From the human T2T-CHM13v2.0 reference genome, Homo sapiens, in the NCBI RefSeq assembly GCF_009914755.1, contig NC_060927.1: a stretch of DNA of 64,000 nt, one strand, 5' to 3'. The position numbers were made by a program, and so were the translations under genes. The notes beneath the pieces were generated by a model that had not been told where the DNA came from, did no database searches, and saw nothing but the letters and a program-made list of their open reading frames with translations. Below, in pieces: positions 1 to 64,000 of the stretch. The first letter of the stretch is position 1. Each line of letters starts with the position of its first letter.

Positions 1-1599
1 GCAGGGGAACTCTGTTCACAGGGACATGGCCCCTGGGGTGAAAGAGGTCTCACTCTGACTCGCACTCAGTCCCAAACCAGGCTGTGACAAGGAATAAACA
101 GGGATTCTCAGGGAAGAAGAGAGACATTCTTCAGGCTTTTCTACCTGAAAGGGTAAGCTTCATCCTAGAAAAGGCTAGAAAATGTGATGGACTCAATCAA
201 CAGATCTTCTAAAATCCAAGGACATTTGCTTTCTACCACAAAGAAAAATGAGGGTGGAATTTTTCTTCTCAAATGTGCCTAAGCCACTATTTGGAAAGGA
301 AGTTTGATATTTGCAACTACGGTTTTCTCAATAATCAGTTAGCAACAATTTTAAAAATCAAGAATTGAGACAGAAATAAACAGTCAGAAATGAGCTTGGT
401 ACATCACAGTTGAAGTCAACACTGTGACAGTAAAATAGTTAATCCTGGGTTCACAGCTGTGGGATAATTCAGAAAAAAAAAATGTTTTTTCTATTTTTCT
501 ATTTGCTGAGTGCTAAAGACTAGGTTCTCTCTCTAATCCCAGGCCACTTTATCCTAATAAATAAGGAAGTTGTGCTTATTAACAGGAGCTTAATAAGATT
601 GCAGCCCCTTTAAATATCCTGAAGACACTGGCGGCTCTCCTCTCCAGCAGCAAACTGTGGTGGGCATCTTAAGGTCATTTCCTGTCCTGTCCTTGACCAC
701 TGGCTGCAGCCTGTGGACATGGCTGACCAGGGCACAGGGCCACAAGACTCATCTTTCTTCCAGCACGTGGATATGAGGGCAGCATCATTTCGCAGAAAAG
801 CAAATACAATTTTGTTTTATTTTGTCTAATATGGTTCTGGCACAACACAAGCTGTCCCTATTCTAAGGCTGGAGAATTTGATTTCCTCTCTGGCCTGTGG
901 AAATGGGCTCAGCATATAGCCCTATTTAATCACAGAATGTTAACACTAATCTGACTAAGATGGCTGACTTGAGGTGCTCCCCAGGCTGCAGCAAACAGTG
1001 CTAATCCTTCTAGCTGAACCTGGGCCCAACTTCAGAGAACAGAGCGGTTGGCTGTTTAATCACTCATGAAGGCATGACTGATTGAAACCATCATATACTT
1101 CCCCAGCTCAAAATGCATATGATTTTTTTCACTGGGAGGAAAAAACACATTACTATTTTGACAGTTGGCACCAGAATCCCACTGAGGGGAGAGAACAGTG
1201 AGTTCTAGCAACAGTAATGTACATTCATTCTGATACTCCTTTCAGTGCCATTTTCAACCCTCCACTCCATTATCTCTAAATGCTCAGTAAAAGTCTAGTA
1301 TCCTAGTATCCTGAAGCCTTGGGGAATGAAGGCAAAGATGGTGTGAGAGAGGAGAGCCCCTGCAGATGCTGGAAGAAATGGTAGAAGCCAAGAAACAGCA
1401 AAGAAACAGGTGGCAGTGTGGGCAAACTCGGAAATGCAGACACAGGAGAAAGCTTGCTGACAGGGGCAGGGAATGGGGAAACAGCCAAAAGGGGTAGACT
1501 GCCTTGGTTCTGATATATGAAAAGGGCTTTCCAAGTGGTAGACATTTGAATTCAATGAATATTTTGCCCAAGACATCTGCAATGATAACTCATATGTAA

Positions 1600-3440
<1,841 letters not shown>

Positions 3441-3452
3441 TATCTTGATTAA

Positions 3453-5245
3453 ATTTTTAATAATAGCTTTATTAGGATACAATTCACATACCATAAAGTT
3501 CGCTTTTAAAAAAATGTATAATTCAATGGTATTTAGTATATTCACAGGGATGTGCATTGATCACTGCTATCTAATTCCAGAAGATTTTAATCACTCCAAA
3601 GGGAAACCACGTATCTATTAGCAATCATTCCCCATTTCCTCCTTGCCCTAGCCTCTGGCAACTACTAATCTATTTCCTGTCTCTATGAATTTGCCTATCC
3701 TGGAGATTTCATATAAATGAAGTCATACTGCTATGCATGATTCATACATGTGGCCATTTATGTCTGGCTTCTTTCACTTAACATAATTATTTCAATGTTT
3801 ATCTATGCTGTAGAATATTACTAAACTTACTTTTATGGCAAAATAATATTTCATTTTATGACTGTCACATTTTGTTTATCCATTCTTCAGTTGATGGACA
3901 TTGGGTTGTTTCTGCTTTTAGGTTATTATGAATAATACTGCTATGAATATTTGTGTACAAGTTTTTCTTAGCCATGTTTTTAATTCTGTTGGGTATATAT
4001 GTAGGACATAGATATACATACTTAAATCTATTCCTATATATACCTGGAAGTAATGGGTCGTATGATAACTCTATAACATTTTGAGGAACTGCTAAATTTT
4101 CCAAACTTGCAAAGTGGGTATACTATTTCATATTCCCGCCAACAATTTATGAGGATCCCAATTTCTCCACACCTTCACTAAGACTTCTTGTTTTAATTAC
4201 AGCCATCTCAGTGACTATGAAGTTATTTCTCATTGTAGTTTTAATTTTTATTTCCCAAATGACTAATGATGTTGAGCATCTTTTCAGGTGCCTGTTGACT
4301 ATTTACTTCTGTTTTCTTCTGAGAGCTTTGTAGTTCTAGCTCTTATATTTATGTCTATAACCTACATTTATTTATTTTTGTATATGGAATGAGGTGGGGG
4401 GTCTATCTTTTTTTTTTTTTTTTGTATATGGCCATCCTGTTTTCCCAGTATCAAGCATTGAAAAGATGATTCTTCCCCTGCCCCTTGAGTGGTCTTGGTA
4501 CCCATGTCAAAAATCAGTTGATCATAGATGCATAGGTTTATTTATGAACTCTCCATTCTACTTCATTGATCTATGTATCTGTCCTTATGCCAGTACTACA
4601 TAATCTTGATGACTATATCTTTGTAGTAAGTTTTGAAATCAAGAAGTGTGAGTTCTCAAATTTGTTCTTTTTTTTTCAATATTGTTTTGACTATTCTGAG
4701 TGCCTTGCAACTTCATAAGAATTTTCTAATCAGTTCTTCAATTTCTAAATGAACTCAGCTGGGTTTCTGATAGGGATTGAATTGAATCTGCAGATCAATT
4801 TGGGAAGTGTTGCCATATTAACAATATTAACTCTTCTGATTCATGAGCAGGAATTGTCTTTTTACTTATTTCAGGTTTCTTTAATTTCTTTCATGTATGT
4901 TTTGTCATTTTTAGAATACAAGTCTTGCACTTGTTTTGTTCAATTTATTGCTAAGTAATTCACTTTTTGATACTATCGTAAATCAAAATTTAACTTCATT
5001 TTCAGATTGATTTTTATGTACATAAGTCACTTGGTTTTTGTATATTGATTGTGTATTCTGCAACCTTGATAAACTCATTTATTTGTTCTAATTTTTTTGT
5101 ATTTATTAGAATTTTGTATACATAAGATCATGCCATGGAGATTGTTTTATTTTTTTCTTTCCAATTGGAATTCTTTTTATTTCTTTTCTTGCCTAACTGC
5201 CCTTGCGACAACCTCCAGAATAATGTTGAATAGGAGTGGTTAGTG
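3453..5245 (-). mobile_element. L1MB-like 3' end and ORF2 fragment
   Basis: Antisense L1MB-type 3'UTR 'agctttatt...caattcacataccataaa...ctctggcaactactaatcta', followed by ORF2 C-terminal remnant. Confidence 0.8.
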
Positions 5246-6811
5246 CAAAAGGAAGGGGCTCAAGATGGCTGACTAGATGCATCTGTTACTTACCTCTTCC
5301 ATGGAGAAAAACCAAAATGGTGAGTGGATAATCACACTTTGAATACTTTGTTTAGGAGAAAGCACTGGAATTCAACAGAGAATTGATGGGAAGCACCAAA
5401 TCCAAGGAAGAAGAGGAAAGTGCAGCGGCCTACTCAGCCAGGATCAACTGGAAGCCTGGAGAGGCTCCCTAATGCCGTGAAGGGTCAGTAAGAGACCCTA
5501 GTGGCCCAAACTCCCACCGTGGACTCCAACAAGTCTAACCACAAGAGAGCACCTCAACCCATACAGGACCTGAGACTAACACAGGGAGCTGTCTGGAGAC
5601 TGCAATGGCATTACTCCAGAGAGGGAGCTCATGCTGAGGCCTACAAACCCCTGAGTACTAAGCAGCTGTAGCATGGCATCATTTTTGGAGCCCAATATCT
5701 ATTAGAATGCTTCCTGCCCTGGGGACCAACAGCCCTTGCATCTCCACATCTTTGGAGCCCAGTTGACATTTTCTATCTGTAGCCACTACTGCCAGGGTTG
5801 AGTCAGGAGCCATTGGCAGCAACCCCACACCCCCAGGAAAGGAGTGGCCAAGCATCTTCACATGCCCCAAGGACAAATTCCACAATCCACAATTTCTGCA
5901 GCTGCAGGCTGCTGTGAGGCTGAAGTGTAAGTAAAGTGTGTGCCCCCCGGCTGGCTGCCTATAGCTGTTCTCACTGAAAGCAATCCTGTACTCCCTAGTA
6001 GCAGGGCTGCAGTATAGCTACTGCTGCCACAACCTAACCATTCCACTGGTGCCTAGGAGATCACCCTGCCACAGCATAGCAGAGCAAGCTCCTGCATGCA
6101 CCAGTAGGAGGCCTCAGGACAGGTCTGCCCAGCCCAGCTTCATCCCCTAAATACTCAAGCATGCCATTCAGGTGCCTGGGAATTGCCCAGCCCTGTCCAC
6201 TACCATTGGTACTTGAGCATTCCTCCCAGGTTCTGAAGTCAGGCCTACCCTAACTGCTATGACAACCACAGCTGGCACCCACCCCCATGTGCCACCTGCA
6301 GGCCTGGGGACTGGCCCACTTAGCCAGTCACACCTTAACATGGACCAAGAACACTTGGGTCCCAGAGGGTTGTCCCACCATTGCTACTGCCATAACCCAC
6401 ACTTCCTGCTGCCCAGGGGCCCCAAGAACCTACCTAACCACCCAAACTACTGCTGCCACTCCTGGCACCCAAGCAAGGCACCTGGAGGTCCAAGAATCAA
6501 CCCATCTGGACTTACCAACACTAGCGTGAGTACATGCTGCTCTGGTGCCCAAAGATAGGCATGCTCAGACTGCTGCTGCCAACAATGGGGCTAAAGGACT
6601 GGCCATGGCATTCCAGTCCCCAGCAAAACTTCATCACAACCTCCACTAAGAACCACACCCTAAGCCAAAGAGGAAATCGTAGATACCACTGACCTTGTTT
6701 ACAGCTGAAGAAATCACACAGAGGCTAGACTACCACATGTACCCACAATCAAAGCCAAAGCACCCTACCCAACCAACACTATAGATACATCTTTAGAAAA
6801 ATGTCCTTCCC

Positions 6812-6888
6812 AGAGCTTGCAGTGACCCGAGATCAGGCCACTGCACTCCAGCCTGGGTGACAGAGTGAGACTCTGTCTCAAACAAGAA
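6812..6888 (+). mobile_element. Severely 5'-truncated Alu (3' end only, AluY-like)
   Basis: 'gagcttgcagtg...gagactctgtctc' plus A-rich tail; TSD agaaaaatgtccttccc (6795-6811) / agaaaaatgcccttccc (6889-6905). Confidence 0.85.
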
Positions 6889-7142
6889 AGAAAAATGCCC
6901 TTCCCTCTGAAAGCAAACTCAGAAAACTGGAAGAAGCAACTGTTACACAGGAAGGTATCTGGAGACTGTTACCAGATGTGCAGATATCAATGTAAGAATA
7001 TAAGAAACACAAAAAAGCAAGGAAATATGAAACCTCCAAAGGAATAGCATAATTCTCCAACAACTGATCTCAATCAAAAAGAAATTTATGAATTTATGAA
7101 ATCCCCCCCCAAAATTCAAAATATTGATTTTAAAGAAACTCA

Positions 7143-7960
7143 GTGACAGACAAGAGAAAAAAATACAATGGAATCAGAAAAACAATTCAGGATATGAATG
7201 GAAAATTTACCAAAGAGATAGATATAGTAAAAAAGAACCACATAGAAATTCTGGAAATGAAGAATGTATATAATGAAATACAAAATACATATGAAAGCTT
7301 CAACAATAGATCAAGCAGAACAACTAGATCAAGCAGAAGAAAGAATCTTAGAAATTGAAGATAGGTCTTTTGAAATAACTCAGTCAGATGAAAATAAAGG
7401 AAAAAGAATAAAAAAGAATGAGCAAAGCCTATGTGACATATGGGACACCATAAAGGGACCAAATATTTGGATTTTTTGTGTCCTAGAAAGCAAAGAAAAA
7501 AAAACAAAAGAATTAGAAAAGCTATTTAATAAAATAATAGATGAAAACTTTGCAAGTCTAGCAAGAGATTTAGATATCCAGATACAGGAGGCTCAGAGGT
7601 CCTCAAATAGATACAATTCAAGAAGGTCTTCTCCACAGCACATTATAGTCAAACTGTCAAAACCAAAGACAAAAAGAAGAATTCTAAAATCAGCAAGAGA
7701 AAAGCATCTGGGCATTTATAAAGGAATCCTCATCAGAGTAACAGCAGATTTCTCAGCAGAAATCCTACAGTCCAGGAGAGAATGGAATAATATATCCAAA
7801 GTACTGAAAGAAAGAGAAAAAAACTGCGGGCACGAATATTATACCCAGCAAAGTTATCCTTCATGAATAAAGAAAAAATAAAGTCTTTTCCAGGCAAGCA
7901 AAAGCTGAGGGAATGCATCACTACTAGACCAGACCTACAAGAAATGTTTAAGTGAGACCT
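7143..7960 (+). pseudogene. L1 ORF1p remnant (frameshifted)
   Basis: ORF 7264-7866 has ORF1p motifs (DQAEERILEIED, IQIQEAQR, SPQHIIVKLSK, IRVTADFSAE); upstream part is in another frame. Confidence 0.9.
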
Positions 7961-8662
7961 ACACCCAGAAGTGAAAGAATGGTATCTACCATCACAAAAA
8001 CACACACAAAAATAAAAACCACTGGTAGAGCTAATACACAAGCAAGGAAAGACTCAAATGTTACCACCACAGAATACTGCCAAACCACAATGATAAACAA
8101 TAAAAGAGAAAAGAACAATTAGAAATCAGTTACTAAAATTATGGGAATAAGCCCTCACATATATAATATAAAAGATATAGGCTGGCCAAATAGATAAAAA
8201 ATTATGACCCAACTATATGCTGCCTATGAGAAACTCATCTCACCTATAAAGACACAGACAACTGAAAGTAAAGGGATTGAAAAAGATTCTATTTCAAGCA
8301 AATAAAAACCAAAGCAAGCATCAGTAGCTATACTCATATTAGATAAAATAAACTTTAAGTCAAAGACCTTAAAAAGAGACAAATAAGGTCATTATATAAT
8401 AATGGGATCAATTCAGCAAGATGATATAACTATTCTAAACATATATGTACCCAATACCAGAGCACCTAGATATATAAAGCAAATATTATTAGCTACAAAG
8501 GGAGAAATAGATTCCAATGCAATAATATAATAGATCATTAGAGAACATTATGAACAACTACACACTAACAAACTGGAAAACTAGAATATAAATTAATACA
8601 ACCACTATGGAGAACAGTTTGGAGGCTTATCAAAAAACTAAAATTAGAGCTACCATACAATC

Positions 8663-8843
8663 CCCCTCTCTCACCATGTGATATGCTGGCTCCCCTTCAC
8701 CTTCTGCCATGGTTGTAAGTTTCCTGAGACCCTCATTATGCTTCATGTATAATCTGCAGAACCATCAGCCAAATAAACCTCTTTTCTTTTTAAGTTACCA
8801 AGGCTCAGGTATTTTTTTTAATAGCAATGGAAATGGACTACCA
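8663..8843 (+). mobile_element. MST (MaLR) LTR 3' portion
   Basis: 'caccttctgccatggttgtaagtttcctgag...gccaaataaacctcttttcttt...ctcaggtatt...aatggacta'. Confidence 0.8.
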
Positions 8844-8845
8844 CG

Positions 8846-9760
<915 letters not shown>

Positions 9761-9849
9761 GTGAGCTATGAGTCGAGTGGAATAAGACAAACCATGAGAA
9801 TGGAGTTTTTTTAATGTGTTTTGGGAAATAAAACAGTAATTATTCTCTA

Positions 9850-10650
<801 letters not shown>

Positions 10651-11579
10651 TAAATGGAGTATCCATCACCTCAACATTTATTCTTTGTGTTACAAACAAT
10701 CCAATTATTTACTTTTAGCTATTTTGAAATGTACAATTAAATTATTATTGACTGTAGTCACCCTGTCACCTTGTTCTCCTATCAAATACTAGATCTTGTT
10801 CATTCTCACTGTTTTTAGTCACCATTAACAATTCCCATTTCCCCACAATGCACCCCCACTACCCTTCCCAGTATCTGGTAACCATCCTTCTACTCTCTAT
10901 CTCCATGATTTCAGTTGTTTTAATTCTTAGTTTCATAATTGTCAAAAGATGTGAAATGTGTCTTTCTGTGCCTGGCTTATTTCACATAGCATAATGACCT
11001 CCAGTTCCATCCACGCTGTGGCAAATGACAGACTTTCATTCATTTTTATCACTAAACAATACTCTGTTGTGTATATGTACACATTTTCTTTATCCATTCA
11101 TCTGCTAATGGACCCTTAGTTTGTCTCCAAATCTTGGCTATTGTGAATAGTGCTGAAATAAACATGGGAGTGCAGATATTTCTTTGATATACTGATTTCC
11201 TTTCTTCGGTATATATACCTAGCAGTAGGATTACTGGATCACATGGTAGCTCTAATTTTAGTTTTTTGATGAGCCTCCGAACTGTTCTCCAAAGTGGTTG
11301 TACTAATTTACATTCTCATCAAATCTATACAAGGGTCACTTTTTCTGCACATTCTCACCTGCATATGTTATTGGTTGTCTTTTGGATAAAAGTCATTTTA
11401 ATGAGGGTGAGATGATATCTCACTGTAGTTTTGATTGCATTTCTCTGATAATCAGTGGTGTTGAGCACCTTTTCATATACCTGTTTTCCATTTGCATGAC
11501 TTCTTTTGAGAAAGGTCTATTCAGATTTTTTTTCCCCATATTTTAACCAAATTTTAGATTTTTCTTATAGAGTTATTGG

Positions 11580-11587
<8 letters not shown>

Positions 11588-11611
<24 letters not shown>

Positions 11612-11894
11612 TGAGACAGAGTCTCGCTCTGTCACCCAGGCTGGAGTGCAGTGGCATGATCTTGGCTCACTGCAGCCTCTGCCTCCTGGGTTGAAGTGAT
11701 TCTCATGCCTCAGCCTCCCTAGTAGCTGGGATTACAGGCACACACCACCATGCCCGGCTAATTTTTGTATTTTTAGTAGAGACAGGGTTTCACCACGTTG
11801 GCCAGGCTGGTTTCAAACTCCTTACCTCAAGTAATCCACCCACCTTGGCCTCCCAAAGTGCTGGGATTACAGGTGTGAGCCACTACGCCTGGCC
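11588..11894 (-). mobile_element. AluS
   Basis: Antisense Alu; TSD agagttattggagttcttt / aaagttgttggagttcttt. Confidence 0.95.
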
Positions 11895-14800
11895 AAAGTT
11901 GTTGGAGTTCTTTATATATTCTGCTTATTAGTCCCTAGTCAGATGAGTATTTTGCAGATATTTTCTCCCATTCAGTGGGTTGTCTCCTCACTTTATTGAT
12001 GCATCCTTTCCTGTACAGAAGCTTTTTAATTTGATGTGATCCCATTTATCTATTTTTGTTTTGGTTGCCTATGCTTGTGGGGCATATGCTCAAGAAATCT
12101 TTTTCCAATCCAATGTCCTGGAGAGGTTCCTCAATGTTGTTGTTTAGTAGTTTCATAGTTTGAGATCCTAGATTTAAGTCTTTAATCCATTTTGATTTGA
12201 TTTTTTACATCGTGAGAGATAGGGATCTAGTTTCATTCTTCTGCGTATGGATATCCAGTTTTCCCAGCACCACTTATTGAAGAGACTGCCCTTTCCCCAA
12301 AGTATGTTCTTAGCACCTTTGTGGAAAATGAATTCACTATGGGTGTACGGATTTGTTTCTGGGTTCTTTATTCTATTCCGTTGGTCTATGTGTCCGTTTT
12401 TTTTTTTTCCAGTATCATGCTGTTTTGGTTACTATAGTTCTGTAGTATAATTTGAAGCCAGGTAATGTAATTCCTCCAGTTTTGTTCTTTTTGCTCAGGG
12501 TAGCTTTGGCTATTCTGAGTCTTTTGTGGTTCCATATAAATTTTAGTGTTTTTTTTCTATTTCTGTGAAGAATGTCATTGGAATTTTGATAGGAATTGCA
12601 TTGAATCTGTAGATTGCTTTGGGAAGTATAAACATTTTAACAATATTGATTCTCCCAATCCATGAACATAGAGTATCTTTCTATTTTTTGTGTGTCCTCT
12701 TCAATTTCTTTCATCAGTGTTTTATAGTTTTCAGTGTACAGATCTTATACTTCTTTGGCTAATTCCAAGGTATTTTATTTAATTTGTAGCTATTGTAAAT
12801 AGGATTACTTTGTTGTTTCCTTTTCAGATTATTTACTGTTGGCATATAGAAATGCTACTGAATTTTGTATGTTGATTTTGTATTCTGCAATTTTATTGAA
12901 CTTGTTTATCTGTTATAATAACTCTTTGGCAGACTCTTTAGGTTTTTCCAAATATAATATCATATCATCTGCAAACAAGGGTAATTTAACTTCTTCCTTT
13001 GGATGCCGTTTATTTCTTTCTCTTATTTGATTGCTTTAGCTAGGACTTCCAGTACTATGTTGAATAACAGTGGTGAAAGTGGGCATCTGTGTTGTGTTCC
13101 ATGACTTAGAGGAAAAACTTTCAGTTTTTTCCCATTCAGTATTATGCTAGCTGTGGGTCTGTCACATATGGCTTTTATTATGTTGAGTTATATTTCTTTT
13201 ATATCCAGTTTTTTGAGGGATTTTTATCATGAAGGGATGTTGAATTTTATCAGACTCTTTCTCATCATCAGTTGAAATGATCATATAGTTTTTGTCTTTC
13301 ATTTTGTTGATATGATAGATCATATCAATTGATTTGCATATGTTGAACCATCCTTGCATCCCTGGGATAAATCACTCTTGGTCATGATGAATGATCTTTT
13401 TAATGTGTTGTTGAATTCAGATTGCTAGTAGTTTGTTGAGGGTTTTTGCATCAATATTTATCATGGATATTGGCCTGTAGTTTTCTTTTTTTGATGTGTC
13501 TTTGTCTGGTTTTGGTATCAGGGTACCACTGGCCTTGTAGAATGAATTCAGGAGTATTCCCTCCTCCTCTATTTTTTGGAATAGTTACAGTAGAAATGGC
13601 ATTAGTTCTTTAAATGTTTGGTAAAATTCAGTAGCAAAGCTATCAGGTCCTGAGCTTGGCTTTGCTGGAAGACTTTTTATTATGGCTTTGACCTCATTAC
13701 TTGTTATTGACCTGTTCAGATTTTGAATTTCTTTCTTGTACAATGTATGTATCTCAGAATTTATTGGCTTCTTCTATGTTTTCCAATTTATTGGCATATA
13801 GTTGCTCACAGTAGCCATTAACATCCTTTGTATTACTGTTATAGTTGTTGTAATATCTCTTTTTTAATGTCTGATTTTATTTATTTGGGTTTTTCTCTTT
13901 TTTTCTTAGTCTGGCTAAAGCTTTCTCAATTCAGTTTATTTTTTCAAAAAACCAACTTTTCATTTCATTGATTTTAAAAATTGTTCTCTGTATCTCAATT
14001 TCCTTTATTTCTGCTCAATCTTTATTATTCATTTTCTTCTACTAATTTTGGGTTTGGTTAGCTCTTGCTCTTCTAGTTCTTTAAGATGCATTGTTAGGTT
14101 GTTTATTTGACATATTCTACTTTTTTGATCTAGGTTCATATCACTATAAACTTCCCTCTCAGCAGTGCTTTCTCTGTATCCTGTAGGATTTGGTATGTTG
14201 TGTTTCCACTATCATTTGTTTTACAAAATTTTTAAATTCCCTTTTTAATTTCTTTATTGACCCACTGGTCATTGAGGAGCATATTGTTAATTTTTATGTG
14301 TTAGTATAGTTTCCAAAATTCCTCCCATTTTTGATTTCTAGTTTTATTCCATTGTGGTCAGAGAAGATGCTTGATATTATTTCAATTTTTTTGAATGTTT
14401 TAAAACTTATTTTGTGGCCTAACATATGGTTTATCCTTGAGAATGATTCATGTGCTGCAGAGAAGAATGTGTATTCTGCAACCATTGGGTGAAATATTCT
14501 ACAAATATCTACAGGTTCATTTGGTCAGTAGTGCAGATTAACTCTGATTTTTCTTTGTTAATTTTCTGTCTGGAAGATGTATCCAATGCTGAAAGTGGAA
14601 TATTGCGGTCTCCAGCTATTATTGTATTGGGGTCTATCTCTCTCTCTAGCTCTAACAATATTTGCTTTATACATCTGGGTGCTCCATAGTTGAGTGCATA
14701 GATATTTAAAATTGTTATATCTTCTTTCTGAATTGACCCATTTATCATTATATAATGACTTCCTCTGCCCTTTTTATAGTTTTTGTCTTGAAATCTATTT

Positions 14801-15649
14801 TATCTTATATAAGCATTGCCACTCCTACTCTTTTTTGATTTCCACTAGCATAAAATATTTTTCCATTGCTTTATTTTCCGTCTACTTGTGTCTATATAGG
14901 TAACATGTTGTTTTTGTAGACTGTTCAGTCTTATTTTTTATCCATTTGGTCATTTTATGTCTTTGATTGGTGAGTTTAGTCCAACTACATTCAATGTTAT
15001 TATTGAAAATAAAAACTTACTCCTGCCATTTTCTTATTTGTTTTCTGGTTGGGGTCTTCACTTCCTTCTTCCTTTTGTTCTTATCATCCTTTAAACAAAG
15101 GCAATTTTCTCTGGTGGTATGCTTTAATTTCTTGCTTTTTATGTTTTGTGCATTCATTGTATGCTTTTTGATTTGAGATTATTGTGAGGCTTAAAATAAT
15201 ATCTTATAATCTATTATTTTAAACTGATGACAACTTAACACTAATCACATAAACAAACACAGCAGCTAGCAAACAAGCAAAGATAAAACTAATAAAAAAC
15301 TCTACACTTTATCTTTATCCCCCTGCATTTTAAATTTTTGTTGTTTCTATTTATATCTTGCTGTACTATGTATGTCTTGAAAAGTTGTTGTAGTAATTAT
15401 TTTTGATCAGTTCATCTTTTAGTCTTTCTACACAAGATATGAGTAGGTTATGCACCACAATTATGGTGTTATAATATTCTGTGTTTCTCTGAGTACTTAC
15501 TATTACCAGTGAGTTTTGTACCTTCAGATGATTTCTTTTTGCTCATTAACATCAATTTCTTTCAGATTTAAACCTTTCTTTAGCATTTCTGCATTTCTTG
15601 TTCTGGTGTTGATGAAATCCCATAGCTTTTGTGTGTCTCGAAAGTCTTT

Positions 15650-17522
15650 CTCCCTCTCCCTCTCCCTCTCCCCACGGTCTCCCTCTCATGCGGAACCGAA
15701 GCTGGACTGTACTGCTGCCATCTCGGCTCACTGCAACCTCCCTGCCTGATTCTCCTGCCTCAGTCTGTCGAATGCCTGCGATTGCAGGCACGCGCCGCCA
15801 CGCCTGACTGGTTTTGGTGGAGACGGGGTTTCGCTGTGTTGGCCGGGCCGGTCTCCAGCCCCTAACCGCGAGTGATCCGCCAACCTCGGCCTCCCGAGGT
15901 GCCAGGATTGCAGACGGAGTCTCGTTCACTCAGTGCTCAATGGTGCCCAGGCTGGAGTGCAGTGGCGTGATCTCGGCTCACTACAACCTACACCTCCCAG
16001 CCGCCTGCCTTGGCCTCCCAAAGTGCCGAGATTGCAGCCTCTGCCCGGCTGCCACCCCGTCTGGGAAGTGAGGAGTGTCTCTGCCTGGCCGCCCATTGTC
16101 TGGGATGTGAGGAGCCCCTCTGCCTGGCTGCCCAGTCTGGAAAGTGAGGAGCGTCTCCGCCCGGCTGCCATCCCATCTAGGAAGTGAGGAGCGCCTCTTC
16201 CCAGCCGCGATCACATCTAGGAAGTGAGGAGCGTCTCTGCCCGGCCGCCCATCGTCTGAGATGTGGGGAGCGCCTCTGCCCCACCGCCCCATCTGGGATG
16301 TGAGGAGCGCCTCTGCCCGGCCGAGACCCCGTCTGGGAGGTGAGGAGCGTCTCTGCCCGGCCGCCCCGTCTGAGAAGTGAGGAGACCCTCTGCCTGGCAA
16401 CCACCCTGTCTGAGAAGTGAGGAGCCCCTCCGCCCGGCAGCTGCCCCATCTGAGAAGTGAGGAGCCTCTCCGCCCAGCAGCCACCCCATCTGGGAAGTGA
16501 GGAGCGTCTCCGCCCGGCAGCCACCCCGTCCGGGAGGGAGGTCGGGGGGGGGGTCAGCCCCCCGCCCGGCCAGCCGCCCCATCCGGGAGGGAGGTGGGGG
16601 GTCAGCTCCCCCGCCCGGCCAGCCGTGCCGTCCAGGAGGGAGGTGGGGGGGTCAGCCCCCCGCCTGGCCAGCCGCCCCGTCCGGGAGGGAGGTGGGGGGG
16701 GTCAGCCCTCCGCCCGGCCAGCCGCCCCATCTGAGGTGAGGGGCGCCTCAGCCCTCCGCCCGGCCAGCCGCCCTGTCTGGGAGGTGAGGGGCGCCTCTGC
16801 CCAGCCGCCCCTACTGGGAAGTGAGGAGCCCCTCTGCCCGGCCAGCCGCCCCATCCGGGAGGGAGGTGGGGGGGTCAGCCCCCCTGCCCGGCCAGCCGCC
16901 CCGTCCGGGAGGTGAGGGGCGCCTCTGCCCGGCCGCCCCTACTGGGAAGTGAGGAGCCCCTCTGCCCGGCCACCACCCCGTCTGGGAGGTGTGCCCAACA
17001 GCTCATTGAGAACGGGCCAGGATGACAATGGCGGCTTTGTGGAATAGAAAGGCGGGAAAGGTGGGGAAAAGATTGAGAAATTGGATGGTTGCCGTGTCTG
17101 TGTAGAAAGAAGTAGACATGGGAGACTTTTCATTTTGTTCTGCACTAAGAAAAATTCCTCTGCCTTGGGATCCTGTTGATCTGTGACCTTACCCCCAACC
17201 CTGTGCTCTCTGAAACATGTGCTGTGTCCACTCAGGGTTAAATGGATTAAGGGTGGTGCAAGATGTGCTTTGTTAAACAGATGCTTGAAGGCAGCATGCT
17301 CATTAAGAGTCATCACCAATCCCTAATCTCAAGTACCCAGGGACACAAACACTGCGGAAGGCCGCAGGGTCCTCTGCCTAGGAAAACCAGAGACCTTTGT
17401 TCACTTGTTTATCTGCTGACCTTCCCTCCACTATTGTCCCATGACCCTGCCAAATCCCCCTCTGTGAGAAACACCCAAGAATTATCAATAAAAAAATAAA
17501 TTAAAAAAAAAAAAAAAAAAAA
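15650..17522 (+). mobile_element. SVA retrotransposon (SVA_D-like)
   Basis: Short (CCCTCT)n head, Alu-like region, VNTR, SINE-R, AATAAA and poly(A); perfect TSD gaaagtcttt at 15640-15649 and 17523-17532. Confidence 0.97.
16040..16990 (+). repeat. SVA VNTR (GC-rich units of about 37-50 bp, G-quadruplex-prone)
   Basis: Repeated 'gtgaggagcgtctctgcccggcc' and 'gggagggaggtggggggg tcagccccc' units. Confidence 0.95.
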
Positions 17523-17588
17523 GAAAGTCTTTATTTATCCTTCATGTTTAAAGGATGTTTTCATCAGGTATTCTATTCTAGGGTTTAA

Positions 17589-18338
<750 letters not shown>

Positions 18339-20040
18339 TAACTGCTTTTAGGATTCTTTCTTTATCCTTGACTTTTGGGAGTTCGATTATCAAATGCCTT
18401 GAGGTAGTCTTCTTTGGATTAAATCTGCTTGGTGTTCTATCACATTCTTATACTTTAATATTGATATCTTTCTCTAGGATTAGGATGTTCTCTGTTATTG
18501 TCCCTCTGAATAAACTTTCCACTCCTGTCTCCCTCTCTATCTCTTCTTTAAGGCCATAATACTCTGAGATTTGCTCATTTGGGGCTATTTTCTAGATATT
18601 ATAGATGTACTTCATTCCTTTTTATTCTTTTTTCTTGTGTCTCCTTTGACCATGTATTTTAAAATAGTCTATCTTCAGGCTCACTAAGTCTTTCTTCTGC
18701 TCAATCAATTTTGCTGTTAAGAGACTCTGTTGCATTCTTCAGTATGTCAATTGCATTTTTCAGCTCCAGAATTTCTGCCTGATTCTTTTTAATTTCAATC
18801 TCTTTGCTAAATTTATCTGATAAAATTCTAGTTTCCTTCTCTGTGTGTCTTAAATTTCATTGAGTTTCCTCAAATCAAGTATTTTAAATTCTCTGTCTGA
18901 AAGGCCACATTTTCCTGTGTCTCCAGGATTGGTCCTTGGTGCCTTATTTAGTTCATTTAGTAAGGTCATGTTTTACTGGATGGTCTTAATGCTTGTGGAT
19001 GTTTGTCAGAGTCTGGGCATTAAAGAGTTAGGTACCTATTGTAGTCTCTGTAGTTTGTGCTTGTTTGTACCCATCCTTCTTGGGAAGGTTTCCCAAGTAT
19101 TTGCAGGGACCTGAGTGTTGTGATCTATGTTTTTGTGTCACTACAGCCATATCTGCATTAGTGAGTACCCAGAACTCAGTAGTGCTCTTGGAGACTCGTA
19201 GAGGTACAGTCTTGATGGTCTTGATTAAGATCCAGAATTATCTGAATTACCAGGCAGAGACCCTGTTCTTGTCCCTTACTTCCCCCCAAACAAATGCAGT
19301 CTCTCTCTTGGCTGAGCTGCCTGGAGCTGAGGAAGGGATGACACAAGCACCCTTGTGGCCACCACCATGTGCTGGGTCAGACCTGAAGCCAGCACAGCAC
19401 TTTGTCTTGCCCAAGGCCTGATGTAACCACTGCCTGGCTACTGTCTATGTTTCCTCAATGCCCTAGGGCTCTGCAATCAGCAGGTGAAGAAGCCAGCCAG
19501 GCTTGTGTTCTTCCCTTAAGGGCAGCAAACTCCCCCAGGCCCTGGGCAGGTCTAGAAATGCAGTTGGGAGCCCAGGATTTGAATCAAAAACTTCAGAAAT
19601 CTATCTGGTATTCTATTCTACTGCATCTAAGCTGTCCCTCAAACCACAAGACAAGGCCCTTCCCCTTGCACCCTTAACTTACCACAGTCAGAGGAGCCTC
19701 TCCCAGTGGCTACCACCACCACTGGTCCAGTAGGAGTTCTGACGGGCCACCGCCAATGTTCACTTAAAGCCCAAGCCTCCTCAGTCAGCTTGTGGTGAAT
19801 GCTGCCAGGTCTAGGACTCGCCCTTCAAGGCACTGGTCTTCCCCTGGGGTAGATTCACTTTCAGTCTATGTGTGTCTATGTAGGTGAAGTGTTATTTTTG
19901 TAGATTGCCCAGGGCAGGCTCAGAAATGGCATCCAAGAGGCAAGGTCTGGAATTGGGGACCCCCAAGAGCCTGCTTGGTTCTCCACCCCACTGTGGCTGA
20001 GCTGGTACCTGAAGCACAAGACAAAGTCCCCTTTATTCTT

Positions 20041-20318
20041 TTTTTTTTTTTTTTTTTTTGAGGAGTCTTGCTTTTGTCCACTGGGCTGAAGTGCAATGGT
20101 GTGATCTTGGCTCACTGCAACCTCCGCCTCCCGGGTTCCAGCAATTCTCCTGCCTCAGCCTCCTGAGTAGCTGAGACTACAAGCACCTACCACCATGTCT
20201 GGCTAATTTTCATATTTTTCGTGGAGATGGGGTTTCACCATTTTGGCCAGGCTGGTCTCAAACTTCTGACCTCAGGTGATCCACCCACCTCGGCCTCCCA
20301 AAGTGCTGGGATTACAGG
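20041..20318 (-). mobile_element. AluS, slightly 5'-truncated
   Basis: TSD caaagtcccctttattctt (20022-20040) / caaagtcccctttactctt (20319-20337). Confidence 0.95.
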
Positions 20319-21309
20319 CAAAGTCCCCTTTACTCTTACCCCTGCTTTTCTCAAGCAGAAGGAGTCTCTCCTCATAGCCATGTTGGAATGTAGTAGGTCA
20401 TACCTAAAGCCAGCACATCTCAGCGTCTCACCCAAGGACCATGGCATGTGCTACCCGGCTACTGCCCCTGATTATTCAGGGCACAAGCGCTCTTTAGTCA
20501 GCACGTGATGAATCCTGGCAAGACTGGGTCCTTTTCTTCATGGCAGCAACATTTCTTGGGCCCAGAGTGTGTCCAGAAGCATTGTCCAGGTGCTAGGGCC
20601 AAGAATAGGAGACTTACAACTCTGCCTAGTGCCCTAGCCTACTGTGGCTTAGCTGGTAACCAAGATACAAGACAAAGTTTTATTTACTCTTCCCTCTCCT
20701 CATATGGAAGGAAAAAGTCTTTCGGTGCCGTGAGCTACACTGCCTGGGGTTCGGTGAAGGGTAGCACAAGCACTTCTTTATCCACCCTGACTGGTGTTTC
20801 ACTAGGTCCTGTGTCCCTGAAGTCCACTGGCTCTGAGCCTAACACAGCATTAAGACTTGCCTAGGAGTTGCAGTCCTTGTGGCCTGGACTGCCTTTCAAG
20901 TTTATTTAGAACCCCAGAGCACTTTAGTCCAGAGTGGTGAGGCTTGCTGGAACTCAAGTTCCAACCACTCAGATGAGTGGTTCCCATCTGGCTAGGACGG
21001 TTTAAATGCTCCCTCCATGGGCACCAGCTAAGTTCTGCCCTGTGTTGCTTTCCACTGTGACTGGGTAGTACTGAGTTCCAATGCAAAGTCCCATAATTGC
21101 TGCACTCTCCCTCCTCCAAGTGCACAGAGTCTTCATGGTACACAGCCACTGTGAGGATGGGGGAAGGGTGACATCAGCAATTCAAGACTGTCTATCCTAC
21201 CCTCCTCAGTGCCTCTTTCAGTGACATGAAGTTAATACCAGGTACTGTGATTGTTCACATGATTTTTAGTTCTTATGAAGGTGATATTTTAGTGTAGGTA
21301 GTTGTTGAA

Positions 21310-21820
21310 TGTGGCTGACTGCCACAGTTACTACTTGAGACCATCACTATGACAGTTACTACTGTTACTACTTAAGACCATCATTACAAGACTGAATGAA
21401 GGGGGACGTATGCAGAAATGAAAACTTAAGACAAAAGTAACTATTTTAAAGGAAAGGTAACATGTGGAAGAAGAAGAGAGATGAAGAGGGCTCCCTGCTT
21501 CTAGTGAGCAAAGGCAGCCACCTGAACCTCTACAGCCCTTCGTATTTATTGGGTAGAAAGAGTAGGGAGGAGGAAATAATGACTGATCAGCTGCTTAATT
21601 GATCAGAGGTTCACATTGTTGCTAACAGGCTTCAGATGTGCTTAATCACAAGAAACACTTGTGCCTGGGGCGTGACTGCCCTCATCATTCCTTCTGGGTG
21701 ACAGACACAGTTTGTCAGTTTTCCAACATCCTGCTTTCATAGAACAGTTTGCTGTTTACTCATATAACCTCCAGTGGTATACTGAGTTGATCACGATCCT
21801 CACTCCTTCAGCCTGCAACA
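21310..21820 (-). mobile_element. Solo ERVK LTR (LTR3 family, HML-6-like)
   Basis: TG...CA termini, 6-bp TSD gttgaa/gttcaa, minus-strand AATAAA, 'gatcaactcagtataccactggagg' motif on the minus strand. Confidence 0.75.
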
Positions 21821-22565
21821 GTTCAATTGCGTGTTCTTGCAGGGAGGATGATCAGTGGAGGCTTCCATTTTGCCATTTGCTCCTCCTCCCCAGAAGTCAA
21901 GTTCGTGATTAAATTTTGATTATTTATATTTTTCTATTGATTTTTCCACTTTACATTGCCAAATATATTAACATAATGAATTTTATTTCTTCTATTAATA
22001 TAATTATGTGTAGTTTTTTGTTTCTAATGACATTTGTGACTTATCTCTTCTCGTGTTTTTTGACTTGGCAAAATTTTTCCATTTTATTGTTTTCTTGGAA
22101 GAATACTAGTTGTTTATTGAAGCACTGGATTTTTTATATGTTTTTATTTTATTAATTTCAGTCTTTAACTTCTATTGATTTCTGTCTTCTACGTTTTTAG
22201 GCTTATGTATTGTTCTTTTTTTGACTTAAATATTTATTTACTTTATGTAGTACTTATTTTTTTCCAAGGAGTTAATTTAAGACTACAAATTTTCTTTGAA
22301 TAATGCTTTGGCTAAATTCAACAGGTTTTTATATGTGCTTATTGCTAGATCATCTATAATGTCAATTTGATTTCTTCTTCTTTAATATAGGAATTATTTA
22401 GAATACTTTTTGTTAACATTCAAGTGTAGAGATTTTAAATTGCGGTGTGCACATACTTATAATTAGTTATTGTAATTAGAATAAATAATTTTTAAAATGT
22501 GGCTTTTATGAGGTCTACTTTGGAGAATGTGTTGTCTTCTATGTAGTCTAATACATGGACAATTT

Positions 22566-22833
22566 ATTTTTTTATTTATTTTTATTATACCTTAAGTTTT
22601 AGGGTACATGTGCACAACATGCACGTTTGTTACATATGTATACATGTGCCATGTTGATGTGCTGCACCCATTAACTCGTCATTTAACATTAGGTATATCT
22701 CCTAATGCTATCCCTTCCCCCTTCCCCCACCCCACAACAGGCCCCGGTGTGTGATGTTCCCCTTCCTGTGTCCATGTGTTCTCATTGTTCAATTCCCACA
22801 TATGAGTGAGAACATGCGGTGTTTGGTTTTTTG
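22566..22833 (-). mobile_element. Short 5'-truncated L1PA (PA3-5-like) 3' end
   Basis: Primate L1 3'UTR; perfect 17-bp TSD taatacatggacaattt at 22549-22565 and 22834-22850, at a TTT/AAAA-type endonuclease site. Confidence 0.95.
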
Positions 22834-22885
22834 TAATACATGGACAATTTAAAAAATACATTCTAGAGGTGATCAAAAAAGAACT

Positions 22886-23273
22886 TGTCACGCACATCTG
22901 TGTGAAGAGATCACCAAACAGGCTTTGTGTGAGCAATAAAGCTTTTTAATCACCTGGGTGCAGGTGGGCTGAGTCCAAAAAGAGAGTCAGCAAAGGGAGA
23001 TAGGGGTGGGGCAGTTTTATAGGATTTGGGTAGGTAATGGAAAATTACAGTCAAAGGGGTTGTTCTCTGGCGGGCAGGGGTGGGAGTCACAAGGTATTCA
23101 GTGGGAGAGCTTCTGAGCCAGGAGAAGGAATTTCACAATGTGATGTCATCAGTTAAGGCAGGAACCAGCCATTTTCACTTCTCTTGTGATTCTACAGTTG
23201 CTTCAGGTCATCTGGATGTATACTTGCAGGTCACAGGAGATATGATGGCTTAGCTTGGGCTCAGAGGCTGACA
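22886..23273 (-). mobile_element. Solo HERV-H LTR (LTR7 family)
   Basis: Reverse complement begins 'tgtcagcctctgagcccaagctaagccatcatatc'; TG..CA ends; 5-bp TSD gaact at 22881-22885 and 23274-23278. Confidence 0.9.
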
Positions 23274-23774
23274 GAACTATTCTATGTTGAATACAGTGTT
23301 GTACATATATGTGAATGTTTCATCAGTCTTAATTGTGTTGTCCATGTACTCTATGTTCTTATTCATTTTTTATCTACCCAATCTTTTAATTTCTTTAAAA
23401 AGATGTCTTAATTCCCCTTTTATGAATGTTAATCTGATAATTATCTTTGTTCTTCCAATAAATTTTCTATGTTTCAAGATAATTTTTGGTATATTATCTA
23501 TGTGCTTTTTGCTCTTGGTAATGTCTTCTTTCCCCGTTTTTCTTCCTCCCTTCAAACCAGACCTTAGATCTTTCTTGCCTCAAGGGAGGAAAACTGCTAC
23601 AGAAAAGAAAACAGAAGAAAATAAAATTCAATATTAGAGTTGAATGCTTTTGAGTTGTACATGCCTGCATTTCACAAACCTAACTTATGATGTATTACAG
23701 TCCCTAAGCTATGTAATAGATTTGCAAGAATTATGATGTTTTAATAGCTAGTTTTTACTATCTCAGACTAAATG

Positions 23775-25996
23775 CAGGTATACTTTGGAGATATTGCAGG
23801 TTTAGTTCCGGACCACCCCAATAAAGTGAATATCTCAGTAAAGTGAGTCACATGAATTTTTTTGTTTCCCAATGCGTACAAAAGTTATGTTTACATTAAA
23901 CAGTAATCTATTTTGTGTGCAATATATTACGCCTAAAACATATACATACCTTAATTTTAAAATACTTTATTGCTAAAAAATTCTAATGATCACCTGAGCC
24001 TTCAGTGAGTCGTTTTCTTTTTGCTGGTGGAGAGTCTTGCCTGCTGTTAATGGCTGCTGACTGATCAATAAGGTTGTTGCTGAAGGTTGAAGTGGCTGTG
24101 ACAATTTCTTAAAGTAAGACAGCAATTACATTTATCATATAGATTGGATCTTTCACAAAAGACTCCTCTGTAACATGTGATGCTATTTGATAGCATTTTA
24201 CCCACAGTAGAACTTATGTCAGAACTAGAATCAGTACTCTCAAACCCAGCTGCTGCTTTTTCAACTAAGTTCATATAATATTCTAAATCCTTTGCTCTCA
24301 TTTCAACAATCTTCACAGCATCTTTGCCAGAAGTAGTTTTCATCTCAAGAAACCACTTTCTTTGCTCATCCATAAAAAGCAACACCTCATCTGTTCAAGT
24401 TTTATTATGAGATTTCAGCAATTTCATCACATGTTCAGGCTTCACTTCTAATTCTAGCTTTCTTGCTATATCTACCACATCTGCAGATACTCCCTCTACT
24501 GAAGTCTTGAAGGCCTCAAAGTCATCTATGAGGGTTGGAATCAACTTCTTCCAAACTCCTATTATTGTTATTTTGACCTCCTCCCATGACATCTAAAATG
24601 GTGAATCTTTTCCAGAAAATTTTCAATTTACTTTGCCCACATCCATAAGAGAAACCACTATCAATAGCAGCTACAGCCTTACAAAATGTATTTTTTAAAT
24701 AATAAGACTTTAAAATTACTCTTGATCCATGAACTGCAGAATGGATGTTTAGTGGGCCTGAAAACAATATTCATCTCCTTAAACATCTCCATCAGAGCTC
24801 TTGGGTGACTAGGTGCATTGTCAATGAGCAGTAATATTTTGAAAGGAATCCTTTTTTCTGAGCAGTAGGTCTCAACAGTGGACTTAAAATATTTATTAAT
24901 CCATGCTGTGAACAAATGTACTGTCATCCAGGCTTTCTTGTTCAATTTATAGGGCACAGGTAGCATAGATATAACATAATTCTTAAGAGCCCTAGGATTT
25001 TTGGAATGGTAAATGAGCGTGGGTTTCCACGTAAAGTCACCAGCTGCATTAGCCCCTAACAAGAGAGTCAGTCTGTCCTTCACAGCTTTGAAGCTAGACA
25101 CTGACTTCTCTTAGTTATGAGAGTCCCAGATGAAATCTTCCAACATATGACTATTTCATCTACACTGAAAATCTATTTAGTGTGGCCACTTTATCAATTA
25201 TCTTAGCTGGATAATTTGTTGCAGCTTCTATATTACCACTTCCTGGTTGCACTAATATATTATGAAGACAGCTTCTTTACTTAAACCTCATGAACCAAGC
25301 TCCTAGCTTCAAAATTTTCTCCTGCAGCTTACTTACCTTTCTCAGCCTTCATAGAATTAAAGAGAGTTAGGGCCTTGCTCTGGATTAGGTTTTGGCTTAA
25401 GGTAATGTTGTGGTTGGTTTGATTTATCTAGACCACTAAAACTTTCTGCATATCAGCAATAAGGCTGTTTCACTTTCTTATCATTCATATGTTTACCAGA
25501 GTAGCACTTTTAATTTCCTTCAAGAACTTTTCCTTTGCATTCCCAGTTTAGCTAACGGGTGCAAGAGCCCTAGTTCCAGCCTGTCTTGGCTTTTGACATG
25601 GCTTCCTCTCTAAGCTTCATCATTTCTAGCTTTTGATTTCAAGTGAGAGATGTGTGGCTTTTCCTTCCACTGGAGCACTTGGAGGACACAGCAGGTTTAT
25701 TATTTGGTTTAATTTCAATATTTTTGTGTCTCAGGGAATAAGAAGGACAGGTGGAGAGATAGGGAAAGGACGAGTTGGAGGAGCAGTCAGAACACACACA
25801 ACATTTATCGGTTAAGTTTGCCATCTTATATGGGCAAGATTTATGGCACCCCCCAAAATTTACAATCATAACATCAAAGACCACTGATCACAGATTAGTG
25901 TAACAGATATAATAATAAGGAAAAAGTTTGAAATACTGTGTGAATTGCCAAAATGTGACATAAAAACATGAAGCGAGCACACGCTCAATAAAATGA
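23775..25996 (-). mobile_element. Tigger1 DNA transposon (near full length, defective)
   Basis: Terminus 'caggtatactttggagatattgcaggttt'; pogo/Tigger transposase fragments on the minus strand. Confidence 0.93.
24065..25620 (-). pseudogene. Tigger1 DDE transposase remnant (multiple stops and frameshifts)
   Basis: ORF fragments [13 protein letters not shown]...KAWMT...[11 protein letters not shown] and MDEQRKWFLEM. Confidence 0.9.
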
Positions 25997-26075
25997 ACCA
26001 CAGTGGTCAGGACTCAAAGTGATTTCAATGAACTGGAGTGCTAGGATATCTAGCTAAGATACCAGCAGGTTCAAG

Positions 26076-26240
26076 CTGGGTACAGTGATGCATGCCTGTA
26101 GTTGCAGCTACTGTAGAGGTTGAGGCAGGATGATCGCTGGAGCCAAGGAGTTTGCACAATGATCACACCTACAAATAGCCACTGCACTCCAGCCAGGACA
26201 ACTTAGCAAGACCCTATCTCTAAAACAAACAAACAAAAAT
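26076..26240 (+). mobile_element. FAM / free Alu monomer
   Basis: Monomer with 7SL-derived 'aatagccactgcactccagcc'. Confidence 0.75.
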
Positions 26241-26253
26241 CCCACAAAATTTA

Positions 26254-26590
26254 GCAGGAACCAATTCAAGTTGTATAGGGCCTGAAGCCTATAGAATTTG
26301 AAATACCCTCTTTAACAACAACAAAATACAACATTATGAATAACGACAAAAAAGAATCAAGTACAAAAGTAAATATTTATTAGCATGGGAAAGAAATCAC
26401 CACAGTCTTGGAGTTATGTCCCTTTATTCAGAGAAGCTTACTTTAAAATATTTCTTGATTATAATCTAGTTTTTATTCCCCACCTAGAACACTCTACAAG
26501 TCCCAGAATCTCTCAGCATTCACAGAGGCCATACGAATGAAAGACCCTGAAGCTTAAGCTTTATTAGCTTCAGAGTATAACTACCTCTGG
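26254..26590. mobile_element. Non-autonomous hAT-like DNA transposon (MER53-like)
   Basis: 'gggcctgaagcctatag...' and 'ccctgaagcttaagctttattagcttc...cctctg' termini. Confidence 0.5.
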
Positions 26591-26639
26591 CAAAAGTTCT
26601 ACATTTATGTTAAAATAATTAAATTTTATTTTTAAAATA

Positions 26640-26980
26640 GAGAATGAAGAGAGCCTGACTTTGAGACACTTGTGTTAAAAAAAAGTCAGGGGAATTTTCT
26701 TCAATCACAATCTTCCTGTACATTAATATTATGACAGTAAATAAAAGCGGGCCAGCTTAGGCAAGGAATATTCTAACTTTAACATATGCATTAGCCAAAT
26801 AACTTCGGGGAGTTCAAATTGAAAAAGAAACATTGGCAAAGCACAGCCATCTACTAAGGGAAGCAGATAATATGACGAGAGAGATTCTTGCCATATGAGG
26901 AAAGGACTACTGAAAGAACTGAAGTGTTTGGCTTTGGGAAGTAAATGCTGCTGGGAGAGAGCTGATGAGCAGCCGTGTGC
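26640..26980 (+). mobile_element. L3/CR1-like ancient LINE fragment
   Basis: 'catatgaggaaagg...tgaaagaactgaagtgtttggcttt' resembles the L3 3' region; appears to resume after the L1 at about 28395. Confidence 0.45.
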
Positions 26981-26982
26981 CA

Positions 26983-28392
26983 CTTCAAACTATACTACAA
27001 GGTTACAGTAACCACACTGTATGACACTGGTACAAAACAGACACATAAACCAATGGAACAGAATAGAGAATGCAGAAATAAGAACACATACCTACAACCA
27101 TCTGATCTTTGAAAAACCTGACAAAAACAATGGGGAAAGGATTCCCTATTTAATAAATGGTGCTGGGAGAACTGGCTAGACAGATGCAGAAAATTGAAAC
27201 TGGACCCCTTCCTTACACCTTATACAAAAATTAACTCAAGATGGATTAAATACCTAAATGTAAAACCCGAAAGTATCAAAACCCTAGAAGAAAATCTAGG
27301 CAATACCATTCAGGACATAGGCACAGGCAAAGATTTCATGACAAAAACGCCAAAAGCAATTGTGACAAAAGCAAAAATTGACAAATGGGATCTAACTAAA
27401 TGAAAGAGCTTCTGCACAGCAAAAGAAACTATCATCAGAGTGAACAGGCAACCTACAAAATGGGAGAAAACTTTTGCAATCTATCCATCTGACAAAGGTC
27501 TGATATCCAGAATCTACAAAGAACTTAAGCAAATTTACAAGAAAAAAAAAACATTAAAAAGTGGGCAAAGGATATGAACAGACACTTCTCAAAAGAAGAT
27601 ATACATGTGGCCAACAAACATGAAAAAACTCAACATCACTATCTTTAGAGAAATGCCAGTCAAAACCACAGTGAGATACTGTCTCATACCAGTCAGAAAG
27701 GCGATTATTAAAAGTCAAAAGACAATAGATGCTGGAGAGGTTGTGGAGAAAAAGGAACGCTTTTACACTGTTGGTGGGGGTGTAAATTAGTTCAACCATT
27801 GTGGAAGACAGTGTGGCAATTCCTCAAAGATTGAGAGGCAGAAATATCATTTAACCCAGCAATCCCATTACTGGGTATATACCCAAAGAAATATAAATTA
27901 TTCTGTTATAAAGATACATGTACACATATGTTCATTGCAGCACTATTTACAATAGCAAAGACCTGGAATCAACCTAAATGCCCATCAATGATAGACTGGA
28001 TAGAGAAAATGTGGTAGATATACACCATGGAATATTATGCAGCCATAAAAAGGAAAAGGATCATCTCCTTTGCAGGAACCTGGATGGAGTTGGAAGCCAG
28101 TATCCTCAGCAAACTAATGCAGGAACAGAAAACCAAACACTGCATGTTCTCACTTATAAGTTGGAGCTGAATGGTGAGAGCACATGGACACATGGGGTGG
28201 CAGGAACAACAAGATTGGGTGGGAGGAGGGGGAGCATCAGGAAGAACAGCTGATGGATGCTGGGCTTAATACCTTGGTGATGGCATGAGCTGTGCAGCAA
28301 ACCACCATGTTACATGTTTACTTATGTAACAAAGCCGCACATCCTGCACATGTACCCTTGAACTTAAAATAAAAGTTGAAGGAAAAAAAAGA
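26983..28392 (+). mobile_element. 5'-truncated L1PA (PA10-like)
   Basis: ORF2 C-terminus ([18 protein letters not shown]), 3'UTR and A-tail. Confidence 0.93.
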
Positions 28393-28464
28393 AGACTTAC
28401 TCCTATTGTTCTAGAGAAAGAAAGAGTGAGAGTTGCAAGCAGCCGATTTCAACCCAAGGTAAGT

Positions 28465-28670
28465 CAATTCAATTCAATAAGTATTTATGATGTCTAGTAT
28501 TTGCCAGAAATGTTTTCCGGCACTGGAGATAAAGCAGTGACCAAAATGGACAAAAGTTCTCCTCTCATCGAGTTTACATTAATGCAAGAGAGATAAACAA
28601 TAATACATAAATATATAATATGTCAAGTGTTGAGGTGATGATGTACCCTGAGAAGAAAAATACAGCAAAG
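28465..28670 (-). mobile_element. L2 3' end
   Basis: 'attcaataagtatttatgatgtctagtatttgccag...'. Confidence 0.55.
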
Positions 28671-28699
28671 TACCAGCAACAGTGAATTGAGAACAAAAT

Positions 28700-30930
<2,231 letters not shown>

Positions 30931-31137
30931 CGAAAATAGGCTGGCACCTGAGTTTCTTAGAGTAATCCAAGACGAGTTAGGGCTGTGGGTGAAAGATTGA
31001 GAAAACACTACACTTATGAGACAAGAGACTGGGAATCCAGGAGGAAAGATAGTCAAGGAGAAATTCACAGTAGCTGGATTGCCTAAAGGTTTTTAAAGAA
31101 CAGAGTATTTAATGTTCACTTTAAAATTGTGTTCTAT

Positions 31138-31604
<467 letters not shown>

Positions 31605-31820
31605 TAAAATTGTTTTCGATGCTACAATTTGCTCTAACCACTCTGTGACTCCATCTCCACCACCAATTTTATTGTTCTCAAGCCATCAGTAAAGTTTACA
31701 ACACCCCAAAAACGCAGGGTAAGGAAACAGTGATGGAGTAAGATGAAAGAGGGGCTATGTCATTTATGAGATAGGAAAGCCAAAGGAATACCTCTCTGAA
31801 TGGAGAGCAAAAGAAGGGAG

Positions 31821-32062
31821 GGATCACAAGGTTAGGAGTTCGAGACAAGCCTGACCAACATGGTGAAACCCCATCTCTACTAAAAATACAAAAATTAACC
31901 AGGCATAGTGGCATGCACCTGTAATCCCAGCTACTCAGGAGGCTGAGGCAGGAGAATCGCTTGAACCTGGGAGTCAGAGGTTGCAGTTAGCCGAGATTGT
32001 GTCACTGCACTCCAGCCTGGGTGACAGAACAAGACTCAGTCTCCAAAAAAAAAAAAAAAAAA
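31821..32062 (+). mobile_element. 5'-truncated AluS (Sg-like)
   Basis: 'gatcacaaggttaggagttcgagac...' through poly(A). Confidence 0.92.
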
Positions 32063-32560
32063 GAGGGAGAAGAGAGCTCCAGACTGAGAGAAGGAAATGC
32101 AAAGGTCCAACACAGGGTATGCTGGGCACATCCAAAGACCAGCAAGGAAACCAGTATGTGTGAAGACAAGGAAGCTGGTAGAGAGATCAGAGACACAGCC
32201 AGGACCCACATGATGATGGCCTTAATGGGCCATGAAATTTACTGAATTTCACTCTGAGACAGGAATCCATTACAGACATGGTTTTGAGCAGGGAAATGAC
32301 CGAATCCAATTTTATTTTTAAATGTGTCATTGCAGTTGCTTTGGGAAGAACAGCCTGTAGGAAGGCAAGGTCAGTGCAGGAAAACCAGATAGGAGGTTTT
32401 CTAAGAGAAAGATGATGCCAGCTTGGATAGGGCTGGTAGTGGTGGAGGTAGGAAAAAGAGGTTGAGTCTGGATGTATTTTGAAAGTCAATCCATCAGGAC
32501 TTGTAGATGGGTTGGAGATAGTAAGTGAGGAAAAGAGAGGCATCAGAGGTGTCTCAGTAA
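32063..32560 (-). mobile_element. L2 fragment
   Basis: Purine-rich antisense L2 motifs ('gggccatgaa...ttttgagcagggaaatgac...tctggatgtattttgaaag'). Confidence 0.7.
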
Positions 32561-35179
32561 AGAATTTCCTAATCCAATTGAACAAGCTTCCCCTGATGTA
32601 GCTCCTCCAGTGGAAGCATTTAGTCCTTTCACTGGACTGTCTGAATGGTCTTTTCCCTACAGCTTATCTGCCCTATACGTTCCCAAGTGGCTTTCTGTTC
32701 TTAGCAGTCAGGGGCCCAGGTGATGTCTACTCACCAAATATTCTTGAACCATAAGGCAATCAGATTATGGTTTTGTACATTATGGATTTTCAGACTTTAT
32801 GGTTTCAAAATAAATTTCCTATACCAAAGATACTTTTTAACTGCTGGGGACCCTATAAACCCTTTTTTCCCCACACATCCATTTTAATACTAGTCCAAAG
32901 GGTTAAAAAAATAGCAAGGGGAGCTGCCTTAGGGGAAACAGAGGCCACACGATATGGAATTTGGGGATGGGAAATGCTGGAACATGAAAGGAAGGAGGAA
33001 CAGCCCCACCATCTTGGCCCTCGGGGATGTTAGGAATAGAGGGTATACCAGAAGAAGGTGTAAGGGAGTAAATGATTGAAGTGTAAACCTCCCAAATGTT
33101 GTCTCTTTCAAAAGTTACCTTAGAGAGAATCTGCTAGTGCTCTGTTAATTATACCATGGTCACAGAGGTGCTGCTATTGTTCTGAGCTTACTTGGAACCC
33201 TTTTTTGGGATCTGTCCAAAAGGAGTGAATGTAACTTGCTCCAAAATCTGTGTTTCTAGAGGTTAGATACCTGAGAAGCCCTGCTGTCAAGAATCCCAGA
33301 TTCTCCTGGTTGGCAGGAACTTTAAAGCTTCTAGCCACAGCGTTTGAGCTCCCAAGGCTGTCCTTCAGCATCTTCCCAGGCAGCCCTGATTCATTGTGGA
33401 CTGAAACCTTTCTGTCATTCCTTCTATCCACTGGTCATAATAGAGTATGGGCTTGTATTTCCAAAATTTAAACATCACTGGTCCTATTAGTTCTTTTAGA
33501 TCTTTCTTTCAAGTTGCTCATTTTTCTCATATAAGAAAATTTACCTTAAATGGAAACCACATCACTTTGTCAGTGGAAAACTATGTCAATTGGAACTTAA
33601 CTGCATAAGGAATAATAACAGATGGAAGAGAAAACAATGATATTAAATTCTACTTAGGAGCTGTTGCCTAGCAAAGGTTCTGAGTGAGAGGCAACCTCTG
33701 TCTTTGTTAAAACAGGAGATTAGCAAGTGTTACAGAGGGGTGCAAAGACAAATACTACAAAAATGATACTCCTTCCTTGACATAATCCATAGGAACAAAA
33801 GAAGTAAAAAGGGCATATCTTTTTTCACCTTGTGATCCACTGTTATCTAATTGTATTGTCTGTGTACCACCCAATACCATGCTTCCAATCTCTACTGGAA
33901 GATGTACACACTGGGACACACTGGTAAAGTGATCAAGCACCAGGACTGTAAGTCAAGCTGATCAGGTTCAGCTCTTGGCTCTGCCAACTCCTAGCCACCC
34001 AACCCTAAATACCTGAAACTGTATGCATCAGTTTCTTCGTCTTTAAAATGGAAGCAATAATAGATCTTCAGAGTAATACTTTCTTAAAGATAGTGCCCAA
34101 ATTTGGACATTATGCCCAGGTGTAATCCGACCAGTGAAGAGCATCAGTTCAGCCTAAGATTGCAGCCTCATTCGGGTTTTGAACTGAACTCGTTCAGCCT
34201 TTGGGTGTTCACAAAGCTGTGCTTGTAGCCAACTAAAATAAAATCTAAGGTATTTTGATAGGCACCACTACTGAGCCACATCCTCCATTACTTACATTGC
34301 TGGGTGTTTCGGCCTGAGGGAGGACTTCACATTTATTCCTATTAACCAGATTTTGCCCCTTCACTGGTGCTTTAGCATTTGCTCAGCTCCTTCTCCTACC
34401 CTGTATTTGAGGGAAAGGAAGCCAAATGGGCAGAACTTGGCCATAATGAGGATGTGTTTGACATGCTGGATTTGAGTCTGTGTTCCATTGAAGAAAAGAA
34501 ATGGAAACTTTGTTGAGTATCCATTCTATACAGGGCACTTTCCTTGACTATTTCATTTAACACTCCAAGGACCCCCTGAGGTAGATGTTATCACCATTTT
34601 GCAGAGAAGAAATCTGCATTTTTATTTGAAGTTCTTAAACATGGTAAACGACCCAATTTTCTGCTTTTTGCTTAACAGTATTTTGCAAACATTTTATCAT
34701 GTTACTTCATGTTTTCCTATTTTTTTTTTTTTGCTTTATAAATAAATACATACTCCCTCCTTATTCTAAAAAGAATTTGAAGCACTTCTGTCTTGATGTT
34801 TATCATTTTAACGGTTGTATAATGTCCCATTAAGTCACCCTAATTTATTCAACAAATTTCCTACTGTTGACAGTTTGGCTCTGTTTGCTTTTTGTGGTTT
34901 TTAAAATTATTTTCTGTAACAAATGATCCTGCTAAAAAAAAAATCTCCGCACGAATATTATTTTGTTCTGGAAATTTCCGCAAGGGTGGAATACTGCATT
35001 AAAGGGGATAATATTTTTGGTGTTTCTTTATAGAGCCTAGCAAATTGCCCACCCAAAGGAGTATGCTTTATTTGAGAGTAAAAAGCCAAAAACAAACACA
35101 TACAAAAAAACTGGTTTTCTACAAAAGAAATTAATTTTCCACTTATTCATAAAATATTCTAGTGCTGTGATGGGTGGCA

Positions 35180-36400
35180 GGCACCGTGCCAGGGGCTAGG
35201 GACAAGGATAAGCAAGGCCAGGTCCGGGCCTCCAAGCAGCGCGCTGTGGAGTCGGGTAGAGTAGACCAAGTGCAACAGGCACCTGGCTGCAGCCAGGAAG
35301 GACCGCACGCCCTTTCGCGCAGGAGAGTGGAAGGAGGGAGCTGTTTGCCAGCACCGAGGTCTTGCGGCACAGGCAACGCTTGACCTGAGTCTTGCAGAAT
35401 GAGTAAGAGTTTGGGCACGCGATTTGTATTTATTTTACTGTGAATCTCTGGCCTTATATCAGAAAAAAAAAAATTGTGCCACCCTCGGCACAGAGAACGT
35501 TGGTGGCGTCGTAAGCGCCCTAAGCTTCTTTCCATCGCCAAGGAGTAGGGGTCAGGGAAGAGGACAGCGGGAACAGGATTTGAGAGCCGGGAACCCCTGG
35601 CTCGGCACGGGAGAGGGCAGGAGAGGACCTAAGCGCGGGGCTCGCCGTCCGCTGGGGACCCGAGCCGGCCTGTGGCCCTCGGGGAACAGAAGACGCGCCC
35701 TCAGCGACCCTGAAGAGTCAGCTAAGCTCTCTGCGGGCTAAGGAGACGGTGAAGGAACCGGGACTAACTGGGGTAGGGGTTAGAAGGCAGCCCGCGAGTG
35801 GGCTACGAGGGGAGCTGGGCTCGGCAGTTGGGGACCCCGAGGGGGCAAGCGGGCGGGGAGCAGGAGAGGGGCGGAGCTCCGGGGCCGGGGCCGGGGCCGC
35901 AGCGGCCGCCCAGAGGGTCTGCGGGGGCTGCTGTGGCCGGACCCGAAGGCGGGCGCCGGGAGCGCAGCGAGCCAGACGCGCCTCTCCAAGACCGTGACCT
36001 TGGCATAGAGAGCGGGGCTGCGCGCAGTCCTGAGATCAGACCAGAGCTCATCCTCGTGGAGACCCACGGCCGAGGGGCCGGAGCTGCCTCTGTGCGAGGG
36101 AGCCCTGGCCGCGGCGCAGGTAGGACCGGGGAACCCAAGGAGGGCGGGAGGAAAGCGCCCCTGGTGGGGGAGGGGCCGTGGCGGGGTCTGGGGGCCAAGG
36201 GCTCCGGGCCGAACGAGGGGCACACGCCGGAGCAGCTCCAGCCTGGGAGCATTGGGCGTGAACGTGGGGGAAAGTAGGGACCAGATTACAGGATCAAGGC
36301 TTTCCCCGGCTCAGAACTGGATTGTTCAGTGCCCCTAGAAGGGGCAGCGGGTCGCCCACGCGAATGAACGGGAGCGCGCACCAAAACGCCTGCTGTTGGT
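35180..36400 (+). promoter_or_regulatory. CpG island / promoter with GC boxes
   Basis: Only non-repeat CpG-dense segment in the window; Sp1-type GGGCGG boxes at about 35851 and 35868; (GGGGCC)3 at 35881-35898. Confidence 0.9.
35900..36119 (+). other. Probable non-coding first exon of an unidentified gene (start approximate)
   Basis: Downstream of the GC boxes; ends in donor CAG|GTAGGA (36119/36120), followed by G-rich intron-like sequence. Confidence 0.55.
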
Positions 36401-38969
36401 AGTTTCTTGTGCCTCTGCCTTGTTTCTGCCTGTGATATAGTCAGAAAGGACTCGCTTGCCACGTGTTAACAAGGGGACAGGTAGCTTTTACAGAGTGTAT
36501 GAATATGGAGGGGAGGGCCACAGAGTCAGCTCTGGCCCCAGGGGCCGTCAGTGCCCCCACAGGATTCCTGGTCCAAGCTACCAGCTGTCTTGGGAACTTT
36601 GCTTCAGTGGCATCAAATTAGATTGTCAGTTCCCGGGGCCTGAGCACCAGCCTCCATGTGTATTTCCTGGGGAGAAAAAAAAAAGGCATACCAGACTGAT
36701 GGAGTCTTATCATTATTTTAACATTATAGCTTTCAATAGATAACATGCATATGTTTCTTTTTTTAAGTCAAATAATACAAACATTTATCTTCTACAGGCA
36801 ATGCGTGCACTAGCATGTGTGTCTATTGCTGTCTCCTTTCTACACCCATAGCCTTTCCCACTCTACGTGTTCTGTCGCCGTCTTTTGATTCTTTATCCAG
36901 AAAATGATGTCACCACCACTGCCCACATCCCTTAATCTCCAGTGTTCCTCCTTGCAACGCCTCTCTTGTCCTCAAATATTTTTCACAAGGTGGTCCTCAG
37001 GGTAGGGAGCCTACTAACGAGAAGACATTTCGTTTACTTGCTTCAATTATCCCAGAGATTTGAAGAAAAGGCACATTGGGGAAGAGTCCATGTCAAGTTC
37101 TAAACACACTTATCTTTCCCCTTAAACTGGATCTTCCAAGTGCAGTTTAGGTAGTCTGTTACTGAGAGAAATAATGCAGGCTGTTTTCTGAAATGCTCTG
37201 GATTTCCAGAACTTAACACCACAGTAGTTCCTATTCCTTAAAACAGAACTTCATCAGTCACACCTTGCTGTTGCTTTTCCCATCTCCACTCCAGGATTCC
37301 CTAACTGGCATGCCTAGGATTTTTCCTCTGTAGGAACCTGGGAGAGCGGGTGCTTTATACCTGCCTCCCAGGTGTCCAATGAAGGGGCTGAGGGACAAAG
37401 CTTTGTGGTGGACAAAAGGGGAGGGGAAGATGTAGGAGAAGTTGGAGGGGAAGTAGGAAGGAAGAAGCAGGCCAAGACCCTTGAGTAGAGAAGACTCCTC
37501 AAGCACAGAGCCCTGTCATTTGGGAACAGTCTCCATATAATTTCTAAGAGACCACACATGCGAGTTACTTCCTGCCAATAATCAGCACAGTCAGCTCTGT
37601 TCCAAGACTTCTATGCTAGACCAAAACATAGTAAGTGAAAAAAAAAAATCAGCAAATCAACCAGTTTTTGTCTCTATGATAAAACAGAGTGGTTGAAATT
37701 AAATTAGTTAAAAATTTTCTTTTTTACTGAATTAGCAGGTTCTTTAGGAGCTGTGTCCATTGTTTAAAATCACCTAATAGGTACTCCAGTCTCCACATTT
37801 TTCCTTTATTTTGTTTATCTTTTCATATTGCATAACCTTGAACTGGATCCCAACCATGTCAGAAAGTTCAGGCTGATTAGAAGCTGCCACTTCTAAGACT
37901 TTTTGGTGGAAGAGAGTGGGGAGGAGAGGGTGAGAAAATAATGACTGATCCTTGTGATAGGGTAGGGGTATAATGAAGAGGAAGAAGTTAACTACAAGTT
38001 TGAGACTGGTGAGGAGTTGCATATAATTCTTAAGATAACACGGCAATAAGTAAGTAAGAGGTAAAAAAATCATTCATCATTCATCATTCAAAATGTTTAT
38101 AGAGTGCATGGCTATGTGCCAGTCACTGGGAACTAACTGGTATATAAAACCAGGTGAGGTCCCTGCTCTCCTGGAGCTTACAGATGCTTTGGGGTGGCAG
38201 CTGTTAGGAAAATAAATATTGACTATATGTTATTACAAACTAAGATAAACTGTCTGAAGGAAAGAAACGAAGTTCTTTGAGGGTGTATACAGACTGAACT
38301 GTGAGACCAGGGAAGCCTTTCTCAAGGAGATCTCCCTTGAGCCAAGATTCAAAGATGGAGAGGAAGGTTGAGGATATATTTGTTGTTTACGTAGGACCAG
38401 AGTGTATCCACTAGGAATGGTGTTTGGCTGCTAGTCATTAAGAAGACTAACTGCCATGTGACATTTGCTGTACTACATGAGCACATGTGCCAACTTGGCA
38501 TTTTTGGCACTTTGGGAAAGAATGCTTTGTTATCACAGTATCAGTTGCATTGTCTTCAGTTGGTCATGGTTTGCCATTGCTGTATTCTTGCTTTATAATT
38601 AAATGTTTCAATTAACTTTATGCTTATCCACTTATTTTATTGTGTACAATAAAATGTGTGCATTGCAGTTCAAATGTGAATCATCCATATTCCCATTAAT
38701 AAGGTAAATATATATATAACCCTGATACCAAATGTGGTTTATACACTGACTGTTCAATGTTATCACTAAATAGATTCTTTAGGTGAAAATAGGTGTGGCA
38801 GGTGGGCTGTAATATCTTCCTTCCATCCCTAGCCACTGCTCTAATTGGGAGGATGCCAGAATTTTTCAATTATTCTAAAGCTGCATGATCCTTTTCAAAG
38901 ATTCATATATAGCTCTTTAGTAAAGAAAAAAAATCACCAATTGCACTGAAGCAACATATTTAACATTCA

Positions 38970-40000
38970 AACAAATATTTTTATTCATTCGACAGTGTTT
39001 ACAGTAAACCTTGTATGTGCTCAGAGCTGTGCTAGACAGTATAATTAAAACTGATTACTAGGACAGAGTCCCAACATTTAAGGAGTTCATAGAAGTCTGA
39101 GAGGGAGTCATGCTCATCCATGTGCAGGTAGTATTGTGTTCATTACAATTAAAGCATAATCAGGGTACGTTCATGTATAAGGGAAGGGAGTGGTCAATTC
39201 TACCAAAGGAGGAAGGGTCAGGGAAAGGTTCTTGGAGGAGGTAACGCTTGAGTTGAATCTTGAAAGATGAGGAGTGACACCAGGTAGACAAAAGAAGAAG
39301 GTATAATGGGAGAGAGATTCATGTGCAAAAACAAGCAATTAACAACAACTAAACCAGAGGCATGAAACATCATGTCAAGTTCTAGGACCTGCAAGTGGTT
39401 CAAGGAGCTGAAGCATAAGGAGCCAAGAGGTAGGGAGGCTAGCAAAGTGGCTAAAGTATGCATGATGGGGTCACAGAAACAAAGATTTGAGTCGTGGTTC
39501 TGCCACTTTCTAGCTGTGGGACCTCAGTTAAGTAATTTAGCCACAGTAATTAATGGCAATAAAGGTAATACTTTCCTCATAGGATTGCTGCAAAGATTCA
39601 GATAAGATATGCACAGATTATGTACTCAGGAATTGTTGGCTATTCATTATTTATTCTAGGGCAAAGGAAGCTGCTGGAGGGTTTTACATAGAGGAGTGAC
39701 TCGTGAGCATTTTTGCAATCACTCTGGCTGCATGTGGATGCTGAGTTGAAGGGGGCTCATTTGGAACAAAGTAAATATTTAGAGACATTATAACCATTTA
39801 GATAATGGTAATGATGGCCTGAACCATGGCGGTCATGGCAGCAGCCATGGAGAAAACTAGCTAAATGCTTGAGATATCGTCAAAGTAGACTCCACCACAG
39901 AACTAAGTTACTCATTAGATGTGGTCAGTGAGGGAGAGGATTTGAAGAGGTGAAGCCTGAGATTCTGGTCTGTTATCCTTTGACTCTGTCATTCAAGTGA
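38970..40000 (-). mobile_element. L2 fragments with a nested MIR (about 39470-39650)
   Basis: 'attcattcgacagtgtttacagtaaaccttgtatgtgc' L2 end; MIR core 'ttctgccactttctagctgtgggacctc'. Confidence 0.6.
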
Positions 40001-41984
40001 TCTTGGGATAGAAAAGAAGAAGTGAGTATCAACCAGGACTGGGGATCAGGAATCTGGGAAGTGCTTGTATACGGAGAACTTCATGATCGGTACCAAAAAA
40101 AATGCTATCTCTGATTCAGAAGAGCCCTTGACCATTTCTGTGTCTGAACATAAAATAGGATCAGTTAATCCATACCAAATATAATATCCATCTTCTCTCT
40201 CTCTCTTTTTCTCTCTCTCTGTTTCTGGGAGGCTTTCAATTCAAAGTGGGTGGACATTAGACTTCACCTATTTGTCATTGCCTTGAAGTGACAGATGTAC
40301 CCTCACTCCATGCCTGGTACTGTTGGTTCAACTCTTGCCTGACACCAGCCTGATTCACTTTTTTCTCCTTTTTCTCATGTCTTCTCATATACAATAAGCA
40401 CTAACTGAGGTGTCCACATGGACTTTATTAAAGTCCATGAGAATTAGAGGATTCAGGTAGTTCCTATTTCATCATGCAATGCAGTCTTGGTAACCACAGT
40501 ATCCATTCATAAGGCAGGAAACAATACAGACATGTGTGATAGTGTTTGTTGAAAAGCTGCCGAGAGCTTTATTACTGTTTCCACCAAAGGTGGATACTAG
40601 GAAGTGCTGATTAAGGGTGTGCTTTTGGATTCAGTTGCTCAAACAACTGTATTATTACTCAAAGCCACAGAAATGAACATTATAATTAGGCAGAGCCAAA
40701 TGAGTGAGATGGTCAAATATGAAATGAGGAAAACAAGATCAGCCTCTGCCGTGGACAGTCTAGTTTGGTGGAAGGTGGGCTTTCTATCTCTGACCTTCAG
40801 CATGACATTAACCTAGCTGAGCCTCAGTTTTTAGTGGTGGACCTTCCTTTGAGATCTGTGAAGCTAAGGTAATGTCTCCTTCACAGGGCGGTTGTGAAGT
40901 TTAAATGAGTTAAATGTGCTAAACACAATGTGTGGCGTATGGTGGGTGCTTAACTAGCTGATATCCTTTGGCTCAGTTAATCCCCAGGGTCTTTCCTCAC
41001 ATTGAAAAAGCAGGAAGCATGCAGATTTCTTGGGTTAAGTAACCTGAATTAATTTGTTTTAATGTGTTTTTCATCTATGATTGATTTTTTTTCCCTGGGA
41101 ACCAGGGTGGAAACCTGTTTTCCTCCACCCTCAGTGAATGCTTATCAGTGATGATGGGGGCAAAGGTAATATGATACCCGCAGAGAGGAAACTAATTTTA
41201 GCCATTCTTCCTTCAACAAGTCTGTCACACACATGCAAGTAAAATTACTAACAAATAGAAAAATTGAGTAATTTGACTTCTTCCTCCCATATTTTCTGTT
41301 GGTAGAGTTCCTATTAAGCATATTTTTTGTTTATCTTTTGTTTTTCATGTAGGTAGAAAGAAGCAGGCTCAAAGAAATTGCAGTTGTACCCCTCAATAAT
41401 TGTTTGTCCTTAGGAACAAAGTTTTGCTTTTCTCCTCTTAACAGAAGTTGATGGTTGAAAGAATTATCATATCTTTCATATAGTTTTTCTAAATATTCTA
41501 TAATTTGACATAAGCTTTTAGTTTAGTTTTGTTCACCAGTTGGGTCCCAACTGCATGTCAGATGTTGAGTTGGCACTGTGTACTCAGAGACGCCAGCTGT
41601 GGTGCCCAGATCTCCAGTCTGGTAGCCCTTGTGAGAGAGACTGGGTAGGAAGAGAAGTGGGGTGGAGGGTGCAAGCTGATCTTAAACAGCTGATGGTGGT
41701 GGGAGTGACACTCAGGCTGAGGCTCTCTACCACAGCTTCAGGCTTCCAGTCCATCCAATCATGCACTCCTTTGGGTCAGGATCTGGGTCTACTCATCCCA
41801 GTGCCCCAAGCCCCTGCCAGTTAGAGCCCTTATGTGCTAAGTGCTTGTCGATTAAGAGATTCGGGGAAAGGTAGTGAGGAGGCTAGGTGATCTTCTCTTT
41901 TCACACTCTTAAAAATGAAAATAGTCCAAGTAAAGTTTATACTCCATGCAATTATCAACCAATTTCCATTCATCCTCATCTTTT

Positions 41985-42340
41985 GAGAGGCAGTACACTG
42001 CAGTGGTAATAGCCTAGGGCCAGGAATTAGACTACCCGAGCTTGTATCTCAGTTTGACAGCTCACTAGCTTCGTGACCTTGGGCAGGTTGTCCAACCTCT
42101 CTATGCCCCATTTTCCTTATCTGTAAACTGCAGTTAATTAACACTACTTACCTCTTTGGTTGTTAAAAGACTTATATGAGCTAATACACGTTGTTAAAGC
42201 TCATCAAGCATAGACAGCGTGTCTTATTCAACACTGAAACTCCAGAATCCATCATAGTGCCTGGTACACTGGAGGAGCTGAATGAATCAATGAATGAATG
42301 AATGAATGAACAAATGAATGAGTGACTTAGTGAATGAACA
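41985..42340 (+). mobile_element. MIR followed by an L2 3' end with (TGAA)n tail
   Basis: MIR core 'ctagcttcgtgaccttgggcagg'; 'catagtgcctggtacac' and (TGAA)n at about 42279-42338. Confidence 0.7.
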
Positions 42341-42573
42341 AATCTCAGTATATAGACTGGTATAACAGTCAGCAATTGACAAAGCACCCTCTTAATATTA
42401 ATTCATTTGATTCCCAGAACATGTCAGGAGATAAATAAGGCGGCTGAGCAGGGAAGGTATTATCTCCATTTTACAAATTAGGAAACCAGGGTACTGAAAG
42501 GTTGGCTTGCCAAAGAAAGTGCAACTATAAGTAAAAGATCTGGTTAACGTTGCTGATTCTACTTACTCCTAGC

Positions 42574-42781
42574 TCTCTGCTCTTCTCAAGATTCAGCTGC
42601 CTCTCCACCTTATACAGATTTCACAGAACTCAAAGGATGTCCACCAGCAAAAATGAACACACATAGCTTATTTAGCTTTCTGAAGAAATGAGTTTCTTAC
42701 TGTAAATACACTCAGTCAAGTTAAAACTTAAAGTTGCAACTTGAAGTTTGGAATGTTTTTATGTTTTGGAGAGGGGAGCAG
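42574..42781 (+). repeat. Direct repeat copy A (partner 44442-44644)
   Basis: About 205 bp; about 17 substitutions plus one 5-bp indel between copies (manual alignment). Confidence 0.95.
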
Positions 42782-42871
42782 TGGATATTTTGTAAGAATG
42801 AGGAAGTTCTTTCTAAGTATAAAAGTAGCAGAGAATCATGAAGGAAAATATTGATAGATTTCATTACATAA

Positions 42872-43234
<363 letters not shown>

Positions 43235-44064
43235 TAATTAAATTAAAATGAAAATAAACTCAAAAAAATTTGCAACAAATAAGCCAAAAGGTTCAAATTT
43301 GTGAATATAAAGAACTCATAGAATTTAATAGGAAGAACATTAAGACCATGGTTTCAAAAAAGTAGCCAAAGGATGTAATGGTTTTCAAATGAAGACAATC
43401 ACATGGGTGGTGAAACGTACAAATATTTTAACTTTTCTTGAATAAGGGAAACATTTTTACAATGATATACCAATTTCCTTATCAGGAACATTAAGATGTT
43501 GAAGATAATGCTAGTGGAGTGGGGCACAATGGAAACTGTCATAACAAATTACCTGGAAAACAATTGCCTTAAAACTGTTCACAGCCTTTGACCAAAGAAT
43601 TTCATTTTGGGGATTGTATCATTAAGAAATTATCAGAAATATGGTTAAAGACTTATGCCCAATGATGTTCTTCACAGTGAGAATTTGAAACTGAAACACA
43701 AGAAAAAGCCTATGAATCCAATAATAAGGGAATGGTTAAATACAGTGTGGTGGATAGGAAGCAGCATAGGCTAGCAGCTAAAAGCATGATTTTGAGTCTT
43801 ACCACCTGGATTCAAATTCTGGCTCTGTCATGTAACTGTCATGTAACTCTGCCCTGTAACTTTGGAACCTCTCCAGGCTCTACTTTTTTCATCTGTACAA
43901 AGGGGACGATAAGAGTATCTAACATATAGGGCTGTTATGTGGCTTAAATGGGTTCATACAGGTCTACACTTCCAAAATCTTCAAAGCTCTAAACAACTAA
44001 AGGTTTTATGTAACTTAAATAGCAACAAAACATCAGTGAACTGACACAGATCTACTTTATTCCA

Positions 44065-44262
44065 TTTACTGTGACTGTATTTGGCAGATATAATCAATGT
44101 TAATCCCTTTCCACAGTTTTACCTTTCTTGCAGAATCTCCAAGATTCTCTTTATGAATTAATAACAATCTTACACATTTGAAAAAGACTAATTTTGAAGT
44201 CAAAGCTAACTAGAGAGCAGGTATATGTATTTTGAACTAATCTCTTGGCCAAGAAACTTTCC
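44065..44262 (+). repeat. Inverted repeat arm B (partner 45213-45409)
   Basis: 198 bp; reverse complement of the partner with 3 substitutions and 1 indel. Confidence 0.97.
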
Positions 44263-44273
44263 CAAATCTTCCA

Positions 44274-44441
44274 TCCCAGGGCTCTCAAACTTTAAGGTGG
44301 GGAATATTCTTAATGCATAGATTACCAATGTCTATCCCCTAGAAAATCTGATTAAGCGGGTCTGGAGTGGGGGCCAAATGTATATAGTTCCTGCGAGCTC
44401 CCAGGCGATGATGGTAAGGCTGATCCATGGATCACCTCTTT
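44274..44441. mobile_element. MER5-like hAT-Charlie MITE
   Basis: 'ctctcaaacttt...ctgattaagcgggtctggagtggggcc...gctcccaggcgatg...ggatcacctcttt'. Confidence 0.65.
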
Positions 44442-44644
44442 TCTCTGCTCTTCTCACGATCCAGCTGCCTCTCCAGCTTATACAGATTTCATGGAACTCC
44501 TGTCCACCAGCAAAAATGAACACACATAGCTTATTTAGCTTTCTGAAGAAGTGAACTTCTTACTATAAATATGCTCAGTCAAGTTAAAATTTAAAGTTAC
44601 AACTTGAAGTTTGGAAAGTTTTTAACTTTTGGAGAGGGGAGCAG
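44442..44644 (+). repeat. Direct repeat copy A'
   Basis: Matches 42574-42781. Confidence 0.95.
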
Positions 44645-44779
44645 GTAGCCTCACTCTAATCCACTCCTTCTTTAATTTTCATCACCCCTCACATTGTATC
44701 TTTTTATTTGAACCTTTTCATTTCTGAAAATCTTCGACCTTTTTTTTTCATATTATCATTCTCCTATTCTTTCATTTCT

Positions 44780-45152
<373 letters not shown>

Positions 45153-45212
45153 TAATAAAATTATTTATCAGTTTCTGAGTACCTACCATGTGCCAGTAAC
45201 ACAGTTAAAAAT

Positions 45213-45409
45213 GGAAAGTTTCTTGGCCAAGAGATTAGTTCAAAATACATATACCTGCTCTCTAGTTAGCTTTGACTTCAAAATTAGTCTTTTCAAATGT
45301 GTAAGATTGTTATTAATTCATAAAGAGAATCTTGGAGATTCTGCAAGAAAGGTAAAACTATGGAAAGGGATTAACATTGATTATATCTGCCAAATCTAGT
45401 CACAGTAAA
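45213..45409 (-). repeat. Inverted repeat arm B', inserted in a MIR
   Basis: Reverse complement of 44065-44262; flanked by agtaacacagtta at 45195-45207 and 45409-45421. Confidence 0.95.
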
Positions 45410-46518
45410 GTAACACAGTTACTACAGTTACTTTACTTTTTTTTATCCTTCTGACAACCCCGAAAGGAGGGTTATTGGAAGGGTTTTTATACTTTATCCT
45501 TTTTATCCTGGAAGGGATAAAAACCCTCCCAATAACCCTCATTTAAGTGATGAGAAGACTGAGGTCCTAGGCCTGAGGGTTTGTAGGTGGTGGAAACTAG
45601 TCATCTTGGCCCCAAAGCCTAAGCTGTTTTCATTTTACTGTCCTGCCCATTTCACATGGTGGTACACATCCCGTGCTCTCCAGTCTACACGCCTTCTCAT
45701 TCCTGCCTCCACTACTTAATTCCTGCAGAGTCCCCAGCTTGGAACCCCCTATCTCCTTATCACCTATTCAGGTACCAATCTAGGCCTTCTATAACATGAA
45801 GTGTCCCCAAATATACTCGCACAGCCCACACTCAGCTGCATCTGTTGTTCCTAGTCGGCCTTTTATCATATATGCATTTGGTTTTTTTCACCAAGGGATT
45901 TTTGTCTTCCTAACTGGATTTAGAGCTCCTTGAAAACAGGGCCGATCTCATGCATCTCTGGGTCCCCCTTGGAACAGCCATGGTGAGGACTGATTGCCTC
46001 CTTCACCCCCGCACTTTCTACTCTTCTTCCTTCCTGTCCCCCTACCCACCACTTGTCCCTTCCTATCTTGGTGAAATCAAGCCACACCAACAAGAAGGCA
46101 AAAAAAATAGTCCAGGTTTCACCCTTCCTAATCTCCTTCCCTGTGTGGTTTGTTAGTGTTTGCCTTGTGGTTCCACAATGTCATGAGAAGGAAGTCTTTT
46201 TATGAGAAGGAGCTTTTCTCATCAATGTTATGAGAAGGAACTTTTCCTCTACTTGGCAGAGAGGTACTAGCCATGTCTTATAACCCTTGGCCCTCTTGAG
46301 GGTTTCCAGAACTCCCTTCTTTCCATGTTTATTCAAATTCCATTTTCATTATCGTACTTCCCAGTTTCACCCAACATCCACGTTATCACCCAAGTATATG
46401 CCAAGAGTCCTTGCCTGCCCATTCCCAGCTTATACATCTATGGAGCTACTTTCTGCAGTGAGATCTGTTGGGAGCAGCATGGCCAACACATTCATTTGGT
46501 CCGTACACTTTAGTTATA

Positions 46519-46668
46519 TTCTTCCCTGCCACCTCCCTTCCTCTTCCTCCTCCTTTCTTCTTCTTACTTTTTCCTCCTCCTCCTCCTACTTCCTGCTCCT
46601 CCTCCTCCTCCTTTTTCCTCCTCCCTCTCTTTCTTCACTTCCCTCCATCCCTCCCTTCTCCATCTTTC
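46519..46668. repeat. Polypyrimidine (CCT/CT-rich) low-complexity tract
   Basis: Almost purine-free (CCT)n-like run. Confidence 0.9.
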
Positions 46669-48075
46669 TGAGGTTATTACTCCTATTATTAGTTGGGCAG
46701 TGTTATCAACCCACTATGACAGCACTCAACACTCAACTTACACATCCCAGAGCTTGTAATCCTCCTTTTGTAATTTTCCCACAACTTGTCATTTCCTTGT
46801 AACAGGGCTACAGAGCAGCTGGGCCTCCCAGCAAAAGGGTGAGATTTCCTATGGTGCTTTCATTTCCTCCCCATCCATTTAGTTCAAAAGTGCTGGTTGT
46901 GTTTGTGTTACAGGTTCATGTAGCTACACTGCTACACTGACACCACCACTACTGCAAAATTTCAGATTGAATTAATTTTCTTGTTCAAACGGGTTTTTTC
47001 TGACCCATATTTATGAACCAGCTTTGTGGTGTTCTTGATGGTTTCCTTTGGTGTGTTCTGTAATCTGAATTTCTTCTCTTTGGTGCCTCATTCCATGCGC
47101 TATTCTTGGTAGTTTTCATAGTGGAACACTAGGGGAAAAAATTATCCCGAGGAATATCATTTACTGTTTATTTAGTGTTGACAATGCGTTAGGCATTATG
47201 CTAAAGATTTTATACATTGCTTCGTTTAATCCTATCAAAAATTTTAGGTAGTTATTATCCCAGTACACATGGGGAAACTGAACTTTAGTCAGGTTAAGTG
47301 ATTTGTATGAGGTCTCATGGCCAGTAAGTGGAACAACCTAGATTCAAAATCAGTTCATATCATTCCAAAGCCCATAGTCAAAAATGTAGTTTATGGAATC
47401 TTTTAACTCATCTTTTAAAAATGTAATGAGTTTTTCAATAGCTCTTTCACACCCTACTGCGAGAGTATAAATGAATACACCCTTTCTGGAGGGCAATTTA
47501 GCAATACATATAAAAAGCTTTTTAAAATATTCTTATCCTTTAATCTAACAATTCCCATGCCTGAGTTTATGCTAAGGAAATAATCGTTGATATGTTCAAA
47601 GATTTTACCCTAAGGAAATTCAGGATGGCCATATTCATAATATGAAAAATTTGAAACAGGTTCTATGCCCAATAAAAGAGAATTGGCTAAATAAAGCATG
47701 ATACATAATCAATGAAATACCAAGTAGTAATTATAAATAATGTGGAAAAAGACTATGTAGTGACATAGAAATGTGTTCATGATATAAACACATGGTATGG
47801 TATGATAAATAACATAAATATATAGTATGGTAAATAACATATACAACATATGGTATGGTAAATAACATACCATAGGATTTCAGATTCAATCAATTTTTAA
47901 AAAATAGATACTACAAAATAAACTGAAAGAGAAATGATATCAAACTAGGACATGAATATGTAACATATATCTAAAAATGTGAAAAGCTGTGAGATGAAGT
48001 AAGGTGCTGGAATTAAGACTAATTTTTATTCTTTTATCTTTTTTACTATGTAATAATTTTTAGTTGACATTTACT

Positions 48076-48342
48076 TTTTTTTAACTTTTTGGTTTTGGTT
48101 TTTGGGGTTTTTTGTTTGTTTGTTTGTTTTGTTTTGTTTTGTTTTTGAGGCAAGGTCTCGCTCTGTCACCCAGGCTGGAGTGCGGTGGTGAAATCACAGC
48201 TCACTGCAGCCTTGACCTCCCCAGGCTCAAGTGATCCTCCCACCTCAGCCTCCCAAGTAGCTGGGACTACAGGCGTGCCCCACCATGCCCAGCAAATGTT
48301 TGTATTTTTTGTAGAGATGGGGTTTCACCATGTTGCCCAGGA
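48076..48342 (-). mobile_element. Partial AluJ
   Basis: 'cacagctcactgcagccttgacctcccc' J-type right arm; left arm truncated. Confidence 0.85.
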
Positions 48343-48397
48343 TGGTGGTTATTTTTTTAATAGGAAAATTGTCTGCATGTTGTCCCCTTTGCTACCC

Positions 48398-48698
48398 CCA
48401 GTTTTACTGAGGTATAATTCACAAATAAAATTATATATGTTTAAGATGTATAATGTGATGATTTGACATATGTAAATATTGTGAAATGATTACTATAATC
48501 AAGCTAGTTAACATATCCATCACCTCACCTCAGTTACCTTTTTTTTGTATGTGTGGTCACAACATTAAAGATCTATTATCTTTGCCAATTTCAAGTGTAC
48601 AATACAGTATTATTAACTACAACCAAGATGCTGTACATTAGAGCACCAGAATTTATTCATCTTAGAGCTGAAAGTGTGTACCCTTTGACCAACATCTC
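48398..48698 (-). mobile_element. L1MA (7-10-like) 3' end
   Basis: 'tactgaggtataattcacaaataaaattatatatgtttaag...ccctttgaccaacatctc'. Confidence 0.75.
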
Positions 48699-51269
48699 TT
48701 TGGACTTCCATCTTGGGCATTTCCTCTGTTGGTGTTTTTATGCTAACTCCTTGGTCATTTTTTTGCCCACCAACCTGGTGGGCTGAGCTTGGGAGCTAAT
48801 CATTTGGCCTGGAAATATTGGCACAAAACTGAACTTTTGTCTGGTGCTGTGTGTCCTTGTGTGGCTCCAGTGGGAAATTCATAACTTGTTTGAGCAAAGC
48901 AAGCTAACTAACTAAATGTCCTTTCCACCTCCCTCTACTAGTTTTGTGAACTCCAGCAGCCCTTATTTTTTCCTCTAGAGTTTAGTAGCTATCTTTCTTT
49001 ACCCTCACTCACATTGTGAAGGAAATCCTGTACTTTTTTAAAAATTACAAGACCTTTGACCGATGTTCATATTTATCAGTGTTCCCATTTTATATTTATA
49101 ATTTCCCCCATAACCAAATAAGCATTTCTGTAGACACAACATTCTGTCTCCTCAGTTTCTTTAATAACTCTTTTTTTCTTAATTTGGGTTTTCATTTGTT
49201 TTTCTTCTCTTTTGACTCAGGGTGTTTTGTTTGATCCAGTGTCAGGACTAGGCCACTTCCCAACTGCCTTGTGCTGTTGATTCATATCGATCTCCTAAAC
49301 TCATCACATCGCCTCCCCTTCTTTCAGGCTTCAAGATGTCCTTGCAGAGTGCCCCATTCCTTCTTCAGCTTTTCTTTCTGCTGTCATCACTTTGATCATC
49401 TGCCTGCCAGCTTTGGCTTCCTTCATTGAACCCCTTTCATTCCTCGCCTATAAAGTCCACCTATCAGTCTCTCATCTATTTTTATTCTTCATTGACTGTT
49501 TCAACTGCTAGTCCTGAGTCTAATCATTTAAGCCTTTGATTTGGGCCTTCCCTGAAGCATTTTTTCAGATCTTTTAAAAAATGTCTCACCACTCTGACTT
49601 CTCAGAGCTCTGCAGAGCTTTCTGACTGATGCTTTTTTCTTTAGGTCATAATTGATTATAGAAGGAATAATTAACCTCAGGAGATAAAATACTGAAACAA
49701 CATCAATTAGCATTCCTTCTATTAAAAAAGTTTAGATGAAAAGCAAGTCGTCTCCATAAAGAGCAAATTATCTGTAGCCAACTCAGAGAAAAGGATTTAT
49801 GACACAGAATTTCCACCTCTCAGAATAAATGCTGAGGAGATGATCAGACAAATGTTAAATAAGTACTTGAAAGTAAGTAATTGAAATGTTATTTGTAGTA
49901 GTAAAAACTTAAGAAATATCTTAAATGCCCACCAGTACACAATTGGCTATGTGAATTTTGACTCATGCATACTGTGAATTACTAGGAGTCATTAAATATT
50001 ATGTTTTTGTGATAATATGTATGTATTTATGATAACAAATATATATTTTGAATAAAAGTTGCAGACCAGAATGTATAATATGATCCCATTTCTGTAAAAA
50101 TTGTATATGTATGTGTATATATAATCACTGAAATAAGGTCTCTTGGTGATGGGCTTTTTGAGGGATTTTTTATTTTTTGTTTCTTTTTGTTTCTTCTTCC
50201 TACTTTTCTACATCATTCGTGTATTTTACAGTTAGGAAATGTTGTTTTTTAGGCAAATAAAACAACTACTAGTTTCTTAGTGAATTACATAGCTAACTTC
50301 ATTTTTTGATTGTTCATTTTATATCTTCCTAACATTTTACTATGAAATTACTCAAAAAATTTTTCTTTTTATTATAAAATTGTCATTCATACTAGAGATA
50401 ATATGTTTTATATATACATATATATGAGAGGATATATATATATATGGGGGATAAAGAATAATTATAAAATGGACACCTGTATTCCCAAATTCAGCTTAAG
50501 AAAATTAATTCTTTGAAACTTCTTTGTATTCCTAATCAAATCTTTCCTGCTCTTTCCTCCAGAGAAGTAATCATTCCCAAATTTGAATTTCAAATTCCCT
50601 CTTTTTATAGATTTATGATATTTACATATTCAGTTCATTATGCTACTACTTGTGTTACTGTAATGCACATTAGTTCATAAACAATAAGTAAATAAGGGAA
50701 TTGCGTCAATATACATGGAAGTCACATTGCTTATACATCTTTCCCCATACATAAATGATCTGTACCACCAAGGAACTGCAGCTGCCTGCAGGGTACACTA
50801 ACACAGCTGAATACAGCAAGCTGTGAATTTCTGTACATGGAACTCATCCACTGCAAGTTCTTCCTCTTGGCTCGCTTTGGCCTTCTATTCAATCTGAGAA
50901 GTGCTTATTATATAGTTCTTCCTGATCTTTGGGCATTTTATCCTAAGGTAGCTTCTTCAACCCTTCCTTAAACCTTCTCCTAAGAAATTATCTTCCTTTT
51001 TTCTATATGCTGAATTATTGTATTTGCAGTGGTGTTTATTTAATGTAAATGGAGAAAGTAGTATTTATTGATTAAGAATGTAATTTGCCTTATAATTTTC
51101 CCAGTGTTTTATTAGGATTTTTATTGTTTTATTAAATTCTGGTTACAAAATTATAGAGGATTATTTCTCTTTTTTCTGTGTAAAAATAGTCCATAATCTG
51201 TTACTTTTAATCCTTAGTTTTGCAGAATGTGAGGGTTTAAAAAAACACATATATTACCAAAAAGAAAAG

Positions 51270-51978
<709 letters not shown>

Positions 51979-52586
51979 CACACATACATATATTACCTTA
52001 TACCAGAAACAGCTGTTTCTGGTATATTAAACAATATATTGTTTAATGTTGCATTGTTTTGAGTTTTGTACAAATGGAGTCATGCTCTTTGCACTTTTTC
52101 AATTTTTTAAAAAATGTATTATATTCGTGAGAGTAATCCATGTTAATGACTATCACTGTAGTTTATTCATTTTTACTGCTGTTTAGAATTTCAGTGTATA
52201 AGTGTGCCAAAATTTATTTATCTGTTCTTCTGTCAGTGGAGCAGTTGGTATTTGTGGTTTCCTGCTGTTATAAAAAATGTTATCAATATTTTTGTATGAT
52301 TCTTTGGCACATGTACAAAAGTCTCTAGGGAATTATACCTAGGAGTAAAAAACATTTATGCTTATTAGACAATGCAAAATGGATTTCCAAAGTGATTTTA
52401 CCCATTTAAACTTGTTCATTAGTGTAAGAGAGAGCTCAGCTAAGCACATCCTTGCCAACAGTTGAATCATTGCCAAATTGTTGCAGTTTCAATTCGATTA
52501 CCAATGAGTATATGCTTCTTCTCTTTGTCCATTCATATTTTTTTCTCCATGTAATGCTTGTGAATATCTTTTGCCCATTGCTTTTC

Positions 52587-54100
52587 TTTTTTTTTTTTTT
52601 TTTTTTTTTTTTATTGATCATTCTTGGGTGTTTCTCGCAGAGGGGGATTTGGCAGGGTCATAGGACAATAGTGGAGGGAAGGTCAGCAGATAAACAAGTG
52701 AACAAAGGTCCCTGGTTTTCCCAGGCAGAGGACCCTGCGGCCTTCCGCAGTGTTTGTGTCCCTGGGTACTTGAGATTAGGGAGTGGTGACGACTCCCAAC
52801 GAGCATGTTGCCTTCAAGCATCTGTTTAACAAAGCACATCTTGTACCGCCCTTAATCCATTTAACCCTGAGTGGACACAGCACATGCTTCAGAGAGCACA
52901 GGGTTGGGGGTAAGGTCATAGATCAACAGGATCCCAAGGCAGAAGAACCTTTCCCAGTACAGAACAAAATGAAAAGTCTCCCATGTCTACCTCTCTCCAC
53001 ACAGACACAGCAACCATCCGATTTCTCAATCTTTTCCCCACCTTTCCCCCTTTTCTATTCCACAAAACCGCCATTGTCATCATGGCCTGCTCTCAATGAG
53101 CTGTTGGGTACACCTCCCAGACGGGGTGGTGGCTGGGCAGAGGGGCTCCTCACTTCCCAGTAGGGGCAGCCGGGCAGAGGCACTCCTCACCTCCCAGACA
53201 GGGCGGCTGGCCGGGCGGGGGCGACCCCCCACCTCCCTCCCGGACGGGGCGGCTGGCCAGGCGGGGGCTGACCCCCACCTCCCTCCCGGACGGGGCGGCT
53301 GGCTTGGTGGAGACGCTCCTCACTTCCCAGACGGGGTGGCTGCCGGGCGGAGGGTCTCCTCACTTCTCAGACGGGGCAGCGGGGCAGAGGTGCTCCCCAC
53401 ATCTCAGACGATGGGCGGCCGGGCAGAGACGCTCCTCACTTCCTAGATGGGATGGCGGCCGGGAAGAGGCGCTCCTCACTTCCTAGATGGGATGGCGGCC
53501 GGGCAGAGACGCTCCTCACTTTCCAGACTGGGCAGCCAGGCAGAGGGGCTCCTCACATCCCAGATGATGGGCAGCCAGGCAGAGACGCTCCTCACTTCCC
53601 AGATGGGGTGGCAGCCGGGCAGAGGCTGCAATCTCGGCACTTTGGGAGGCCAAGGCAGGCGGCTGGGAGGTGGAGGTTGTAGCGAGCCGAGATCACACCA
53701 CTGCACTCCAGCCTGGGCACCATTGAGCACTGAGTGAACCAGACTCCGTCTGCAATCCCGGCACCTCGGGAGGCCAAGGCTGGCAGATCACTCGCAGCTA
53801 GGAGCTGGAGACCAGCCCGGCCAACACAGCGAAACCCCGTCTCCACCAAAAAATCCGAAAACCAGTCAGGCGTGGTGGCGCGCGCCTGCAATGGCAGGCA
53901 CTGGGCAGGCTGAGGCAGGAGAATCAGGCAGGGAGGTTGCAGTGAGCCGAGATGGCAGCAGTACAGTCCAGCTTCGGCTCGGCATCAGAGGGAGACCGTG
54001 GAAAGAGAGGGAGAGGGAGACCGTGGAAAGAGAGGGAGAGGGAGACCATGGGGAGAGGGAGAGGGAGACCGTGGGGAGAGGGAGAGGGAGAGGGAGAGAG
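52587..54100 (-). mobile_element. SVA retrotransposon (C/D-like) carrying an A>G hypermutated SINE-R
   Basis: poly(T), SINE-R, short VNTR, Alu-like region, (AGAGGG)n head; TSD gcccattgcttttc (52573-52586) / gcccattgtttttc (54101-54114). Confidence 0.97.
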
Positions 54101-54879
54101 GCCCATTGTTTTTCAAGTGGGAGGTTTCTATTTTTCTTTCAATAGGAATGCTATATATTCTGGATACTAATCTTTTGCATTTACATTGCTGTAACTATCA
54201 TCTTCCAATTTGTGGCTTATTTCACTTTTAGGTTGTTTTTATGAACAGTGCTTCTTAATTTAATGTAATTGAATTTATCATTTTTTCTTTCACCTTTTGT
54301 GGTTTTTTTGCTAAGAAACCTTTCTTAAGAATAGTTATAAAGACATTCTCCTATAATTTCTTCTAAATTCTTAAAAGTTTTTCCTATCACATTTAAATCT
54401 TCAAGGCATTTGCAATTGATTTTTGTGTATGATTTGAGTACAGATTCAAATTAATTTTTTCCACATGGATAACCAGTTGCCTCAATACTGTTATAGAATA
54501 GTCTGCCCTTTCTCCTACCAATACACAGTACCATCTGTCAATTATCAAGGTCCCGGGTATGCATGAGTCTGCTTCTGAGCTCTGTTCTGTACTGTTTGTC
54601 TTCCCTGCCATTATCAACTATCTCAATTATTCCAGCCAAGTATTAAACTTTGGGAGCAGATAGGGTGAGCCTCCCTTCTGTGTTCTTTTTCTTCTGAGGT
54701 ATTGACTGTTTCCAGCTCTTTGCTTGTCCACATAACTTATAAGAATCAACTAGCCAAGTTGTGCATTTGCGACACACACATACACCTATTGAGATTTTTT
54801 ATTAGAACTGCGGTGAATTTGGACAGAGCTGACATTCCAACAATATTGAGCCTTCCTATCTGTATGAACACAGGAGAGA

Positions 54880-55463
54880 CAGTCATGGGTTGCTTTACAA
54901 TGGGGATATGTTCTGAAAAATGCGTTGTTAGGTGATTTCATTATTGTTCGAACATCACAGAGTACACGTACCCAAACCTAGATGGTATAGCCTACTTACA
55001 CCTAGCTATATGGGTATAGCCAATTGCTCCTAGGCTACAAACCTGTACAGCATGTGCCTGTATTGAATTCTTGTGGGCAGTTGTAACACAGTGATAACTA
55101 TTTGTCTGTCTAAACATATAGAAACATAGAAAAGGTACAGTAAAAAATGGTATAAAAGGCCAAAAAAAGGGTACATGTGTATAATAAGGTACTTACCATG
55201 AATGGGACTTGCAGGACTGGAAATTGCTCTGGGTGAGTCAGTGAGCGAGTGATGAGTGAATGTGAAGGCCTAGGACTCACTGTGCACTACTGTAGACTTT
55301 ATAAACACTGTACACTTAGGCTATACTAAATTTATCTTTAAAAATAAAGTAATTGTACTATGATGTTGGGATAGGTAAGATGTCACTATGTGATAGGAAT
55401 TTTTTAGCTCCATCATAATTTTATGGGACCACCATGGTATATGCAGTTTGTAGTGTATGACTA
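54880..55463. mobile_element. Tigger3 (3b-like) non-autonomous DNA transposon
   Basis: Termini 'cagtcatg...' and '...tatgacta'; 'aaacctagatggtatagcctac'. Confidence 0.85.
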
Positions 55464-55544
55464 TATTTAGATTTTCTTTAATGTCTTTCAGCATTTGAAT
55501 TTTTCTCCATAAAGTTCTTATACATCTTTAGTTTATTTTCCGTT

Positions 55545-58500
55545 TTTTCATTTTTTTTAATTGATGAATAATAGACATACATAGTTTGTGGATACCTGTG
55601 ATAATTTAATACATTCATGTATCTAGTACAGATGAAATCAGTGTACTTGGGATATCCATCACCTTAAATACTTGTCATTTTTTAGGCTAGGACCATTCCA
55701 ATTCTTCTCTTCTAGCTATTTTGAAATATACAATAGATTATTGTAAACTAAAGTCACCCTGCTGATCTATCTAAACACTGTCTTATTTATTTTATCAAAC
55801 CTTGTATTTGTACCCATTAATCAAGTTCTCTTCATCCCCCAAGCCTCTGGTGACCACTAGTCTCCTCTCTGTTTTCATGAGATCCACTTTTTAGCCCCCA
55901 TATGTAAATGAGAACATGCGATATTTGTCTTTCTATGCTTGGCTTATTTTACTTACTATAATGATCTCTAGTTCCATCCACGTTACAATAAATGACAGGA
56001 CTTCATTCTTTTTTATGGTTGAATAATATTCCATTGCGGACAGGCCCCATATTTTCTTAATTTATTCATCCGTTGATGGGCACTTCAGGTTGATTCCATA
56101 TTTTGGCTATTGTGAGCAGTGCTGCAATAAACATAGGAGTGCAAATATCTTCTTGATATATTGACTTTTTTAGATATCTGTCCAGTAGTGGAATTGTTAG
56201 ATCATATGGTAGTTCTATTTTTCATTTTTTGAGGAACCTCCAAGCTATTCTCCATAGTGGCTGTACTAATTTACATCCTCACCAACAGTGTATGAAGGTT
56301 CCCCTTTCTCCTCATTCTCACTAACATTTATTATTGCCTGTCTTTTTTATAAAAACCGATTTAACTGGGCTAAGATAATATCATGTTATAGTATGATTTG
56401 CATGTCTCTGATGATACATGATGTTGAGTATTTTTTCATATACTTGTCAACCATTTGTATGTCTTCTTTTGAGAAATGTCTATTCAGATCTTTTGCCCAT
56501 TTTTTAATTGCATTATTCATTTTTTTGCTATTGAGTTGTTTTGAGTTCTTTATATATTCTGGTTATTAATCCCTTGTCAGATGGGCAGTTTGTATGTATT
56601 TTCTCCCATTCTGTGGGTTGTCTCTCCACTTTGTTGATTGTTTCTTTTGCTGTAAAGAAGCTTTTTAGTTTGATGTAATCCCATTTTTCTATTTTTCCTT
56701 TTTGTTATTTGTGCTTATGAAGTCTTACCCAAAAAAATCCTTGCCCAGACCAATGTCCCGAAGCATTTCCTGAGTGCTTTCTTCTGTTAATTTCATAGTT
56801 TCGGGTCTTATATTTTTAAATCAATTTTGACTTGATTTTGGTGTATGGTGAGAGACAGGAGTCTAGTTTCATTCTTCTGCATATGGGAAGTTACCAGTTT
56901 TCCCAGCACCACTTATTGAAGAGACTATGATTTCCCCATTGTATGTTTGTGGCACCTTTATCAAAGCTGACTTGGCTGTAAATGCATGGATTTCTATCTG
57001 GGTTCTCTCTTCTGTTCCATTGTTCTACATGTCTGTTTTTTTATGCCATTATGCTGATTTTGTTACTATAGCTTTGTAGTAAATTTTAAAGTCAAGTAGT
57101 GTGATGCCTCTGGCTTTGTTCTTTGCTCTTTGGCTATTCAGGGTCTTTTGTAGTTCCTTGTAAATTTTAGGATTTTATTTTCTATTTCTGTGAAGAATGT
57201 CATTGGTCCTTTGATAGGGATTGCATTGAATCTGTAAGTTGCTTTGGGTACTATTGTCACTTTAACAATAACAATTCTTCTAATCCATGAGCATGGAATA
57301 GCTTTTCATTTTTTGTGTGTGTCCTCTTCAATTTCTTTTATCAGTGTTTTATAGCTTTCCTTATATAGATTTTTCACTTATTTGATTAAATTTATTCCTA
57401 GATATTTTATATTCTTTGTAGCTATTATAAATAGGATTTTTTTATGATTTCTTTTTCAGATTGTTCACTGGTGGTGTATATAAATGTTACTGATTTTTGA
57501 GTGTTGATTTTTGTATCCTGCAGCTTTACTGAATTCATTTGTCAGTTCTAATAGTTTTTTGGTGGAGTCTTTAGGTTTTTCTCATTATAAGATCATGTTG
57601 TCTGTAGATAAGGCTAATTTGACTTCTTCCTTTCCTATTTGGATGTTCTTTATTTCTTTCTTTTGCCTAATTATTCTAGCCAAGGACTTCCAGTGCTGCA
57701 TTGAATAAAAGTGGTATAAATAGTCATCCTTGTTTTCTTCCATATTGTAAAGGAAAGTCCTTTAATTTTTCTCCATTCACTATGATGTTAGGTGTGGCTT
57801 TGTCATGTATGGTCTTTATTGTTTTAGAGGTATGATCCTTCTATGCCCAGTTTGATGAGGGTTTTTTTTTTTATCATAAAGATACGTTGAATTTTATCAA
57901 ATGCCCTTTAAATATCTATTAAAATCATACAGTTTTTGTTGTTGGTTCTGTTAATGTGATGTTTCATGGTTATTGATTTGAGTATGTGGAACCATCCTTG
58001 CATCCCTGGGATGAATCCTACTTAATCATGGTGAATGATTTTTTTAATGTGTTGTTGCATTCATTGTGCTAGTATTTTGTTGAGAATTTTTACATCTATG
58101 TCTATCAGGAATAGTGGCCTGTAAGTTTTCTTTTTTTGCTGTGTCCTCATCTGGTTTTGGTATCAGGATAACGCTGACCTCGAACAATGAGTTTGTAAGT
58201 ATTCTCTCTTCTTTAATTTTTTTGAAGTGTTTGGGTAGAGTTGGTATTAATTCTTCTTTAAACATTTGATGGAATTCATCAGTGAAGCATCAGGTCCTGG
58301 GCTTTTCTTTGATGAGAGACTTTTATTATGGCTTCTATTTCATTACTCAATATTGGTTTATTGAGGTTTTGCATTTCCTCATGTTTCAACCTTCGTAGAT
58401 TGTATGTGTCCAGGAATTTATCCATTTCTTCTAGATTTTCCAGTTTGTTGGCACAATAGTCATAGCAGTCTCTAATGATTCTTTGTAATTCTTCAGTCTC

Positions 58501-58735
58501 AATTGTTGTTTCCTTTTTTTGCTTCTGATAGTATTTAGTTGGGGCTTCTCTTTTTTTCTTATTTACTCTAGTCAAAAGTTTGTGAATTTTGTTTATCTTT
58601 TCAAAAAAACAATTTTTCATTTTGTCGACCCATTTTTTTAAGTCTCAATTTCATTTATATCTGCTCTAATTTTATTATTTCTTTCCATTAATTTGGGGTT
58701 TGGTTTGTTCTTGCTTTTGTAGTTCCGTGAGGTGC
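55545..58735 (-). mobile_element. L1MA-type 3' part (3'UTR plus ORF2 RT region)
   Basis: Minus ORFs NKLENLEEMDKFLDTYNL and FKEELIPTL. Confidence 0.9.
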
Positions 58736-59327
58736 ATATTAGCAAATATTAATAGCTCTAAAGGGAGAGATAGACTGCAATACAATGGTATTGTATTGCA
58801 AAGTCCCCTACAACAAGTAGAGGACTTTAACACCTCATGCTCAGTAATGGGCAGATCAGACAGAAAATCAACAGGAAAACATCAGAGTTAAACTACACAA
58901 CACACCTAATAGGCCTAACTGACATTTATAGAACATTTCACCCAACTGCTGTAGAATACACATTATTTTCATCAGCACATGAAACATTCTCCAAATAGAC
59001 CATATCTTAGGCCACAAAACAAGTCCAAACACATTTTTTAAAAAATAGAAATTATATCAAGTATCTTTTCTGACTACTATGAAATAAAACTAGAAATCAA
59101 TGAGAAGAGGAACTTCGGAAACTTCACAAACACATGGAAATTAAACACTATGTTTCTGAACACCAATGAGTCAATGAAGAAATTAAGAAGGACATTTTAA
59201 AATGTCTTGAAATGAATGAAAATGGAAATGCAACGTACTAAAATCTATGGGATACAACAAAAGCAGTACTAAGAAGGAGGTTCATAGCAATAAAGATGCT
59301 TATATCAAAAAAGTAGAAAGACTTCAA
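58736..59327 (+). mobile_element. Inverted 5' segment of the same L1 (endonuclease region)
   Basis: Sense ORF2 EN sequence ending at 'aaagtagaaagacttcaa', just upstream in L1 coordinates of where the antisense part stops. Confidence 0.8.
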
Positions 59328-59814
59328 TGGTTCATTTTATTTTTCAGAAAATTACTTTTCGTTACTGTTGTAAGTAGCAACTACTTGTAATAAACTTCAT
59401 TCCTAAGAATAAACTTCTTTGCTGAGAAGGAAGTAAATAAACTTCCTTCCTGAAAAGGAAGTTCATAGCATTAACTCTGTTGTTTCCCTGTTGATTTTCT
59501 CTGTGAATGATTGGTCCGTTACTGAGAGTGGGTGTGAAAGTCCCCTACTATTACTGTATTGCAGTCTATCTCTCCCTTTAGGTCTAATAATAACAAAATG
59601 TGTTATTATTATAGCAAAAGTAGTACTAAGAAGGGAGTTCATAGCAATAAATGAATATCTCAAAAAAGTGGAAAAACTTGAATAGTTCATGTTATTTTTG
59701 AGAAACTTTTAAGTAGTATCTACTTACAAAGTATATATTTCACTTATCAATTATTAATGGAAATACAAATGATTCTTTTATACTTTATATCAAGCAACTT
59801 TGCTAAATTCTCTC

Positions 59815-59921
59815 TTTGTTTTTTCTTTAGACGGGTCTCACCATGCTGCTTAAGCTGGGCTCAAGTGATTCTCCCACCTTAGCCTCTTGAGCAGCTAGGA
59901 ATACAGTCACCACACCCAGCC
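59815..59921 (-). mobile_element. FLAM-like Alu monomer
   Basis: Short antisense left-monomer sequence. Confidence 0.7.
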
Positions 59922-60641
59922 TAAATTTTCTTATTAATTCTAATTATTTGTATGTAGATGTTAAGATTATCATGTTTTCTGTAATTAATGATCTTTTTTT
60001 TCTAAACCTTACATGCTTGATATATTTTTGTTATACTACTAAGCTGGCTGAAACCTCTGGGAAAATGATAAAGAGAAGTGATGATGGGGCATCCTTGTCT
60101 TGCTCTTGATTTTTAAAGGAAAGACTTTTAAGATTTTTGTCAGTAAATGTGGTATTGGGCATAGATTTTTTTAATGATCACTGTTTATTACATTAATGAT
60201 ATTTCCTTCAACTCCCAGCTTGCTAAGGTCTTCCCTTGAAAGGATGTTGAATTTTATCAATTTTATCTTTCTCCCCATGGGAGCAGACATCTGAGACTAA
60301 TGAGTTGGCCTCTGGAGACCTGGAATGTGTGGAAAGCATGTCTGGCTTCTTTCCCTCCAGCACTGAATGGCTACGTATTTTGGAACATGCCTTCCTCATA
60401 CTGATTAGAAAGAGTGAACCTGAAGTTTAGCCTTGGAGAAAAAGGAAAGAGTGCACGCCTTAGATGTAGATTATTTAGGCTAACGTAGTGGAGGAAAAAG
60501 ATCTTTTGTGTAGTTCACTCTCAGTCACTAGAGTTCGACATTGGGGCTTGGGGATCTCAGCTAATATTCTCAGTATATACCATTTCCCCTGAAACCTTGA
60601 GGGCAGGATTTCTAAGTCCCCAGCCAAAAACCACCTCCTAA

Positions 60642-60801
60642 TGCAGTAGTACTTAAACTCAAGTGTGTATCAGAGTCACAGATTGTTGGGCTCCACCCCA
60701 GAGTTTACGTGACTCAGTAGGTCTGAAAATTTGCCTTTCTAAGAAGTTTCCAGTTGATGCTGATACTGCTGGTCCTAGAGTCCACACTTTGAAGAACACT
60801 G
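60642..60801. mobile_element. MER5A-like MITE
   Basis: 'gattgttgggctccaccccagagttt...gatgctgatactgctggtcc...ccacactttgaagaacactg'. Confidence 0.75.
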
Positions 60802-60944
60802 CCCTAAAGCAGTCTCTCTGAAACATCCTCACACTAAAAAAAAGCCCAGGACCAGAAGGATTTACAGCTGAATTCTACCAGAGGTACAAAGAGGAGCTGG
60901 TACCATTTCTTCTGAAACTATTCCAAACAATTGAAAAGGAGGGA

Positions 60945-61301
60945 TGTGTTAGTCCGTTTTCACACTGCTGATAAAGATGGGCAATTTACAAAAGAAAGAG
61001 GTTTAATTGGACTTACAGTTCCATGTGGCTGGGGAAGCCTCACAATCATGGCAAAAGGCAAGGAGGAGCAGGTCGCATCTTATGTGGATGGTGTCAGACA
61101 AAGAGAGCTTGTGCAGGAAAATTTTGCCTTATGAAGCCATCGTATCTCATGAGACTTATTCACTGTCACAAGAATAGCATGGGAAAGACCTGCCCCCATG
61201 ATTCAATTATCTCCCACAAGGTCCCTCCCACAACACGTGGGAACTATGGGAGTACAATTCAAGATGAGATTTGGGTGGGGACACAGAGCCAAACCATATC
61301 A
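60945..61301 (-). mobile_element. THE1 (B/C-like) MaLR solo LTR
   Basis: Ends 'gacacagagccaaaccatatca'; 5-bp TSD aggga at 60940-60944 and 61302-61306. Confidence 0.93.
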
Positions 61302-63011
61302 AGGGACTTCTCCCTAACTCATTTTATGAGGCCAACATCATCCTGATACCAAAACCTGGCAGAGATACAACAAAAAAAGAAAACTTCAGTCCAATATCCC
61401 TGATGAACATCAATACAAAAACTAATAAAATACTGGCAAACCGAAGCCAGCAGCACATCAAAAAGCTTATCCACCATAATCAAGTGGGCTTCATCCCCAG
61501 GATGCAAGGCTGGTTCAAATTACACAAATAAATCAATGTAATTCATCATATAAACAGAACTAAAGACAAAAACCACATGATTATCTCAATAGACACATAA
61601 AAGGCCTTTGATAAAATTCAATATCCCTTCATGTTAAAAACTCTCGATAAACTAGGTATTGATGGAACATACCTCAAAAGAATAAGAGCTATTTATGGCA
61701 AACCCACAGCCAATATCATACTGAATGGGCAGAAGTTGGAAACATTCCCCTTGAAAATTGGCACAAGACAAGGATGCCATTTCTCATCACTCCTATTTAA
61801 CATAGCATTGGAAGTTCTGGCCAGGGCAATCAGGCAAGAGAAAGAAATAAAATCATCCAAATAGGAAGAGAGGAAGTCAAACTGTTTCTGTTTGCAGATG
61901 ACATGATCCTATATCTAGAAAACCCCATTGTCCCATCCCAAAAGCTTCTTAAGCTGATAAGCAACTTCAGCAAAGTCTCAGGATACAAAAATCAATATGT
62001 AAAAATCACAGACATTTCTATACACCAGCAATATACAAGCAGAGAACCAAATCATGAATGAACTCCCATTAACAATTGCTACAAGCAGAATAAAATACCT
62101 AGGAATATAGCTAACAAGGGAAGTGAAGGACCTCTTCAAGGAGAACTACAAACCACTGCTCAAGGAAATCAGAGAGGACACAAACAAATGTAAAAACATT
62201 CCATGCTCATGAATAGGAAGAACCAATATCATGAAAATGGCCTTACTGCACAAAGTAATGTGTAGATTCAATGCTATTCCCATTAAACTATTGACATTCT
62301 TCACAGAATTAGAAAAAACCACTTTAAAATTTATATGGAGCCAAAAAAAAGAGCCCATATAGCCAAAATAATCCTAAGCAAAAAGAACAAAGCTGGAGGC
62401 ATCATGCTACCCAACTTCAAACTGTACTACAAGTCTACAGTAGCCAAAACAGGAGGGTATTGGTACAAAAACAGACACGTAGACCAATGGAACAGAATAG
62501 TGTACTCAGAAATAAGACTGCACATCTATGACCATCAGATCTTTGACAAATGTGACAAGAACAAGCAATGGGGAAAGGATTCTCTGTTTAATAAATGGTG
62601 TTGGGAGAATGGGCTAGCCATATGCAGAAAGTTGAAACTGGATCCTTTCCTTACACCTTATACAAAAATTAACTCAAGATGAATTAAATACTTAAATTTA
62701 AAACCTAAAACTATCAAAACCCTAGAGGAAAATCTAGGCAATACCATTCAGGACATAGGCACGGGCAAAGATTTCATGACAAAAATGTCAAAAGCAATTG
62801 CAACACAAGCAAAACTGACAAATGGGATCTAATTAAACTAAAGAGCTTCTGCACAGCAAAAGAAACTATCGTCAGAGTGAACAGACAACTTACAGAATGG
62901 GAGAAAACTTTTGCAATCTATCCATCTGACAAAGGCCTGATATCCAGAATCTACAAGGAACTTAAACAAATTTACAAGAAAAAAACAACCCCATTAAAAA
63001 GTAGGCAAAGG

Positions 63012-63410
<399 letters not shown>

Positions 63411-64000
63411 TCATTAGAGAAACACGAAACCAACCCACAATGAGATATTATCTCATGCCAGTCGGAGTGGTGATTATTAAAAAGTAAAGAAACAACAGAT
63501 GCTGATGAAGCTGTGGAGAAATAGGGATGCTTTTACATTGTTAGTGTAATGCAAATTAGTTCAACCATTGTGGAAGAAAGTGTGGCATCCCTCAAAGACC
63601 TAGAACGATAAATAGCATTTGACCCAGCAATCCCATTACTGAGTATATACCCAAAGGAATATAAATCATTCTATTATAAACATACATGGACACTTATGTT
63701 CATTGCAGCACTGTGCACAATAACAAAGACATAGAATCAACCCAAATGCCCATCAATGTTAGACTAGATAAAGAAAATGTGGTACATATACACCATGGAA
63801 TATTATGCACCCATAAAAAGAAACCAGATCATGTCCTTTGCAGGGACATGGATGGAGCTGGAAGCCATTATCCTCAGCAAACTAACTCAGGAACAGAAAC
63901 CCAAACACGGTATGTTCTCACTTATAAGTGGGAGCTGAACGATGAGAACACATGGACACAGGGAGGGGAATAACACACACTGGGGCCTGTGGAAGTTGGG

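What the first reader, a model, noticed from the sequence alone, without database searches (positions are those of the whole stretch)
52700..53095. SVA SINE-R carries a strand-specific A>G cluster: candidate ADAR-hyperedited RNA fixed in the genome by retrotransposition
Seen: compared with the other SVA in this window (17000-17500) and the SVA/LTR5 consensus as I recall it, this copy has T>C on the plus strand (A>G in SVA sense) at 52711, 52722, 52790, 52796, 52797, 52887, 52948, 52949, 52954, 52955, 52995, 52998 and 53090. That is 13 sites in 380 bp, plus 53798 and possibly 52991. Examples in sense: ctaagaaaaatt>ctgggaaaggtt, ttaagagt>ttgggagt, cctagg>cctggg, gtagaaag>gtggagag. The 5' neighbours are A x7, U x4, C x1 and G x1, and three are adjacent AA>GG pairs. 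Established: ADAR deaminates clustered As in dsRNA, prefers 5' U/A and avoids 5' G, and inosine is reverse-transcribed as G. APOBEC3 gives G>A and CpG decay gives C>T, so neither fits; GC-biased conversion is not strand- or transition-specific. Other differences between the two SVAs exist but look like subfamily or CpG changes. Inference: an edited SVA transcript (this copy or its source element) was inserted by L1 ORF2p, making RNA editing heritable.
Basis: partly seen in the sequence, partly recalled or inferred. Interest (0 to 1): 0.85.

Follow-up and report, generated by a model that had tools for sequence, protein, structure and literature searches.

The report
SVA copy bearing RNA-editing scars
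One SVA retrotransposon in the first intron of CASR carries a one-strand cluster of A-to-G changes that looks like ADAR editing of its RNA copied into DNA when it inserted, so an RNA edit became a heritable mutation.

Summary
The minus-strand SVA at 52587-54101 has a poly(A) tail and a 13-bp target-site duplication. Its 497-nt SINE-R differs from the majority state of its 29 nearest genomic relatives at 17 sites: 14 A>G in SVA sense, 3 G>A and nothing else.

- **A is ancestral.** It is the state at 13 of the 14 sites in 12 of 12 HERV-K(HML-2) copies.
- **No sibling.** No other copy scored in this genome exceeds 96% identity.
- **Neighbours fit ADAR.** The 5' neighbour is A or U at 12 of 14 sites, against 53 of 120 unedited adenosines, p=0.004.
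- **The Alu-like part looks ordinary.** Its changes are mostly at CpG sites.
- **Sites recur.** Other SVA copies on different sequence backbones carry overlapping A>G sets, and one such variant spread to four loci.

Best reading (about 0.8): an ADAR-hyperedited SVA RNA was reverse-transcribed by L1. Two or three sites (52991, 52998, perhaps 52790) may be inherited variants. No dsRNA partner was found, and ape orthologues and raw reads could not be checked. Nine literature searches found no report of this for SVA.

The parts
52587..54101 (-). Full SVA element ('SVA2'). In sense order: CCCTCT-type hexamer region, Alu-like region, VNTR, SINE-R, poly(A).
   Evidence: Sequence read. BLAST to other SVA loci covers all parts.
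52574..52586 (.). Target-site duplication, copy next to the poly(A): cccattgcttttc.
   Evidence: Read directly. It matches the other copy at 12 of 13 bases.
54102..54114 (.). Target-site duplication, copy next to the SVA 5' end: cccattgtttttc.
   Evidence: Read directly.
52587..52615 (-). AATAAA signal (52610-52615) and a poly(A) tail of about 26 nt (T-run on the plus strand, 52587-52612).
52614..53110 (-). SINE-R as aligned (497 nt). This is 'col 1-497' in the analysis, with col i = window 53111-i.
   Evidence: Gap-free alignment to 38 other SVA copies. Cols 13-400 and 401-497 match HERV-K(HML-2) env-3'/LTR in two blocks.
52711..53090 (-). The A>G cluster: 14 sites at 53090, 52998, 52995, 52991, 52955, 52954, 52949, 52948, 52887, 52797, 52796, 52790, 52722 and 52711. 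52991 and 52998, and perhaps 52790, may be inherited variants.
52948..52955 (-). Four-site hot spot: sense ctAAgaaaAAtt becomes ctGGgaaaGGtt. The same state recurs in 9 other SVA loci on two other sequence backbones.
   Evidence: In one search, 2041 genomic matches to the R-degenerate 21-mer, and 96 of the first 100 listed are unedited.
53111..53599 (-). VNTR (69 A in sense). The changes could not be polarised here.
53600..53990 (-). Alu-like region. Across the whole 5' part aligned (53600-54104), private substitutions are C>T 9, C>G 3, T>C 2, G>C 2, G>A 2, T>G 1 and only 1 A>G (53798, shared by 4 of 23 copies). Those called within 53604-53903 lie mostly at CpG sites.
   Evidence: One search shows that no other scored copy shares these changes (best 96%).

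Best explanation
A full-length SVA transcript from a common, younger-looking SVA backbone was deaminated by an ADAR enzyme at about 11-14 adenosines in its SINE-R while that stretch was base-paired with a complementary RNA. L1 ORF2p then reverse-transcribed the edited RNA at a nicked target site and read each inosine as G. The insertion, antisense in CASR intron 1, therefore carries the edits as permanent A>G changes on the SVA sense strand.

Shown here: the strand-specific pure A>G cluster, ancestral A, no sibling copy, the L1-type insertion hallmarks, the neighbour bias, and recurrence of the same sites in other SVA lineages.

Inferred: the enzyme, the double-stranded partner (probably an antisense SVA or HERV-K LTR transcript in trans), and that editing hit the very RNA molecule that inserted rather than a lost source copy.
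For: 1. **Spectrum.** 17 differences from the majority state of the 29 nearest copies: 14 A>G, 3 G>A, none of the other ten types. Sign test for 14:0 against T>C gives p=1.2e-4. 14 of 17 against a background of 26 of 133 gives p=4e-8.
2. **Polarity.** A in 12 of 12 HERV-K(HML-2) copies at 13 of 14 sites. A in SVA1 at all 14. The five 3'-most sites (52797, 52796, 52790, 52722, 52711) are A in all 9 motif-selected copies.
3. **Private to this copy.** The 39 scored non-self SINE-R matches are all at 96% identity. A 61-nt probe over 52761-52821 finds nothing above 95%. A 191-nt Alu-like probe finds nothing above 96%.
4. **Retrotransposition hallmarks.** A poly(A) tail of about 26 nt after AATAAA, and a 13-bp target-site duplication matching at 12 of 13 bases.
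5. **Neighbours, SVA2 alone.** 5' A/U at 12 of 14 sites against 53 of 120 unedited A, p=0.004.
6. **Neighbours, pooled.** Over 35 unique A>G sites from SVA2 and four other A>G-rich lineages, the share of adenosines changed by 5' base is U 44%, A 40%, C 13%, G 11% (5' G depletion p=0.009). By 3' base it is G 40%, C 29%, A 27%, U 7%. All 4 UAG triplets in the SINE-R are hit in some lineage. The ADAR order (5' U about equal to A, then C, then G; 3' G favoured) is recalled textbook knowledge.
7. **Ordinary spectrum elsewhere.** The 5' part of the same element shows 9 C>T, 2 G>A, 6 transversions, 2 T>C and 1 A>G.
8. **Recurrence.** Outside the hot spot, 6 of SVA2's 10 sites are also A>G in other lineages (hypergeometric p=0.0055). 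Lineage-specific backbone markers lie interleaved with the shared sites.
9. **Precedent.** ADAR-linked A-to-G hyperediting fixed through reverse transcription is reported for the retroviruses RAV-1, ALV and HTLV-2/STLV-3 (passage in PMC8586724).
Against: - **No double-stranded substrate found.** No inverted repeat inside SVA2 involves the SINE-R. The self-fold of the unedited SINE-R puts the edited adenosines only slightly more often in pairs (mean pair probability 0.58 against 0.41).
- **Neighbour tests in SVA2 alone are partly weak.** 5' G depletion is not significant (1 of 14 against 37 of 120, p=0.11), nor is 3' G enrichment (6 of 14 against 24 of 120, p=0.08).
- **The 5' A/U preference is not unique to ADAR.** It is also the polymerase-eta WA motif.
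- **Confinement to the SINE-R is only marginal.** 14 of 135 A against 1 of 53 A in the Alu-like part gives p=0.07. No site among the 22 adenosines of cols 401-497 gives p=0.07.
- **Some sites may be inherited.** 52991 and 52998 are G in 9 and 6 of 33 unselected copies. 52790 sits in a CpG context and is G in 9 of 51 copies of a biased sample.
- **The pooled site list was ascertained and hand-curated.** The four other lineages include copies found through the hot-spot motif, and I removed presumed subfamily markers by hand.
- **Contrary cell-culture result.** Over-expressed ADAR1 left L1 RNA unedited and restricted L1 without its catalytic domain (passages in PMC5224506).
- **Not checked.** Raw reads and ape orthologues.
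Confidence: 0.8

Rival explanations
1. The Gs were inherited or copied. They would be variants of an SVA sub-lineage, or were brought in by gene conversion or template switching from another SVA copy that already carried them.
For: - The four-site hot-spot state exists in 9 other loci.
- L034 shares 7 of SVA2's 14 sites, and L032/L033 share 6.
- 52991 and 52998 are common variants, G in 9 and 6 of 33 unselected copies.
- Four loci with independent flanks inherit one A>G set, so such variants can spread.
Against: - SVA2 has none of the backbone markers of those copies: cols 36, 83, 92, 96, the 136-137 deletion and 181, or cols 29, 44 and 62. These markers lie interleaved with the shared A>G sites, so a single conversion tract cannot explain the pattern.
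- The donors also carry A>G at cols 55 and 58, which SVA2 lacks.
- Five sites (52797, 52796, 52790, 52722, 52711) are A in all 9 motif-selected copies. No 61-nt match shares the trio 52797/52796/52790.
- The best scored genome-wide identity is 96%.
- This rival would only move the origin of the Gs to another copy. It would not explain the pure A>G spectrum.
Confidence: 0.07
2. Polymerase error rather than deamination. L1 ORF2p, or a repair polymerase such as pol eta at WA motifs during insertion, produced clustered A>G changes on one strand.
For: 12 of 14 sites have a 5' A or T, which is the WA motif. The changes date to the insertion or earlier, because no sibling shares them.
Against: - All 14 changes at A are A>G, with no A>T or A>C. 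By recalled knowledge, pol eta errors at A:T pairs are only about half transitions.
- The pooled sites show a 3' preference (G 40%, U 7%) that the WA motif does not predict.
- The same adenosines recur in independent lineages (p=0.0055) and all 4 UAG triplets are hit. This fits a substrate-specific enzyme better than random misincorporation.
- The Alu-like part of the same cDNA shows no such errors.
Confidence: 0.06
3. Mutation of the DNA after insertion: transcription-associated strand asymmetry, GC-biased gene conversion, or chance.
For: The element is not brand new. Its 5' part carries many private changes, mostly at CpG sites, so there has been time for mutation.
Against: - 14 of 135 adenosines changed, against 3 of the other 362 positions.
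- 14 A>G against 0 T>C (p=1.2e-4). GC-biased conversion would give both types.
- On the CASR coding (plus) strand the changes read T>C. By recalled knowledge, transcription-associated asymmetry favours A>G on the coding strand, which is the opposite direction, and that bias is well under two-fold.
- Unselected copies average 0.79 private A>G.
Confidence: 0.04
4. Assembly or polishing artefact in T2T-CHM13.
For: Nothing positive. Raw reads could not be inspected.
Against: The flanks, target-site duplication, VNTR and Alu-like part are coherent. A collapse or chimera with another SVA would import that copy's backbone markers, and none are seen. Errors confined to 14 adenosines of one strand are not a known assembly failure mode (inference).
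Confidence: 0.02

Closest known systems
ADAR A-to-G hypermutation of retroviral genomes (RAV-1, avian leukosis virus, HTLV-2/STLV-3)
   Same: Clustered one-strand A>G changes that become DNA because a reverse transcriptase reads inosine as G, with a 5' A/U bias (review passage in PMC8586724).
   Different: Here the template is a non-autonomous, non-LTR composite retrotransposon mobilised in trans by L1. The event sits in the inherited genome, not in cultured infected cells.
APOBEC3 G-to-A hypermutation footprints in endogenous retroelements (HERV-K, IAP, Alu and others)
   Same: An innate-immune deaminase leaves a clustered, strand-specific mutation signature that is fixed when the retroelement integrates (passages in PMC2873906).
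   Different: The enzyme, substrate and direction are opposite: C>U on minus-strand cDNA gives G>A in a GG/GA context. SVA2 has only 3 G>A, one of them at a CpG.
ADAR hyper-editing of inverted-repeat Alu RNA in human transcripts
   Same: The enzyme, the clustering, the neighbour preferences and a retroelement-derived substrate.
   Different: That editing is transcript-level and not inherited. The Goodier 2016 review says a role for ADAR editing in Alu subfamily evolution 'has not yet been determined' (passage in PMC4982230).
ADAR1 restriction of LINE-1
   Same: ADAR1 meets the L1 ribonucleoprotein that also mobilises SVA.
   Different: In that study no editing of L1 RNA was detected and restriction did not need the catalytic domain (passages in PMC5224506). 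SVA2 shows the editing outcome that the study did not see.

Membership tests
SVA retrotransposon inserted by L1 (target-primed reverse transcription) | Composite structure: hexamer repeat, Alu-like region, VNTR, SINE-R | tested here: met
   All four parts align to other SVA loci.
SVA retrotransposon inserted by L1 (target-primed reverse transcription) | Poly(A) tail after AATAAA, and a flanking target-site duplication | tested here: met
   The T-run is at 52587-52612. The 13-bp duplication is at 52574-52586 and 54102-54114 and matches at 12 of 13 bases.
ADAR hyper-editing footprint | Only A>G, on one strand (the RNA sense strand) | tested here: met
   14 A>G, 0 T>C, 0 A>C, 0 A>T; sign test p=1.2e-4.
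ADAR hyper-editing footprint | The unedited state (A) is ancestral | tested here: met
   A in 12 of 12 HERV-K(HML-2) copies at 13 of 14 sites. The 14th (52711) lies at the SVA deletion junction and is uninformative. A in 28-29 of the 29 nearest copies at 13 sites and in 20 of 29 at 52991.
ADAR hyper-editing footprint | 5' neighbour preference U about equal to A, then C, then G | tested here: met
   SVA2: 5' A/U at 12 of 14 against 53 of 120, p=0.004. 5' G at 1 of 14 against 37 of 120, p=0.11. Pooled 35 sites: U 44%, A 40%, C 13%, G 11%, with 5' G depletion p=0.009. The reference order is recalled.
ADAR hyper-editing footprint | 3' neighbour preference (G favoured, U disfavoured) | tested here: inconclusive
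   SVA2: 3' G at 6 of 14 against 24 of 120, p=0.08. Pooled: G 40%, U 7%, p=0.06 for G.
ADAR hyper-editing footprint | A long double-stranded RNA substrate covering the edited stretch | tested here: inconclusive
   No inverted repeat within SVA2 involves the SINE-R and the self-fold is not decisive. A partner in trans, or one at the unknown source locus, cannot be tested.
ADAR hyper-editing footprint | Inosine or A-to-G mismatches seen in SVA RNA at the same adenosines | not testable with these tools
APOBEC3 hypermutation footprint | Clustered G>A (sense) in a GG/GA context | tested here: not met
   only 3 G>A (53088 at a CpG, 52844, 52808), against 14 A>G.

The most novel reading that the evidence does not exclude
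ADAR hyper-editing of SVA RNA before L1-mediated insertion is recurrent, not a one-off. It hits reproducible adenosines in the SINE-R: the ctAAgaaaAAtt hot spot and every UAG. It has marked several independent insertions on three different SVA backbones. At least one edited variant stayed mobile and seeded four or more loci. ADAR would then be a real mutational driver of diversification in a hominid-specific retrotransposon, and the genome would hold a fossil record of germline dsRNA editing.
Probability: 0.5. Interest if true: 0.75.

Novelty: new variant of a known kind. Interest (0 to 1): 0.65.

Why it matters
RNA editing is normally treated as transient and not inherited. A germline retrotransposon copy that preserves an ADAR editing pattern shows a direct route from an RNA modification to a heritable DNA change.

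It also gives a concrete, countable way to ask whether ADAR has shaped retroelement families. The Goodier 2016 review stated that question was still undetermined (PMC4982230 passage). The recurring hot spots predict which SVA adenosines should be edited in germline or pluripotent-cell RNA. They also imply that SVA SINE-R RNA is double-stranded there, which bears on how young retroelements are seen by dsRNA sensors.

For CASR itself nothing functional is implied. The element is an antisense intronic insertion.

Tried and rejected
- **Ancestral G.** Rejected. 12 of 12 HERV-K(HML-2) copies, SVA1 and the nearest 29 SVA copies have A.
- **Sibling or parent search.** Nothing found with the whole SINE-R, with 61-nt probes over 52761-52821 and 52961-53021, or with a 191-nt Alu-like probe. 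No non-self match exceeded 96% for the long probes. The second 61-nt probe gave 98% only to L034, which has a different backbone. Each search scored only 40 candidates of 57 to 3836, so a sibling could have been missed.
- **Intramolecular dsRNA.** The SINE-R self-fold and an inverted-repeat scan of the element gave no clear substrate. The local window has no inverted SINE-R partner within 24 kb apart from unrelated Alu pairs. SVA1 is inverted relative to SVA2 but lies 35 kb away and is irrelevant to pre-insertion editing.
- **APOBEC3, CpG decay, GC-biased conversion, transcription-associated asymmetry.** All rejected on spectrum and strand.
- **Templated mutation.** The edited hot-spot word GGGAAAGGT equals a 9-mer about 90 nt upstream in the same SINE-R (visible). 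I set this aside because the flanks share no homology, the region is purine-rich so a chance match is plausible, and it would not explain the other 10 sites.
- **Unselected control panel.** Of the 40, 33 were full-length SINE-R. The 7 dropped were L089, L092, L094, L105, L116, L122 and L126, which are LTR-like or truncated.
- **Literature.** Nine full-text searches found no report of ADAR-edited SVA, or of any human non-LTR element, fixed in the genome. Carmi et al. 2011 (Nat Commun) is not held. Knisbacher and Levanon 2015 (Ann N Y Acad Sci) I saw only as a citation and did not look up. Either could bear on novelty.
Full report
**What is there.** The window holds two SVA retrotransposons. SVA1 lies on the plus strand at about 15642-17530. 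SVA2 lies on the minus strand at 52587-54101. SVA2 is complete. In sense order it has a CCCTCT-type hexamer region, an Alu-like region, a short VNTR, a 497-nt SINE-R, AATAAA and a poly(A) tail of about 26 nt. It is bracketed by a 13-bp target-site duplication, cccattgcttttc at 52574-52586 and cccattgtttttc at 54102-54114, which match at 12 of 13 bases. By the supplied annotation it sits antisense in CASR intron 1. These are the hallmarks of an L1-mediated insertion.

**Checking the observation.** To polarise them I took the 29 best non-self genomic matches to the SVA2 SINE-R. The search scored 40 of 2134 candidates, and all 39 non-self matches are at 96% identity. I compared SVA2 column by column with the majority state of those 29 copies.

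- SVA2 differs at 17 of 497 positions: 14 A>G in SVA sense and 3 G>A. None of the other ten substitution types occurs.
- The A>G sites are window 53090, 52998, 52995, 52991, 52955, 52954, 52949, 52948, 52887, 52797, 52796, 52790, 52722 and 52711.
- The G>A sites are 53088 (a CpG), 52844 and 52808.
- The three AA>GG pairs and the four quoted word changes are real.

**A panel that was not selected on SVA2.** The 29-copy panel was chosen for similarity to SVA2, so I built a second one. The R-degenerate 21-mer around the hot spot has 2041 genomic matches. I fetched the first 40 in coordinate order. Of the 40, 33 are full-length SINE-Rs. The 7 dropped copies are LTR-like or truncated.

- Against these 33, SVA2 has 7 strictly private A>G and 1 private G>A.
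- The controls average 0.79 private A>G, with a maximum of 6.
- Their pooled private spectrum is 26 A>G, 18 T>C, 15 C>T, 14 G>A and 60 transversions, 133 in all.

The panel also shows that G at 52991 (9 of 33) and at 52998 (6 of 33) are common variants. 52790 sits in a CpG context and is G in 9 of 51 copies of a sample biased towards it. A conservative count is therefore 11-12 edits rather than 14.

Statistics:

| Test | Result |
|---|---|
| 14 A>G against 0 T>C, sign test | p=1.2e-4 |
| 11 against 0 (conservative set), sign test | p=1e-3 |
| 14 of 17 substitutions A>G, against background 26 of 133 | p=4e-8 |
| 7 or more private A>G, against a mean of 0.79 (Poisson) | p=2e-5 |

**Are the Gs ancestral?** No. 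I located 12 HERV-K(HML-2) copies through the Pfam family PF13804 (HERV-K_env_2) and extended them into the LTR. SINE-R cols 13-400 and 401-497 align to them in two blocks. At 13 of the 14 sites all 12 copies have A. The 14th, 52711, falls exactly at the SVA-specific deletion junction and is uninformative. SVA1, which has a different backbone, has A at all 14.

**Is it a lineage?** SVA2 has no sibling among the copies scored.

- The best scored SINE-R identity is 96%.
- A 61-nt probe over the trio 52797/52796/52790 finds nothing above 95%.
- A 191-nt probe over the private changes in the Alu-like part finds nothing above 96%.

Each search scored only 40 candidates, so this is strong but not exhaustive. 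The editing therefore belongs to the RNA molecule that made this insertion, or to a source that left no other copy in this genome.

**The rest of the element.** Against 23 panel copies, the 5' part of SVA2 (53600-54104 as aligned) has C>T 9, C>G 3, T>C 2, G>C 2, G>A 2, T>G 1 and a single A>G. That A>G is 53798, and 4 of 23 copies already carry G there. The substitutions called within the Alu-like stretch lie mostly at CpG sites, which is an ordinary ageing spectrum and shows the insertion is not brand new. The contrast with the SINE-R (14 of 135 A against 1 of 53 A) is only marginal, p=0.07. The VNTR could not be polarised.

**Does it look like ADAR?**

- In SVA2 the 5' neighbours are A 8, U 4, C 1 and G 1. 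That is 12 of 14 A/U, against 53 of 120 for unedited adenosines (p=0.004).
- 5' G depletion (1 of 14 against 37 of 120, p=0.11) and 3' G enrichment (6 of 14 against 24 of 120, p=0.08) are trends only.
- Pooling 35 unique A>G sites from SVA2 and four other A>G-rich lineages gives, by 5' base, U 44%, A 40%, C 13% and G 11% of adenosines changed (5' G depletion p=0.009).
- The same pool gives, by 3' base, G 40%, C 29%, A 27% and U 7%.
- All four UAG triplets in the SINE-R are hit in some lineage, two of them in SVA2.

This order is the ADAR preference as I recall it from the literature. The pooled list was partly ascertained through the hot-spot motif, and I removed presumed subfamily markers by hand.

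**Recurrence.** All are SVAs.

- L032 and L033 are segmental duplicates. The other loci have unrelated flanks.
- Eight of the loci share an older backbone: cols 36, 83, 92, 96, a 2-nt deletion at 136-137, and col 181. That backbone makes up 11 of the 33 unselected copies, and it is normally unedited at the hot spot (10 of those 11).
- L034 has a third backbone, like that of SVA1.
- The same adenosines are therefore G on three different backbones, with lineage markers interleaved between them. This argues against a conversion tract and for repeated hits at preferred sites.
- Outside the hot spot, 6 of SVA2's 10 sites recur in other lineages (p=0.0055).
- L035, L036, L037 and L039 have independent flanks and share one A>G set: cols 156, 157, 160 or 161, 162, 163, 200, 222, 223 and 224. 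An A>G-rich variant evidently remained mobile.
- In the unselected panel, L099 has 6 private changes, all A>G, plus one shared with SVA2.

**What is missing.** ADAR needs double-stranded RNA, and I found no partner. There is no inverted repeat involving the SINE-R inside the element. The self-fold is only weakly suggestive, with mean pair probability 0.58 for edited against 0.41 for other adenosines. The edits span cols 21-400, which is the block that aligns contiguously to HERV-K env-3'/LTR. An antisense LTR5 or SVA transcript is therefore a natural candidate, but the absence of edits in cols 401-497 is not significant (p=0.07). That idea is inference only. Raw reads and ape orthologues were not available.

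**Rivals.**

- *APOBEC3 (G>A), CpG decay and GC-biased conversion.* These fail on type and strand.
- *Transcription-associated asymmetry.* It is far too weak. Relative to CASR it also points the wrong way, because the changes read T>C on the CASR coding strand.
- *Polymerase error at WA motifs.* It shares the 5' A/U bias. It does not predict pure transitions, the 3' bias, the UAG hits or the recurrence.
- *Inheritance or conversion from other G-bearing copies.* Backbone markers, and five sites that are A in all nine motif-selected copies, argue against it.

**Known or new.** ADAR-linked A-to-G hyperediting that becomes DNA through reverse transcription is reported for RAV-1, avian leukosis virus and HTLV-2/STLV-3 (passage in PMC8586724). 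APOBEC3 G>A footprints in endogenous retroelements are well described (passages in PMC2873906). For human non-LTR elements, the Goodier 2016 review says a role for ADAR editing in Alu evolution 'has not yet been determined' (passage in PMC4982230). Orecchini et al. saw no editing of L1 RNA (passages in PMC5224506).

Nine full-text searches found no report of an ADAR-edited SVA fixed in the genome. Carmi et al. 2011 is not held. Knisbacher and Levanon 2015 I saw only as a citation. Prior mention elsewhere therefore cannot be excluded.

**Verdict.** The mechanism is a textbook combination, so this is a new variant of a known kind rather than a new category. It is still a clean, countable example of an RNA edit becoming heritable, and it appears to be one of several in the SVA family.

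Noticed in passing
L099 (G000:C1:12770574-12771394): An SVA from the unselected panel whose 6 private SINE-R changes are all A>G (cols 223, 250, 284, 298, 360 and one more), plus col 314 shared with SVA2. It is likely a second hyperedited insertion.
   Followed up: partly
L035, L036, L037, L039 (chr1, chr3, chr4, chr17 of G000): Four SVA insertions with unrelated flanks share one A>G set (cols 156, 157, 160 or 161, 162, 163, 200, 222, 223, 224) on an older backbone. This looks like an A>G-rich source variant that stayed mobile.
   Followed up: partly
L034 (G000:C16, around 86305855) and L032/L033 (G000:C15): These copies share 8 A>G sites (cols 21, 55, 58, 116, 156, 157, 162, 163) despite different backbones, with the lineage markers interleaved between the shared sites.
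   Followed up: partly
window 44065-44262 and 45213-45409: A 98-100% complementary inverted repeat of about 200 nt. Its arms lie about 950 nt apart and enclose an Alu (44767-45107). It is unusually well preserved for an old transposon end. The origin was not examined.
   Followed up: no
window 15640-15649 and about 17523-17532: SVA1 (plus strand) is flanked by its own target-site duplication, gaaagtcttt. It has a different SINE-R backbone from SVA2 and an ordinary mixed substitution spectrum: 3 A>G and 5 T>C among 16 substitutions and 6 indels.
   Followed up: partly
window 52946-52954 (minus strand), compared with SINE-R cols 63-71: The edited hot-spot word GGGAAAGGT is identical to a 9-mer about 90 nt upstream in the same SINE-R (visible). 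I judged this a coincidence in a purine-rich region.
   Followed up: partly
genome-wide (one search list, chr1): Among the first 100 matches to the hot-spot 21-mer, 2 carry only the downstream AA>GG pair (C1:33218242 and C1:71256756), 1 carries a single upstream G and 1 a single downstream G. Partial hot-spot states therefore exist.
   Followed up: partly
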